Positions 1 through 64,000 of a stretch of 64,000 nt of DNA are shown piece by piece; within the stretch, counting starts at the first letter, position 1; each line of letters starts with the position of its first letter. The translations under genes were made by a program, and so were the position numbers. This DNA comes from Pseudobutyrivibrio sp. (GTDB lineage Bacteria; Bacillota; Clostridia; Lachnospirales; Lachnospiraceae): contig JAILKL010000068.1 of assembly GCA_024693775.1 (NCBI GenBank), positions 12,938 to 76,937 on the forward strand, written 5' to 3'. The notes beneath the pieces are model-generated. The model did not search any database. It worked only from the letters and a program-made list of their open reading frames with translations, and was not told the DNA's origin.

Positions 1-1317
1 GGAGATGTGGCAGGCCTGGCAGCAGGCGGATACCCTACTACACTATGGGATTTGTACGGAAAAAAGGGAATCCAAATCCGCACCACCATTACAGAAATGG
101 GACCAACATTACTTTCAAGAATACTAGGATTAAACGATCTACAAAGTGACATTCTTACAATTGTATTTAAAATTGCAGATGACAGTAATCTAGCTCTTAT
201 AGATATAAAGGACTTGAAAGCTATGCTTAATTATGTGTCTGAAAACAGCAAGGATTTTGCCGCAGAATATGGCAAAATGAGTCCTCAAAGTATTGGAGCC
301 ATTCAAAGAGCAGTGGTAGCTCTAGAGTTGGCTGGCGGTGAGACTTTCTTTGGAGAGCCAGCACTTGATATTAGAGATTGGTTTACTACAGGCCAAAATG
401 GCAAAGGAATGATTCATATATTGGATAGCCAAAGCCTGATAAACAATGGAGTGCTATATTCCACATTCCTTCTTTGGATGTTGTCAGAATTATTTGAAAC
501 ACTACCAGAGGTAGGAGATTTGGATAAGCCTAAGATGGTATTTTTCTTTGACGAGGCCCATTTATTATTCAAGGACACACCAGGTGCCCTTCTAGATAAA
601 ATCGAGCAGGTAGTAAAGCTGGTCCGTTCAAAGGGAATTGGCGTATATTTTATCACTCAAAACCCTAGAGATATTCCAGACGGTGTGTTGGCACAGCTTG
701 GAAATAAAATACAGCATGCTTTACATGCATATACACCATCTGACCAAAAGGCAGTAAAGGCTGCGGCAGATTCATTTAGAGAAAATCCTGATTTTGATAC
801 AGCTGAGGCAATAGAAGCGCTAGGCATTGGAGAGGCTATTGTTTCATTTTTACAGGAGGATGGAACACCTAGCATTGCAGAAAGGGTAAAGATAATTGCA
901 CCAGCCTCCACGGCCGGCAGCCTAGATGATGGCGCCAGAGATAATGCAATAAAATCAAATGTTTTATATTCAAAATACGCAAATGCGGTAGACCCAGAAT
1001 CAGCATATGAGCTTCTTGCTAGAATGGGCGTAGAAAAGGCAGAGGCAGAGGCAGCTGCAAAGGAAGAAGCCGCAGCTCAAAAGGCTCAGCAAAAGGAGGA
1101 GGCAGCTGCAGCTAAGGCGGCAGAACGTGAAGCCACAAAAGAAGCAAATAGAAAGAAGCGTGCTGTAAAATCTGTTGGAACAACAGTGGCAGGTACAGTG
1201 GGCCGTGAGGTAGGAAAAACTATCGGAAAACAAATCGGTGGCAAATTCGGTCAAACTCTTGGAGGTAACACCGGTGCACAGCTCTTTAGGGGCATTTTAA
1301 ATACTCTTCTAAAATAA
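1..1317 (+). CDS. DUF853/YjgR-like HerA-family ATPase, 5'-truncated by window edge
   Basis: Frame is open from base 1 (GDVAGLA resembles the family KGDxSG motif). Walker B FFFDEAH, VRSKGIGVYFITQNP and QLGNKIQHAL are present; Walker A lies upstream of the window. Confidence 0.85.
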   Translation, partial: GDVAGLAAGGYPTTLWDLYGKKGIQIRTTITEMGPTLLSRILGLNDLQSDILTIVFKIADDSNLALIDIKDLKAMLNYVSENSKDFAAEYGKMSPQSIGAIQRAVVALELAGGETFFGEPALDIRDWFTTGQNGKGMIHILDSQSLINNGVLYSTFLLWMLSELFETLPEVGDLDKPKMVFFFDEAHLLFKDTPGALLDKIEQVVKLVRSKGIGVYFITQNPRDIPDGVLAQLGNKIQHALHAYTPSDQKAVKAAADSFRENPDFDTAEAIEALGIGEAIVSFLQEDGTPSIAERVKIIAPASTAGSLDDGARDNAIKSNVLYSKYANAVDPESAYELLARMGVEKAEAEAAAKEEAAAQKAQQKEEAAAAKAAEREATKEANRKKRAVKSVGTTVAGTVGREVGKTIGKQIGGKFGQTLGGNTGAQLFRGILNTLLK

Positions 1318-1327
1318 TCTATCTTAT

Positions 1328-1356
1328 TTGACTATAGAGTAGTGTATTGCTAAAAT
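1328..1356 (+). promoter_or_regulatory. sigmaA promoter of the Dlt-like operon
   Basis: TTGACT-17 bp-TAAAAT with an extended -10 TG. Confidence 0.7.
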
Positions 1357-1398
1357 ATTTCTTGAGCTGCGTAAGGCGTGCTCGGGAGAACGGTTTGT

Positions 1399-2646
1399 AT
1401 GAAAACAAAGAAAAATAGGCGAAGAAGATCAAATAGGCGATTCATTGTGGTGACAGTAGCTATTTTTATAGCTTCTGCGGCGATGGGCGCCTATTTTTAT
1501 TATGACTATACGAATCGTATATACGGTGATTTGGTGGTGGAGCTTGGCAATCTGGTAGAGGCCAGTGATTTTCTAAAGGATTCTAATAAAAGCATTGATT
1601 TTATTGGAGAGCCAGAATTTGATTTGATGACACCAGGAGATTATCCGGTAAAGCTGCAGTCTGGTATTTACAAGTATGATGCTGTGATTACTGTACAGGA
1701 TACCACCCCTCCCACACTAGAGCTGCAGCCTCTAGTACGTGTGATGACGGAGCTTCCTAGTGTGGATGATTTTGTTGTAAGCTGCAATGATTTAACTCAG
1801 GTACAGGTGTCATTTTATGGGTCGCCTGATTTTAGCTCTGTTGGGAAAAAGAATATAGATATTGTAGCAAAGGATACCTCGGGCAATCAGACAGTGGAGA
1901 GCACTACGTTGTATTTGGTGGATGAATACGACACCACCCCACCTACAATAGAAGGCGAATTAGATAAAACAGTCTATTTAGGCAGCAGCGTCAGCTACAA
2001 AAAGGACGTGGTAGCAGTGGATGATTCAGATTATGAGGTAGAGCTAACTGTGGATTCCTCTCAGGTGGATTTAAATACAGTTGGAGATTATACAGTTACC
2101 TACACTGCTACAGATGTATTTGGAAATGTGGCCACAGCCACAGGTACTGTTAGTGTTGTAAAGCAGGAGTATACCGAAGAGGATGTATATGCTTTAGCCG
2201 ATGAGGTCTTATCGGAGATTATTACTGATGATATGTCAGATTATGACAAGGCTCACGCTATTTACGTATGGGTAAAGGGCAATATTGGTTATAGTGAGAG
2301 TGAGGATAGAGGAGACTGGCTAAAGGGTGCCTATGATGGGCTAGTTAATCGACATGGAGATTGCTATAATTACTTTGCTGTTAGTAAAGCCCTTTTAACC
2401 AGGGCTGGAATAAAAAATGCGGATATTGAGATTATTCCTACAGCCACACGTCATCATTTCTGGAATGTTATTGATTGTGGAGAGGGCTGGAGACATTTTG
2501 ATACCACTCCTAGAACAGACGATTCATTTAAGGGATTTTATCTTACAGATGAAGAGCTGATGACTTATTCGGATGCACATTACCATTCTCACAACTATGA
2601 TAGAAACGTATATACGTATTTTAATGACGAGAATAGTGATAATTAA
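1399..2646 (+). CDS. Membrane-anchored Ig-like-repeat protein with C-terminal transglutaminase-like domain
   Basis: Basic N-terminus plus TM helix; repeated DTTPPT Ig-like (DUF5011-type) modules; Cys-His-Asp motifs GDCYNY, HHFWN, WRHFDTT; ATG 1399 follows GGGAG. Confidence 0.8.
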   Translation: MKTKKNRRRRSNRRFIVVTVAIFIASAAMGAYFYYDYTNRIYGDLVVELGNLVEASDFLKDSNKSIDFIGEPEFDLMTPGDYPVKLQSGIYKYDAVITVQDTTPPTLELQPLVRVMTELPSVDDFVVSCNDLTQVQVSFYGSPDFSSVGKKNIDIVAKDTSGNQTVESTTLYLVDEYDTTPPTIEGELDKTVYLGSSVSYKKDVVAVDDSDYEVELTVDSSQVDLNTVGDYTVTYTATDVFGNVATATGTVSVVKQEYTEEDVYALADEVLSEIITDDMSDYDKAHAIYVWVKGNIGYSESEDRGDWLKGAYDGLVNRHGDCYNYFAVSKALLTRAGIKNADIEIIPTATRHHFWNVIDCGEGWRHFDTTPRTDDSFKGFYLTDEELMTYSDAHYHSHNYDRNVYTYFNDENSDN

Positions 2647-2660
2647 TAAAGGGAAGAAAA

Positions 2661-3377
2661 ATGAAAAAATTAGGTATAATTGGAGGCCTTGGGCCTATGG
2701 CTACTGCATATTTTATGCGTAGAATCATAGAGATGACCGATGCTGCAAATGATCAAGAAAATATCGAGATGATTATTTTTAATTCTCCTTCAATTCCTGA
2801 TAGAACAGGGTTTATATTGGGGAATAATAGTGAGGATCCATTGCCACAAATTGTGGATATCGCTAATGAGTTGGAAAGGCAAAATGTGGATTACATTGCC
2901 ATTCCGTGTATCACAGCACACTTTTTTCATGATAGGATTGCAAAGAGTGTCTATGTGCCAGTGAGCAATGGAATCAAAGAAGCGGCAGAATATCTTAAAA
3001 AGCATAATATCAAAAAGGTGGGCATAATGGCCACTGACGGCACAGCCCAGACCAAGCTATTTGATACTGTTTTTAAGGATTATGATATAGAGTGTTTGTA
3101 CCCTGATACAGAAGCCCAAAAGCTTGTGATGAGCATTATCTATGATGATGTAAAGGCTGGCAAATCTGTAGATATGCAGGAATTTTGCCTGGCAAAAAAG
3201 CAATTGAAGCAAAAGGGGGCAGAGGTTATAATTCTAGGCTGCACAGAGCTTTCGATTGTAAAGCGAGACAATGATGTAGGGCCTGATGTTTTAGATATAA
3301 TAGATGTTTTGGCGCAGGACTGCGTTGTAAAATGTGCAAAGCTCAGACCTCAATATGAGAAATTAATTACAAAGTAG
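2661..3377 (+). CDS. Cofactor-independent aspartate/glutamate racemase family protein
   Basis: GIIGGLGPMAT N-terminus; both catalytic Cys motifs present (PCITAH, LGCTEL). Confidence 0.9.
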   Translation: MKKLGIIGGLGPMATAYFMRRIIEMTDAANDQENIEMIIFNSPSIPDRTGFILGNNSEDPLPQIVDIANELERQNVDYIAIPCITAHFFHDRIAKSVYVPVSNGIKEAAEYLKKHNIKKVGIMATDGTAQTKLFDTVFKDYDIECLYPDTEAQKLVMSIIYDDVKAGKSVDMQEFCLAKKQLKQKGAEVIILGCTELSIVKRDNDVGPDVLDIIDVLAQDCVVKCAKLRPQYEKLITK

Positions 3378-3387
3378 AGGAATAAAA

Positions 3388-4896
3388 ATGCAAAACAATG
3401 TTTTAGATTATATAGATGCCAGTTTGGAAAGGGTGCCAGATAAAATCGCATATGCGGATGATGAGGTACAATTATCCTTCAAGGATGTGAAAAATATCAT
3501 GGATTCAGTGGGCTCTGGCTTGCTTAATATGGGCTGCCATAAGGAGCCAGTTATAGTATTCATGAAGAAAAGTCCAAATACTATAGCTACATTTTTTGGA
3601 GTTATAAATGCAGGCTGCTATTATGTACCTATCGACAGTGAAATGCCTGCTACCAGAATCCAGCTTATTCTAGAAAACTGCAAGCCTAGAGTGATTATCT
3701 GCGATGACAGTACAGTTGATATAGCAAGGGACTTTGATTATCAGGCTGACATTGTATTATTTACAGATATTTCAAAATCCGTTGTAAATAAAGATGCCCT
3801 TGCTATGGTTAGAAAGAAGACTATAGATACAGATCCAATTTATATCGTATTTACCTCTGGCTCCACAGGAGTTCCAAAGGGTGTATGTGCATGCCACAGA
3901 TCAGTAATCGACTATATCGAGCAGCTTTCTGAGACACTTGGATTTAGCGAGGATACAATTTTTGGAAATCAGACACCCCTATATTTTGATGCATGCCTAA
4001 AGGAGCTTTATCCTACATTAAAATTCGGAGCTACCACATATTTGATTCCACACTCATATTTTATGTTCCCAATAAAGCTGGTGGAATATATCAATGAGCA
4101 TAATATTAACACTGTATGCTGGGTGGTTTCAGCACTTACTATGATTAGTGCCTTTAAAACCTTTGACACAGTGGTTCCGCATACATTAAAGACTATTGCT
4201 TTTGGTAGTGAGGTATTTCCTATAAAGCAGTTTAGATTATGGAGAGCAGCCGTGCCTGAGGCCAAATTCTTCAACCTTTATGGCCCAACAGAGGGTACAG
4301 GAATGTGCTGCTATTATCCTGTGGAAAGAGAGTTTGCAGACGACGAGGTTATCCCAGTGGGATTTCCATTTAAAAACACTGAGATTATGCTTTTAAAGGA
4401 AGACAATACACTAGCCGAGCCAGGAGAGCAGGGGGAGATTTGCATTCGTGGTACATCAGTTACATTGGGATATTACAACAACCCGGAAAAGACCAGCGAG
4501 TGTTACGTGCAAAATCCTTTAAATACCGCATATCCGGAGATAATCTATAGAACAGGTGATATAGGTCATATAAATGAATATGGAGAGTTGATTTTCCATT
4601 CCAGAAAAGATTTCCAGATTAAGCATATGGGTCATCGAATCGAGCTGGGAGAAATAGAGGCAAATGTAAACCTGGTTCCTGAAATCAAGCTTTCAGGATG
4701 CATTTATGCAAAAGAAAAGGGAAAGATAGTACTTTATTACGTGGGCGACATTACAGAGGGAGACTTGATAAAGGCGCTCAAATCAAAGCTTCCTCGCTAC
4801 ATGCTCCCTAACAAGGTTAACCGCCTTGAAGAAATGCCATTTACACCAAATGGTAAAATTGACAGAGTTAAGCTTACAAAGATGTTTGAAGCATAA
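3388..4896 (+). CDS. Stand-alone amino-acid adenylation enzyme (DltA-like)
   Basis: FTSGSTGVPKG, NLYGPTE, YRTGD, GHRIELGEIE, NGKIDR motifs; about 500 aa, like DltA. Confidence 0.9.
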   Translation: MQNNVLDYIDASLERVPDKIAYADDEVQLSFKDVKNIMDSVGSGLLNMGCHKEPVIVFMKKSPNTIATFFGVINAGCYYVPIDSEMPATRIQLILENCKPRVIICDDSTVDIARDFDYQADIVLFTDISKSVVNKDALAMVRKKTIDTDPIYIVFTSGSTGVPKGVCACHRSVIDYIEQLSETLGFSEDTIFGNQTPLYFDACLKELYPTLKFGATTYLIPHSYFMFPIKLVEYINEHNINTVCWVVSALTMISAFKTFDTVVPHTLKTIAFGSEVFPIKQFRLWRAAVPEAKFFNLYGPTEGTGMCCYYPVEREFADDEVIPVGFPFKNTEIMLLKEDNTLAEPGEQGEICIRGTSVTLGYYNNPEKTSECYVQNPLNTAYPEIIYRTGDIGHINEYGELIFHSRKDFQIKHMGHRIELGEIEANVNLVPEIKLSGCIYAKEKGKIVLYYVGDITEGDLIKALKSKLPRYMLPNKVNRLEEMPFTPNGKIDRVKLTKMFEA

Positions 4897-4962
4897 TTTT
4901 TTAGAACAAAATAAAATATACAAAAGGACGAGATTAAATTAATCCGTATATAGGAGGAAAAA

Positions 4963-5196
4963 ATGGAAGAGTTATTAGAGATTTTAGGAGATTTACATCC
5001 AGAGGTTGATTTTACAACAGCGACAGGTCTAGTTGATGGTGGAATACTTGATTCCTTTGACATTGTTTCACTTATTTCAGAAATCAACGAGGAGTTTGAT
5101 GTGACAATTGGTGCAGCAGAGCTTACACCAGAGAATTTCAATTCGGCTGAGGCTATTTATGCTCTTATTAAGGCAAAATTAGATGATGAGGACTAA
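4963..5196 (+). CDS. Acyl/aminoacyl carrier protein (DltC-like)
   Basis: 77 aa, acidic, GILDSF phosphopantetheine Ser, strong RBS AGGAGG. Confidence 0.9.
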   Translation: MEELLEILGDLHPEVDFTTATGLVDGGILDSFDIVSLISEINEEFDVTIGAAELTPENFNSAEAIYALIKAKLDDED

Positions 5197-5199
5197 ATA

Positions 5200-6792
5200 A
5201 TGCTTTTTACATCATATGAGTTTATAGGATTTTTACTGGCAGTGTTTGTCATTTATTATCTTTTGCCAGGAAAAATGCAGTGGCCATTTTTATTATTGGC
5301 CAGCTATGCATTTTATTTTATAGCAGATCCCAGATACTTGATTTTTATTGCAGTTACTTCAGTCACTACATTCTTTGCAGCAAAGGCCATTTCAGATAAA
5401 AAAATTGCTTTTGATACATGGTTCAAGGGCCATAAAAAGGAATATGAAAAAGAAGAACGAAAGGCCCTAAAGGCAGCAGAAAAATCAAAAGAAAAAAAGA
5501 TATTTTTAGCGTGTCTATTATTAAATTTAGGTATTCTTGCAGTTACTAAATACACTAATTTTACCATCGCTAATATAAATTCCATTATGTCTACCTTTGG
5601 CAGTGAAAATGGAATTTCATTTGTAGATTTGATTATCCCAATGGGTATTTCCTTTTACACCTTCCAATCAATGGGATATTTGATTGATGTGTATAATGGC
5701 AAGCATGAGGCACAGGACAATCTGTTTAAATATGGTCTTTTTGTTTCATTCTTTCCACAGCTAGTACAGGGCCCAATCAGTAGATATTCAGACCTTAGCA
5801 AAACCCTTTATGAGGAGCATAGATTTAACTGGAGAACAGTTTCCTTTGGCCTCGAGAGAATCCTATGGGGATTTTTCAAAAAGCTGGTTATTGCAGATAG
5901 AATTTTGGTGGCGGTGCAGGCTATCATAGCTGACACTGATACCTACAATGGCTTTTATGCCTTTGCCGGTGCAATGTTCTACGCTTTGGAATTATACGCA
6001 GACTTCACAGGTGGTATTGATATAACAATAGGTGTAGCAGAGACTATGGGAATAAAGGTTACTGAAAACTTTATCCGTCCATATTTTTCAAAGAATATAA
6101 AGGAGTACTGGAATAGATGGCATATTACCATGGGTACATGGTTTACGGATTATATCTTTTATCCAATTTCAGCTAGCCAGTTTATGATGAAGCTTTCCAA
6201 AAAGTCCAGAGCAAAGCTTGGAAATAATCTGGGAAAGAGAGTGCCTGTTTATTTATCTAGCTTTATTGTGTGGTTTACAACAGGTATTTGGCATGGAGCT
6301 AGCTGGAACTTTATTGTATGGGGACTTGGAAACTTCGTAGTTATTATGATTTCCCAGGAGCTTGATCCATTTTACAGATGGTTCCATTCAAAGGTAAAGG
6401 TGGCAGGTACATTTGGATGGAAATTATTCCAGGTAGTTCGTACTGTGCTTATCATGTCATCCCTTAGAATGTTTGATTGCTATAGAGATGTACCTCTTAC
6501 ATTCAAGATGTTTGGTAGTATCTTCACAGATTTCAGCCCATCACAGCTAAAGGTGGAGGCTTTCACAGGCATGGGATTGACGGTTTACGACTATGCTGTT
6601 GTTTTTGTCGGTATGTTGATTCTAGTGGGAGTCAGCCTAGTTCAAAGAAGTGGCAGTGTTAGAGAAAAGATTGCTACACTCTCAGCACCAATACGTTTTG
6701 TAATATGGTATGGTTTGTTTATGGCTACACTTATTTTTGGTGCTTATGGAATAGGCTATTCAGCCAGCCAGTTTATATATAATCAGTTTTAG
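5200..6792 (+). CDS. MBOAT O-acyltransferase (DltB/AlgI-like) with C-terminal acyl-shuttle motif
   Basis: PMGISFYTFQ, FFPQLVQGPI, YWNRWHITM, GIWHGA; ends FIYNQF. Confidence 0.9.
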   Translation: MLFTSYEFIGFLLAVFVIYYLLPGKMQWPFLLLASYAFYFIADPRYLIFIAVTSVTTFFAAKAISDKKIAFDTWFKGHKKEYEKEERKALKAAEKSKEKKIFLACLLLNLGILAVTKYTNFTIANINSIMSTFGSENGISFVDLIIPMGISFYTFQSMGYLIDVYNGKHEAQDNLFKYGLFVSFFPQLVQGPISRYSDLSKTLYEEHRFNWRTVSFGLERILWGFFKKLVIADRILVAVQAIIADTDTYNGFYAFAGAMFYALELYADFTGGIDITIGVAETMGIKVTENFIRPYFSKNIKEYWNRWHITMGTWFTDYIFYPISASQFMMKLSKKSRAKLGNNLGKRVPVYLSSFIVWFTTGIWHGASWNFIVWGLGNFVVIMISQELDPFYRWFHSKVKVAGTFGWKLFQVVRTVLIMSSLRMFDCYRDVPLTFKMFGSIFTDFSPSQLKVEAFTGMGLTVYDYAVVFVGMLILVGVSLVQRSGSVREKIATLSAPIRFVIWYGLFMATLIFGAYGIGYSASQFIYNQF

Positions 6793-6805
6793 TTTGGAGT
6801 AGACA

Positions 6806-7870
6806 ATGTTAAAAAAGAGTTTAGCAGTTATATTATCTATAGCTGTGGCTGTTTCAGGTCTTTGGTTTGCAACAAAGCTACTGGAGCCTAAATACATGTC
6901 AGGAATATTAGAGGGGGCCATGATATCAGAGTATTATGATGACCCTACAGACCATAATGTAGTTTTTATAGGTGATTGTGAGCTATATGAAAATATTTCA
7001 CCGGTATATCTATGGAACAATTATGGTATCAATTCGTATATACGTGGCAGCGCCCAGCAATTAATTTGGCAGTCTTATTATCTGGCTGAGGAAACCATTA
7101 GGTTAGAGCATCCAGATGCCATTGTTTTTAATGTGTTGTCAATGAAATATAATGAGCCTCAAAATGAAGCCTACAACAGAATGACTATTGATGGAATGCG
7201 ATGGTCATCTAGCAAGGTGGGCTCAATCAATGCATCTATGACTGATGAGGAAAACTTTATTGAATACGTATTTCCGATACTCAGATACCATTCCAGATGG
7301 AGTGATTTGAATGCAGATGATTGGGATTATCTTGTGAATAGAGATAAGGTTTCCTTCAATGGCTATTACATGAGAGTAGATGAAAAGCCAGCTGAGGATG
7401 TTCCTGAGGGACGACCTCTTACGGATTATCAGTTCGGTGACAATGCTTATTATTATCTAGATAAGCTTACAAAGCTCTGCAAGGATAATGATGTGGAGCT
7501 TATCCTGGTAAAGGCTCCTACACTCTATCCTTATTGGTATGATGAGTGGGACCAGCAGATGATAGATTATGCAAAGTCAAATGATCTTACATATATCAAT
7601 TTTTTAAATCTTCAGGATGAGATGGGATTAGACTGGAATAAGGATACTTATGATGGAGGCCTTCACTTAAATCTTTCGGGAGCCGAAAAAATGTCGGATT
7701 ACTTTGGAAAGGTTCTTGTAGAAGAGTTCAATATTCCTGATAGACGCGGTGAGGCAGAATTGGATTCATATTGGAATACTGTAAATGACAGATATGAATT
7801 AGAAAAAGAGCGTCAGACAAACAATTTGGAATTGTATGGAACAGTCCATGATCCTGATGAAAATAAATAA
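6806..7870 (+). CDS. Extracytoplasmic SGNH-like acyltransferase (DltD-like)
   Basis: N-terminal TM; block I FIGDC, block V DGGLHLN; lies directly after the MBOAT gene. Confidence 0.75.
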   Translation: MLKKSLAVILSIAVAVSGLWFATKLLEPKYMSGILEGAMISEYYDDPTDHNVVFIGDCELYENISPVYLWNNYGINSYIRGSAQQLIWQSYYLAEETIRLEHPDAIVFNVLSMKYNEPQNEAYNRMTIDGMRWSSSKVGSINASMTDEENFIEYVFPILRYHSRWSDLNADDWDYLVNRDKVSFNGYYMRVDEKPAEDVPEGRPLTDYQFGDNAYYYLDKLTKLCKDNDVELILVKAPTLYPYWYDEWDQQMIDYAKSNDLTYINFLNLQDEMGLDWNKDTYDGGLHLNLSGAEKMSDYFGKVLVEEFNIPDRRGEAELDSYWNTVNDRYELEKERQTNNLELYGTVHDPDENK

Positions 7871-7885
7871 AAATAAATAAAAATA

Positions 7886-7928
7886 AAAACTCCTTTTTAC
7901 TACATTTTTGGTGGTAAAAAGGAGTTTT
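7886..7928. terminator. Bidirectional intrinsic terminator
   Basis: AAAACTCCTTTTTAC...GTAAAAAGGAGTTTT inverted repeat between convergent genes. Confidence 0.8.
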
Positions 7929-7931
7929 GTT

Positions 7932-8438
7932 TTAGTTAAAAAGCTGAGTCGCCTTTGTGGCAAATCTATTTCCATAGATTACAAATGTCTCTTTGTAGTT
8001 TTCCAGGCCGTTATGGCTTTCTTTATTATTGTTAATTGCCACAGGTCCTAGATGGATATATGGTAAACCAAATTCATTTCCAGAAGAATAGCATAGCATT
8101 CCTTTCACGAGCTCAAGTGTAAGGATTGATTGAATCACTGTATCGGCTCCACCGTGTGTATATTGAGCTGTAGCAAAGGCCCCGCCTAGCTTTCCAGCTA
8201 AATCAAGCTTTCCACCGTTAGTGAAAATCCACTGGTGAAGATTTGGAGTTAAAGAGGCCATATATGATGGTGAACCAAATACAATTGCTTTAGCTTCCTT
8301 AGCAAATTCTTCGTCTACCTCATCAATAGAAAAAGCCTTTGCCTCTGCTCCTGAGATTGCATTCATTCCCTCTACAATCCATTCAGCAGCCTGCTTTGTG
8401 TTTCCAGTTTTTGAATCGTAAATTACTGCAAGTTTCAT
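7932..8438 (-). CDS. Flavodoxin/WrbA-like NAD(P)H:quinone oxidoreductase family protein
   Basis: YDSKTGNT FMN loop, FGSPSY, GKLGGAFAT. Confidence 0.8.
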   Translation of the reverse strand: MKLAVIYDSKTGNTKQAAEWIVEGMNAISGAEAKAFSIDEVDEEFAKEAKAIVFGSPSYMASLTPNLHQWIFTNGGKLDLAGKLGGAFATAQYTHGGADTVIQSILTLELVKGMLCYSSGNEFGLPYIHLGPVAINNNKESHNGLENYKETFVIYGNRFATKATQLFN

Positions 8439-8544
8439 AAATATCTCCTTAACTAAAATTCAATTTTAATCTGTCTTAAATTACATTATAATGAATGATA
8501 TTAAAATTTAGATTAAATGGCAAGAAAAGAAATGGAGAAGTAGC

Positions 8545-8994
8545 ATGAAATTTGTGGTTCAAAGAGTAAATGAAGCATCTGTTGCAGTTGATGGAAAAGT
8601 GATTGGACAGATTAATAAGGGATTTTTAGTATTGATTGGAGTTTCGGATGATGACACAAAAGAGATAGCAGATAAAATGGTAAAGAAGCTATTGGGACTT
8701 CGTATTTTCGATGATGAAAATGACAAAATCAATCTGTCCCTAACAGATGTAGGTGGTGAGCTTCTTTTGATATCGCAATTTACTCTTTATGCAAATTGCA
8801 AGAAGGGATATAGACCTTCATTTACAGATGCAGGAGCACCAGATATGGCAAATGAAATGTACGAATATATCATAGATAAATGCCGCAGCGAGAACTATTA
8901 TGTTGAGACAGGAGAGTTTGGAGCAGACATGAAGGTCTCCCTTTTAAATGATGGACCATTTACAATAATTTTAGATTCAAAAGAGATATGCTAA
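8545..8994 (+). CDS. dtd: D-aminoacyl-tRNA deacylase
   Basis: VVQRV, SQFTL, NDGPFT motifs. Confidence 0.95.
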
Positions 8995-9043
8995 TGTCTA
9001 TTTTTTATATGTAAAAAAATGTGAACTTTTTTTGAAATAAGTG

Positions 9044-9072
9044 TTGACGAAGAGAGATATCTTTGCTATTAT
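9044..9072 (+). promoter_or_regulatory. sigmaA promoter of tRNA-Leu copy 1
   Basis: TTGACG-17 bp-TATTAT with an extended -10 TG. Confidence 0.75.
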
Positions 9073-9093
9073 ACTTCTTGTCGTCAACGACGC

Positions 9094-9178
9094 GCGGAAG
9101 TGTCGGAACTGGCAGACGAGCAAGACTAAGGATCTTGTGCTCATTGCGAGCGTGCGGGTTCAAGTCCCGCCTTCCGCA
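9094..9178 (+). tRNA. tRNA-Leu (anticodon AAG), copy 1
   Basis: Acceptor GCGGAAG/CTTCCGC+A; anticodon stem CAAGA/TCTTG with loop CT-AAG-GA; long variable arm; GGTTCAAGTC T-loop; CCA not encoded. Confidence 0.95.
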
Positions 9179-9186
9179 TCATATTA

Positions 9187-9254
9187 AAGCAATCAGTTTT
9201 CTGATTGCTTTTTTGTTTTCTTGGAGCAATCAGTTATCTGGTTGCTCTTTTTTT
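9187..9254 (+). terminator. Two tandem, related terminator hairpins
   Basis: AAGCAATCAG-tttt-CTGATTGCTT+T run and GAGCAATCAG-ttat-CTGGTTGCTC+T run. Confidence 0.8.
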
Positions 9255-9393
9255 ATAGATTTTTCTTATAAAAACATAAATTCATTTTCTTGGTATTTAC
9301 GATTTTGCTTGCTTGAATGTTTGTGTATTTGTGATACAATTTAATTAATTTAGCAATATTAAATTGAATGCGATTAATTGCAAGAGGTGAGCT

Positions 9394-11205
9394 ATGATAT
9401 ATACGATTTTTATTGTTTTTTTAACACTTTTGTATATTGCCATACTAGAGCTATCAAAGAATGTTTTGATAGGATGGTGCGTGGCAATAGCAGCTATGAT
9501 TGCATGGTTTGTAGCAAAGGCACTTTTAAAGAAAAGGGATAAGTGGACTAGAGGATACAAATGGCTCTCATTTGGCCTGTTGATGGTGGTGTTTGGCGTT
9601 AATTATATTTTGACTGCGCCTCCTCATAAAAATGTTCCAGCTGTTGCTAATGCAAATCCAGATGTTACAGAGGTTGTGCATGTGCAGCAGGGTGATTTAA
9701 CAGGTGTGTACAACGAGGACCATTCAGTAAAGGTATATGCTGGCATTCCTTATGCGGCTGCACCTGTAGGTGATCTTAGATTTAGAGAACCACAGGATCC
9801 TGAAAGCTGGGATGGCACTAGAGCGTGTGATGAATTTGGACCTATGGCTATGCAGTCTAGATCAACTCCTTTATATGACAGTCTTTCGCATATTTTGGGC
9901 TGGCACGACTATCAGGTCAAGTTTGGAGATGAATATGTTGAGAGCATGAGTGAGGATTGTCTTTACTTAAATGTTTTTGCGCCTAAGGAACAGACAGATG
10001 AGCCACTTCCAGTTATTTTCTATGTACATGGCGGCAGCTTAAATACAGGTCAGTCTTCATATACAGAATATAGAGGTGAGGATCTGGCAAAGCGCGGAGT
10101 TATCTTTGTAAATTTCGCGTATAGGTTAGGCACATTTGGATATTATACTGCGGATGATTTGGCGACAGAGTCTGAAAATGGCACTACAGGAAACTATGGA
10201 CTACTTGATCAGATAAAGGCATTGCAGTGGGTTCATGATAATATTGCAGCCTTTGGCGGTGACCCAAACCAAATCACTATAGCAGGTGAGTCAGCAGGCT
10301 CATCCAGTGTAAATGCCCTTTGTGTTTCACCACTTACAGAGGGACTTTTCAATTATGCGATTGCAGAATCCAGTGGAATACTTGCTCACGAGCCATTCCA
10401 TACCTTCAGAAGCTATGATGATGCTATAGAGCAGGGCAATATAGTTAGACAGGAGATGGGAGTTACATCATCTGCAGAGCTTAGAGATATTCCAGCAGAG
10501 AAACTACTGGACAATTCGTCTATACAGACTGCTATGACAGTAGACGGCTACGCAATTACGGAGCAGCCATATCTTACCTATGAACGTGGGGCAAATCATG
10601 AAAAAGCTCTTCTAAATGGATTTAATGCCAAGGAAGCTGATGCATTTTTGCTTGGTACAAAGGCCACAGCAGACAATTACGAGGAGCTTTTAGCAGAGGA
10701 TTTAGGAGAGTATGCAAAGGACATGGCACAGGTGGTTCCAGCGGATTCTCCTCAGCGTGACCAGCATTTTATAGTGGATGCTTTAGGCGAATCAAAGGGA
10801 GCCTTGAACAAGGCCTATTCAGCTATATGGTTTAGCTACTCACATTATTTGTGGAATAATTATTTAGTGGAGCAGGGAATCCCTACATATGAGTATTATT
10901 TTACAAAGACAAATAATATGCTTTCCAACTATCATGCAGGTGAGATACCATACGCATATGGAAATCTATGGAGACATCCAGGGCTATATGACGAGTCAGA
11001 TTATGAGCTATCAGATATCATGCAGCAATATTGGGTGAATTTTGCAAAGACTGGAGATCCTAATGGTGCAGGTCTTCCTGAATGGAAGATGAGAGATGAA
11101 AATCAGACACAGCTATTACAGCTTGATACTGAGATAAAGATGATAGATGACCCAAATAATGAGCTTTATACAGTAATAGATGCTTATCAAAATACAAAAG
11201 AATAA
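9394..11205 (+). CDS. Membrane-anchored type-B carboxylesterase
   Basis: GIPYAAAP, SEDCLYLNV, HGG, GESAG nucleophile, YHAGE; hydrophobic N-terminal helices. Confidence 0.9.
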   Translation: MIYTIFIVFLTLLYIAILELSKNVLIGWCVAIAAMIAWFVAKALLKKRDKWTRGYKWLSFGLLMVVFGVNYILTAPPHKNVPAVANANPDVTEVVHVQQGDLTGVYNEDHSVKVYAGIPYAAAPVGDLRFREPQDPESWDGTRACDEFGPMAMQSRSTPLYDSLSHILGWHDYQVKFGDEYVESMSEDCLYLNVFAPKEQTDEPLPVIFYVHGGSLNTGQSSYTEYRGEDLAKRGVIFVNFAYRLGTFGYYTADDLATESENGTTGNYGLLDQIKALQWVHDNIAAFGGDPNQITIAGESAGSSSVNALCVSPLTEGLFNYAIAESSGILAHEPFHTFRSYDDAIEQGNIVRQEMGVTSSAELRDIPAEKLLDNSSIQTAMTVDGYAITEQPYLTYERGANHEKALLNGFNAKEADAFLLGTKATADNYEELLAEDLGEYAKDMAQVVPADSPQRDQHFIVDALGESKGALNKAYSAIWFSYSHYLWNNYLVEQGIPTYEYYFTKTNNMLSNYHAGEIPYAYGNLWRHPGLYDESDYELSDIMQQYWVNFAKTGDPNGAGLPEWKMRDENQTQLLQLDTEIKMIDDPNNELYTVIDAYQNTKE

Positions 11206-11206
11206 T

Positions 11207-11236
11207 AAAGAAGCAGCCTTATGGGGCTGCTTCTTC
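11207..11236. terminator. Terminator hairpin between convergent genes
   Basis: AAGAAGCAGCC-ttatgg-GGCTGCTTCTT. Confidence 0.65.
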
Positions 11237-12640
11237 TGCTTTTATATCTATTTTTTGTTCGTACATATTTCTTTCAGCTCTTTCGAAGACATCATTTACG
11301 CAGGTGTCTTCATCTGAAAATGTTGCAATTCCGAAGGCTGCTGAATAACGTTTCCAAGGCTTTACATCTGGATCATTATTAGATATCTCAAAATCTGCCA
11401 TAATCTTAGTGTATAATGCTCCTCGATTGTTATAGTCATTATTTTCTAGTAGGATGATAAATTCGTCACCTGCAATTCTATATACTGGGGAATGCTTAAA
11501 TACATCACATATCTTTTGGCAGTTGATATATATGTATTCATTTCCTCGGTTATGTCCGTATTTTTCATTTATAAGCTGTTGATCGTTTAAATCCGCCACG
11601 ACAATGGCAAAGGCGGCAATACCATTTGCAATATCGTTGTTTAATCGATCCTCTGTTTTTTCATAGAATGCTTTGTTCTTAACCTGGGTCAAAGCATCCT
11701 GATATGCAAAGATATCCATGTTGCTTAGACTTGATTTAATATCAGAAATCTTATTCTTGGAAATATATACGTCAATAATATTCTTTTTAATACTATCTGA
11801 CATTTGGGTTATAGCATTTGAAAGTGATTCAATTTCGTTATTAGTATGTATTTCCGGTGCCACATACACCAATTGACCAATATCCTTGTAGCGGGTAGTT
11901 TTCTCTGCATAATGGGATACAGATACCTCTAGTTTACTGATTGGATCGGTGATTTTTTCTTTCGCCCAATTTAAAAACAGGATTGTAAAGAAAATTCCAA
12001 TTAATACCGTTACAAGCACATCTATTATTGAGAATACAAGCATATTCTTATTTACCATAGAAATATTAATGTCTATACATAATAGAGCGTACCTTTTATT
12101 GGATGAATTTTTTAGAGGCATCGCTGCAGTATAATCATGTCCAAAAACACTATTGCTCATGAAATATGAAATATCATCTGTGTGGAGGGCGCCATAATAT
12201 TTTTCTAATACACCATCAGCGTATTTATCTTCGCCACCAGTCCAGCCCAGCTCAAGAATATCCTTTGGCTCATAGGTTATATCATAATTTGAATATGCAT
12301 CTATTAAAACAGTATTGCTATAGGTATCATGATCTTTTTTAGGTATACAGATATAGAGATAATGAATGTTATCAAAATGTTCTATAACACGATTTAGCTG
12401 TGCATAAAGCTCATCATATGTTGCACTTTTTTGTAATGTTTCAGAACATTTGTATAGGTCGTCATTGTCAATAGTAGATTCCATGTAATTTAATATGTTG
12501 GCCATTTCCTGGTTATAGGTATCCGTCAAAATATTGATATATACCAAATGAGTGCCTAGGCAAAGTGCTACACACATAGTGGCAATATAAATTGAACAAT
12601 ACCTTATGATTTTTTGATACAGCGTGGTTCTATTTTTCAT
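11219..12640 (-). CDS. Membrane sensor-HAMP-GGDEF protein, degenerate (AGDEF)
   Basis: Two TM helices, HAMP (NEIESL), DALTQVKN, YRIAGDEF; ATG at 12640 preferred over TTG 12649. Confidence 0.85.
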   Translation of the reverse strand: MKNRTTLYQKIIRYCSIYIATMCVALCLGTHLVYINILTDTYNQEMANILNYMESTIDNDDLYKCSETLQKSATYDELYAQLNRVIEHFDNIHYLYICIPKKDHDTYSNTVLIDAYSNYDITYEPKDILELGWTGGEDKYADGVLEKYYGALHTDDISYFMSNSVFGHDYTAAMPLKNSSNKRYALLCIDINISMVNKNMLVFSIIDVLVTVLIGIFFTILFLNWAKEKITDPISKLEVSVSHYAEKTTRYKDIGQLVYVAPEIHTNNEIESLSNAITQMSDSIKKNIIDVYISKNKISDIKSSLSNMDIFAYQDALTQVKNKAFYEKTEDRLNNDIANGIAAFAIVVADLNDQQLINEKYGHNRGNEYIYINCQKICDVFKHSPVYRIAGDEFIILLENNDYNNRGALYTKIMADFEISNNDPDVKPWKRYSAAFGIATFSDEDTCVNDVFERAERNMYEQKIDIKAEEAAP

Positions 12641-12850
12641 TTTTTGCAACCTCGTTTGTAAAATTGAGACATAATATCAACCTAATAATATCATCCTAAA
12701 AGGCTTAAATTTAAAAAATGACACAAAATACACAGAAAATTCAGAAAAATTAAACAGTCTGTATTTAGAAACTTTTAGTTTTATTTACTTAATAATTCTT
12801 TATAATTGGAAGTGTAAAAGACGATTTTTCTCATTTTGGAGTTTATATAT

Positions 12851-14215
12851 ATGATTACATTTACTGATCAAATGTTTATTTTGGCTATATTGCCACTTTT
12901 TTTATTGTTGTATTATATCGTTCCTGCTAAATACAGAGCATGGCCACTGTTTATATTCTCTGCAGGCTTCTATTGCTACAACGATTATAGATATTTTGGG
13001 CTTTTAACAGGGCTGATTATTATTAATTATTTAGTAGGTTTATTAGTTAAAAAAGAAAAGAAAATTCCATTTGTTTTTATAATTTTTTTAAATATAGGTA
13101 CCCTAATCAGCTTTAAGGCATTAGGATTTATGGACAAAAGCATCCTGATTCCACTAGGACTTAGCTACTATATCTTCAAATTAATATCATATCAGGCGGA
13201 TTTATTTAAAGGGAAAATTCAAAAGCATACAATATTTGGATTAGCCACCTATGCATTTATATTTACTCAGATTATTTCTGGACCAATTGCCAGATATTCT
13301 TATATAGAAGCGGGCTTTGCTACACCATTAGAAAATAAAAATTTTAAAACAAGGGTATACGAGACTTTATATCAAATTCAAGATGGGCTAAAGCTATTTA
13401 TTATTGGTCTATTCATGAAAATCTGTCTTGCCGATAATCTGGCTATTTTATGGTCCAATATTAAAACCATTGGATATGAAAGTATCTCCACACCACTTGC
13501 TTGGACAGGGGTATATACCTACTCTCTGAGATTGTATTATGACTTTTGGGGATATTCACTTATGGCAGCAGGCATTGGTATCATGCTAGGATTTCCTTTT
13601 ATAAAAAACTTTGATCAGCCATATAGCTCAAGGACAGTTGCAGAGTTTTATCGAAGATGGCATATGACCTTAGGAGAATGGTTTAGAGATTATATTTATT
13701 TTCCACTGGGAGGCAGCAGAAAAGGCCAGCTTAGAACCATAATTAACTTGCTTGTTGTATGGCTTATTACAGGTTTATGGCACGGACTGACACCTAATTT
13801 TATGATTTGGTCAGGCAGTCTGTTTATAATGATTCTAATGGAAAAATTCGTATTTTCGAAGAATGATAAATTACTTGCAGTTATTGGTCGATTTCATGTA
13901 TGGTTTATGATTCCTTTGACTTGGGGTGTATTTGCCATTACTTCAATTAAAAATCTAGGATTATATTTTGCAAGATTGTTCCCGCTTTTTGGCGTTGGAA
14001 TTGCAGTCAATCATCGAGATATCGTATATACGGTACCTAAATTTGCAATCTATCTTATACCAGCTATTATCATGCTGTTGCCAATATGGGAAAAGCTTTA
14101 TAAGAAATACAAGGATACTATTATTGTTCAGCTTCTCTTATTGCTTATGGCAATAGCTAGTATGTATTTTGTAATTAATTCAGGCGGAAATCCATTTATG
14201 TATTTACGTTTCTAA
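12851..14215 (+). CDS. MBOAT O-acyltransferase (AlgI/PatA-like)
   Basis: PLGLSYYIFK, SGPIARY, FYRRWHMTL, GLWHG; ends FMYLRF; ATG after GGAG. Confidence 0.9.
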   Translation: MITFTDQMFILAILPLFLLLYYIVPAKYRAWPLFIFSAGFYCYNDYRYFGLLTGLIIINYLVGLLVKKEKKIPFVFIIFLNIGTLISFKALGFMDKSILIPLGLSYYIFKLISYQADLFKGKIQKHTIFGLATYAFIFTQIISGPIARYSYIEAGFATPLENKNFKTRVYETLYQIQDGLKLFIIGLFMKICLADNLAILWSNIKTIGYESISTPLAWTGVYTYSLRLYYDFWGYSLMAAGIGIMLGFPFIKNFDQPYSSRTVAEFYRRWHMTLGEWFRDYIYFPLGGSRKGQLRTIINLLVVWLITGLWHGLTPNFMIWSGSLFIMILMEKFVFSKNDKLLAVIGRFHVWFMIPLTWGVFAITSIKNLGLYFARLFPLFGVGIAVNHRDIVYTVPKFAIYLIPAIIMLLPIWEKLYKKYKDTIIVQLLLLLMAIASMYFVINSGGNPFMYLRF

Positions 14216-14227
14216 TATAGGTGAAAA

Positions 14228-15013
14228 ATGTTATTGAAAATAAAAAATTTACTTTTATTATTTGCAGTAATTATTTCAGCATTATCCTTTAATGGATATC
14301 AGCTGTACACAAAATATTACGTAGAGCCTAGACAAGCTCAGACAGCAGCTACTGTAAATAATAAATCTACAAAGGTGCAATATAAAAACAAAATAACTGA
14401 AAAGGAAAAGTCCTTTGAAACTGTTGATGACGATTATTTCTGCGATGCTTTATTTATAGGCGATTCCAGAATGGTTGGCCTATCAAGATACTGCGAGCCC
14501 ATAGATACAAGGGCGACCTTTTATGCAAAGGAGTCATTGACCATATACAATATACAAAATGATCCTTGGATAGAGGATGAAAATGGTGAAGAGAAGACCC
14601 TTTGGGATATGTTATCAACCCATGAATTTAAAAAGATATATATCATGGTAGGAATCAACGAAATAGGTACAAAAACAGATGTGGATTATAGCTGTGCATA
14701 TACGGATGTGATAAATCGTATCATGGAATTAGAGCCAGAGGCGATGGTTTTCATAAATAGCATTATGCATGTTACAAAAGAAAAGAGTGACTCGGACGCC
14801 TTATACAATAATACAAATATAGAAATCAGAAATAATGCTATAAAACCACTTGCAGATAATCGACATATCTTCTATATAAACATAAATGATTATTTAGATG
14901 ATGAGACAGGAAGTCTTAATAGCGAATACACCACTGATGGCGTGCATTTAAAGGGAGCCTGTTATGAACCATGGCACCAGGCATTATTAGAACATGGAGT
15001 AAAGATTGACTAG
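14228..15013 (+). CDS. SGNH/GDSL protein (AlgJ/PatB-like O-acyltransferase partner or esterase)
   Basis: N-terminal TM; FIGDS, GINE, DGVH motifs. Confidence 0.8.
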   Translation: MLLKIKNLLLLFAVIISALSFNGYQLYTKYYVEPRQAQTAATVNNKSTKVQYKNKITEKEKSFETVDDDYFCDALFIGDSRMVGLSRYCEPIDTRATFYAKESLTIYNIQNDPWIEDENGEEKTLWDMLSTHEFKKIYIMVGINEIGTKTDVDYSCAYTDVINRIMELEPEAMVFINSIMHVTKEKSDSDALYNNTNIEIRNNAIKPLADNRHIFYININDYLDDETGSLNSEYTTDGVHLKGACYEPWHQALLEHGVKID

Positions 15014-15069
15014 TCAGAAAAGTCTGATTTAATAGCGTAAAGTTCGACACTTAAAAATAGCAAAAAGCG

Positions 15070-15098
15070 TTGACGTAGTAGGGATTGTTTGCTATTAT
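15070..15098 (+). promoter_or_regulatory. sigmaA promoter of tRNA-Leu copy 2
   Basis: TTGACG-17 bp-TATTAT; shares TTTGCTATTATACTTCTTGTCGTCA with copy 1. Confidence 0.75.
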
Positions 15099-15141
15099 AC
15101 TTCTTGTCGTCAGACAGAGTGATGAAGCAATTCAATCACCT

Positions 15142-15226
15142 GCGGAAGTGTCGGAACTGGCAGACGAGCAAGACTAAGGATCTTGTGCTCATTGCGAGCG
15201 TGCGGGTTCAAGTCCCGCCTTCCGCA
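15142..15226 (+). tRNA. tRNA-Leu (anticodon AAG), copy 2
   Basis: 85 nt identical to 9094-9178; anticodon at 15176-15178. Confidence 0.95.
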
Positions 15227-15228
15227 TT

Positions 15229-15261
15229 AAAGGCAATCACCAATCGGTGGTTGCTTTTTTT
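15229..15261 (+). terminator. tRNA terminator
   Basis: GGCAATCACC-aatc-GGTGGTTGCT+T run. Confidence 0.8.
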
Positions 15262-15377
15262 GTGTATAAATTATTGTAATGAGAATTCTAACGGTGGATT
15301 ATTTTCAGATATTAAAGATAAAGCTGTGGAATAATCTTTGATTTGCGCAAAGGCCATTACATGTTTATAATGGGTGC

Positions 15378-15764
15378 ATGAGAATTTCAAAATATAAAAA
15401 TGATATTATTTTAATAATTGCACTTATTGTTATTGGCAGCATCATTGCTACCTATTTTTATTTTACTCGAAATGGAGGCAGCGAGGTAGTTGTTGCCGTA
15501 GGTGGACAGACTGTTGCTACATATCCTTTAAATGAGGATACAGTAGAGACCATAGAGCTAGACGATGGCCATTATAATGAGATAACTATTAAGGATTCTA
15601 CAGTTTCTGTTACTGATGCAGATTGTCCTGATAAGCTTTGTATCCATTGGGGCACCATCAGCAAGGATGGCGAGGCCATAGTATGCTTGCCACATGAGCT
15701 TGTGGTTATGATCAAGAGTACAGAGGCAGAAAAGGAATCAGAGTTTGATGGAGTAGCACAATAA
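15378..15764 (+). CDS. NusG domain II (DUF1312, EetA-like) membrane-anchored protein
   Basis: TM helix plus ADCPDKLC...IVCLPHELVV motif. Confidence 0.85.
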   Translation: MRISKYKNDIILIIALIVIGSIIATYFYFTRNGGSEVVVAVGGQTVATYPLNEDTVETIELDDGHYNEITIKDSTVSVTDADCPDKLCIHWGTISKDGEAIVCLPHELVVMIKSTEAEKESEFDGVAQ

Positions 15765-16264
15765 TGACAAAGCGTACATTACGATTAACCACATATGCAC
15801 TTTTAATTGCCCTTGCTTTAGTGCTGTCTTATGTTGAAAGCCTGGTGCCTGCATTTTTTGCAGTTCCTGGCATGAAGCTTGGTCTTACAAATATTGTAGT
15901 TTTGATAGCACTTTACAAGCTAGACTTTAAAAGCGCATTTTTTATTAGCGTTGTTAGAATAGTTTTAGTGACAGCTATGTTTGGAAATGCAGCTAGTCTT
16001 GCTTACAGTATAGGTGGTGGCGTGCTTAGCTTGCTTGTTATGGCTCTTCTTAAAAAGACAGGAAGGTTTTCCCTTGTGGCTGTCAGTGCAGCAGGTGGTA
16101 TTTTCCATAATATAGGTCAGGTCTTGGTGGCTATGTGGCTGCTTTATACCCCAGAGATTGCTTATTATATGCTACTTTTATGGTTTTCTGGTATTGTCAC
16201 TGGTCTTGTGGTTGGCCTTATTTCAGCATTAGTTTTAGTTAGAATACCTAGGATAGATTTATAA
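15764..16264 (+). CDS. Gx transporter / 'heptaprenyl diphosphate synthase component I' family (EetB-like)
   Basis: PGMKLGLTN, GGIFHNIGQ; hydrophobic; start overlaps the upstream stop. Confidence 0.85.
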   Translation: MTKRTLRLTTYALLIALALVLSYVESLVPAFFAVPGMKLGLTNIVVLIALYKLDFKSAFFISVVRIVLVTAMFGNAASLAYSIGGGVLSLLVMALLKKTGRFSLVAVSAAGGIFHNIGQVLVAMWLLYTPEIAYYMLLLWFSGIVTGLVVGLISALVLVRIPRIDL

Positions 16265-16267
16265 ATT

Positions 16268-17308
16268 ATGAAGAAAAAGCTTTTATCACTTATAGTTTTA
16301 TTATCATTAACGACTTTTACAGGCTGTGCTAGTAATGGCACAGCTTTAAATTCGCAATCCTCTAATAAAGAAGAAACTGCCACAGAGGATGTGTTTGCCA
16401 TGGACACCTATATGACGGTTACAGCCTATGGCAAAAACTGTCAAAAGGCTGTAGATGCAGCCATAGACGAGATACATCGCATTGATGACATGCTTTCCAT
16501 CGCGAATGACAGTAGTGAGATAGCCAAGTTAAATGCCTCTGGTTCAGCCTTTTTATCAGAGGAAACAGCAGAGCTTATGGCTCGTTCTCTGGAAATCGGT
16601 GAGAGTACAGAGGGAGATTTCAACATTGCCGTATATCCAGTAGAAAATCTATGGGGATTTTATAGTGGAGAATACCAGGTGCCTTCTGATGAGGATTTAT
16701 CAGAGGCCATGTCGTTAATCAATCTTTCTGATATATCCTTTAATGAAGAGACAAGGGAAATCACCTTGGAAAAGCCTGGCATGGCAGTAGACCTAGGCGG
16801 CATTGCAAAGGGCTACACCTCAAAGGTTATTATGGATATATTTGATTCCTATGGATGCAGCGGTATTGTTTCCCTAGGCGGTAACATTCAGGCCACAGGC
16901 ACAAAGCCAGATGGATCTAGTTGGAAGATTGCAGTTAGAAATCCTTTGGATGAAAACAGTATTTTAGGATATGTCGATACAGAAGGCACAGCCGTTGTTA
17001 CATCAGGTGGATATGAAAGATATTTTGAGTCCGATGGAAAAAAATATCATCATATAATTGATCCTGCTACTGGATATCCTGCAGAAAACGGCATAATATC
17101 TTCATCTATTGTCACCAAAGATGGCACATTGGCAGATGCGTTATCCACAGCAGTGTTTATTATGGGATTGGATGATGCGTCAGAATATTGGAGAAATCAC
17201 AGTGATGAATTCGATATGATTATCTATACAGAGGATGATTCGCTATATGTTACTAGTGGTATAGCAGATGAGTTTGTTTCAGATTACGATATAAACATTA
17301 TAGAATAA
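16268..17308 (+). CDS. apbE: FAD:protein FMN transferase lipoprotein (ApbE/FmnB)
   Basis: Lipobox FTGC; AMDT, DLGGIAKGY, TSGGYERY, YHHIIDP, ADALSTA. Confidence 0.92.
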   Translation: MKKKLLSLIVLLSLTTFTGCASNGTALNSQSSNKEETATEDVFAMDTYMTVTAYGKNCQKAVDAAIDEIHRIDDMLSIANDSSEIAKLNASGSAFLSEETAELMARSLEIGESTEGDFNIAVYPVENLWGFYSGEYQVPSDEDLSEAMSLINLSDISFNEETREITLEKPGMAVDLGGIAKGYTSKVIMDIFDSYGCSGIVSLGGNIQATGTKPDGSSWKIAVRNPLDENSILGYVDTEGTAVVTSGGYERYFESDGKKYHHIIDPATGYPAENGIISSSIVTKDGTLADALSTAVFIMGLDDASEYWRNHSDEFDMIIYTEDDSLYVTSGIADEFVSDYDINIIE

Positions 17309-17311
17309 ATA

Positions 17312-17478
17312 AGATGGGCGACACCAATTCGAAATCTCTTGATTCCTAATTGATGCCGCCCCTGATTATCGGTCCCAATGGTCTATACCTCTCATTCATT
17401 AGATTTTTAATAATTACTAACTCTTAACTCTCTGGTGGACTATACCTCCCTTTCTGTAAATATTATTTCTCTGTTGTT
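17312..17478 (-). ncRNA. Putative small RNA (unannotated)
   Basis: Minus-strand TTGCAA-16 bp-TATAAT; two copies of GAGGUAUAG(U/A)CCA; 14-bp terminal hairpin that pairs fully (with G-U) only on the minus strand. Confidence 0.45.
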
Positions 17479-17610
17479 AATTTAATTATACTTGCTGAAG
17501 ATTAAATTGCAAGAAAAATATATCAATAAGATTAAAATTGTCAGAAAGCTCAATGTTCGATTGGAAGTTCTGTGAAAAATGACAATTGCTTTTTTTATGA
17601 GGCCTTTCCC

Positions 17611-17639
17611 TTGACTTAAAGGCGCAAATTCTATAGAAT
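17611..17639 (+). promoter_or_regulatory. sigmaA promoter of tRNA-Leu(CAG)
   Basis: TTGACT-17 bp-TAGAAT. Confidence 0.7.
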
Positions 17640-17650
17640 ATTCAATGTTC

Positions 17651-17734
17651 GCAGGAATGGCGGAATTGGCAGACGCGCAGGCTTCAGGTGCCTGTGGTAG
17701 CAATATCGTGTGGGTTCAAGTCCCATTTCCTGCA
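17651..17734 (+). tRNA. tRNA-Leu (anticodon CAG)
   Basis: Acceptor GCAGGAA/TTCCTGC+A; stem CAGGC/GCCTG with loop TT-CAG-GT; long variable arm. Confidence 0.95.
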
Positions 17735-17738
17735 CTTC

Positions 17739-17768
17739 GAGATTGAGGGTTCCTCAGTCTCTTTTTTT
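17739..17768 (+). terminator. tRNA terminator
   Basis: GAGATTGAGG-gtt-CCTCAGTCTC+T8. Confidence 0.8.
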
Positions 17769-17878
17769 ATGTCCTCACATAATATAAAAAAATTTTTGAG
17801 AAAAAAAGGAAATCCTTTTTTTAGGTGTAATATGTTTTATAGGAGTGTCGTGTATATGGGTGTATTTTGGGAGGAAAA

Positions 17879-18895
17879 ATGGGCACAATACGAGAAATGA
17901 TTGAGCAGATGGAGCGTGAAACACTTAGCCCTTATGCTACGCTCAACGAAAATTCACGTGGTCGTGCGGTCGACGAGCCACAGTGCGATATTAGACCATT
18001 GTTTCAGCGAGACAGAGATAGAATTCTTCACAGCAAAGCGTTCCGCAGACTGAAGAATAAAACGCAGGTTTTTCTTACTCCTCAGGGTGATCACTACAGG
18101 ACAAGATTATCTCACACGTTAGAAGTTTCACAGAATGCCAGAACAATAGCCAAGGCCCTCAGATTAAATGAGGATTTGGTAGAGGCTATTGCGCTTGGAC
18201 ATGACCTAGGGCACACACCCTTTGGCCATGCAGGAGAGGCACAGTTAAACGACATGTGCTCTACTGGGTTTGTGCATTCTGAGCAGAGCGTGCGTATTGT
18301 TGAGAAGCTAGAAAAGGGTGGTCAGGGTCTCAATCTTACCTGGGAGGTTATTGATGGTATTAGAAATCATCAGACCAGTGGACATCCGTCCACACCGGAG
18401 GGGCAGATTGTTAGACTTTCAGACAAGATTGCCTATGTAAATAGTGATATTGATGATGCTATCAGAGCACAGATTCTTACAGAAGAGGATATTCCTATGA
18501 GTGTTCGAAGAACTCTTGGAATGACTTCAGCTGTGAGACTGGATACGCTTATTCATGATGTTATTATTTCCAGCCAGGATAGCCCTGTGATTAAAATGTC
18601 TCCAGATATAGAGCAGGCCATGTCAGAGCTTAGAGCCTTCCTTTTTGCCAATGTATACAAGGATTCAATTGCAAAGGTCGAGGAAGTAAAAGCAAAGCGT
18701 ATGATTAGAGAGCTCTACGAGTATTACACTTATCATTTTAATGAGCTGCCAGATAGATATAGAGCAATGGAAGAGGAGGGAACTTCTCAGGAAAGAATCA
18801 TTTGCGATTATATTTCAGGTATGACAGATCAGTATTGCATTACTAAATTTAATGAATACTTTATGCCAAAAGCATGGGTAGTAGACGGATTTTAA
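17879..18895 (+). CDS. dgt: Deoxyguanosinetriphosphate triphosphohydrolase (HD domain)
   Basis: FQRDRDRILHSKAFRRLKNKTQVF, RTRLSH, HDLGHTPFGHAGE; ATG after GGGAGG. Confidence 0.9.
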   Translation: MGTIREMIEQMERETLSPYATLNENSRGRAVDEPQCDIRPLFQRDRDRILHSKAFRRLKNKTQVFLTPQGDHYRTRLSHTLEVSQNARTIAKALRLNEDLVEAIALGHDLGHTPFGHAGEAQLNDMCSTGFVHSEQSVRIVEKLEKGGQGLNLTWEVIDGIRNHQTSGHPSTPEGQIVRLSDKIAYVNSDIDDAIRAQILTEEDIPMSVRRTLGMTSAVRLDTLIHDVIISSQDSPVIKMSPDIEQAMSELRAFLFANVYKDSIAKVEEVKAKRMIRELYEYYTYHFNELPDRYRAMEEEGTSQERIICDYISGMTDQYCITKFNEYFMPKAWVVDGF

Positions 18896-18915
18896 GTTAC
18901 AACTAGGGAGAAATA

Positions 18916-20688
18916 ATGCCTTTTTATTCAGATGATATTATCGAAGAGGTTCGATCTAGAACCGATATTGTCGATGTTATCTCGCAATATGTTAATTTAC
19001 AAAAAAAAGGAAGCCAATATTTTGGTTTATGTCCTTTTCATAACGAAAAAACTGGTTCCTTCTCAGTGAGCCCACAAAAGCAAATGTATTATTGCTTTGG
19101 TTGTGGCGCTGGTGGAAATGTCTTTAGCTTTTTGATGGCCTATGAAAACATGACCTTCAAAGAAGCCGTTGAGGAGCTGGCGCCTAAATGTGGTGTTACA
19201 TTGCCTCAGCGTGAGATGACCTATCAGGAGAGAGCCAGAGCTGACAAAAGAAGTCGATTATTCGAAATAAATAAAGAAGCGGCAGCATATTATTTTAAAA
19301 TGCTTCGCTCTGATGCTGGCACAAAGGCCATGGAATATTTCACTAATCGACAGTTAACTCATGATACACTTCACAAGTTCGGTTTGGGATGTACCAGCAA
19401 ATATTCTGATTCCTTATACAAGTATCTTCGCAGCAAGGGATACGAGGATGAGATTTTAAAGGATAGTGGTCTGGTTACCATTGACGAAAAACGAGGTGGT
19501 CATGACAAGTTTTGGAATAGAGCAATGTTTCCTATATTCGATGCCAATGGAAAGGTAGTGGCCTTCGGTGGTCGAGTTATGGGAGAGGGAGAGCCCAAAT
19601 ATCTAAACTCTCCTGAAACAGAGATTTTTAACAAATCAAAAACATTGTTTGGATTATATTTTGCTAGAAAGACCAGACGTGAGCAATTCATTTTGTGTGA
19701 GGGATATATGGATGTTATCTCTTTACACCAGGCTGGTTTTGATAATGCGGTGGCATCGCTTGGTACAGCTCTTACAGAGGGGCATGCCGGTATGCTAAAG
19801 CGATACGTCAAGGATGTTTACTTGAGTTATGACTCAGATGGCGCCGGTCAAAAGGCTGCTCTTAGAGCAATACCAATCCTTAAAAATGCCGGTATTTCAT
19901 GTCGTATCATAAACATGAGTCCATACAAGGACCCTGATGAATTTATAAAAGCACTTGGCGCTGAGGAATACGAAAAGCGTATCCAGAATGCAGAGAATAG
20001 CTTTATGTATCAGGTTCGTATGGCTGAAAAAAATTACGATATGACAGACCCTGAGAAAAAGTCAGATTTCCAAAAGCATGTGGCACATATGATTGTCTCT
20101 GAATTTTCTACTCAGCTAGAAAGAGAAAATTACACAGAGTCAGTTGCAGCCAGATTTAATATTCCAAAGGATGCTTTAAAGAAATATATTATCGAGCTAG
20201 GACAATCGGGCATCACTACTTCTAGAGATAGAAATACAGAATCAAAGGAAGCAAAGCTGCAAAAGAACCGTGCTGATGATGGCATGAAGATGTCACAGAG
20301 GCTGTTACTTACCTGGCTTGTAGAGGATGCAAGCATTTATCCAAAGATAAATACCTACATCTCAGCAAACGATTTTGAAGATGGTGTCTATAAAACCGTC
20401 GCCACAGAGGTGCTTTTGGCTTATGAACAGGGCACAGCAGTGGATACAGCCAAAATCGTAGATATGTTTATGGAGGACGAAGACAGAAAAACTGTCGCAG
20501 CCCTTTTCAATACAACTGTGGGTGAGCTCACAAATAGTATGGATCGAAGCAAGGCTTTAAAAGAAACATTGCTTCGCATAAAGAAAAACTCTCTTGAGCA
20601 GGCTCAGAAACATGGTTCTGACCTAAAGAGTCTTGTTGAGGGAAAGAAAACACTACAGCGTCTTGAACGCCTGGAGATTTCATTATAG
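18916..20688 (+). CDS. dnaG: DNA primase
   Basis: CPFH...CFGC zinc finger, KYLNSPET, EGYMD, YDSD, KDPD. Confidence 0.97.
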   Translation: MPFYSDDIIEEVRSRTDIVDVISQYVNLQKKGSQYFGLCPFHNEKTGSFSVSPQKQMYYCFGCGAGGNVFSFLMAYENMTFKEAVEELAPKCGVTLPQREMTYQERARADKRSRLFEINKEAAAYYFKMLRSDAGTKAMEYFTNRQLTHDTLHKFGLGCTSKYSDSLYKYLRSKGYEDEILKDSGLVTIDEKRGGHDKFWNRAMFPIFDANGKVVAFGGRVMGEGEPKYLNSPETEIFNKSKTLFGLYFARKTRREQFILCEGYMDVISLHQAGFDNAVASLGTALTEGHAGMLKRYVKDVYLSYDSDGAGQKAALRAIPILKNAGISCRIINMSPYKDPDEFIKALGAEEYEKRIQNAENSFMYQVRMAEKNYDMTDPEKKSDFQKHVAHMIVSEFSTQLERENYTESVAARFNIPKDALKKYIIELGQSGITTSRDRNTESKEAKLQKNRADDGMKMSQRLLLTWLVEDASIYPKINTYISANDFEDGVYKTVATEVLLAYEQGTAVDTAKIVDMFMEDEDRKTVAALFNTTVGELTNSMDRSKALKETLLRIKKNSLEQAQKHGSDLKSLVEGKKTLQRLERLEISL

Positions 20689-20700
20689 AAAGGATTAAAA

Positions 20701-22095
20701 ATGGCAAAGAAGAAAGTTGATGAATTAATCGAAGAAGGAGACCTTAAGGCAGCTGCTGATGCGTTTTTAGCAAACGCAGAGGAAGATGAGACAGAAGAAG
20801 CTGAAGAGGAAAAAGATGTAGATATGTCATCTCTCGAGGAAATCGCAGAAGAAGATCTCGATTTCAAGGAGACAGATTTTGATAACATCGATGTTACAGA
20901 AGAAGATGATGATATGGATGAATTCCTTGCATCCGTTGGCGCAAAGTCAGGTTCATCATCAGATGACAGTGATATGGATGATGATGACGATGATGTAGAT
21001 TCATTTGGTAGCGATGAGCTTGATAGCAAGGTTGCTGAGCTTATCAAAATCGCAAAGTCTCAGAAGAGCATCATCGAGGATTACGAGATTACAGAGTTCT
21101 TAAAGGATTACAAGATCGATGCAAAGCAGATGGAAAGAATCCTTTCTCATCTCGATAGAAAGGGCATCGATGTAAACTTCTCGTCAGGCCCTTCAGATGC
21201 ATTACTTTTAGCATCAGAGGAAGAGGATTCAGACGATATTGATATGTCTGTTCCAGATTCAGTATCTATCGAGGATCCTGTACGTATGTACCTCAAGGAA
21301 ATCGGTAAGGTACCACTTCTTTCAGCAGATGAAGAGGTAGAGCTTGCACAGAGAATGGAAGAGGGAGACCAGGAAGCAAAGAATAAGCTTGCTGAGGCAA
21401 ACCTTCGTCTTGTAGTTTCTATTGCAAAGCGTTATGTAGGTCGTGGTATGCTTTTCCTTGATCTTATCCAGGAGGGTAACCTTGGTCTTATGAAGGCTGT
21501 AGAAAAGTTCGATTATCATAAGGGATACAAGTTCTCAACATACGCTACATGGTGGATTCGTCAGGCAATCACACGTGCTATCGCTGATCAGGCCCGTACA
21601 ATTCGTATTCCAGTACATATGGTAGAGACTATCAACAAATTAATCAGAGTTTCTAGACAGTTACTACAGGAGTATGGCCGCGAACCAACTCCAGAGGAGA
21701 TTGCTACAGCAATGGGCATCACAGTAGATCGTGTTCATGAGATTCTCAAGATTTCTCAGGAGCCAGTTTCACTTGAGACACCTATCGGTGAGGAGGAAGA
21801 TAGCCATTTAGGAGATTTCCTTCCAGACGAAAACGTGCCAGTTCCTGCTGAGGCAGCAACATTTACATTATTAAAGGAGCAGCTTCAGGAAGTGCTTGGA
21901 ACACTTACAGAGCGTGAGCAGAGAGTACTTATCCTTAGATTCGGTCTTGAGGATGGAAAGGCTCGTACACTTGAGGAGGTTGGAAAGGAATTCAACGTAA
22001 CTCGTGAGCGTATTCGTCAGATCGAAGCAAAGGCTCTTAGAAAGCTTCGTCATCCTAGCCGCAGTAGAAAGCTCAAGGATTACTTAGATCAGTAA
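20701..22095 (+). CDS. rpoD: RNA polymerase primary sigma factor
   Basis: [42 protein letters not shown]. Confidence 0.97.
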
Positions 22096-22121
22096 AGGTT
22101 ACTTAAAATATTCATAAATAG

Positions 22122-22844
22122 ATGATAAAATTATCGAATAGATTACAAATAGTATATGATATGGTTGATGTCTGCGATACTGTCGCAGATGTCGGCTGTG
22201 ATCATGGCTATCTTTCAATGGCCTTGATCGAAAATGGCATTGCTAAAAGAGCTATTGCCATGGATGTAAACAAAGGTCCGCTACAGGTTGCAAAGGAAAA
22301 TGTTCTTGCTGCAAACTTGGCGGATAGATTTGATTTTAGGCTCTCTGATGGAGTGGCTGCGCTCTCAGCAAATGAGGCTCAGGTTATTTGTATATGCGGC
22401 ATGGGAGGGGCTCTCATTAAACGTATTATGGATGCGGGGCTAGCTGTTCTAAAGGAGGCTTCTTCTATTATTATTGAGCCACAGTCCGAATATTATCCAT
22501 TGAGAAAGTTTTTAATGGATTCAGGATTTGTGATTGATGATGAGACACTCACCACTGAGGAAAACAAAATTTATCCAATTATAAAGCTTCATTATGAAAT
22601 TGATTCTTCAAAGAGAGTTTCCTATGAAGATTATGAATTGGAATATGGACCTTGGGTTATTAAAAATAATCCAGAATTATTAACTACATTACTTAATAAA
22701 AATAGCTTAGAGTATCAGGAAATTATTTCTAATCTAAAATCTAGATTAGAGACTTCAAAAGGAAGCGAAGCTATTGAAAAACGTATAGGGGAATTAACCT
22801 ATCAATTAGAACTGATTGATAAGGTAAAAAATACAATTAAGTAA
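22122..22844 (+). CDS. trmK: tRNA (adenine22-N1)-methyltransferase
   Basis: ADVGCDHGYL, CGMGG; conserved position after rpoD. Confidence 0.9.
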   Translation: MIKLSNRLQIVYDMVDVCDTVADVGCDHGYLSMALIENGIAKRAIAMDVNKGPLQVAKENVLAANLADRFDFRLSDGVAALSANEAQVICICGMGGALIKRIMDAGLAVLKEASSIIIEPQSEYYPLRKFLMDSGFVIDDETLTTEENKIYPIIKLHYEIDSSKRVSYEDYELEYGPWVIKNNPELLTTLLNKNSLEYQEIISNLKSRLETSKGSEAIEKRIGELTYQLELIDKVKNTIK

Positions 22845-22864
22845 GACTTGGAGGAGGTAGTAAT

Positions 22865-24529
22865 ATGGCTAAGGTTATTATTAACGGAAATGAAGAGACT
22901 TATGAAGATGGTGTAATGCTTACAACCATAGCCCAGGCTCATCAGAGTGAGTACGAGGATGATATTGTCCTAGCCACTTACAAAGGAAAGCTTACAGAGC
23001 TGCACAAGGCTGTTTCAGGGGTTGGAACTCTGGAGTTTTTGACCACCGCTGATAAATCTGGCCGTAGAGCTTATAGACGAAGCGTAGTATTTTTGCTTCA
23101 AAGAGCTCTTATGGATATGTATCCACTACCTCTAAATCCATATCTTAGAGTAGAGCATTCTTTGGGTCAGGGTGATTTTTGCACCATCGAGGGTGTAGGG
23201 GAAATCACCGAGGATAATCTTAAAGACCTAAAGAAGATTATGCTTGATCTTGTAGATCAGGATATTGTTCTTAAAAAATATTCTATAAAAACAGATCAGG
23301 CAAAGGAGATGTTCCATAGCTTCAATATGAAGGACAAGGAAAATCTTCTTAAATATAGAACCAGTTCAAATATTAATGTGTATGATTTAGATGGCTGCAT
23401 CGACTATTTCTATGGTTATATGGTTCCATCAACAAAATATCTTAGATATTTTGATTTGTTAAAATTTGAAAATGGTTTTATGCTAATGTTCCCTACAGCA
23501 ACAAAGCTAGATGGTGATACACGCACAGTAGCTGAATTCACCAGACCTATGAAGCTATTTTCTATTCAGCAGGCAGCTTCAAAGTTTGGCGAGACCATGG
23601 GAGTGCCTACTGTAGGCGCCTTAAACGAGGCTATAGCAAATGGCCGAATAAAAGACATAGTTCTTTCCCAGGAAGCCATTATGGAGCGTAAAATCGGCGA
23701 TTTGGCCAAAACAATTGCTGACAATAAAGATGTAAAATTTGTAATGATGGCAGGTCCATCATCCTCAGGAAAGACCACCTTTTCACATAAGCTTTCCGCT
23801 CAGCTTAGAGCACTAGGCTGCGTGCCACATCCTGTTCCACTAGACGATTTTTATTTAAATCGGGATCAGATGCCTATAGATGAGTTTGGTGAAAGAGATT
23901 TTGAGTCTATTGAGTGCTTAGATGTGGATTACTTCAATGATTGCATGGTCAAAATGTTGAAAGGTGAGCGAGTTTTACTTCCATCCTTCAATTTTAAGAC
24001 AGGCAAAAGAGAGTATCATGACAATTACAAGCAGCTTGGAAAAAATGATATTCTTGTTATTGAAGGAATACATGGATTAAATGACCAAATGAGTAGCGCT
24101 TTGCCTAGTGAATCAAAATACAAGATTTATCTGTCAGCGCTGACACAGCTTTCTATAGATGAACACAATCCATTATCTACAACTGATGGTAGACTGATTC
24201 GAAGAATCGTCAGAGACTCCAGAACCAGAGCAACATCGGCCGCAGATACCATTGCAATGTGGGATTCTGTTAGACGTGGAGAAGAAAAGTATATCTTCCC
24301 ATTCCAGGAAAAAGCGGATTATTTGTTTAATACTGCTTTAATTTATGAGATGGCTGTGTTAAAGTTATATGTGGATCCGCAGTTGTATGCAATTGAGCCA
24401 GATCATCCAATGTATCCTGAGGCAAAGCGCCTTATAAAGCTTTTGGATTATTTCTTGCCAATGGCACCAGATGTTATTCCAAACAATTCACTTGTAAGAG
24501 AGTTTATTGGTGGCAGCTGCATCTTATAA
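22865..24529 (+). CDS. Nucleoside/uridine kinase family protein with ThrRS-like N-terminal domain
   Basis: AGPSSSGKTT, LDDF, IEGIHGLN, RRIVRD. Confidence 0.85.
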   Translation: MAKVIINGNEETYEDGVMLTTIAQAHQSEYEDDIVLATYKGKLTELHKAVSGVGTLEFLTTADKSGRRAYRRSVVFLLQRALMDMYPLPLNPYLRVEHSLGQGDFCTIEGVGEITEDNLKDLKKIMLDLVDQDIVLKKYSIKTDQAKEMFHSFNMKDKENLLKYRTSSNINVYDLDGCIDYFYGYMVPSTKYLRYFDLLKFENGFMLMFPTATKLDGDTRTVAEFTRPMKLFSIQQAASKFGETMGVPTVGALNEAIANGRIKDIVLSQEAIMERKIGDLAKTIADNKDVKFVMMAGPSSSGKTTFSHKLSAQLRALGCVPHPVPLDDFYLNRDQMPIDEFGERDFESIECLDVDYFNDCMVKMLKGERVLLPSFNFKTGKREYHDNYKQLGKNDILVIEGIHGLNDQMSSALPSESKYKIYLSALTQLSIDEHNPLSTTDGRLIRRIVRDSRTRATSAADTIAMWDSVRRGEEKYIFPFQEKADYLFNTALIYEMAVLKLYVDPQLYAIEPDHPMYPEAKRLIKLLDYFLPMAPDVIPNNSLVREFIGGSCIL

Positions 24530-24548
24530 ATTTAATATTGATATGATT

Positions 24549-24887
24549 GGGTAGGATGAGTAGTCGCTGCTTTAGTTTATCTAAAGGAGAGGAAAGTCCG
24601 GGCTTCACAGGGCATGGATGCCAGTTAACGGCTGGTGGAGGCAACTCCAAGGATAGTGCAACAGAAATATACCGCTTGATTTCGTATCAAGTAAGGGTGG
24701 AAAGGCGGTGTAAGAGACCACCGTCCCATTGGTAACAATGGGAGCCATGTAAACCCCATCCGAAGCAAGTTCTAAAAAGCGCGTACGCGGCCCGCCAGCG
24801 CTAGGTTGAACGCTTGAGGCCATTGGCGACAGTGGTCCTAGATAGATGACTACTTTAAAAGACATAACCCGGCTCACAGTCTTGCCC
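24549..24887 (+). ncRNA. rnpB: RNase P RNA (type A)
   Basis: GAGGAAAGTCCGGGC, AGTGCAACAGAAA, AAACCCC, TAGATAGATG, AACCCGGCT conserved blocks; P1 GGGTAGGAT/GTCTTGCCC. Confidence 0.95.
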
Positions 24888-24896
24888 TTTTATTAT

Positions 24897-24935
24897 AAAA
24901 GCAATCCCCGCTATTTTTAGTGGGGTTATTTTTTT
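24897..24935 (+). terminator. Terminator after rnpB
   Basis: AATCCCCGCTA-tttt-TAGTGGGGTT+T run. Confidence 0.75.
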
Positions 24936-25128
24936 ACAAGTGAAATTGTCAGAAATATTGTGTTATTTAACAAAATAGAAACCTCAAATCAAATTTATGG
25001 TGGGTATTATTAACAAATGTGAACTTTCTGTGTCCTAATTAACAAAATAAGTGTTATAATATGACTATCGGGAGAATATAGGGTTATGGAGGTACTTATT
25101 TATTGATGTTATAGAAGGACGGTGTGAT

Positions 25129-25662
25129 ATGAGTTTTAAAGTAGGCGATTATGTAGTTCATGAGGGTAGTGGTGTTTGTCAGATCGAGGATATTGATGAC
25201 ATGGAGCTTATGGGCAAAGGATCTCGAAAGACCTACTATTGCATGGCACCTGTATACAAGGCAGGGGCAAAGGTATTTACTCCAGTTGATGGTTCATCAG
25301 CTAAGTTGCGTCCAGTGACAGCTTTAGATAAGGTTAATAATATTATTGAACATATCAGTGATATTGATATTATTAATGAATCTAATGACCGAGTTAGACA
25401 GGAAGTATTCAAGGAGACAATGGCGCAGTTTACTATTGAGTCCATGGCTAGTGTTGTAAAGACAGCATTCATCAGAAAGTGCAAGAGAATCGACGCTGGT
25501 AAAAAGGTTATGGCTCAGGATGAAAAGGTCCTTAATGTAGCTGGTAGAAAGCTATACGAAGAGATGGCATTTGCTATGGGATCTGATATCATTGATGCTC
25601 AGAAGAGATTTGAAGATGCTATCATGCAAAACATTTCAAACGGAGCGTTAATAGGCGCATAA
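25129..25662 (+). CDS. CarD/CdnL family transcriptional regulator
   Basis: FKVGDYVVHEGSGVCQI N-terminal RNAP-interacting domain. Confidence 0.85.
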   Translation: MSFKVGDYVVHEGSGVCQIEDIDDMELMGKGSRKTYYCMAPVYKAGAKVFTPVDGSSAKLRPVTALDKVNNIIEHISDIDIINESNDRVRQEVFKETMAQFTIESMASVVKTAFIRKCKRIDAGKKVMAQDEKVLNVAGRKLYEEMAFAMGSDIIDAQKRFEDAIMQNISNGALIGA

Positions 25663-25669
25663 TATTTAT

Positions 25670-26206
25670 ATGAATTTTTCTTACTTAGATTTTAATAAAA
25701 AAGTAAAAAATAATAATGGTCTTGTTACAGCACTGATTATACTGGACAAGGCCATTACTTATTGTACAGTGATTATTTATTTCATATATTTACTATATGG
25801 ATTTAAGAGAATACCAGTGGATGGCGGTACACTTTTATATCGCAGCATTCTTGTTCCTGGCGTTTCTTTTATTATTGTTAGTATTTATAGAAAGGTGCTT
25901 AGTAGTCCTAGGCCATACGAGGTATATGGATTTGCCCCAATTATAGAAAAGGATACTGTAGGTAAGAGCTTTCCTAGCAGACATGTATTTTCTATATTTA
26001 TAATTGCAGTAACAGTTATGCAGTCATCTATTGCTCTGGGGCTGATTATTATGTTTTTTGGATGTGCCCTTGGGTTTATCAGAGTGGCTGGTGGAGTTCA
26101 CTTTATAAAAGACGTAATTGCAGCTGCAATTTTGGCTATTATTATAGGAATTATCTGTTATTTCTTTTTGGGTGGCGTTTTAGGCCTGCTTGTGCTACCA
26201 TTTTAG
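25670..26206 (+). CDS. PAP2 family membrane phosphatase
   Basis: RKxxxxxRP, SFPSRH, RVAGGVHF motifs. Confidence 0.85.
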   Translation: MNFSYLDFNKKVKNNNGLVTALIILDKAITYCTVIIYFIYLLYGFKRIPVDGGTLLYRSILVPGVSFIIVSIYRKVLSSPRPYEVYGFAPIIEKDTVGKSFPSRHVFSIFIIAVTVMQSSIALGLIIMFFGCALGFIRVAGGVHFIKDVIAAAILAIIIGIICYFFLGGVLGLLVLPF

Positions 26207-26232
26207 TATCAAATAAAAATGGGAGACGATAT

Positions 26233-26496
26233 ATGAGAGAAAATGCAAAGAAAGCTATGGCGGTTTTATTTAGCCTTCTTGGCACAGTGCTTGGCCTATA
26301 CATAGGTGGATATTGGTTGTTTGTCAGACCGGTATACTGGTTATTTGTAGGATTTAGGACTGGCACGCTGACCGCCCACATTCTTATCATAAACATAATT
26401 AAAATATTCGTGGCATCCACAGTTGGTGGTGGCATATGGTGCATCTTCGATATTATTGCCAGCCAATTTAGGGATTTACCAGAGGATGATAGTTAA
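26233..26496 (+). CDS. Small membrane protein (87 aa)
   Basis: ATG after GGGAG, hydrophobic helices; followed by a terminator. Confidence 0.65.
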   Translation: MRENAKKAMAVLFSLLGTVLGLYIGGYWLFVRPVYWLFVGFRTGTLTAHILIINIIKIFVASTVGGGIWCIFDIIASQFRDLPEDDS

Positions 26497-26529
26497 GGAC
26501 TTTGATTTTTCAAGGTCCTTTTTATTTTG
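26495..26529 (+). terminator. Intrinsic terminator
   Basis: AAGGACTTTGA-tttt-TCAAGGTCCTT+T run. Confidence 0.75.
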
Positions 26530-26644
26530 ACTGAATTTAACGAATAAATCGAAATTGTCAAAAAATAAACACAGAAAAAACCTATCTGTCAGACTTACAA
26601 TGTGGTAATATTAAATATATTAAACTAGTGGGAGGTATAGTGTG

Positions 26645-27883
26645 ATGAAAGGTAACGTAATTGTCGGACAATCAGGTGGGCCTACTGCGGCTATCAATTC
26701 GTCTTTGGCTGGAGTATATAGAACAGCAAAAGATCGTGGAGCTAAAAAGGTTTATGGTATGCTTCACGGAATAAAGGGACTTATGGAGGAGGAGTACATA
26801 GATTTATCTGATCATATAAAAAATGATTTGGATATTGAATTGCTTAAGCGCACCCCTGCAGCATATTTGGGTTCCTGCAGATTCAAGCTTCCAGAGATTC
26901 ATGAGGATATGGAGACCTATGAAAAGATTTTTGGAATTTTAAAGAAGCTTGATATTGAAGCTCTTATTTACATTGGTGGTAATGATTCTATGGATACCAT
27001 CAAAAAATTATCTGATTATGCAATTCTAACAGGTTCTGATATTAGATTCATTGGTTGTCCAAAAACAATAGATAATGATTTAGCTCTTACTGACCATACA
27101 CCAGGCTATGGTAGTGCAGCTAAATATATAGGTACATCGGTAAAAGAGATAATTCGCGATAGCTACTGCCTTGAATATGACAAAGGCTTAGTTACTATTG
27201 TAGAAATTATGGGTAGAAATGCTGGATGGCTTACAGGCGCATCTATTCTTGCCAAGGGTGAGGATTGCGGCGGTCCTGATTTGATTTATCTTCCAGAGGT
27301 AGATTTTGATATTGATAAATTTAGAGAAAGAGTTGTAAAGCTTTTGGAAACAAAGCCATCAGTAGTCGTATGTATCTCAGAGGGAATACATACAAAAGAG
27401 GGTAAATATGTATGCGAATACAGTGACAATGTTGAATTCGTAGATGCATTTAACCATAAACAGCTTACAGGTACAGCTGCATATCTTTGCAACTATATTC
27501 GTGCAAAGGTAGGCTGCAAAACCAGAGCAATCGAATTATCAACACTTCAAAGAGCTGGATCACATTTAGCATCAAGAGTTGATATTTTAGAGGCATATCA
27601 GGTTGGTGGTGCTGCAGTGCTTGCAGCAGACGAAGGTGATACAGGAAAAATGGTTACACTGTCTAGATTATCTGATGATCCATACCAGTGCAGCACAGAA
27701 GTAAAGGATGTACACAAGATTGCAAATGATGAAAAGCTGGTGCCACGTAATTGGATTACCCATGATGGTGCTCATGTTACAGAAGCATTTATTACATATG
27801 TTAGACCATTAATTCAGGGCGATGTTTCACCTATCATGGTTGATGGTATACCAAGACATATAATTAGACCTACTACAAAATAA
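26645..27883 (+). CDS. pfp: 6-phosphofructokinase, PPi-dependent signature
   Basis: GQSGGP, GGNDS (Asp at position 104), PKTIDND (Lys at 124), MGR. Confidence 0.85.
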   Translation: MKGNVIVGQSGGPTAAINSSLAGVYRTAKDRGAKKVYGMLHGIKGLMEEEYIDLSDHIKNDLDIELLKRTPAAYLGSCRFKLPEIHEDMETYEKIFGILKKLDIEALIYIGGNDSMDTIKKLSDYAILTGSDIRFIGCPKTIDNDLALTDHTPGYGSAAKYIGTSVKEIIRDSYCLEYDKGLVTIVEIMGRNAGWLTGASILAKGEDCGGPDLIYLPEVDFDIDKFRERVVKLLETKPSVVVCISEGIHTKEGKYVCEYSDNVEFVDAFNHKQLTGTAAYLCNYIRAKVGCKTRAIELSTLQRAGSHLASRVDILEAYQVGGAAVLAADEGDTGKMVTLSRLSDDPYQCSTEVKDVHKIANDEKLVPRNWITHDGAHVTEAFITYVRPLIQGDVSPIMVDGIPRHIIRPTTK

Positions 27884-27903
27884 CAAAGTATTAGGAGGGA
27901 AAG

Positions 27904-29454
27904 ATGCAAGTTTTTCATGGAAAAATAATAACATGCGATGACAAGAATACAGTTGCTAATTATTTGGTGGAAAGAGAGGGTAGAATTGCCTACATTGGAG
28001 ATGAGCTGCCAGAACAATATGGAATTGTTCCACCGATAGAATTAGGCAAGAATGTTGTTATTCCAGCCTTTGTGGATTCTCACATGCATTATTCTGGCTT
28101 TTCGGTACTACACAAGCTATTTCCTATCAATGATACGGAGTCAAATGCCAAGATTCTTGAGAGTCTAAAGGAATATGCGGACAATAGCAGAGAGAATATT
28201 ATTGTGGGATTTGGAGCGTCTGAATATGCTGTTACAGAAGGTCATTTATTGCTTAGAGAGCAGCTCGACAATATATGCCCTGACAAGCCAATGTGCGTTA
28301 TAAAGCATGATGCACATTCTGGAGTTGTAAACACAGCATTTATAGAGCAAATCAAAGGTAAAGCCTGCACCCTTCGAGGCTACAATGAGCTTACAGGAGA
28401 GATGTCTCAGGAAGCATTTATGGTGGTTTCTGAGCTTATTTCAAAGGGATTATCCACAAGACGAGTTATTGAATCTATGGTGGAAAGTGCAGACTTCTTT
28501 GCCAGCAAGGGCATAGGCATGATTAATTCTTCCAGTGGACTTGGATTTATACGTGACTATGATTTTGACATGGAAAAATCAGTTGCCAAGGGACTAGATA
28601 ATGGCATGCAGGTGCGAGTATCTTATCAGACCAGCGATTTTCTTCGCTCATCAAAAAAGGATATGAGTCGTGTAGTATTTGCTAATTTGGATGGCAATTT
28701 CTCCAGCTTGGATGCGTCACTTTTAGATGATTATAATGTGGTAACAAATAAAGGTGTTTCATACTTTAATGATCAGGACGTAGAAAAATTCTGTATAGAG
28801 GCAAATAGGGCGGGATACCAGATAGCTCTTCATGCAGTTGGAGATGCAGCCTTTGACCAGGCAACAAGAGCACTTGCTACAGCCTTAGAGGATTATCCTA
28901 GATATAACCATAGACACATGATTTTATACGCTACACTGCCTACGGTTAGCGGTCTTAGAACCTGTGCTAAGTATGGAATTATGTTAGCGGTTCAGCCTAA
29001 TGGAATTACTCACATAGATGGAACCATAGAATTTTTCAATAAGATTATTGGAAAAGAAAGAGTTAGCAAGATTAATCCTCTACTTACAGCAAGTGAAATG
29101 GGAGTAAAGATTTGCTTCTGTTCAGGTGCACCACAGATTGATCCTAACCCAATTGAATGGATTGCAGCAGCCTGCAACAATCCAACCAGTGAGGAATCTA
29201 TTTCCGTTACTGATGCACTTCGAATGGCCACATTTTACGGGGCATATTCTTCGTTTGATGAAAATGAAAGAGGAACTCTTGAAATTGGAAAGAGCTGCGA
29301 TTTGGCAGTATTAGATGAGGATATCTATTCTGTAGATGTTAGTGAAATCAAAAATATAAATGTGGCTGAGCTGTATTTAAAGGGCAAAGCCTATGAGCGT
29401 TCTAGAACAGGCGCAATGGCCACAATGCTTAGGGGAATGTTCCCTCAAAACTAG
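27904..29454 (+). CDS. Amidohydrolase family 3 (YtcJ-like) protein, partly degenerate
   Basis: PAFVDSHMH, HAVGD, GTLEIGKSCDLAVLD. Confidence 0.75.
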   Translation: MQVFHGKIITCDDKNTVANYLVEREGRIAYIGDELPEQYGIVPPIELGKNVVIPAFVDSHMHYSGFSVLHKLFPINDTESNAKILESLKEYADNSRENIIVGFGASEYAVTEGHLLLREQLDNICPDKPMCVIKHDAHSGVVNTAFIEQIKGKACTLRGYNELTGEMSQEAFMVVSELISKGLSTRRVIESMVESADFFASKGIGMINSSSGLGFIRDYDFDMEKSVAKGLDNGMQVRVSYQTSDFLRSSKKDMSRVVFANLDGNFSSLDASLLDDYNVVTNKGVSYFNDQDVEKFCIEANRAGYQIALHAVGDAAFDQATRALATALEDYPRYNHRHMILYATLPTVSGLRTCAKYGIMLAVQPNGITHIDGTIEFFNKIIGKERVSKINPLLTASEMGVKICFCSGAPQIDPNPIEWIAAACNNPTSEESISVTDALRMATFYGAYSSFDENERGTLEIGKSCDLAVLDEDIYSVDVSEIKNINVAELYLKGKAYERSRTGAMATMLRGMFPQN

Positions 29455-29470
29455 TTTTAAGGTATAATAT

Positions 29471-29514
29471 AAAGCGATTGTATTTCTATGAAATGCAGTC
29501 GCTTTTATTTTTTT
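29471..29514 (+). terminator. Intrinsic terminator
   Basis: AAAGCGATTGTATTTC-tat-GAAATGCAGTCGCTTT+T run. Confidence 0.75.
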
Positions 29515-29528
29515 ATTAGGAGAATAAA

Positions 29529-32500
29529 ATGTCACTTTCATTAATCATTGGCAGTTCAGGTAGTGGTAAATCCACTCATATCTACAATCGTATTATCGAG
29601 GAGGCTATGGCTCACAAGGATAAAAATTATCTAGTCATTGTTCCAGAGCAGTACACCATGTCCACTCAGCGACTTCTTGTTGCTATGCATCCACATCACA
29701 GCATTATGAATATTGATGTCCTTTCCTTTAACAGATTGGCATATCGTATTTTCGAAGAGCTGGGAGTGGGAGTGCATTCAGTTCTTGACGATACAGGCAA
29801 ATCCCTGGTTATCAGAAAGCTTGTGGATGACAATATAGAAAAATTGGGTGCTCTTAGATCCAATATGACTCGTATTAGCTATATCACCCAGGTAAAGTCT
29901 TTGATTTCCGAAATGACACAGTATAATATTACTCCAGAAAAGCTTAAAGAGATGATAGCTCTTCCTATTATGTCTGAGAGCTTTAGGAGAAAGGCTTCAG
30001 ATTTATTGGTAATGTATGAGGCGTTTCTAGAATTTATTGATGGTAAATTCGTTACCACAGAATCTATTCTATCCACATTAAATACAGTGATTGATAGCTC
30101 TGAGATTGTAAATGGCTCCACTATTGTCTTAGATGGATTTACAGGTTTTACACCTATTCAGTATCAGCTAGTTGAGCATATGCTACAGCTATCAGACGAG
30201 GTGGCAGTTACAATCACTCAGGACATTTCTGTTCCTATTTTTGAGAAGGCACCAGATGATGCCTTGTTTGCCATGTCTTCAGAATTTGCTATAAAGATGT
30301 CTTTAATAGCAAAGCGAGCACAGGTTGAGATCAATGAGCCAGTGCTTATTGATGCAGGCAAGGGATGGCTGTCAAACAGTGCGGTTCTTTCTCATTTAGA
30401 GCAAAATATCTTTAGAGATAAATACAACAAATACAGGGGGGAGGCTTCTGCCAACGAGGCTATAGGAATTTATAGTCTTAGATCATTGCGTGACGAGCTT
30501 ACCTTTACAGCCATCCAAATCGAAAAGCTTATTAGAAATGGCTATCACTATAAGGACATAGCTATAGTCTGCCCAAATCTAGAAAGCTATAGATATTTGG
30601 TGGCAGGTATTTTTAGCGAGTATAAGATTCCATACTTTGTGGATGCCAAAACAGAGATATTATTCCATCCATTTGTGGAAGCAGTGGATGCTGTTTTTGA
30701 TATATTTGAAAATCAATTTAGGCGAGAGGATGTATTTAGATTTTTACGCTCTGGCCTGTGCAATATACCAGTTGAGGATATTGATTATTTGGAAAATTAT
30801 ATCCTTTCAACAGGCATAAAAGGAAAAAAGAAGTATTTCCACCCATTTGCGATTCGCTCAAATTCATATTCAGAGGATGCAGATTTACTTCGCGTAAATC
30901 AAATTAGAGAAGGCTTTATCGGTCCATTTATAAAGATGGACAAGGCTATAAAAAAGGACTCTAGCGTTAGAGAAATAGCTATGGCCTTATATGATCTTAT
31001 TATTTCATTTAATTGTGAGGCCCAGATAAAAACGCGACAGTTGATGCATGAGGAATTAGGACATGCAGTTGTGGCCAAGGAATATAGTCAGATATACACA
31101 GTTATCATGGATATATTAGACAAGATGGTAGGTATATTAGATGATGAGATTATTCCTTTAGAGCAATTCCATGAAATATACAAGGCAGGGCTTAGCGCAG
31201 CTTCCATTGGCGTTATCCCACCTGCAAATGACAGCGTCATCTTAGGTGATATTGAGCGTACTCGTTTATCAAATGTAAAGGTACTGTTTTGCCTAGGGGC
31301 CAGTGACGATGCCATACCTATGAAGGTGGAAAATGGCGGTATCCTGTCTCAGCTAGAAAGGGAACAGCTTTTAGATGCAGGCTTTGAGATGGCTCCATCT
31401 GATAGACAAAAGGCCTTTAGACAGAGATTTTATCTATACCTGATGCTGACAAAGCCATCAGAAAAGCTTTTTATTACCTATCCTAGAGTAGATGCAGCAG
31501 GAAAGGGGGTTAATAAATCCTATTTAGTAGATTTATTATTGCGTCTGTTCCCAGATTTAACAGTTAAGGAATTAGACGATTTTTCAGTTAGCGATAGGCT
31601 ATTATCCAACAAGAGCGCTTTAAATTATTTAATAGAGCTGATTAATACCATGGCCACTTATGGGGCGGATTCATTAAATGGTAGTCAGCAAGCTGATTTA
31701 CAAAAACTATTGGCATGGGCCAAAAATGATTCAAATATAGACCTTGATAAGATTATTGGAGCTGCTTTTTATGAACACAGGTCAGAGACAGTCTCTGAGG
31801 ATATTATGCTCGCTGTAAACGAAGCCTTCCACGAGGATGAAACAGTTAGTGGCTCTGTTTCCAAATTTGAGACCTATAGCGAATGTGCCTATAGATATTT
31901 TTTGACCTATATTCTTCGCTTAAAGGAGAGGGAGGAATTCCAATTATCCAGCATTGATATGGGAAATTTCTACCATGATGCTTTGGAAAGATACTCAAAC
32001 TCACTCAAGGAAGACAATTTAAAATGGAGCACCATTTCAGAAGAATTATCTGATGCCCATATTGAGGCAGCCATTGCTCAGACCTTTGAGTCCATGGCAA
32101 AGGTTGCTACCTTAGAGGATGCCACTCAAAAATATATTGTGGAAACCATGAAAAAAACTCTCAAATATACAATTACCGTAATTACGGAACAGGTAAAACG
32201 TGGAGAGTTTGAACCAGAACTATTTGAGGAAGGCGTTCGAACAGTCATAAGGGATTACGAATCTAAAGAGGTAGTTGCAAATCTAGTTGGAAAGGTAGAT
32301 AGAATCGATCTGACAGAGGGAAACGACAGGGCTGTTAGAATCATTGATTACAAATCCAGCGGTCACAAAATGGATTTAAATGAGTGCTATCACGGATTGT
32401 CCCTTCAGCTGCCTATATACATGGGTGTTGTCTTAGAAAAGCTAAAGGAAAAATATCCAAACGTTGCATTACATCCATCTGCAATGCTCTATTATGAAAC

Positions 32501-33002
32501 TGCAAATAAATTTCTAGAATTGGAAAATGGTGATGAAAGTGGTGTGGCTGAAAAGCGATTAAGGCTGAACAGAATGGAAGGCCTTCTATCTTCTGATGAG
32601 GATGATTTAAAGGCCAATGACGCCACTGTAGGCATCGAGGATGGGCAGAGCAAAAAGTCTTCTATTGTGCCATATTCGGTTAACAAGGATGGAGAAATTG
32701 ATAGAAATACAAACGCTGTTAGCAGAGATGATTTAGGCGTGGTTATAGACTATGCATATCTTACTGCGGCAAATATTGCAAAGGATATTATAGATGGAAA
32801 ATTTGATTGCTCACCTGCACGCTTAGGAAACATAGACGCCTGCAGATATTGCGATTTTAAGAGCGTATGTCATTTCGATGAGACAAAGGATGGCTTTGTT
32901 GCTAGAGACTTAGACAAGCTTGGTAGCAGAGAAGATATCATAGAAAAAATGAAAGAATCTCTTGAAGAGAGTAAAGGAGATATAGATAGTGGGGCTCACT
33001 AA
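29529..33002 (+). CDS. addB: ATP-dependent helicase/nuclease subunit B
   Basis: GSSGSGKS, VPEQ, LDGF, GKVDRID, IIDYKS; Fe-S Cys in CAY and CRYCDFKSVC. Confidence 0.93.
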   Translation: MSLSLIIGSSGSGKSTHIYNRIIEEAMAHKDKNYLVIVPEQYTMSTQRLLVAMHPHHSIMNIDVLSFNRLAYRIFEELGVGVHSVLDDTGKSLVIRKLVDDNIEKLGALRSNMTRISYITQVKSLISEMTQYNITPEKLKEMIALPIMSESFRRKASDLLVMYEAFLEFIDGKFVTTESILSTLNTVIDSSEIVNGSTIVLDGFTGFTPIQYQLVEHMLQLSDEVAVTITQDISVPIFEKAPDDALFAMSSEFAIKMSLIAKRAQVEINEPVLIDAGKGWLSNSAVLSHLEQNIFRDKYNKYRGEASANEAIGIYSLRSLRDELTFTAIQIEKLIRNGYHYKDIAIVCPNLESYRYLVAGIFSEYKIPYFVDAKTEILFHPFVEAVDAVFDIFENQFRREDVFRFLRSGLCNIPVEDIDYLENYILSTGIKGKKKYFHPFAIRSNSYSEDADLLRVNQIREGFIGPFIKMDKAIKKDSSVREIAMALYDLIISFNCEAQIKTRQLMHEELGHAVVAKEYSQIYTVIMDILDKMVGILDDEIIPLEQFHEIYKAGLSAASIGVIPPANDSVILGDIERTRLSNVKVLFCLGASDDAIPMKVENGGILSQLEREQLLDAGFEMAPSDRQKAFRQRFYLYLMLTKPSEKLFITYPRVDAAGKGVNKSYLVDLLLRLFPDLTVKELDDFSVSDRLLSNKSALNYLIELINTMATYGADSLNGSQQADLQKLLAWAKNDSNIDLDKIIGAAFYEHRSETVSEDIMLAVNEAFHEDETVSGSVSKFETYSECAYRYFLTYILRLKEREEFQLSSIDMGNFYHDALERYSNSLKEDNLKWSTISEELSDAHIEAAIAQTFESMAKVATLEDATQKYIVETMKKTLKYTITVITEQVKRGEFEPELFEEGVRTVIRDYESKEVVANLVGKVDRIDLTEGNDRAVRIIDYKSSGHKMDLNECYHGLSLQLPIYMGVVLEKLKEKYPNVALHPSAMLYYETANKFLELENGDESGVAEKRLRLNRMEGLLSSDEDDLKANDATVGIEDGQSKKSSIVPYSVNKDGEIDRNTNAVSRDDLGVVIDYAYLTAANIAKDIIDGKFDCSPARLGNIDACRYCDFKSVCHFDETKDGFVARDLDKLGSREDIIEKMKESLEESKGDIDSGAH

Positions 33003-36000
33003 AGAACAAACCTTAGTACGTGATACAAGAAACAAAAATATGCTTGTAAGTGCAGCAGCCGGTTCTGGAAAGACCTATGTTCTTGTACAGCGTATTATCA
33101 CAGAAATTCTCGACAAAGAAAACGGAATAGATGTAGATAGAATCTTAGTGGTTACCTTTACCAATGCAGCAGCTGCAGAGATGAAGGACAGAATCAGAAA
33201 AGCCATAGATGATGCGGTGGTGGAAAATATATCGGATTCACGTATTCGTACCCAGGCCACATTGATTCACAATGCTCATATTCGTACCATAGACAGCTTC
33301 TGTAATTGGGTTGTAAAAAACTATTTCTATGAAATAGACCAGGACCCAGGCTTTAGAATAGGCACCTCAGGTGAAATGAAGATGCTAGAGGATGAGGTGT
33401 TCTCAGATTTATTAGGCCAAAAATTAGAAGAGGCTGATGAGGATTTTATGCTCTTAGCAGATGCTTATATCAGTGGTCGAAACACTTCAAAGCTAGCAAA
33501 TCTAGTCTTTGAATTACACGACAAGGCATCCAGCTTTCCATGGGTAAATGAATGGTATGACCAGGCATTAAAGCTATATGATTATGATTCTATAGATGAG
33601 ATGGAGTCTTCATTATTTATAGATGAATTGCTCACTCTATCCAATAAAATAATCGATAATTTAATAGAGAGATTACGACCATTAGTAAAATTATATGATG
33701 AGGATTGTGGATCAAAGGATAAGACAATCTTTTCTAATGAGCTGGTGATGATGTGCAGCTTGCGAGATGCCAACACCTACACTGATAAAAGAGCCATTCT
33801 TCAGGGCATGACCTTTGATAGATTTGCATCAAAGGGAACCTGCTTAAATGAGGACGAACTGGCTAAGGCCAAGGAGCTTAGAGACTTATATAAATCGGAA
33901 TTAAAAACTCTCAAGGAGAGCTACTATAATCTTGATTTAGAAGAGCTTTTTGACTGTATGATGTTTGTAAAGCGTCAGGCCACAGCCCTTATTAGCTTAT
34001 CAAAGGATTACGCCAAGAATTTATCAGAAACAAAAGCAAAAAAGAATATCTTTAACTTTAATGATATAGAGCATATGGCTCTTGAGATTCTTAGAAATAA
34101 AGACTCTAAGGAGCACGAAAAAAGACCCGTCGCAATAGAGCTTACCAATCATTTTAAAGAGGTGATGGTAGATGAATATCAGGATTCAAATGAGCTTCAG
34201 GAGCAGATTCTTACTGCCATTTCAAACGGCAGCAATTATTTTACTGTAGGTGATGTAAAGCAGTCTATTTATGCTTTTAGACAGGCGGACCCACAGCTGT
34301 TTATTGATAAGCTTAATACTTATCCTATGGATGATAGCTCAAACAGTATTCGCATTGATCTGGACAAAAACTTCCGTAGTAGAAAACAGGTGCTAGAGTT
34401 TTGTAACCAGGTATTTGCGCCTATGATGCAGGCGGATATGGGTGGTGTCTCCTATGATGAAAAGGCAGCCCTAAAGGTTGGAGATGAGACCTTTAAGGGC
34501 GACGAAAATGATTATGTTTCAGAGCTACTTATAGCCGAAGAGGATTCTGATGCAATGGCAGAGCTTGGCCTGTCAAATAATGATGAGCTAGAAGCCAACA
34601 TGGTGGCAGCAGAGATATCAAAGCTCATGTCCACAGACTATATGATTAGTGCAAAGGGCGAATCAGGAGAAAGAGAGCTACGCCCACTTCGTTTATCCGA
34701 TATTGTTATTATCATGCGAGCTACTACTGGGCATGCAGATGTTTTTATTAATGTATTAAAATCCAAAGGCATCGCTGCTTATGTGGCTGAGGAAAAGGGC
34801 TTCTTTGATAGGGAGGAAATCGAAACGGTTTTATCAATGCTACAGGTTATTGATAATCCATTTAACGATATTCCACTTGCAGCAGTTTTGCACTCGCCTA
34901 TGTTCGGCTTTACCTCAGAGGAGCTGGCAAAAATAAAGGCATCTTATAAGGATGAATCCCTTTATGCATCAATTACTAAATATCATGAGGAAAACACCGG
35001 CTCTAAAAAGTTAAATAGATTCTTTGAATTGCTAAATCAGTTTAGAGACCAGGTAATGGATACACCTATTCATGAGATGATAGAAAACGTACTAAAGGAT
35101 ACTGGATATGGTATATACGTTAGTGCATTGCCTCAGGGAAAGGGCTGCACAGCAAACCTGGATAAATTGATTGATGAAGCAGTCAATTTTGAGAGCACCA
35201 GCTACAAGGGACTCTCTAGATTTGTTAGATATATAGAAGGACTCAGAACCTATGATGAGGATTTAGGCCTGGCCAAAACTGTCAGCGAAAGCGATGATGC
35301 AGTTCGAATTATGACAATTCATAAAAGTAAGGGACTTGAGTTTCCTATTGTATTTGTCAGTGGTTGTGGCAGGGGAATTCAAAAGGAAAATGGTGCCTAC
35401 TATTATGATAAAAAATTAGGACTGGCTTTAAATTATCTTAATCCAAATACTAGAATTACTTACAAGACTCCATTTAGTAATGTAGTTAGAGCAAGACTAA
35501 ATGCTGACTCAAAGGGAGAATACCTTAGAATTTTATATGTTGCCCTTACAAGAGCAGTGGACAAGCTATATATAACTGGCTGTATCAAGCCTACCAAGGA
35601 CAAATCCTGTGCAGATATAGTCGAGTCCTATTCGGCCAATTCCAGTGTTTTAGATTATTTATCAAAGGCCAATTCAAACTCCAGCTTAGAGCTAATTATT
35701 CGCTCTTTAAATGCCTCAGGAGTTTCCTTTAAAAAGCATATTTATACCTGCCAGGAATTATTTACCCAGGAGGTAAAGGATGAGATTCTTCGCCAGCACG
35801 CAAAGCTTTTAATAGATGATATGCTAAAAAATATAGATGACAATGCTGGAGAAGATATTCATAACAATTTAAACTTCGAATACGAAGGCCTATCAGACAG
35901 CAGCTATAAGAGCAAGTACTCTGTATCAGAGATAAAGCATCAGGCCATGGAGGATGCCTTTGGCTTTAATCAGGATGCAGCCCCTGCCTTTGTGTTTCAT

Positions 36001-36603
36001 GAGGAAGAGGCATATGTTCCAGCCTTTATGCGTTCCGTAAATACGGATGAGAATCATGAAGTAAATGCAGTGCCAGCAGGTGCATTATACGGAACAGCCA
36101 TGCACAGATTTATGGAATGCTTTGATTTTACAGAGGATGATTATAAAAATTCCTTTAAGTCTCAATTAGAATATATGACCAGCACTGGTGCCATGCCTCC
36201 TGAGGAAAATGCCTTGATAAATCATCGAAAGCTAGGTACATTTATTTCCAGCGACATAGCAAATAGGATGCACAAGGCTGCCTTAAACGGAAAGCTTTTC
36301 AAGGAAAAACCATTTGTATTTGGTGCAACAGCCAAGGATTTATTTGATGACAACAATGATTCTGGTGAAATGATTTTAGTCCAGGGTATTATTGATGTAT
36401 TCTTTGAGGAAGAGGATGGCCTAGTACTTTTGGATTACAAGACAGATAGAGTGGACGAAGCATCAGAGTTAGTGGTAAGATATGAAAAGCAATTACAGCT
36501 ATATAAAGATGCAATAGAAAAGGCATATAATACTCCAGTAAAGGACGTTATTATTTATTCCTTTAGCTTAGATAAGGAGATTACATTATGTATGACAAAT
36601 TAA
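32989..36603 (+). CDS. addA: ATP-dependent helicase/nuclease subunit A
   Basis: SAAAGSGKT, TFTNAAA, VDEYQD, MTIHKSKGLEF, QGIID, LDYKTD. Confidence 0.95.
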   Translation: MGLTKEQTLVRDTRNKNMLVSAAAGSGKTYVLVQRIITEILDKENGIDVDRILVVTFTNAAAAEMKDRIRKAIDDAVVENISDSRIRTQATLIHNAHIRTIDSFCNWVVKNYFYEIDQDPGFRIGTSGEMKMLEDEVFSDLLGQKLEEADEDFMLLADAYISGRNTSKLANLVFELHDKASSFPWVNEWYDQALKLYDYDSIDEMESSLFIDELLTLSNKIIDNLIERLRPLVKLYDEDCGSKDKTIFSNELVMMCSLRDANTYTDKRAILQGMTFDRFASKGTCLNEDELAKAKELRDLYKSELKTLKESYYNLDLEELFDCMMFVKRQATALISLSKDYAKNLSETKAKKNIFNFNDIEHMALEILRNKDSKEHEKRPVAIELTNHFKEVMVDEYQDSNELQEQILTAISNGSNYFTVGDVKQSIYAFRQADPQLFIDKLNTYPMDDSSNSIRIDLDKNFRSRKQVLEFCNQVFAPMMQADMGGVSYDEKAALKVGDETFKGDENDYVSELLIAEEDSDAMAELGLSNNDELEANMVAAEISKLMSTDYMISAKGESGERELRPLRLSDIVIIMRATTGHADVFINVLKSKGIAAYVAEEKGFFDREEIETVLSMLQVIDNPFNDIPLAAVLHSPMFGFTSEELAKIKASYKDESLYASITKYHEENTGSKKLNRFFELLNQFRDQVMDTPIHEMIENVLKDTGYGIYVSALPQGKGCTANLDKLIDEAVNFESTSYKGLSRFVRYIEGLRTYDEDLGLAKTVSESDDAVRIMTIHKSKGLEFPIVFVSGCGRGIQKENGAYYYDKKLGLALNYLNPNTRITYKTPFSNVVRARLNADSKGEYLRILYVALTRAVDKLYITGCIKPTKDKSCADIVESYSANSSVLDYLSKANSNSSLELIIRSLNASGVSFKKHIYTCQELFTQEVKDEILRQHAKLLIDDMLKNIDDNAGEDIHNNLNFEYEGLSDSSYKSKYSVSEIKHQAMEDAFGFNQDAAPAFVFHEEEAYVPAFMRSVNTDENHEVNAVPAGALYGTAMHRFMECFDFTEDDYKNSFKSQLEYMTSTGAMPPEENALINHRKLGTFISSDIANRMHKAALNGKLFKEKPFVFGATAKDLFDDNNDSGEMILVQGIIDVFFEEEDGLVLLDYKTDRVDEASELVVRYEKQLQLYKDAIEKAYNTPVKDVIIYSFSLDKEITLCMTN

Positions 36604-36842
36604 CAGTCGAAACATTCCTTAAAAATCAATTACAGCTTTTCCCAGAAAGGGTTGTAGAGGATTATGAGGAGGCCTCTGAGTTTTTAGAGGATGTATGTGC
36701 AGTTGTCTGCAAAAATAAAAAAGAGGTTATTGAATATCTCGAGGATGCTATGGATACCACTGGTATGGATGAATCAGAAATTCTCTCATCTGAGGAAGTT
36801 TTTGCTTTAAGCGATGGTAGATATTTAATAGTTGAGGGATAG
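36588..36842 (+). CDS. Small acidic conserved hypothetical protein
   Basis: RBS AAGGAG, overlaps the addA 3' end, ends DGRYLIVEG. Confidence 0.7.
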   Translation: MYDKLTVETFLKNQLQLFPERVVEDYEEASEFLEDVCAVVCKNKKEVIEYLEDAMDTTGMDESEILSSEEVFALSDGRYLIVEG

Positions 36843-36844
36843 AA

Positions 36845-37843
36845 ATGAAGTTATTTAAAAAAGTTATATCGATGGCCTTGGCTTGTGTGATTTCACTTTC
36901 ATTTATGGGCTGCGAAATCAATGACAAGGTTGTATATTTTGACACCTCTAGCGGTAGAAATACAGTATTCAAAATTGGAGATATGAAATGCTCCAAAAAA
37001 GAAGCTTTGGTATATTTGCTTAATGCAAAAAACATTTATGGTACTGTAGACGGTGTCAACCTATGGACCAGTGAGTTTGATACAGACACCATTACAGGTA
37101 GCTTAAAGGATTCTGTAATGGAGCATTTAACAAAGGTATACATTCTTAATCTATATGCACAGGAGCAGGAAATAGAGCTTACTGACAAGGAAAACGAAGC
37201 CTGTGAGGATGCAGCAGCAGAGTATTACAAGTCATTAAATAGCACTGAAAAATCATTTACAGGTGCTCGCAAAAAAGATATTACAGCCATGTATAAAAGA
37301 TACGCTTTGGCTCAAAAGGTATATACGAATTTAATGAATTCAGTTGACGAGGAAGTTTCCGAGGACGAGGCTAGAGTCATGGAAGCATTTGTTTTGTACG
37401 TCAAGGATGAATCAAAGGCAAATGAAATTCAGGGCATGATTGATTATGGATATACCTTTGAAAGACTGGCTGCCACCTATACAGAGCTTGATTCATACCA
37501 GGTTACATTTGGTAGAAATGAATATCCTCAAGAGGTGGATGATGTAGTATTCAATCTTGATACTGATGAGGTATCTGGAGCCATTGCAGCAGACGGAGGA
37601 TATTATTTCTTCCAGTGCTTGGACAAATACAACGAGCAGCTTTCAGAAGAAAACAAAACAGTCATTATTAATAACAGAAGAAAGCAGGTGCTTGAGGATA
37701 TTATTTCTGATTTAGAGGAAAGATATTTCTCTGATATGAATACAGAGCTTTGGGATTCTATTTCTATCCCAAATGATGATGCAGATGAACTAACTAGTGG
37801 AACATTTTTTTCAACATTAAATGAACACTATAGTGCTAAATAG
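36845..37843 (+). CDS. PrsA/SurA-like peptidyl-prolyl isomerase lipoprotein
   Basis: Lipobox FMGC; SurA-N-like helical region; degenerate parvulin FERLAATY...VFNL...GYYF. Confidence 0.7.
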   Translation: MKLFKKVISMALACVISLSFMGCEINDKVVYFDTSSGRNTVFKIGDMKCSKKEALVYLLNAKNIYGTVDGVNLWTSEFDTDTITGSLKDSVMEHLTKVYILNLYAQEQEIELTDKENEACEDAAAEYYKSLNSTEKSFTGARKKDITAMYKRYALAQKVYTNLMNSVDEEVSEDEARVMEAFVLYVKDESKANEIQGMIDYGYTFERLAATYTELDSYQVTFGRNEYPQEVDDVVFNLDTDEVSGAIAADGGYYFFQCLDKYNEQLSEENKTVIINNRRKQVLEDIISDLEERYFSDMNTELWDSISIPNDDADELTSGTFFSTLNEHYSAK

Positions 37844-37844
37844 T

Positions 37845-37879
37845 AAAAAGCGAATTCGTATTTACGGATTCGCTTTTTT
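37845..37879 (+). terminator. Intrinsic terminator
   Basis: AAAAAGCGAATTCGTA-tt-TACGGATTCGCTTTTT. Confidence 0.8.
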
Positions 37880-38107
37880 ATTTATTGATAAAAAATAGGT
37901 TTAAAGAGTACACAAATTGAAGCAAAATAATTGAATAGTTTGATATGAATGTAATTTTTCAATAAAAATGAAATGATATTACAAAAATTATTGTAAATTA
38001 GGTAGAAAATTGCAACAATATACTAGTAATTCAAAACATGATTGACTATAATAACTATTAATAAAAATAAAAAATAATTTGCATCTCAAAATAGGAGGGT
38101 GAAAAAA

Positions 38108-38554
38108 ATGGTTACTAATGCAAAGGTTACAGTTGGTGATGTAAAAAAAGCAGCTGCCAACGCTAGTACAACAGTTAAGGCTGCTGCCGCAACAGCAACA
38201 GAGGTGTCAAAGAAAGCTGCAACAGAAGTAAAGAAGGAAGCAGCAGTTGCAAAGAAGACAGCTACTAAGGCAAAGGCAACAGCAACAAAGAAAGCTACAG
38301 CTGCAAAGAAGACAGCTACAAAGACTGTTAAGAAAGCAGCAGCAAAAGCAAAGAATGATATTCCAACTACAGCAGTAGTTCAGTATCAGGGATTAGAATT
38401 TTCAGAGGCAGATTGTTTAAAGAAAGCTAAGGCAGCTTTCAAGAAAGACTACAAGGGTAAGACACTTGAGGAGCTTAATATTTATATTAAGCCAGAAGAG
38501 CACAAGATTTATTATGTTGCTAATAAGGATTGTGTTGGTTCAGTTGAGCTTTAA
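38108..38554 (+). CDS. Lys/Ala-rich basic protein with DUF6465-like C-terminal domain
   Basis: KKAAT/AKKTA repeats; C-terminal IYIKPEExKIYYVAN; ATG after GGAGG. Confidence 0.75.
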   Translation: MVTNAKVTVGDVKKAAANASTTVKAAAATATEVSKKAATEVKKEAAVAKKTATKAKATATKKATAAKKTATKTVKKAAAKAKNDIPTTAVVQYQGLEFSEADCLKKAKAAFKKDYKGKTLEELNIYIKPEEHKIYYVANKDCVGSVEL

Positions 38555-38566
38555 TAATGAGAGAGA

Positions 38567-38598
38567 AAGGACTTGTTGTTTGAAGCAGGTCCTTTTTT
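38567..38598 (+). terminator. Intrinsic terminator
   Basis: AAGGACTTGTT...AGCAGGTCCTT+T run. Confidence 0.7.
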
Positions 38599-38610
38599 AT
38601 TGCTCATATA

Positions 38611-38626
38611 TGTCAATCGAGTAACA
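38611..38626. promoter_or_regulatory. LacI-family (ScrR-like) operator, auxiliary
   Basis: TGTCAATCGAGTAACA, imperfect palindrome with central CG. Confidence 0.6.
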
Positions 38627-38733
38627 TATTTTTAATTTCTTTACAATCCCCTTTATATTGTGATTTTCAACAAAATAAGAGAAGAGTATTTTCACTCAAT
38701 TCACAAAATGTTCACTTAAAGTAAAATATTATA

Positions 38734-38772
38734 TGTCAACCGATTGACATAAATTATTGCATAGGCTATCAT
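38734..38772 (+). promoter_or_regulatory. LacI-family operator overlapping the -35 of the sugar-operon promoter
   Basis: TGTCAACCGATTGACA palindrome; TTGACA(38744)-17 bp-TATCAT. Confidence 0.75.
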
Positions 38773-38817
38773 CCAATTATCAACAAATACATGACCTATG
38801 AAGGAGGGTTTATTGTA

Positions 38818-40107
38818 ATGAAGAAGAAAATTGTTTCTTTAGTAATGGTTGCAGCTATGGCAATGTCAATGGTTGCATGTGGTTCTAGCTCAGATTCAGG
38901 GGACTCTGCAGCTAGCACAGGGGTTTCTATCACAGTCTTAAATTCAAAAACAGAAATTCAGACACAGTTTGAAGATATGGCTGAAGAGTATGAAAAGGCT
39001 ACAGGCGTTCATGTTGAAGTATACAATGCTGATACAGATACAACAGTTGCCTCACAGGTTGCCACAAAATACGCATCTAATGATCCATACACACTTACAA
39101 TGGTAGATGCAAAGGATATTTATTCACTTGCTGATGATTATGCTTATGATCTTTCAAATGAAGATTGGGCTAGTCACACTACACTTGGTATCGACGTAAA
39201 TGGAAAGCTCGCAGGCTTCCCAGTATGTGTAGAGGCAAGAGGAATTCTTTACAACGCAGACGCTATCAAAGAAATTACAGGTGAGGATTTTGATCCAGCT
39301 TCTGTTGCTACATTAGATGATTTCAAAGCTCTTTTAGACAAGCTTGTTGCTGGTGGAATGGAAGCACCAGTTGGTATTCTTTCAGAGTATTGGTCACTTG
39401 GTGCACACTGGTTCCCAATGGTATATGAGGAGCAGGAAGATCCAGATGCATTTGTAAATTCACTTCTTGCTGGCGAGGCTGATTTAGCAGGAAATGAAAA
39501 ATACAATGAGCTCATGGATACATTTGAAACATTAGTTGCTTACAACTATGCAAAGGGTTCTGCTTCAAACGCAGATCGTGAAGAGACATCTATGATGCTT
39601 GCAGAGGGTGACATTGCATTTATGTTTGGTGGAAACTGGGATTGGTCAGTAATCAACCAGTATGACTACACAGAAAACATGGGTATCATGCCTGTACCAC
39701 AGAACACAGAGGATGGCACAAACGAAATGCTCGTTGGTGGCGGTTCAAAGTACTTCTTTGTTGATAGCTCAGATGCTACATCAGAGGAAGAGAGACAGGC
39801 TGCACTTGATTTCTTAAATTGGTTAGTTAGTGATCCAGAAGGCAATGCATTCTTAACAGAGCAGTGTGCGCTTGTTCCTGCTTTTGACAACATTGATGCA
39901 TCAGCTTTAGATCCACTTTCACTTTCAGTTAAGTCATATGCAGATGCTGGAAAGCTTGTACCAAACTACAACTATCTTCCAGATGATCACATGACAGTAG
40001 TAGGTCAGGAAATCATGCAAAAATACTTAGATGAGGCAATGACAAGAGACGAAGTTGCTACATCTGTAGTAGATTATTTCAAGTCAGCAACTCCAATTGC
40101 TCACTAA
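38818..40107 (+). CDS. Carbohydrate ABC transporter substrate-binding lipoprotein
   Basis: Lipobox MVAC, SBP family 1 features; ATG after AAGGAGG. Confidence 0.9.
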   Translation: MKKKIVSLVMVAAMAMSMVACGSSSDSGDSAASTGVSITVLNSKTEIQTQFEDMAEEYEKATGVHVEVYNADTDTTVASQVATKYASNDPYTLTMVDAKDIYSLADDYAYDLSNEDWASHTTLGIDVNGKLAGFPVCVEARGILYNADAIKEITGEDFDPASVATLDDFKALLDKLVAGGMEAPVGILSEYWSLGAHWFPMVYEEQEDPDAFVNSLLAGEADLAGNEKYNELMDTFETLVAYNYAKGSASNADREETSMMLAEGDIAFMFGGNWDWSVINQYDYTENMGIMPVPQNTEDGTNEMLVGGGSKYFFVDSSDATSEEERQAALDFLNWLVSDPEGNAFLTEQCALVPAFDNIDASALDPLSLSVKSYADAGKLVPNYNYLPDDHMTVVGQEIMQKYLDEAMTRDEVATSVVDYFKSATPIAH

Positions 40108-40144
40108 TATAGTGACAACCTAATTTGATTGTTTGAAGAAGAAT

Positions 40145-40176
40145 AGGGGCCTTGATAAAGCTTATTCAAGGCCCCA
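40145..40176 (+). other. Intercistronic stem-loop (mRNA stabilisation/attenuation after the SBP gene)
   Basis: GGGGCCTTGA...TCAAGGCCCC. Confidence 0.55.
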
Positions 40177-40195
40177 TTTATTGAAAGGGAATAAT

Positions 40196-41074
40196 ATGAA
40201 GACAAATACATTGAGCTATAAAATAAAACAGTATTTGATATTTGCAGGCTTGACTACATTTATTTTTGCCAGTGTTGTATTAGTGCCATTTGTCTATGGT
40301 TTATATCTTACATTTACTAGCTGGGATGGAGTATCCCTCAGCAAACCATTTGTAGGAATTGAAAATTACGTAAATGCGTTTGCAGATACATCTTACTGGC
40401 AGTCCTTAGGACGCACATTTATTTATTCCGCAATTGCGGTAATTTTAGTTAATGCAGTAGCTTTTATTATTGCATATATGGTTACTTCTGGTATTAAAGG
40501 TCAGAATTTCTTTAGAGCAGGTTTCTTTGTGCCAAACTTAATCGGTGGTATCGTTCTAGGTTATGTTTGGAAATTCGTATTTAATAAAGCATTGGTAGAA
40601 TTAGCAGAGACCATTACTTCTGGTCATGCAAAGTCTTTACTTGCAACTGAGACAGGTGCCATAGCAGCACTTATTATTGTTTCGGTTTGGCAATATGCCG
40701 GATACATGATGCTCATTTATGTAGCAGGCTTTATGAGTGTATCCGAGGATGTTATTGAGGCAGCAAAAATTGATGGATGTACAGGCTCACAGTCCATTTT
40801 CTATATATCTATTCCACTTATGACAGCATCTTTTGTACAGTGCTTGTTCCTTACAATCACTAGATGCTTTATGGTTTATGATGTAAACCTTTCACTGACA
40901 AATGGTGATCCATATGGTAGCTCAGCTCTTGCAGCTATGCACGTTTACAATCAGGCGTTTATCAACAAAAATTATGGTACTGGCCAGGCTGAGGCTCTTA
41001 TCCTATTTGTTATTTGTGCAATAATTGGTGGAATTCAAGTATATGTTGGAAAGAAAGGGGAGGTGCAGGCATAA
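40196..41074 (+). CDS. Carbohydrate ABC transporter permease
   Basis: EAAKIDG motif, multiple TM helices. Confidence 0.9.
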   Translation: MKTNTLSYKIKQYLIFAGLTTFIFASVVLVPFVYGLYLTFTSWDGVSLSKPFVGIENYVNAFADTSYWQSLGRTFIYSAIAVILVNAVAFIIAYMVTSGIKGQNFFRAGFFVPNLIGGIVLGYVWKFVFNKALVELAETITSGHAKSLLATETGAIAALIIVSVWQYAGYMMLIYVAGFMSVSEDVIEAAKIDGCTGSQSIFYISIPLMTASFVQCLFLTITRCFMVYDVNLSLTNGDPYGSSALAAMHVYNQAFINKNYGTGQAEALILFVICAIIGGIQVYVGKKGEVQA

Positions 41075-41928
41075 TGGAAAACGCAAAAGCAGCTCGTAAT
41101 AAAAAAATAAGACACGCCATTATGATTATCGTACTTACGATATTATTTATCGCATTTATATTCCCTTTTATCATGGTGGTTATTAATGTATTTAAGGTGA
41201 AGGCAGATATTACTGCAGCACCACTGGCACTTATAGGAAAGCATGGATTTACTCTAGAAAACTTCCCAAATGCCATAGAAAAAATGAATTTCTTTAGATC
41301 CTTTGGAAATTCATTATTTATAACTATTTTTGCAACAATTGGTACTATTATTTTGTCCTCTATGACTGCTTATTTAATAGTAAGAAACAATTGGAAGGCC
41401 AACAAAATTTTATTTGTATTGATGATTGCATCAATGGTTATTCCATTTCAGGTTTTAATGATTCCACTTGTATCATTATATGGTGGTGTATTTGGTATCT
41501 TAAATCATAGACTTACATTGATATTTATGCATATTGGATTTTCTCTTTCAATGGCTACTTTTATGTTCCATGGAAGCATTCATACCAATGTCCCTATTTC
41601 CTTGGAGGAGGCTGCCACTATTGATGGCTGTAACAAGTTCCAGATTTTTGCTCAAATCGTATTTCCGATATTAAAGCCAACTATTGCTACAGTTGCTATT
41701 ATCGATGCTATGGCATTTTGGAACGATTATCTTCTGCCTAGTCTTGTACTCGGTAGAAAGGAATTATACACAATTCCAATTGCCACAAAGGTATTTTACG
41801 GAACATATTCTACTGATACAGGATTAATTATGGCTGCATTACTTTTAGCTATGCTTCCTATTCTTTTACTTTATATTTTCTTGCAGAAGTATATTGTAGA
41901 GGGAATTACAGCGGGCGCTGTTAAATAA
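41074..41928 (+). CDS. Carbohydrate ABC transporter permease
   Basis: EEAATIDG, WNDYL, GITAGAVK. Confidence 0.9.
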   Translation: MENAKAARNKKIRHAIMIIVLTILFIAFIFPFIMVVINVFKVKADITAAPLALIGKHGFTLENFPNAIEKMNFFRSFGNSLFITIFATIGTIILSSMTAYLIVRNNWKANKILFVLMIASMVIPFQVLMIPLVSLYGGVFGILNHRLTLIFMHIGFSLSMATFMFHGSIHTNVPISLEEAATIDGCNKFQIFAQIVFPILKPTIATVAIIDAMAFWNDYLLPSLVLGRKELYTIPIATKVFYGTYSTDTGLIMAALLLAMLPILLLYIFLQKYIVEGITAGAVK

Positions 41929-41951
41929 AAAAAGCTTATAGGAGTTCAGAA

Positions 41952-43367
41952 ATGAAAAAATTGGAAAATAAATGTATGTTGATTACCTATGCAGATTGCA
42001 TGGGTGATAACCTGGCTGATTTAAAAACAGTGCTGGATAAACATTTTAAAGATTCGGTAGGAGGTATTCATATTCTTCCATTCTTCCCATCGTCAGGAGA
42101 CAGGGGATTTGCACCTATGGATTATCACGTGGTTGATAGTAAGTTTGGTCGCTGGGATGAAATTGAAAAATTGGCTGACGAGTATTACTTGATGGCAGAT
42201 TATATGATCAATCACATTTCTGCACATAGCGAGTATTACAAGGATTTTCTAGCTAAAAAGGATGATAGTAAATATAGAGATTTATTTATTCGATACAAGG
42301 ATTTTTGGGAGAACGGAGAGCCAACAGAAGAGGAAGTAGATGCAATATACAAAAGAAAGCCTAGAGCTCCTTATGTAGATGCACATTTTGCAGATGGCAC
42401 CACTGAAAAGGTGTGGTGTACCTTTGATGAGGAGCAGATTGATATCAACTGCAAATCAGATACTGCAAAGGAATTTATAAAGGACAATCTTGAAACCCTT
42501 TGTAAGCACGGCATGGCCCTAATTAGATTAGATGCATTTGCCTATGCCACAAAGGTGGCAGGAAGCTCATGCTTCTTTATAGAGCCTGATGTGTGGGAGC
42601 TTATGGATGGATGCCAGGACATTGTTTCTAAATATGGCGTAACATTACTTCCTGAGATTCATGAGCATTATTCTATGCAGCAGCGTATAGCTTCTCATGA
42701 TTATTATGTTTATGATTTTGCACTTCCTATGCTTTTGTTAAACGCTCTTTATTATGGACAGTCCCAATATCTAAAGCATTGGCTAGATATTTGTCCACGC
42801 AAGCAATTTACAACTCTTGATACTCATGATGGAATAGGAGTTGTGGATGTAAAGGATTTGCTTCCTGATGAGGAAATAGATCGTACAAAAGAAGATATCT
42901 TCAAATTTGGAGCAAATGTTAAAAAGATATATAACACTGCAGCATACAACAACCTTGATATATATCAGGTCAATTGTACTTACTACTCAGCCTTAGGCGA
43001 TGATGACGATGCTTATTTATTAGCCCGTGCAGTTCAATTCTTTGCACCAGGAATCCCACAGGTATATTATGTAGGTCTTCTGGCTGGCAAAAACGACCTA
43101 AAGCTTCTTGAAGAGACAAAGGTAGGTAGAAATATTAATAGACATTATTACACTCTTCCTGAGATTGATTCAGAGGTAGAGAGACCGGTTGTTAAAAAGC
43201 TTCTTGATTTAATGAAATTTAGAAATGAGCATCCAGCCTTTGATGGTGAATTTATCATGGAAGAATGCAATGATAATGAGATTATTATTCTCAGAAAAAA
43301 TGGTGATGATTACGCTCGTTTGAAAGCTGATTTTGTTACAAAAAAATTCACTATTGAGCATTCATAA
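41952..43367 (+). CDS. gtfA: Sucrose phosphorylase (GH13_18)
   Basis: LITYAD, RLDAFAY, PEIHEH, LDTHDGIG, NLDIYQVN specificity loop. Confidence 0.9.
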   Translation: MKKLENKCMLITYADCMGDNLADLKTVLDKHFKDSVGGIHILPFFPSSGDRGFAPMDYHVVDSKFGRWDEIEKLADEYYLMADYMINHISAHSEYYKDFLAKKDDSKYRDLFIRYKDFWENGEPTEEEVDAIYKRKPRAPYVDAHFADGTTEKVWCTFDEEQIDINCKSDTAKEFIKDNLETLCKHGMALIRLDAFAYATKVAGSSCFFIEPDVWELMDGCQDIVSKYGVTLLPEIHEHYSMQQRIASHDYYVYDFALPMLLLNALYYGQSQYLKHWLDICPRKQFTTLDTHDGIGVVDVKDLLPDEEIDRTKEDIFKFGANVKKIYNTAAYNNLDIYQVNCTYYSALGDDDDAYLLARAVQFFAPGIPQVYYVGLLAGKNDLKLLEETKVGRNINRHYYTLPEIDSEVERPVVKKLLDLMKFRNEHPAFDGEFIMEECNDNEIIILRKNGDDYARLKADFVTKKFTIEHS

Positions 43368-43376
43368 GAAATTATT

Positions 43377-43412
43377 AAGGACAACAGCTAAATTTATGGA
43401 TGTTGTCCTTTT
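43377..43412 (+). terminator. Intrinsic terminator
   Basis: AAGGACAACA...TGTTGTCCTTTT. Confidence 0.65.
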
Positions 43413-43491
43413 AAATAGCTGATTTTTTACATATAATGTTATAAGCATATTGCGAGATTTTAGGTTATAACAAGGAAATAAAGGAGAAATT

Positions 43492-44475
43492 ATGGCAACA
43501 CTAAAAGACGTGGCTGCAGAATGCAATCTTACGGTAACCACCGTTTCTAGAGTATTAAATAACAGAGGCTATATTTCTGACAAAACCAGAAAAAAAGTCT
43601 ATGAAGCCATGGAAAAATTAAACTATCAGCCCAACGAGGTTGCTAGGTCTCTTTCAAAGAAATCTACTAATACAATAGGAGTTATTGTTCCACATATTAG
43701 ACATCCATATTTCTCTGAGATGATTAGTAATATAGAAAATGCAGCAAGCAAAAAAGGCTACAAGGTAATTTTATGTAATTCAAAGGGTGCAGATCACAAG
43801 GAAAAAGAATACTTAGATATGTGTACAAGCAATAGAGTTGCAGGTATAATTTTGTTTTCAGCCGGTGTAGCAGTTCAAGAATTTACTGCAAGCAATATTC
43901 CGCTTGTTACTGTAGAACGTTTTACAGAAAATGGTACAGCAGCAATAGAATGCGATAATAGACAGGGCGGCGAGCTTGCTGCGCAGCATTTAATAGATGT
44001 AGGATGCAAGCATCTTCTTCATGTAAGTGGTGTATCAGAAAACTCTATGCCAGCAGATGATAGAGCAAAGGGATTTGCTAGCGTATGCGAGGCAAATAGC
44101 GTAGATTATGTAGAGGTATCTACCAGTCTTGGACAATACAATAGCTTAGATTACCATGATATGTTGGAGAGCGCTTTAAATTTAGATAAAGAATATGATG
44201 GTGTTTTTGCCAGTTCAGATTTAATTGCAGCGCAGGTCTTACAGGTTTGTGCTAAACTAGGACGCAGAGTGCCAGAGGATGTAAAGATAGTAGGCTTTGA
44301 TGATGTTATGATTTCTCAATTGACAACACCACCTATTACCACTATTCATCAGCCAATAAAGGAAATGGCACAGGCTGCTGTAGATATGGTCATTTCTGCA
44401 ACCTCAGGAAATACAGTTGCAAAAAGGACCTTGCTTCCGGTAACATTAGTTGAACGCGAGAGCACTCAAAGATAA
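43492..44475 (+). CDS. LacI family repressor (ScrR-like)
   Basis: ATLKDVA...TVSRVLNNRGYIS HTH; GFDD, TTIHQP. Confidence 0.9.
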   Translation: MATLKDVAAECNLTVTTVSRVLNNRGYISDKTRKKVYEAMEKLNYQPNEVARSLSKKSTNTIGVIVPHIRHPYFSEMISNIENAASKKGYKVILCNSKGADHKEKEYLDMCTSNRVAGIILFSAGVAVQEFTASNIPLVTVERFTENGTAAIECDNRQGGELAAQHLIDVGCKHLLHVSGVSENSMPADDRAKGFASVCEANSVDYVEVSTSLGQYNSLDYHDMLESALNLDKEYDGVFASSDLIAAQVLQVCAKLGRRVPEDVKIVGFDDVMISQLTTPPITTIHQPIKEMAQAAVDMVISATSGNTVAKRTLLPVTLVERESTQR

Positions 44476-44489
44476 GGAGATAATATATT

Positions 44490-45422
44490 ATGACAAAATA
44501 CGATGTTGTTGCACTTGGAGAAATTTTAGTAGATATGGCTCCAGGAGAAATTAGCGCCCAGGGAAATTCTACTTTTGAAGCTTGCCCAGGCGGAGCTCCA
44601 TGCAACGTACTTTCTTTATTAACAAAGGCCAATCATAAAACAGCTTTCATAGGTAAAGTTGGCGATGACATGTTTGGAAACATGCTTATAAACACTATTA
44701 AGGAACTAGGCATTGGAACTGAGGGTGTAGTCTATGACAAAGAGGTGCGCACTACACTTGCTTTTGTTCAAAAATTACCAAATGGCGACAGAGATTTTTC
44801 TTTCTATAGAAACCCTGGCGCAGATATGATGTTAAATGAAAAAGAGGTAAATTATGACCTTATAAAAAATACTAGAATCTTCCATTTTGGAACACTTTCT
44901 ATGACTTCAGAATGCGCAAAGGAAGCTACTCAAAAGGCTGTAAAGTTTGCAAAGGATAATGGAATATTAGTATCCTTTGATCCAAACCTTAGAGAGCCAT
45001 TATGGGACGATCTAGAAGAGGCTAAAAAGGCTATTTTATGGGGAATGGAAAATTGTGATATTCTCAAAATTTCAGATAACGAAGTAGAGTTTATGACAGG
45101 GCTTTCTGATATGACAGAGGGCTATAAAAAGATTAAAGAAATGTCTAGTGCAAAGCAGGTGTTTGTTACATTAGGCGGCGACGGAAGCATGGGCTCATGC
45201 GGTGATGAAATTATAAAGGTTCCAGGCATTAAAATGGAGTCAGTTGTTGATACAACAGGTGCTGGAGACACATTTATGGGCTGCGCACTTCACTATATTT
45301 TACAAAACGGAATAGACCTTGATAAAGAAAATATTCAAAGTCTATTAAAGCTGGCAAATTCTACTGCAGCCAAAATCACTCAGGTTAAGGGTGCATTAAA
45401 GGTTATGCCAATTATAGAATAA
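44490..45422 (+). CDS. PfkB family carbohydrate kinase (probable fructokinase)
   Basis: GGAPCNV, FDPNLR, DTTGAGD. Confidence 0.88.
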   Translation: MTKYDVVALGEILVDMAPGEISAQGNSTFEACPGGAPCNVLSLLTKANHKTAFIGKVGDDMFGNMLINTIKELGIGTEGVVYDKEVRTTLAFVQKLPNGDRDFSFYRNPGADMMLNEKEVNYDLIKNTRIFHFGTLSMTSECAKEATQKAVKFAKDNGILVSFDPNLREPLWDDLEEAKKAILWGMENCDILKISDNEVEFMTGLSDMTEGYKKIKEMSSAKQVFVTLGGDGSMGSCGDEIIKVPGIKMESVVDTTGAGDTFMGCALHYILQNGIDLDKENIQSLLKLANSTAAKITQVKGALKVMPIIE

Positions 45423-45428
45423 ATTAGG

Positions 45429-45830
45429 TTATTTTGAGATGCAAAAATAACTAAATGAGCCCTTGGCAACCAGGTTATTATCGTCATCAGTTACTTGCAC
45501 ATCCACAAGACAAATGCTCCTGTTGCGATTGATGACCTGGGCCTGGGCTTTTAATTTTGCACCTTTTCCAGCTTTGATATAATAAAAATTAGATTGCTGT
45601 GTAACATATTCTCGGCCATCACCACGGCTGGCATAGGCAGCACAGGTGTCGGCAAGAGTATAGCTCACACCACCATGTGCCATATTATTGGCGTTTAAAA
45701 GATCCTTCTTGAGATTTAAATGAGCTAAACATCCTGTAGGCTCAATATCATCGATAGTGATACCTAGCATATTGGGAAAATTATTTGTGTTTATGGACTC
45801 GCTCCATTTTTCTAATAATTCTTTACTCAT
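45429..45830 (-). CDS. PaaI family hotdog thioesterase
   Basis: NxxxMAHGGVSYTLAD motif. Confidence 0.85.
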   Translation of the reverse strand: MSKELLEKWSESINTNNFPNMLGITIDDIEPTGCLAHLNLKKDLLNANNMAHGGVSYTLADTCAAYASRGDGREYVTQQSNFYYIKAGKGAKLKAQAQVINRNRSICLVDVQVTDDDNNLVAKGSFSYFCISK

Positions 45831-45891
45831 ATTTTTTCTCCTAATAGAATTTAATTGTATTATATCATTATTTCATGATTCTGAACATTTA

Positions 45892-45918
45892 TTAGCACTC
45901 ATCATTAATGAGTGCTAA
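45892..45918. promoter_or_regulatory. CIRCE element (HrcA operator)
   Basis: Perfect TTAGCACTC-N9-GAGTGCTAA directly upstream of the htpG promoter (TTGACT 45926-17 bp-TATCAT). Confidence 0.95.
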
Positions 45919-45992
45919 TTTTTTATTGACTTTGTAAAATTGCAGTATTATCATATCTTTTAGTGAGAATATTTTAAAGGAGTGACACATTT

Positions 45993-48065
45993 ATGGGAAA
46001 CAAAAAAGGTAGTTTATCAATTACAAGCGAAAATATTTTTCCAGTGATCAAAAAATGGTTATATTCTGATCATGACATTTTTTATAGAGAGCTTATATCC
46101 AATGGATGTGATGCTATTACAAAACTTAAAAAGTTAGATATGATGGGAGAGTGTTCTCTTCCTCTTGATTATAAGGCAAAGATTCAGGTGCTTGTTAGCC
46201 CTGAGGAAAAGACTCTTACCTTCATCGATAATGGTATCGGTATGACAGCAGATGAGGTAGATGAGTACATCAACCAGATTGCATTTTCAGGAGCTACAGA
46301 TTTCCTTGAGAAATATAAGGACAAGGCTGATTCAGACCAGATCATCGGTCATTTCGGATTAGGCTTCTATTCAGCATTCATGGTAGCAGATGAGGTTCAC
46401 ATCGATTCCCTTTCATACAAGGAAGGTGCTACACCAGTACATTGGGAATGTGATGGCGGTACAGATTATGAGATGAGTGATGGTGATTGGGACCAGGTTG
46501 GTACAAAGATTACATTATTCTTAAATGAGGATTGCTTAGAGTTTGCCAACGAATACAGAGCACGTGAAGTAATCGAAAAGTATTGCTCATTCATGCCTAC
46601 AGAGATTTATCTTTCAAAAAAGGATGCTCCAGAGGAGTATGAGACTATCGATGCAGCAGACAAGCGTGATACTGACAAGGTCATCGAGGAGATTCACGAA
46701 GAGGCCAAATTCGAAGAAAAAGAAAATGAGGATGGAACAAAGGAGCAGGTTGAGGTTTCACCAGCAAAGGACAAGTTAAAAATTGTTAAGCGTCCAGTTG
46801 CATTAAACGACATCCATCCATTATGGACAAAGAATCCATCAGAATGTACAGAGGAGGAATACAAGGAATTCTACAGAAATGTATTCCATGATTACAAAGA
46901 GCCTTTATTCTGGATTCATTTAAATATGGATTATCCATTTAACTTAAAGGGTATTTTATACTTCCCTAAGATCAACACAGAGTATGATTCAATCGAAGGA
47001 ACAATAAAGCTTTACAACAACCAGGTATTTATTGCAGACAATATTAAAGAGGTAATCCCAGAGTTCTTAATGCTCTTAAAGGGTGTTATTGATTGTCCAG
47101 ATTTACCACTTAATGTATCTCGTTCAGCTCTTCAGAACGATGGTTTTGTTACAAAGATTTCAGAGTACATCACAAAGAAGGTGGCTGATAAGCTTACAGG
47201 TATGTGCAAGACAGATAAAGAGTCTTACGAAAAATACTGGGATGACATTTCTCCATTCATCAAGTTTGGTTGCTTAAAGGATACAAAATTCTGCGACAAG
47301 ATGAATGATTACATCCTATTCAAGGATATCAACGATGCTTACGTTACACTTCCAGAGCTTCTTGTAAAGGAAGAAAAGGCAACAGACGAAAACGGTGAGG
47401 CAGTTGAGGCTGAGGTAGTTGATGAGAATAAATCAGAAGCTTCTTCAGAGCCAGAGGACAACCGTAAAACTGTTTATTACGTTACAGATGTAGCTCAGCA
47501 GGGACAGTACATCAATATGTTCAAGGAGCAGGGTATGAATGCAGTTATTCTCGACCATGCTATTGATACATCATTTATTACTCAGCTTGAGCAGCGCAAC
47601 GAGAATTACAAGTTCTGTAGAATCGATGCAGATGTTACAGATTCAATGGTTGAGGAGACATCTGAGGAGGAGCTAAAGGAGACTACAGATACTCTTACAG
47701 AGGTATTTAGAAAGGCTCTTAACAACGAGGGCTTGGAGGTAAAGGTAGAGAAGTTTAAGAACAAAGAGCTTTCATCTATGCTTACAGTTTCTGAGGAAAG
47801 CCGTCGTATGGCAGATATGATGAAGATGTATGCTATGGGTGGCATGGATATGAATATGTTTGGCTCAGCTTCAGAGACATTAGTTCTCAATGCAAATAAT
47901 GACTTAGTTCAGTATATTCTTAATAACAAAGATTCTGAAAATGCTCCATTATTTGCTGCACAGCTCTACGATTTAGCCAAGATCGCAAACGCTCCACTTT
48001 CAACAGAAGCCATGACAGAATTTGTTTCTAGATCAAACAAGATTATGATGCTCCTTGCAAAATAA
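45993..48065 (+). CDS. htpG: Chaperone HtpG (Hsp90)
   Basis: LYSDHDIFYRELISN, DNGIGM, IGHFGLGFYS, PLNVSR. Confidence 0.97.
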   Translation: MGNKKGSLSITSENIFPVIKKWLYSDHDIFYRELISNGCDAITKLKKLDMMGECSLPLDYKAKIQVLVSPEEKTLTFIDNGIGMTADEVDEYINQIAFSGATDFLEKYKDKADSDQIIGHFGLGFYSAFMVADEVHIDSLSYKEGATPVHWECDGGTDYEMSDGDWDQVGTKITLFLNEDCLEFANEYRAREVIEKYCSFMPTEIYLSKKDAPEEYETIDAADKRDTDKVIEEIHEEAKFEEKENEDGTKEQVEVSPAKDKLKIVKRPVALNDIHPLWTKNPSECTEEEYKEFYRNVFHDYKEPLFWIHLNMDYPFNLKGILYFPKINTEYDSIEGTIKLYNNQVFIADNIKEVIPEFLMLLKGVIDCPDLPLNVSRSALQNDGFVTKISEYITKKVADKLTGMCKTDKESYEKYWDDISPFIKFGCLKDTKFCDKMNDYILFKDINDAYVTLPELLVKEEKATDENGEAVEAEVVDENKSEASSEPEDNRKTVYYVTDVAQQGQYINMFKEQGMNAVILDHAIDTSFITQLEQRNENYKFCRIDADVTDSMVEETSEEELKETTDTLTEVFRKALNNEGLEVKVEKFKNKELSSMLTVSEESRRMADMMKMYAMGGMDMNMFGSASETLVLNANNDLVQYILNNKDSENAPLFAAQLYDLAKIANAPLSTEAMTEFVSRSNKIMMLLAK

Positions 48066-48102
48066 ATTTAGTTAATTCTTAAAATATATCAAAATGCTCT
48101 TA

Positions 48103-48140
48103 TACTCCTTGCTGGTTGATTTCTCCGGCAGGGAGTATTT
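48103..48140 (+). terminator. Intrinsic terminator
   Basis: TACTCCTTGCTGG...CCGGCAGGGAGTA+T run. Confidence 0.7.
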
Positions 48141-48252
48141 ATTATTTTAAGATTTTTTGACAAAATCGTGAATGAATTGTGAAAATTAAATTGAAATTAT
48201 AGGAATAATCAATTACTATCATATTAGGGAGAGTTTTATTTTAGGGGGAGTT

Positions 48253-49881
48253 ATGGCATCGAATAAAAAATGGTGGAAAAATTCTATATGTTACCAGATA
48301 TATCCTCGCTCATTTTGCGATAGCAATGGGGATGGAATAGGAGATATACCTGGAATCATTTCAAAATTACATTATCTTAAAGAGCTAGGTGTAGACATTA
48401 TTTGGCTATGTCCGGTCTATCCTAGTCCAAATCATGATAACGGTTATGATATTTCAGATTACACAGCCATTAATCCAGAGTTTGGAACAATGGATGATAT
48501 GGATAAGCTCATAAGCCGTGCAAAACGCCTTGGAATTAAAATAATAATGGATTTGGTTATCAACCATACTTCGGACGAGCATGAGTGGTTTAAGCGCGCT
48601 TTAGCAGGCGATGAAGAATACAAGGATTTCTATTATTTCAGAAAAGGAAATGGAAATAAAAAGCCTAACAATTGGAAGTCATTTTTTGGAGGTGACGCTT
48701 GGCAAAAGGTGGGGGATGACGAATATTATCTACATCTTTTCAGTGAACATCAGCCAGATTTAAATTGGCACAATCCAAAGGTATACGAAAAAGTTTCCGA
48801 AATAATGAGATTCTGGTTAGATAAGGGAATATACGGATTTAGATGTGACGTTATAAATATTATTTACAAGCAATCGCTAGAGGATGGCGCTACCAACAAT
48901 GGCCTTGTAGGCATGGAGCACTATCTTAATACAGAGGGCTGTCATGAGCTTTTAGCCAGATTCAATAAGGAAATATGGTCTAAATACAAGACATTTGTTG
49001 TGGGTGAAACAGTGGCAGTTACACCAGAGGATATGCAGCTTTTATGCTCAGAGCATAGAGGAGAGCTGGATTTGGGATTCTTTTTTGAGCATATGGACGT
49101 TGATAGTCGTGGCTCAAAGTGGTACAAAAAGAAATACTACCCTAATTGTCTTATAAAAATATTAGATAAGTGGCAAAACAGTGTTGATTACACAGCAAAC
49201 TATTTAGAGAATCACGATCAAATCAGAAGTGTAAATCATTTCGGCGATACAGAAAAATTCTGGAGAGAAAGCGCCACCATGCTGTGTGGTATGAATCTTT
49301 CTTTGAAGGGGATGCCATTTATATACCAAGGACAGGAAATAGGTATGACCAATGGTGACTTTACCTCGATTGAAGAGCTTAGGGATGTAGAATCCTATAA
49401 TGCTGAAAGAGAAATGGCACAGAAGGGCATTATCAAATGCATTCGTAGAAAACTCGTACTTAATACCTCAAGAGACAATGCAAGAACACCAATGCAGTGG
49501 GATAACTCTGAGAAAGCTGGCTTTACTGATGGAGAGCCTTGGCTCAAAATTAATAGTAATAAATCATTTATTAATGTTGAAGCAGAGCAAAATGATGAAA
49601 ATTCAGTACTAAATTTCTATAGGAAAATGATCGACTATAGAAGAAATTCCAAGGCGCTTACAGAAGGTACCTATAGAAAGGTTGCAGGCCCTAGAGATGT
49701 ATACATATTTACAAGAGAGGCCCCAGAGGAGAGACTTTATGTATATTGCAATATGACCTCCAATGTAAAAGAAGTAGAGTTTTATGGTGATACAATAGTA
49801 TTTGGCAACTATAAGAAAGAAAATCGTACCGAAAAGTATTTGCTTCCTTATGAGTTTAGAATAGTAAAATCTAATATATAA
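48253..49881 (+). CDS. GH13_31 alpha-glucosidase / oligo-1,6-glucosidase
   Basis: YQIYPRSF, DLVINH, QPDLN, FRCDVIN, VGE, ENHD, SRDNARTPMQW. Confidence 0.9.
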   Translation: MASNKKWWKNSICYQIYPRSFCDSNGDGIGDIPGIISKLHYLKELGVDIIWLCPVYPSPNHDNGYDISDYTAINPEFGTMDDMDKLISRAKRLGIKIIMDLVINHTSDEHEWFKRALAGDEEYKDFYYFRKGNGNKKPNNWKSFFGGDAWQKVGDDEYYLHLFSEHQPDLNWHNPKVYEKVSEIMRFWLDKGIYGFRCDVINIIYKQSLEDGATNNGLVGMEHYLNTEGCHELLARFNKEIWSKYKTFVVGETVAVTPEDMQLLCSEHRGELDLGFFFEHMDVDSRGSKWYKKKYYPNCLIKILDKWQNSVDYTANYLENHDQIRSVNHFGDTEKFWRESATMLCGMNLSLKGMPFIYQGQEIGMTNGDFTSIEELRDVESYNAEREMAQKGIIKCIRRKLVLNTSRDNARTPMQWDNSEKAGFTDGEPWLKINSNKSFINVEAEQNDENSVLNFYRKMIDYRRNSKALTEGTYRKVAGPRDVYIFTREAPEERLYVYCNMTSNVKEVEFYGDTIVFGNYKKENRTEKYLLPYEFRIVKSNI

Positions 49882-49886
49882 AAATT

Positions 49887-49922
49887 AAAGGCTTCAAAGA
49901 TTTTAATCTTTGAAGCCTTTTT
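49887..49922. terminator. Bidirectional terminator
   Basis: AAAGGCTTCAAAGATT-tt-AATCTTTGAAGCCTTT. Confidence 0.85.
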
Positions 49923-49931
49923 ATTTAAATA

Positions 49932-52900
49932 TTAAGCATCTTTTTTATTTAAGTTTTTGTTTGCTGTAGAAAGCATTAACTTAATACGGTTAAGCTGATT
50001 TACCTCTGATGCACCTGGATCGTAATCGATAGCTACGATGTTTGCATCTGGATGCTCATGGCGAATTCGCTTAATAACACCCTTACCAACAACGTGATTT
50101 GGTAAGCAACCAAATGGCTGAATACAGATAATGTTGCTTGCGCCAGTTTCGATAAGCTCTAGCATTTCGCCTGTAAGGAACCATCCCTCACCAGTCTGAT
50201 TTCCAAGAGAAACGATTTCCTTAGCATTAGCAGCTGTGTCTGTAATATATGCTGGAGCAGTAAATCTCTTAGACTTATTGAACTCATCTCTAGCTGCAGA
50301 TCTAAGCCACTCAAAGAACTTTATTCCCATGTTGCAATAGAACTTAGTCTTCTTGCTTGCACCAAGGTTTTCTTCTTTAAAGTTTGTGTTATAGAAGCTG
50401 TATAGTAAGAAGTCTGTTAAGTCAGGAACAACAGCCTCAGCACCTTCCTGCTCGAGTAAGTCTGCTAAGTGGTTGTTTGCTGCTGGAAGGAATTTTACAA
50501 GAATTTCTCCAACAATACCAACTCTAGGCTTCTTTAAATCTTCATGTATTGGAAGATTATCGAAATCTCGAATCATTTCACGGCACATCTTCTTAAACTT
50601 GCTATGAGAAAGAATCTTGTCATTTGAAATGAAATCAATAACCTTTTTCTTCCACTGCTCATGAAGCTCATTTGTAGAACCTGGTGTTAATTCATAAGGT
50701 CTAACTCTATATACACATCTTAATAGGATATCACCAAATGTAAGTGCATATAAGCCATGCTGAATAAGACTAGGTGTAAGCTTGAAGCCTGGGTTCTTCT
50801 CGAATCCGTTAAGGTTAAGAGAAATTACAGGAACATCTGGATAGCCAGCCTTTGCAAGAGCTCGTCTTATAAATCCGATGTAGTTTGAAGCTCTACAACC
50901 ACCACCTGTCTGAGAAATCAAAAGAGCAGTACGGCTCATATCAAAATCACCAGTATCGATAGCAGCCATAAGCTGACCGATTACCATGAGTGATGGATAA
51001 CATGCATCGTTGTTTACATATTTAAGTCCAACATCTACGCAAGTACGTGTTGGGATGTCTGGAACTACCAGATTGTATCCGGCTGCATTAAATGCAGGCT
51101 CGATTAAATCAAAGTGGATAGGTGACATCTGTGGGCAAAGAATTGTGTAATTCTTTTTCATTTCCTCTGTGAAAACTACACGATTGTAATTTGCAGGGAC
51201 AATTTCACGTTCAGTATGACGCTTTTTCTTTACACGTAATGCTGCAAGAAGCGAACGAACACGGATTCTTGCTGCACCAAGATTGTTTACCTCGTCAATC
51301 TTTAGGCAAGTATAAATCTTTCCAGACTGTGTAAGAATATCAGCAACCTGATCTGTTGTAACGGCATCAAGACCACATCCAAATGAGTTGAGCTGAATTA
51401 AATCAAGGTTATCATGCTTCTTTACGTAGTTTGCAGCTGAGTACATACGAGAATGGAACATCCATTGATCCATAACAATAAGTGGACGCTCTACTTCACC
51501 TAAGTTAGAAATAGAATCCTCTGTAAGTACGGCAATACCATAGCTGTTGATAAGCTCTGGAATACCATGGTTAATCTCAGGATCAACGTGGTATGGTCTA
51601 CCAGCAAGAACGATACCATGCTTTCCAGTTTCCTCAAGATATTTGAGAACTTCCTGGCCCTTAGCATACATATCATTTCTAAAGTTTTCCTGCTCTAACC
51701 AAGCTGCATGAGCTGCTTCTCTGATTTCTGTACCAGGAATATCGAATTCCTGCTTAAATACCTTGGCGAGCTGCTCAGTAAGAATTTCCTCGCTTGAGAA
51801 TGCCATAAATGGATTTAAGAATCTAACCTTACCTGATGTAATTTCATCTACATTATTTTTAATGTTTTCAGCGTATGATGTTACGATAGGACAGTTGTAA
51901 TGATTGTTTGCATCAGGGAACTCATCTCTTTCGTATGGTACACATGGATAATAAATGAAGTCTACGTTTCCTTCGTTGATTAACCACTGAACGTGACCAT
52001 GTGTTAACTTTGCTGGATAACATTCTGACTCTGAAGGAATTGACTCAATACCAAGCTCATATACCTTTCGGTTTGAACGAGGTGAGAGAACAACTCTGAA
52101 TCCAAGCTTCTTAAAGAATGTTGCCCAGAATGGATAGTTTTCATAAAGATTAAGAACACGAGGAATACCAACTGTACCACGAGTCATTTCCTCTTCTGAT
52201 AATGGTTCATAATCAAATAATCGATTGTATTTATATTCGTAAAGGTTAGGGATGTTTTCCTTATTTTTAACACCGCCTGCACCCTTTTCACATCTGTTAC
52301 CTGTGATGAATGAACGTCCGCCTGAGAATCTATTAATTGTTAATAGGCAGTGGTTTACACAACCCTGGCAACGTGTGAGCTTTGTATCAAAAGTAAGATT
52401 ATTGATCTCATCAATACCAAGTGTAGTAGTTGTAGGATTTTCTTCGTATCTTTCCTTTGCGATAAGAGCACAACCAAAGGCACCCATAATACCTGCAATA
52501 TCAGGACGAGTAACCTCAACACCAGCTACCTTTTCAAGAGATCTAAGTACGGCATCGTTGTAGAATGTACCACCCTGAACAACGATATTCTTTCCAAGCT
52601 CTGAAGCATCAGAAAGCTTGATAACCTTAAATAATGCATTCTTGATAACAGAGTATGCAAGACCTGAAGAAATATCAGCAACGCTGGCGCCTTCCTTCTG
52701 TGCCTGCTTTACCCTTGAGTTCATGAATACAGTACATCTTGTACCTAGGTCGATTGGGTTGAGTGCGAATAAAGCTTCCTCAGCAAAATCCTGTACACTA
52801 AAGTCAAGTGACTTAGCAAATGTCTCGATGAATGAACCACATCCAGAAGAACATGCCTCATTTAACTGTACACTGTCTACAACACCATTTTTGATGCGGA

Positions 52901-54188
52901 TACATTTCATATCCTGTCCACCGATATCAAGGATACAGTCAACATCAGGATCAAAGAATGCTGCAGCATAATAATGAGCGATAGTTTCTACTTCACCATC
53001 ATCAAGCTGAAGAGCGGCCTTTAATAGTGCTTCACCGTATCCAGTAGAGCATGAGTGCACAATGTGAGTATCCTCAGGCATAATCGAATAGATTTCTTTT
53101 AATGCGGTAAGTGATGTTGCAAGTGGACTACCATTGTTACTAGAGTAGAATGAGTAAAGAAGAGTACCATCTTCACCAACTACAGCAAGCTTTGTGGTAG
53201 TAGAACCGGCATCTATACCTAGATACACATTTCCATGATAATTTGCTAGATCGCCCTTTTTAACTTCTGCTTTTGCATGACGATCCTTGAATGCTCTAAA
53301 GTCTTCTTCAGATTCAAATAATGGATCTAATCGAGCAACCTCGAAGTCCATCTTGATACCCTCAGATAACTTGTCGATAAGTGTGTCCATTGGAAGATGA
53401 TTTTCTTCCTTTGAATTAAGTGCAGAACCAATAGCTGCAAAAAGATGTGAGTTGTCTAATTCAATGGCATGCTCATCATCTAGCTTTAATGTTCTGACAA
53501 AGGCTTCCTTTAACTGGTCAAGGAAGTGAAGTGGTCCACCTAAGAATGCAACGTGGCCACGGATAGGCTTTCCGCAGGCAAGTCCAGAAATAGTCTGGTT
53601 AACAACAGCCTGGAAAATAGATGCTGATAAATCTTCCTTAGAAGCACCTTCATTGATAAGAGGCTGAATATCAGTCTTTGCAAATACACCACAACGAGCG
53701 GCGATTGGATAAATTGCCTTGTAGTCCTTTGCATACTGGTTTAGGCCAGGAGCATCTGTCTGAAGAAGAGAGGCCATCTGGTCAATAAAGGAACCAGTAC
53801 CGCCGGCACAAATACCATTCATTCTCTGTTCAACATTTCCGTTTTCAAAATAAATGATTTTAGCATCTTCACCACCAAGCTCGATAGCGACATCTGTCTG
53901 TGGAGCGTAGTGAGTAAGTGATGTAGAAACAGCAATTACCTCCTGTACAAATTCCACACCGAGATGCTTAGCAAGAGTCAAACCGCCTGAGCCAGTAATC
54001 ATTGGGCGAACCTCAATTTTTCCAAGCTTTGACTTTGCCTGTGTTAATAAATCGGTGAGAGTTTGCTGTATATTAGCAAAATGCCTCTGATAATCTGAAA
54101 ATAATAAATTGTTGTCATCATCTAAGACAGCAACTTTTACAGTAGTAGAACCGATATCGATTCCGAGTTTAAATAATTTGTTCTCCAT
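49932..54188 (-). CDS. Multidomain 2-hydroxyacyl-CoA dehydratase activase-related protein (2x BcrAD/BadFG ATPase + DUF2229)
   Basis: GIDIGSTT and [34 protein letters not shown]; start ATG 54188 after AGAAAG. Confidence 0.85.
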
Positions 54189-54353
54189 AAAAACTTTCTT
54201 TCTTATTAAAATATAGTTTCTAATTATGCAACATTTCGTATTATAAATGTCCTGTAAAAAAATGACAATAAACAAATAGTAAAATATGTAGGAACATAAC
54301 CTTTTGTTGTAATTTAAAACACCGTATTTTATAGTAATAATAGGAGTATAAAT

Positions 54354-54905
54354 ATGGTAAGAGAAAAGTTTATTGTTAAATTAGACAATATAATAGCTGC
54401 AATTATGGGAATAACTATATTTTTCTGCCTCACAAAGTGTCAGATTCCATATAGAATTATTCCCGGAACAGATTTTCAAATTAGACAGGTTTTTCTATCA
54501 ATCATAGCAGCTATGTATGGACCAGTTACCGGAGGGGTAGTAGGTCTCTTCGGACATTTATTGTCTGATGCCTTATATTATGAAAATATCAGCTATGGTT
54601 GGATAGCTGCAGACTGTATATATGGCATACTCATTGGATATTTCTTTGATGATTACAAGGTCCTATTAGGCCAGTTCAAGAAAATCGAGATATTTAGATT
54701 CAATATGATTCAGCTGATTGCAAATGCCATATGCTGGCTTATCGTTGCACCATTTATAGATATGACATTGTTTGATGAGCCAGTTGACAAGGTGGTTGCT
54801 CAGGGCTTCTTTGCGTTTATCAGCAATTTTGTTTTAATATTTATAATAGGAACACTAGTGCTTTTATTAATTTCATTTTGTGTTAATAAAAAAATAGAAA
54901 AATAG
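54354..54905 (+). CDS. ECF transporter S component (UPF0397-like)
   Basis: [18 protein letters not shown]; six predicted TM segments. Confidence 0.75.
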
Positions 54906-54949
54906 AAAATTTTATCTTTACAAAAGACTGGGTACTGTTGTAATATTTC

Positions 54950-55012
54950 AAAGTACAAGGGCGTACTTTTTTAGACGAGAGCTTTCTCGTTTAAAAAAAA
55001 ACGCTCTTTTTT
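54950..55012 (+). promoter_or_regulatory. ANTAR-type hairpin overlapping a leader terminator
   Basis: AAAGTAC-AAGGGC-GTACTTT hexaloop (A1, G4) is mutually exclusive with the terminator AAGGGCGT...ACGCTCTT+T run. Confidence 0.7.
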
Positions 55013-55029
55013 CATTTTAAGGAGGAAAT

Positions 55030-56283
55030 ATGTCGCAGTATTCTATTGATGATATTGTAGAGTTCGTTGTTGAGAATGACGTAAAATTCATACGTCTAGC
55101 CTTTTGTGACCTCTACGGAACACAAAAAAATATATCGATAATGCCAGAAGAGTTGAAACACGCCTTTGAAGAAGGTGTTAATTTCGACTCTTTTCTTATT
55201 TTAGGCTTTGATGATTCTAGAAGTCAGGATTTATTTTTAAAGCCTGATCCAGATACACTTAGAGTTTTGCCTTGGAGACCACAGGCAGGCCGTGTTATTC
55301 GTTTCTACTGTAATATCGTTATGGCTGATGGTACACCATTTATATACGACTATAGACATTTCTTGCAGGAGACAATAAAGGAGTGTAATGAGCTTGGGTT
55401 CTCTACAAGAATGGGATTAAAATCCGAATTCTATCTATTTAAAGAGGATGAAAATGGAAATTCATCTGGCGAGCCATTTGACAATGGTACTTATTTAGAT
55501 GTCGCTCCAGCAGACAAGGGCGAAAACATTCGTCGTGAGATTTGTCTTACATTAGAAGAAATGGGCATCATGCCACAATCATCACATCATGAAAGAGGTC
55601 CAGGTCAAAACGAAATAGATTTCACCTCTGCTGATGTACTTACTACTGCGGACAATTTTGTTACATACAAGAATGTAGTTGAAAACATTGCTAGTAGGAA
55701 TGGAGTAGTTGCATGCTTCGATCCAATGCCAATCGAGGATGCTCCTGGTAATGGATTACATATAAAGATGGCAAATTATAAGGGGGATGTTAATCTTCAA
55801 AGAGAAGATAAGGATTTCTCCGAAGGATTTATGGCGGGAATTCTTGGAAGAATGAGAGATATTACATTATTCCTTAATTGCAGAGAGGATTCTTATGATA
55901 GATTTGGCGTTTCAGAGGCTCCAAAATACATTACATGGTCATCACAAAATTTATCTAGATTATTCAGGGTCCCAGAAATAAATGGAAGAAGAGATCACTT
56001 CATTCTTAGATCTCCAGATTCATGTATTAATCCATATTTAGCCAGTGCGATTATTATTCAGGCTGGTCTAGAGGGCATTAGGAAAGGAGAAAAGCTTCCA
56101 CCATCTCTCGAAATTAATTCTAGAGATTTAACAGAAGAGAATGCGGCTGTATTAGAAATGCTTCCACTTTCACTTTCTGAGGCTATTGATTGTGCTGAAA
56201 ACTCAGATTTCTTAATGAAGTCAAGCTTTGCTGATTTGGCAAAAAGATACATTGATATCATAAAAGAAAGCCAAGAAGTATAG
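55030..56283 (+). CDS. Glutamine synthetase-like protein, catalytically degenerate
   Basis: VKFIRLAFCD, HHERGPGQNEI, GNGLH, LRSPD, NPYLA retained; several active-site residues substituted. Confidence 0.85.
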   Translation: MSQYSIDDIVEFVVENDVKFIRLAFCDLYGTQKNISIMPEELKHAFEEGVNFDSFLILGFDDSRSQDLFLKPDPDTLRVLPWRPQAGRVIRFYCNIVMADGTPFIYDYRHFLQETIKECNELGFSTRMGLKSEFYLFKEDENGNSSGEPFDNGTYLDVAPADKGENIRREICLTLEEMGIMPQSSHHERGPGQNEIDFTSADVLTTADNFVTYKNVVENIASRNGVVACFDPMPIEDAPGNGLHIKMANYKGDVNLQREDKDFSEGFMAGILGRMRDITLFLNCREDSYDRFGVSEAPKYITWSSQNLSRLFRVPEINGRRDHFILRSPDSCINPYLASAIIIQAGLEGIRKGEKLPPSLEINSRDLTEENAAVLEMLPLSLSEAIDCAENSDFLMKSSFADLAKRYIDIIKESQEV

Positions 56284-56293
56284 GAGTACATGT

Positions 56294-56866
56294 ATGGAAA
56301 GGGCATTGATTGTCTGCGATTCCGAAAAAGGTACTTTATTTTATAAATCATTTCTTAAGGAAAATGGAATACTCGATATGCTTGTGGCAGTAAATGGGCC
56401 GGAAGCAAAACGAAAAATATCAGATTACGATTTTGATTTATGTATTATAAATGGTCCAATTAATGGAGAAACTGGCGAGCAGCTATCAATTGATATAGCT
56501 GAAAAAAATATTTGCCAGGTTATTCTCTTTGTAAAAGCGGAACGCATAGAAGAAATTACAGAACACGTTGAAGATTATGGCGTTATCACTGTGGCCAAGC
56601 CAATCAACAAGCAGTTATTCTGGCAGGCCTTAAAGCTTGCAAGAGTTGCTCAAAGGCGTATTACAATGGCTCAAAAGCAAAATGCCAAGCTAGAGAAAAA
56701 ATTAGAAGAAATGAAAACCATTTCTAGAGCAAAGCTTTTACTTATTACAAATGAAGGCTTTACCGAGGAAAGTTCTCATAAATATATTGAAAAACAGGCA
56801 ATGGATCTGCGACTTAGTCGTGGGGAAGTAGCTGAAAAAATAATAAAGAAATATGAAGGAGTTTAA
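56294..56866 (+). CDS. ANTAR antiterminator with pseudo-receiver domain (NitR/AmiR-like)
   Basis: Receiver fold with DLCIIN and KP; coiled coil; [13 protein letters not shown]...YIEKQAMD. Confidence 0.9.
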
Positions 56867-56867
56867 A

Positions 56868-58466
56868 ATGACAAAGCACGTATTTGTTACAGGTGGTGTA
56901 GTATCAGGCTTAGGAAAAGGTATTACAGCTGCGTCTTTAGGACGTTTACTTAAGATGAGAGGGTATAAGGTTGCTTCACAAAAGCTTGATCCATATATGA
57001 ACGTGGATCCAGGTACAATGAGCCCTTACCAGCATGGAGAGGTTTTTGTTACAGATGATGGTGCTGAGACAGATTTGGATTTAGGACATTATGAGAGATT
57101 TATCGATGAAAGTCTCAACAAGTATTCTAATCTTACATCAGGAAAGGTTTACTGGAATGTATTAAATCGCGAGAGAAAGGGAGAGTACTTAGGTCAGACT
57201 GTTCAGGTAATCCCTCATATCACAGAAGAAATCAAAAGATTTATTTATATGGGTGCAGAGACATCAGATTGCGATGTTCTTATTACCGAGATTGGTGGAA
57301 CTACAGGTGATATCGAATCACAGCCATTCCTTGAGGCCATTAGACAGGTTTCATTAGAAAAGGGACGTGAGAATTGCCTATTTATCCATGTAACATTGGT
57401 TCCATGGTTATCTGGTTCAGAAGAGCACAAGTCAAAGCCTACACAGCATTCAGTAAAGGAGCTTCAGTCACTTGGAATAGCTCCAAATATTATTGTTTGC
57501 CGCGTAGATCATCCATTAGAGCAGTCTATCAAGGATAAGATTTCATTATTTTGTAATGTTAAAAAGGACTGTGTAATCGAAAATGATACACTTGATTGCT
57601 TATATGAGGCACCTCTTATGATGCACAAGTATGGTTTAGACGATGTAGTATGTCGTGAGCTTGGCCTTGAAAACCGTACTCCTAAGATTGAATCATGGGA
57701 AAAAATGGTAGAAAATATAAAAGGTCTTGAAAAAACTACCAAAATTGCTATAGTTGGTAAGTACGTTGCTCTTCATGATGCATATTTATCTGTTAGAGAG
57801 GCCCTTTATCATGGTGGATATGCTAACAATACTCATGTAGAAATTGAGTGGGTTGATTCAGAAGAGATTACAAAAGAAAACGTAAAAGACATATTAGGAA
57901 ATGTTGATGGTATTTTAGTTCCTGGTGGATTTGGCGATAGAGGTATCGAAGGTAAAATCGCAGCTTGCCAGTTCGCTAGAGAAAATGATATTCCATATCT
58001 TGGTATTTGCCTTGGAATGCAGATTGCAGCAATCGAGTTTGCTAGAAATGTTTGTGGTATTTCAGATGCAAATTCTCGTGAGTTCAATAGCAATGGAAAG
58101 AATTGCGTCATCGATCTTATGGAAGAACAGATGGCAGTTCTCAGAAAAGGTGGTACAATGAGACTTGGCGCTTATCCATGTGCTATCAGACCAAACACAA
58201 AGCTTTTAGAGGCTTATGGAACAGAAAACATTTCTGAAAGACATAGACATAGATTTGAGTTTAATAATTCATATAGAGAAGTAATGACAGAAAATGGTTT
58301 GACCATCTCAGGAACTTCACCTAACGATGAGGTTGTAGAGGCAGTTGAGGTTTCAGCTAACAAATTCCACGTTGGAGTTCAGTTCCATCCAGAATTCAAG
58401 AGCCGTCCAAATAAGCCACATCCACTTTTTGCCGCTTTCATTAAGGCTAGTTTGGGGAATAACTAA
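56868..58466 (+). CDS. pyrG: CTP synthase
   Basis: [32 protein letters not shown]. Confidence 0.97.
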
Positions 58467-58530
58467 TCCTTGATATCAGGGCTTTTGCCTTGCTATAAAT
58501 TAAATTAATCTAACACAAAGGGAGGACACT

Positions 58531-59958
58531 ATGTTAGAAAAACAATTTAAACTCAGCGAAAACAATACTTCTGTTAAAACAGAAATTATCGCTGGACTTA
58601 CCACATTCATGACAATGGCTTATATCATTGCATTGAATCCAAATCTTCTCACAGGTTATGGCGCAGGCGGAAAGGAATTATGGAACGGCGTATTCCTTGC
58701 AACATGTATATCATCAGCTATCGCTATGTTTGTTATGGCATTCTTAGCTAACAAGCCATTCTGTCTTGCTCCAGGTATGGGTCTCAACTCATTCATGGCA
58801 GCGGTTATCGGAAACCTTGTAGCTATGACAGGCATGGGATATGTTGAGTCATTCCAGTCTATGTTATGTATCATCTTCATAGAAGGTGTAGTTTTCTTAA
58901 TCCTTTCTCTTTTAAACATCAGAGAAAAGATTGTAGATGCTATTCCACTTGGAATCAGACTTGGTATTTCGCCAGCTATCGGTCTTATGCTTCTTAATAT
59001 TGGTTTTGGTTCAAACGTATACATTGCTAACAAGGATGGAGTTCAGTTCTTCGCAATGAAAGACTTCTTTGGTGCACTTACTGCATCATATGCAAAGCAG
59101 ACTATGACTGACGCTTATCCAGTTATGGTTCTTTCAGTTGTCACAATGTTCGTAGGTTTATTTGTAATTGTTGTTCTTGCATCAAAGGGAGTAAAGGCAG
59201 CTGTTATCCTTGGTATGCTTGTTTCATCTATTCTTTATTGGGTAGGTGATGCACTTGTACTAGGACAGAATCCTTTCGCTAGCCTTGCTACTGCATCATT
59301 TGTTCCAGCATTCAACGATATGGCTCAGACAACATTGTTCAAGCTCAACTTTGCAGGTTTAACTCAGATGGGTTGGTTTACTGCAGTTACTCTTGTAATT
59401 ACATTCTGCATTATCGATATGTTTGATACAATTGGAACACTTGTAGGTACAGCTTCACGAGCTGGTATGGTTGACAGAGAGGGCAACATGCCAAACATGA
59501 AGGAAGCTCTTCTTTCAGATTCAATTGGTACACTTGTTGGTTCATGCACAGGTACTTCTACAGTTACTACATTTATCGAGTCTGCTTCAGGTGTTGAGGC
59601 AGGTGGACGTACAGGTCTTACAGCACTTACATGTGGTATTGCATTCCTTGCATGTATTTTCCTTGCACCAATCGCTGCAATTATTCCAGCAGCAGCTACA
59701 TCAGCAGCACTTATCTATGTTGGTGTACTTATGATGACAGGACTTAAGAAAGTAAACTTTGATGACCTTTCAGTATGTGTACCTGTTACAATCATGCTTA
59801 TTGCAATGCCTATTTCAGGATCAATTGGTCACGGTATTGGACTTGCTATGATTTCTTACACAGTTATCAAGCTTTTCACAGGTAAGGCAAAGGAAGTATC
59901 AGCACTTACATATGTAATTTCTGCACTTTTCCTTATCAAGTTCTTCTTAGCAGTTTAA
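58531..59958 (+). CDS. NCS2/AzgA-type purine permease
   Basis: TEIIAGLTTFMTMAYI, APGMGLN, FDTIGT, ESASGVEAGGRTGLT. Confidence 0.9.
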   Translation: MLEKQFKLSENNTSVKTEIIAGLTTFMTMAYIIALNPNLLTGYGAGGKELWNGVFLATCISSAIAMFVMAFLANKPFCLAPGMGLNSFMAAVIGNLVAMTGMGYVESFQSMLCIIFIEGVVFLILSLLNIREKIVDAIPLGIRLGISPAIGLMLLNIGFGSNVYIANKDGVQFFAMKDFFGALTASYAKQTMTDAYPVMVLSVVTMFVGLFVIVVLASKGVKAAVILGMLVSSILYWVGDALVLGQNPFASLATASFVPAFNDMAQTTLFKLNFAGLTQMGWFTAVTLVITFCIIDMFDTIGTLVGTASRAGMVDREGNMPNMKEALLSDSIGTLVGSCTGTSTVTTFIESASGVEAGGRTGLTALTCGIAFLACIFLAPIAAIIPAAATSAALIYVGVLMMTGLKKVNFDDLSVCVPVTIMLIAMPISGSIGHGIGLAMISYTVIKLFTGKAKEVSALTYVISALFLIKFFLAV

Positions 59959-59986
59959 TTAATATTAATTAATATAGCGTATAGAG

Positions 59987-60021
59987 AAAAAAGCGATGCT
60001 ACGAAAGTAGCGTCGCTTTTT
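59987..60021 (+). terminator. Intrinsic terminator
   Basis: AAAAAGCGATGCTAC-gaaa-GTAGCGTCGCTTTTT. Confidence 0.85.
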
Positions 60022-60211
60022 AATTTGCCATTGTATTTGAAAATATATTGAAGGATATTTTATGAAATTATAAGAACAGTCTATATAAAAAAATTCTTTA
60101 ATATAAATATAGTTTTGGTCTAACCTTAAAACATGGGATTAAATAGGGACACCACAAAGGCTTATACTTCTAAACAGTTAGTAAAACGTAGCTGTGAAGG
60201 AGGTAATCATA

Positions 60212-60406
60212 ATGAAAAAAAGAGGATTAGATAGAGAGTTAATTATTTCGTTGGGAGTGATAGCGCTTTTATTAGCCATAGGAATTGTCTTCATGGTCCT
60301 ATTTTTATTTGACATTGATATCACAAAAAATCTTTCAAGTGTAATAGGCTCATATTCAGGACTTTCAGGGTCTATCTGGTTGTTTCTTCTATGTAGAAAT
60401 TGTTGA
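60212..60406 (+). CDS. Small membrane protein (64 aa)
   Basis: Strong RBS AAGGAGG, ATG 60212, one clear TM helix. Confidence 0.55.
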   Translation: MKKRGLDRELIISLGVIALLLAIGIVFMVLFLFDIDITKNLSSVIGSYSGLSGSIWLFLLCRNC

Positions 60407-60431
60407 CTATGTTTAGTGGTTTACCTATAAT
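60403..60431 (+). promoter_or_regulatory. sigmaA promoter
   Basis: TTGACT-17 bp-TATAAT. Confidence 0.75.
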
Positions 60432-60515
60432 TTAAGTAGCTATATATTGTAGTAATTAAGAGTCTGCTCGCTATACCTAGCATATAGCAGGCTGGTTTAC
60501 GGAAGGTAATCACTT

Positions 60516-62000
60516 ATGAAAAAATTGTTTAGAAAATCTATTAGTTTAGTGGCGACACTTGTGCTTATTTTATCTATGAGTAATGTTGCTTTTGCACAGG
60601 GCACCACATCTATTTCAGTAACAAAAAGCTCAGTTGATGTTGGAGGCAAAACAACAGTTTCAGTTACAGCTTCAGAGAGCGGTACAGTTACAGTTAAATA
60701 CACAGCAAGCTTATTAAATTTAAATAGTTGTTCTGCATCAGGATACTCAGCAGAAGGTAATTCAGTTACATTCTCTGGAAAGTCTGGAGATTTAGAGTTT
60801 ATAGCAGCTGCCGAAGGTACAGCATCTATAATCGTGTCTTCGAGTGCATGCTCCGGCAGCAGTACTACAATTACTGTTGGTGGTTCATCAGCTTCAGATA
60901 GCGCTGCTACAGAGACAAAAGAGACTACTGATACATCAACAGAGGCCACAGAAGAGAATGCCACAGAAGAAACTACAGAAGAGACTGATACTACTGCAGA
61001 AGAAACAGAGGCAGCATCAGAAACTACAGCTGCACCTTCAGCATCAGCCGTCGGCACATTAAATTCAGATGGCGGATTTGACATTGATGGTGTTTCTTAT
61101 GTTGTGTCTGAAAGATATTCAAGCTCAGAGATTCCTTCAGGTTTCTCTAAGAAGACCATTACTATAGGCTCTAGCACATATAATGAGCTCAGCAATGGAA
61201 CAATCACACTTGTTTATTTAAAGCCAGCTGATAATACATCTGGTTCTGGAACATTTTACATTTATGATGAGGCTGCTAGTTCAGTATCTAGCTTCCTATA
61301 TTTAGGCAGCTCTGATAATTACGTAATTATTTCAACAGCAGATGCTACATTATCTAGTGCTATGACAGAAACATCACTAGAAGTTACTGGTGGCACAGCT
61401 GTTGCTTATACAGTTGATGGCTCAGAGTTCTTCTATATATATGGTACAAACCAGGACGGATATACTGGATGGTTTGTTTATGACAAGACATACGATACAC
61501 TTTCTCGAGTAGATACATCGTCTATTGGTACTTCATCTACAGAAGACACCAGCAGCGATACTTCATATGATGTCACAGAAACATATACTAAAAAGCTTGA
61601 TTTATTTAGAAAAATTATTTCTGCTCTTGTAGTACTTTGCGTAGTTTTATTATTCGTAATTATTAATATGTTCTTCCGTCGTTCAAACGAGGATGATTCA
61701 GAAGATGATATTTTTGCTACAAAGTCAGAAAAGAAATCAATTAGATTCCCACGTTCAATTGTCTTTAGAAAAGATGATGACGACGATATTTTCAGCAAAC
61801 GAGGCAATGATTATGCTGATGATGAAGACGAGGAGTATGATGAGGATGAAGAAGAACTAGACGAAGATGAGTTAGATGTAGATGAGGAATATGACGACGA
61901 GTATTACGACGAGGATGATGAAGAATACGAAGAGTCTACTCCTAGCTATTCAAGCTCAAATAGCGCTAGTTTAAATATGATGGATTTAAATGACCTATAA
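60516..62000 (+). CDS. Secreted/membrane-anchored protein: cohesin-like beta domain, T/E-rich linker, TM, acidic tail
   Basis: Signal peptide (AFA), Ser/Thr-rich beta region, TM near residue 375, D/E-rich C-terminus. Confidence 0.75.
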   Translation: MKKLFRKSISLVATLVLILSMSNVAFAQGTTSISVTKSSVDVGGKTTVSVTASESGTVTVKYTASLLNLNSCSASGYSAEGNSVTFSGKSGDLEFIAAAEGTASIIVSSSACSGSSTTITVGGSSASDSAATETKETTDTSTEATEENATEETTEETDTTAEETEAASETTAAPSASAVGTLNSDGGFDIDGVSYVVSERYSSSEIPSGFSKKTITIGSSTYNELSNGTITLVYLKPADNTSGSGTFYIYDEAASSVSSFLYLGSSDNYVIISTADATLSSAMTETSLEVTGGTAVAYTVDGSEFFYIYGTNQDGYTGWFVYDKTYDTLSRVDTSSIGTSSTEDTSSDTSYDVTETYTKKLDLFRKIISALVVLCVVLLFVIINMFFRRSNEDDSEDDIFATKSEKKSIRFPRSIVFRKDDDDDIFSKRGNDYADDEDEEYDEDEEELDEDELDVDEEYDDEYYDEDDEEYEESTPSYSSSNSASLNMMDLNDL

Positions 62001-62012
62001 AAGGAGAATTAA

Positions 62013-64000
62013 ATGATTGGATTAACAAAACAAGCAAAGCGTGCCATCGACGGTGCCACTAGACTTTCAAAGAGTTTACAGCATCATTATGTAGGTACAG
62101 AGCATCTGTTAATAGCAATTATTGAACAGGAAAATTCATTAGCTTCAAAGGTTTTGATTTCTAACGGTGTTACAAAGGATGCCCTTTTAAAACTTGTCGA
62201 GGAATTGATTTTTCCTGGTGGAGATGTCTCTGTCATGGAACGTGAGGGAAACACCCCTAAAATGGATCAATTATTAGAGCATGCAGAGGAAGAAGCTCTA
62301 AAGAGTGGTTCAAAGACCTTAGGTACAGAACATTTACTTTTAGCAATGATTAGAATGCAGGATTGCGCAGGCGCAAGATTGCTTAATTCTTTAGATGTTA
62401 GCCCACAGAAATTATTTGGTGAATTAGTGGCAGGTATGGGTGCGGAAGGCACTGTATACAAGGAAGAAATGCAGGCTATGAATAATCGTCATAAGGGAGA
62501 AGCATCTTCGCTAGAACAGTATTCTAGAGATTTAACAGAGATGGCTCTTGATGGTGAATTGGATCCTATAGTTGGCCGTGACAATGAAATTCAAAGAGTT
62601 ATTCAGATACTCTCTAGAAGAGGAAAGAATAATCCTTGTTTAATAGGTGAGCCGGGTGTAGGAAAAACTGCAATAGTAGAGGGCCTAGCCCAGAGAATTA
62701 TTGCAGGCACAGTCCCAGAATCTGTTAAGAACCTGCGAGTTTTATCGCTCGACTTATCAGGCATGGTTGCAGGCTCAAAATATAGAGGTGAGTTTGAGGA
62801 ACGTATCAAAAAAGTAATCGCAGAAGTAATAGAAGATGGAGACATTCTTTTATTTATCGATGAGATTCACACATTAATAGGTGCCGGTGGAGCAGAGGGA
62901 GCTATTGATGCTTCTAATATTTTAAAGCCAGCCATGGCACGTGGAGAGATTCAAATCCTTGGTGCAACCACTATTAGTGAATATAGAAAATATGTGGAAA
63001 AGGATGCAGCCTTAGAGCGTCGTTTCCAGCCAGTTATGGTTGAGGAGCCTAGCCCAGAAGAAACAATCGAAATCTTAAAGGGTGTTCGTCATTTATATGA
63101 AGAGCATCACGGGGTTGTTATTCCAGATGAGGCATGTGAGGCATGTGTGCACCTTTCTGAGAGATATATCACAGATAGATTTTTACCAGACAAGGCTATC
63201 GATCTGATGGATGAAGCAGCAGCTTCTATCAAGCTTTCTTCTGTAAAGGTTACAGAATCCGCAACAGATGAAATCGATATGCAGCTAGAAGATTTATCGC
63301 AGGCAATGGAAGACGCCATTATTAATGGAGAGTTTGATTTAGCCAGTGAAATCAAGCGTGAGAAGGATGAGCTCACAGAGGAAAAGCTTGCCCTAGAGAA
63401 AAAGCAAAAAAGAAAACGCAGCAATAAAGTAATTACTCTTACAGAAAATGATATTGCATCAGTGGTAGCTTTGTGGACGAAGATTCCAGTATCAAAGCTT
63501 ACAGAAAAAGAGGCTGAGAGATTACGTAGATTAGAAAGGACTCTACACAAGCGTGTTATAGGCCAGGAAGAGGCTGTATCTGCAGTTGCTAGAGCTGTTA
63601 GACGTGGTAGAGTTGGATTAAAGGAAAAGGGTAGACCTATTGGTTCGTTCTTATTCCTTGGTCCTACAGGTGTAGGTAAGACAGAAATATCAAAGGCATT
63701 AGCAGAAGCTATATTTGGTACAGAAGATTCCATGATACGTGTAGATATGAGTGAGTACATGGAAAAGCATAGCGTATCAAAGATGATAGGTTCGCCTCCA
63801 GGATATGTTGGTTTTGAAGAGGGAGGCCAGTTGTCCGAAAAGGTTCGCCGAAATCCATATTCTGTAATACTTTTTGATGAGATTGAAAAGGCACATCCTG
63901 ATGTATTTAATATTTTATTACAGGTATTAGATGATGGTCATATTACTGACTCTCAGGGCAGAAAGGTTGATTTCAAGAACACAATCATTATCATGACAAG
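62013..64000 (+). CDS. clpC: ATP-dependent Clp protease ATP-binding subunit, 3'-truncated by window edge
   Basis: Absent from the ORF track because there is no stop codon in the window. ATG after AAGGAG; two GTEHLL Clp-N repeats, [24 protein letters not shown]-like coil, [16 protein letters not shown]. Confidence 0.95.

Follow-up and report, generated by a model that had tools for sequence, protein, structure and literature searches.

A glutamine synthetase-like pseudoenzyme as candidate sensor for a NitR-type antiterminator in a Pseudobutyrivibrio nitrogen regulon

A glutamine synthetase (GS)-like protein that has lost catalytic ligands and the unphosphorylatable antiterminator encoded just downstream of it are probably the nitrogen switch of a rumen Pseudobutyrivibrio sp., and would also control the only CTP synthase gene found. 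The two genes lie in a 64,000-nucleotide stretch of genomic DNA (the window), in an operon that we somewhat favor, as part of one joint explanation, as the autoregulated core of a NitR-type nitrogen antitermination regulon. That the GS-like pseudoenzyme acts as the sensor gating NitR seems slightly better than an even prospect, and we found no published description of this idea in the literature.

All features of the operon are on the forward strand. A consensus scan places a sigma-A type promoter at 54917 to 54946 (TTTACA and TAATAT, 18 nt apart), and upstream sequences of related Lachnospiraceae conserve it ahead of the leader as CTTTACAAA ... TGTnGTAnnnT. The leader contains an ANTAR-type recognition hairpin, P1 (54950 to 54969; AAAGUAC-AAGGGC-GUACUUU), whose hexaloop has A at position 1, G at position 4 and a closing C-G pair. 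It overlaps an intrinsic terminator (54957 to 55012) with a 22 bp stem in two parts, of 8 bp (54957-54964 with 55001-55008) and 14 bp (54967-54980 with 54985-54998), followed by the U-tract UUUUCAUUUU; the 5' base of the terminator is the 3' half of the P1 loop together with the P1 3' stem. The minimum free energy of the leader is -26.2 kcal/mol, as against -17.7 kcal/mol with P1 forced, and its folding z-score relative to shuffled sequences is -4.5. Across 93 related leaders P1 conforms to nnAC-AAnGGC-GUnn, with compensatory substitutions in its stem, and the P1 and terminator arms covary across loci. The original prediction of an ANTAR-type hairpin competing with a terminator ahead of the operon is thus upheld; the leader holds just one canonical A1/G4 hexaloop, not two. 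That it lacks the second hexaloop hairpin required by EutV-type ANTAR proteins counts against the proposed mechanism.

Four genes follow. The GS-like gene (55030 to 56283) encodes a 417-residue GS-I-alpha-like pseudoenzyme with Gln-synt_N and Gln-synt_C domains, and is followed by the gene for the receiver-like ANTAR protein, a NitR-type antiterminator with a pseudo-receiver (56294 to 56866), and by pyrG (56853 to 58466), encoding a glutamine-dependent CTP synthase, the start of which shares 14 nt with the ANTAR gene. The last gene (58531 to 59958) codes for an AzgA/AGZA-type NCS2 permease, of the adenine/guanine/hypoxanthine type by homology (Pfam, a PDB match to AZG1 with an E value of 1.4e-61, and source names), and comparison of relatives' loci shows it to be an operon member in one Pseudobutyrivibrio subgroup only. 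A weak 5-bp hairpin 3' of pyrG (58468 to 58481) is a possible partial terminator ahead of the permease gene, and a strong terminator hairpin (AGCGAUGCUAC-GAAA-GUAGCGUCGCU plus a U-run; 59987 to 60021) marks the operon end.

The same hairpin/terminator module is present ahead of gltBD, asnB-glnN (GSIII) and amtB-PII on another contig. Only four such sites precede recognisable genes in the 2.34 Mb assembly (82% complete), all four before nitrogen genes, and the ANTAR gene is the only one in that assembly; together these indicate a general (master NitR-type) nitrogen regulon rather than a pyrG- or purine-specific circuit. The proposal that the leader controls pyrG and purine uptake therefore survives in that pyrG lies under it, but not in its specificity, as gltBD, asnB-glnN and amtB-PII share the leader. 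Only one copy of pyrG was found in the assembly, and in five of five relatives where pyrG is unlinked it bears its own copy of the promoter and leader; judged from these sequences, pyrG is a real member of the regulon. At this level of completeness a further GS-I, ANTAR, PII or pyrG gene could be absent from the sequence.

In the ANTAR protein the phospho-acceptor Asp is replaced by Asn, as predicted (N53 in DLCIIN), the acidic pair reads VCDS (DS for DD), and K102-P is kept. The contig has no HATPase_c match above threshold at distances of up to about 65 kb, in agreement with the claim that no kinase is encoded nearby. Asn occupies the acceptor position in 79 of 80 NitR loci and in most of a wider set. 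The protein is therefore of the pseudo-receiver type, but the Asn is a family-wide NitR trait, present even beside catalytically intact GS, and is not peculiar to the pair with a dead GS. NitR cannot be phosphorylated, and its control would most likely fall to the adjacent GS-like protein; control by partner proteins has been proposed for pseudo-receiver ANTAR proteins (PMC3369931).

The pairing is seen from both sides. An ANTAR gene follows the GS-like gene in 78/78 loci with enough sequence, and a GS or GS-like gene lies directly upstream of the ANTAR gene in 74 of the 78 assessable loci, although two genes that are co-regulated would be expected to lie side by side in any case. Among NitR-linked GS, catalytic residues have been lost at least two times independently: the Lachnospiraceae GS-like clade is monophyletic (support 100), and an Agathobaculum-type clade, with locus L069, branches within intact GS (support 96). 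Other NitR-linked lineages have additionally lost Asp50, the flap Glu, His269 or R344 in differing combinations. The substitutions in ANTAR-linked homologues include n2 losses throughout the Lachnospiraceae clade, but catalytically intact glnA-nitR pairs also occur, and the intact-GS family members in the locus set have the same C-AAnGGC-G leader. A working GS can fill the same position merely as a regulon member.

Every GS-like motif quoted in the original prediction is present: FDSFL (52-56), GLKSEF (K131), HHE, GQNE, GNGLH, SEAP, QNLS (L308) and HFILR (I325). Alignment to the GS structures of M. mazei and B. subtilis, from which residue equivalences were taken, puts K131 at the first Glu of GxExEF, I325 at the Glu of RxExR, and L308 at the Arg of NRS (R339-equivalent), so that K131 and I325 take the place of two of the three n2 metal ligands, while the n1 ligands, the His, the Glu flap, R291, R327 and the glutamate-site residues are retained. 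The n2 loss is clade-wide (K/R/N/S/H at the 131-equivalent in 55/55; I/V at the 325-equivalent in 54/55), whereas L308, present here, is not a clade feature: close relatives have Asn at that position, and about half of the clade has Arg. At its C-terminus the protein is shorter than canonical relatives by about 22 residues and the last helix is missing, as had been claimed for the C-terminal inter-ring helix. It scores 282.6 with the GlnA equivalog model (cut-off 429). The search for an intact GS elsewhere turned up two GSIII genes in the genome, to which actual glutamine synthesis is presumably left, and the GS-like protein is probably inactive as a synthetase.

An unlikely, though not negligible, alternative is that the protein is still an enzyme, either a weak GS or a gamma-glutamyl ligase whose metal use or substrate has changed, and a plain member of the nitrogen regulon, with NitR controlled otherwise, for example by the PII domain fused to AmtB or by a small ligand on the pseudo-receiver. 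With the n1 site, Asp53, H244, the flap (E296), R291 and R327 not only intact but invariant in the clade, residual or altered ligase chemistry is possible, and a K or R at 131 could provide the positive charge of the missing n2 metal. The GS family includes ligases for other substrates (the gamma-glutamylputrescine synthetase model gives 188.6 bits), the regulon includes the PII domain, and intact glnA-nitR pairs are consistent with such a role. However, the whole clade has non-ligands at two of the three n2 positions, and to our knowledge every GS studied needs the n2 ligands for ATP-dependent phosphoryl transfer. The varied losses in other lineages are typical of relaxed catalysis rather than of a defined new chemistry, every NCBIfam enzyme cut-off is far above the protein's scores, and the two GSIII genes are available for real synthesis.

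Less probable still is a GS-like protein serving as a regulatory or scaffolding subunit of GSIII or of the CTP synthase, whose gene is the second one downstream, with only a transcriptional link to NitR. GS and CTP synthase both form higher-order assemblies, and the GS(-like)-nitR-pyrG triad is widespread and recurs in Oscillospiraceae, but many loci keep the GS-like/NitR pair without pyrG in the operon, a relocated pyrG takes the leader along and not the GS-like gene, and NitR is the invariant neighbour. A functionless decaying relic, as lost ligands and a truncated C-terminus might suggest, is refuted by the selection analysis (dN/dS 0.014-0.10) and by a reading frame intact in more than 50 species, 55-80% amino acid identity across genera, more than 130 invariant alignment columns and a confidently predicted fold (AF2 pLDDT 87.8, pTM 0.90). 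With dN/dS of 0.014-0.10 in ten pairs, the gene is under strong purifying selection despite the lost catalytic ligands, which supports the predicted dead GS.

For the GS-like protein as sensor, 2-oxoglutarate is a more likely ligand than glutamine or glutamate. The best solved-structure matches are the 2-oxoglutarate-activated archaeal GS of M. mazei (GlnA1) and M. thermolithotrophicus (E about 5e-89). Their pocket residues F24, R26, R87, R172, R173 and S189, and the small residue at the MtGS Ala34 position (roles in PMC11957540 and PMC10799026), are all matched here, by F20, R22, R83, R168, R169, S185 and S36, which (with S/A at 36) show little or no variation across 81 + 74 proteins. B. subtilis GS departs at exactly the three positions that discriminate (Y, E, T). 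The glutamine-feedback Arg (Arg62 equivalent) is Asp or Asn in all loci, and the archaeal-type pocket residues are the non-catalytic feature conserved across all lineages. The idea of Gln/Glu sensing keeps some ground in the intact amino-acid site of the clade, but pocket conservation and the missing feedback Arg favor 2-oxoglutarate. The pocket residues also occur in catalytically intact NitR-linked GS, where they could merely regulate enzyme activity, as in archaea.

A plausible scenario is that transcription starts a few bases 5' of P1 and that, without protein, the RNA would form the 22-bp terminator using the P1 3' half and stop ahead of the first gene. NitR would bind and hold P1, removing the terminator base, and RNA polymerase would then read into the GS-like gene, nitR, pyrG and probably the permease gene. 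One protein could thereby raise ammonium uptake in concert with GS/GOGAT and the three glutamine amidotransferases GltB, AsnB and PyrG, presumably under nitrogen shortage. The GS-like protein, whose gene immediately precedes nitR, would most likely set NitR activity, as a metabolite receptor most probably binding 2-oxoglutarate at the site between subunits that archaeal GS use, with the retained glutamate/glutamine site as a possible second ligand site; the ligand would change its conformation or assembly such that it binds or releases the NitR pseudo-receiver domain, both contact and sign being conjectural.

The closest known system is the glnA-nitR(-gltAB) cluster of C. saccharobutylicum NCP262 (Stutz et al. 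2007, as summarised in PMC6316151), grouped with the Clo1313_2030 cluster of C. thermocellum (PMC4676874). In NCP262, as here, the gene next to a GS-I-alpha gene on its downstream side codes for a receiver-like ANTAR protein, and PMC6316151 describes C. saccharobutylicum NitR as an ANTAR antiterminator inducing GS/GOGAT genes under nitrogen limitation. We found in the literature on such clusters neither a NitR sensor nor a glnA gene proposed as one. The operon here differs in that its GS lacks n2 metal ligands and the last helix, with real synthesis apparently by GSIII, and in that it also carries pyrG and the purine permease. B. subtilis GS acting on TnrA and GlnR (cited in PMC6316151) is likewise a GS-I-alpha that passes nitrogen status to a regulator by protein contact, as proposed here, but it is a working enzyme with glutamine feedback via Arg62 and DNA-binding targets, whereas here Asp or Asn replaces that Arg, the would-be target is an RNA-binding antiterminator, and catalysis is apparently lost. 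In M. mazei GS, 2-oxoglutarate works from an interface between subunits to drive assembly (PMC11957540); the archaeal GS are catalytically active and that activity is the output, whereas here 2-oxoglutarate binding is predicted and the proposed output is control of NitR. The leader shares with the eut leaders of Enterococcus faecalis an A1/G4 hexaloop hairpin opposed to an intrinsic terminator, the eut hairpins being recognised by the ANTAR domain (Ramesh et al. 2012, PMC3369931). EutV, however, is a phosphorylated response regulator requiring two hexaloop hairpins, of which P2 overlaps the terminator, whereas the leader here has one conserved hairpin that itself overlaps the terminator base, and no second hexaloop hairpin. 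Finally, whereas AmiC (P. aeruginosa) and NasS (Paracoccus) are periplasmic-binding-protein-fold receptors for amides or nitrate, and the putative partner here is a GS-fold oligomer whose interaction we infer, the arrangement may be the same, with AmiR and NasT, as non-phosphorylatable pseudo-receiver ANTAR proteins, each governed by a ligand-binding protein from a separate gene of the same operon (PMC3369936, PMC3795266, PMC3369931).

The operon comprises four of five adjacent genes transcribed in the same direction. The first, encoding an ECF riboflavin-type S component (54354-54905, forward strand), ends 124 nt 5' of the start of the glutamine synthetase (GS)-like gene and lies outside the transcription unit. 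The GS-like gene (55030-56283, forward) is separated by 10 nt from the gene for the ANTAR antiterminator NitR (56294-56866, forward), the end of which is overlapped by 14 nt by pyrG (56853-58466, forward). An NCS2 permease gene (58531-59958, forward) follows, and a strong terminator at approximately 59987-60021 (forward) closes the operon. The permease gene is likely to be in the same transcript as pyrG, with less certainty because a weak 5-bp hairpin lies between them, 3' of pyrG. The pyrG product matches CTP_synth_N (414.1 bits) and a class-I glutamine amidotransferase domain (145.5 bits) in Pfam, and is encoded by the single CTP synthase gene found in the assembly, a rumen or gut Pseudobutyrivibrio-like MAG that is 82% complete. 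The permease matches Xan_ur_permease (Pfam, 111.9 bits), its best relative among solved structures is AZG1, an adenine/guanine permease from plants (E 1.4e-61; source names AGZA/NCS2), and homology to characterised adenine/guanine permeases suggests that it is an AzgA-type NCS2 purine permease.

Among the neighbouring features, a 70-codon ORF (60194-60406, forward; GTG start at 60194, in-frame ATG at 60213) lies in the gap after the operon terminator, ahead of the gene that follows; it would encode a hydrophobic peptide and may not be a real gene. A 494-aa protein encoded at 60516-62000 (forward) has no Pfam or NCBIfam match, has its own good promoter (TTGACT-17-TATAAT, 60403-60431), and is conserved, at 42-56% identity, on the downstream side of the operon in several relatives. 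On the other side, and divergent from the ECF gene, 49932-54275 (reverse) encodes a 1447-aa fusion of two BcrAD_BadFG ATPase modules and a DUF2229 domain, of the CoA-enzyme activase type.

The 417-aa GS-like protein is a GS-I-alpha homologue, and all of the motifs that had been quoted for it and for NitR from the sequence alone are present in the translations. Both Gln-synt_N (71 bits) and Gln-synt_C (243.5 bits) are over their Pfam cut-offs, and the score against the GlnA equivalog TIGR00653 (282.6 bits) is far under the cut-off of 429.15. Residues were compared in alignments to the solved M. mazei and B. subtilis enzymes. We take the ligands of the n2 metal site to be Glu129, His269 and Glu357 of the S. 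typhimurium enzyme, with window residues K131 and I325 in place of Glu129 and Glu357, and L308 in place of the NRS-motif Arg339. The n2 site has thus had two of its three ligands replaced, the third (His244) being retained, and the replacements extend through the Lachnospiraceae GS-like clade, with K, R, N, S or H at position 131 in 55/55 and I or V at position 325 in 54/55. Loss of Arg339 holds for the window but not for the clade, about half of which has Arg at this position and the rest N, S, G or Q. The n1 ligands E133, E188 and E195 are retained and invariant across the clade, as are D53 (catalytic Asp50), the flap Glu E296 (Glu327), R291 (Arg321) and R327 (Arg359). The predicted loss of the C-terminal helix was borne out, the protein stopping about 22 residues short of intact relatives with its last helix absent; in M. 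mazei GS the ring-to-ring contact is made by the C-terminal helices H14/H15 (PMC11957540). The GS-like protein probably makes no glutamine, despite its 'glutamine synthetase' annotation. The gene is nonetheless alive and not decaying: over 50 species of Lachnospiraceae have orthologues of 413-423 aa with 55-81% identity, ten pairs of GS-like genes give dN/dS values of 0.014-0.10, the ANTAR gene gives equally low ones, and a confident AlphaFold2 model has a GS-like fold (pLDDT 87.8, pTM 0.90).

NitR has an ANTAR domain at residues 131-184 (PF03861; 51.4 bits, cut-off 27.3), and its Response_reg score of 27.1 falls under the Pfam cut-off of 30.2. The receiver is degenerate, with N53 in place of the phospho-acceptor Asp, as originally read, D9-S10 in place of the acidic DD pair, and Lys102 retained, and no kinase gene was found near the ANTAR gene. 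The acceptor Asn is not peculiar to the window, being present at 79/80 loci and at most loci of the wider set, even in NitR proteins encoded beside a fully intact 439-aa GS, so the pseudo-receiver is a trait of the NitR family. Because NitR is non-phosphorylatable, a partner protein is expected, as in the AmiR-AmiC and NasT-NasS pairs (PMC3369931, PMC3795266), and the only constant companion of the nitR gene is a GS or GS-like gene. Viewed from the GS side, an ANTAR gene is next at all 78 loci with enough downstream DNA, usually 10-45 nt away; viewed from the ANTAR side, a GS or GS-like gene lies directly upstream at 74 of the 78 assessable loci, and such pairs extend to Oscillospiraceae, Christensenella, Treponema and Endomicrobia. 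Four NitR-like ANTAR genes (L114, L141, L165 and L168) have no GS or GS-like gene directly upstream, and these exceptions to the pairing bear on the idea of a partner. A complex prediction from the GS-like and ANTAR alignments gave a score of 0.01, which counts neither for nor against contact between the two proteins.

The operon leader begins with a promoter (TTTACA-18-TAATAT, forward, the latter box TATAAT-like) a few bases upstream of the hexaloop hairpin P1 (AAAGUAC-AAGGGC-GUACUUU, 54950-54969, forward), which has A1 and G4 in its loop. The GGC of the loop and the 3' stem of P1 also pair with ACGCUCUU (55001-55008, forward) to form the base of an intrinsic terminator with an 8+14-bp stem and a U-run. 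The proposed competition between hairpin and terminator is thereby confirmed, as the 3' half of P1 doubles as a pairing partner of the terminator 3' arm, with covariation between them: in related loci a GAAC/GUUC stem occurs with ...CGAACGCC, and CACAC/GUGUG with CACCCC. The terminator fold (-26.2 kcal/mol) is more stable than the best fold with P1 forced (-17.7 kcal/mol; P1 alone, -5.2 kcal/mol), so the leader terminates by default, and a protein is needed for P1 to prevail.

Both the promoter boxes and the hairpin consensus nnAC-AAnGGC-GUnn are kept in related loci. Among 93 distinct leaders the loop consensus is AAnGGC, with A1, A2 and G4 invariant, and there are compensatory changes at all five stem pairs, giving a covariation score of 0.835 compared with 0.23 for shuffled and at most 0.14 for slid controls; these leaders were picked for at least four paired positions, such that the pairing percentage follows by construction and the diversity of pair types does not. 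A conserved second A..G hexaloop hairpin was not found in the related leaders, in which the upper part of the terminator stem varies and carries tetraloops or other loops. An upstream CTTTAC...GTAAAG inverted repeat was rejected as an RNA stem since its register varies between loci, and is read as the -35 and -10 boxes. A search of Rfam (E <= 1) gave no family for the leader and chance sub-threshold matches only; a Glutamine-II match (18.4 bits against a 33-bit cut-off) lies within the permease coding sequence and was discarded. We also note ten loci (L059, L067, L069, L071, L076, L078, L079, L081, L083 and L084) with divergent pairs of NitR-type leaders about 200 nt apart, some 5 kb upstream of the gene for GS, with ACAGC-AAAGGC-GCUGU on one strand and GAAC-AAAGGC-GUUC on the other. 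This arrangement suggests that Oscillospiraceae, Desulfosporosinus and relatives have two putative regulated operons that run divergently.

The original prediction had this switch dedicated to pyrG and purine uptake, a reading that does not survive a scan of the whole assembly for a hairpin with an overlapping terminator. A permissive version of the scan gave 834 matches and was useless; tightening it left 31, and three of these, all on contig C96 and all in the sense orientation, are convincing. They precede gltB-gltD, asnB-glnN (glnN encoding a type III GS, GSIII) and a gene for an amtB-PII fusion, and bring the total of leaders in the assembly to four with the window's own. A candidate fifth on contig C127 was rejected, having a 3-bp stem and no gene after it. 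The bare motif ACAAnGGnGT is at chance level (55 in the genome compared with 46-67 in shuffles), so specificity resides in the full architecture of hairpin and overlapping terminator. With four leaders before nitrogen genes and a single ANTAR gene in the 82%-complete assembly, the system is a general nitrogen regulon. The regulated GltB, AsnB and PyrG are all glutamine amidotransferases, membership that would fit compensation for scarce glutamine, and placing pyrG, asnB and gltB under one switch suggests that glutamine-amidotransferase levels are raised when glutamine is scarce.

Whether the genome has an intact GS elsewhere had been left as a check on the original prediction, and it has two GSIII genes: the glnN of asnB-glnN on C96 and a second on contig C51 (L002, approximately 34305-34781, reverse). 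No NitR-type leader was found before the C51 gene, which may be a constitutive copy; it is preceded by a terminator belonging to its upstream neighbour. A single full PII domain was found in the assembly, as the C-terminal fusion to the ammonium transporter (AmtB-PII, 581 aa; contig C96, also L086, 19-1764, reverse), behind its NitR-type leader, and contig C25 has a PII-like fragment at its edge.

The association with pyrG is itself widely conserved. Most Lachnospiraceae loci, and those of many distant Clostridia, have pyrG after the ANTAR gene. The pair of GS-like and nitR genes is located behind gltD in five Pseudobutyrivibrio/Butyrivibrio genomes, where pyrG is preceded by a separate copy of the promoter, P1 and terminator; in one such unlinked pyrG leader a vestige of the GS-like start survives, five codons long (MSHLS-stop). 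As pyrG carries its own leader when unlinked, it is under a NitR-type switch whatever its position. Upstream of pyrG at three loci of relatives in which pyrG carries its own leader (L088, L089 and L091) there is the NitR-type leader, a short ORF of about 14-20 codons, and then a second terminator-like hairpin (GGAGUYGAAAG...CUUUCGACUCC plus a U-run) between the ORF and pyrG, which could form a tandem attenuator, perhaps pyrimidine-specific. This second element is absent from the window because pyrG overlaps nitR there.

Loss of catalytic residues has occurred more than once among NitR-linked GS proteins. In an unrooted maximum-likelihood tree from a quick search, the Lachnospiraceae pseudo-GS proteins form one clade (support 100), and a second degenerate group (Agathobaculum and a Coprococcus MAG, with the motifs GTASEF, RMKVR and FNAAA) together with the L069 protein is nested among intact GS (support 96). 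Elsewhere in the wider set, the flap Glu is replaced by K, S, N or G, His269 by R, N, K, A or Q, and Asp50 by N, S, K or Q in some NitR-linked proteins. A group of short GS-like proteins of 396-404 aa in Oscillospiraceae/Acutalibacteraceae (L156, L157, L162, L163, L166 and L167) retains both n2 Glu residues and has Lys at the flap Glu, often with pyrG directly downstream. The residues lost vary by lineage, and adjacency to nitR is retained throughout.

What such proteins might bind is suggested by archaeal GS. The 2-oxoglutarate (2-OG) contacts of M. mazei GlnA1 are F24, R26, R87, R172', R173' and S189' (PMC11957540), and those of M. thermolithotrophicus GS are R20, R88, R174, R175 and S191, with the additional constraint that the Ala34 position must be neither bulky nor acidic (PMC10799026). 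This pocket maps to F20, R22, R83, R168, R169, S185 and S36 of the window protein, and the equivalents are invariant or nearly so in 81 GS-side and 74 NitR-side proteins, with only Ser or Ala at position 36. B. subtilis GS, reported to be incapable of taking 2-OG, departs at exactly the three positions that discriminate, with Tyr, Glu and Thr where the window protein has F20, S36 and R83. The glutamine-feedback Arg (R62 in B. subtilis, R66 in M. mazei) is Asp or Asn in all loci. The conserved pocket and the missing feedback Arg make 2-OG a better candidate for a family-wide ligand than the glutamine or glutamate originally proposed; sensing of these amino acids is a second possibility in the window's clade, where the amino-acid site is intact too.

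A scenario that we advance tentatively, rating it somewhat below an even chance, is that the GS-I-alpha protein is the missing nitrogen sensor of NitR in gut and rumen Clostridia, reading 2-OG in an archaeal-type inter-subunit pocket and gating NitR by direct contact, and that its catalysis decayed several times independently where GSIII took over synthesis, with CTP synthesis in Lachnospiraceae also coupled to nitrogen status through this switch. The GS-like oligomer would bind 2-OG at the subunit interface, the site at which this ligand promotes assembly of M. mazei GS as a 'molecular glue' (PMC11957540). Through the ensuing change in conformation or assembly, the pseudo-receiver of NitR would be captured or released, either sign being compatible with the sequence. 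NitR would hold P1 and block formation of the terminator, following the precedents of EutV, NasR and AmiR. Repeated decay to a pure receptor makes sense if GS is a sensor, because sensing needs no catalysis. Loss of the ring-joining helix in the window's clade may, speculatively, make assembly more ligand-dependent.

If this is correct, the GS pseudoenzyme receptor would be a new case of an enzyme turned sensor, and archaeal control of GS by 2-OG would be linked to RNA-level regulation in bacteria. It would also explain why a 'glutamine synthetase' annotation is retained where probably no glutamine is made, a point of relevance to metabolic modelling of nitrogen use in the rumen. Many gut and rumen Clostridia, among them Lachnospiraceae, Oscillospiraceae and Butyricicoccaceae, appear to rely mainly on NitR-type antitermination for nitrogen control.

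Parts of this system are known. ANTAR leaders before nitrogen genes have been described (PMC3369931), as have, in solventogenic clostridia, the pairing of glnA with nitR and the control of GS/GOGAT genes through antitermination by NitR (PMC6316151, PMC4676874). The literature searched yielded no study in which a GS pseudoenzyme works with NitR, an absence that is no proof, and no description of the nitrogen-sensing mechanism of NitR. Relative to the literature found, five features would be new: a conserved pseudoenzyme as the GS partner, of more than one origin; a pseudo-receiver shared across the NitR family; an invariant archaeal-type 2-OG pocket, as predicted from alignment, in NitR-linked GS; a putative single-hairpin ANTAR target; and the conserved membership of pyrG in the regulon.

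The closest known system is the glnA-nitR module of clostridia, which likewise has a GS-I-alpha-type gene directly 5' of a receiver-like ANTAR gene, as in the window, and terminator-containing leaders before GS/GOGAT genes, as in this assembly. The ANTAR target of Ramesh et al. 2012 (PMC3369931) is a pair of hexaloop hairpins with A1 and G4 in the loop; the window loop AAGGGC matches, and the leader is a single-hairpin variant. Two-component response regulators have a phospho-acceptor Asp and an acidic pair, whereas the window NitR has neither. In this it is more akin to AmiC-AmiR and NasS-NasT, in which a receptor and a pseudo-receiver form a partner switch, the equivalent contact between the GS-like protein and NitR being our proposal from the pairing of their genes.
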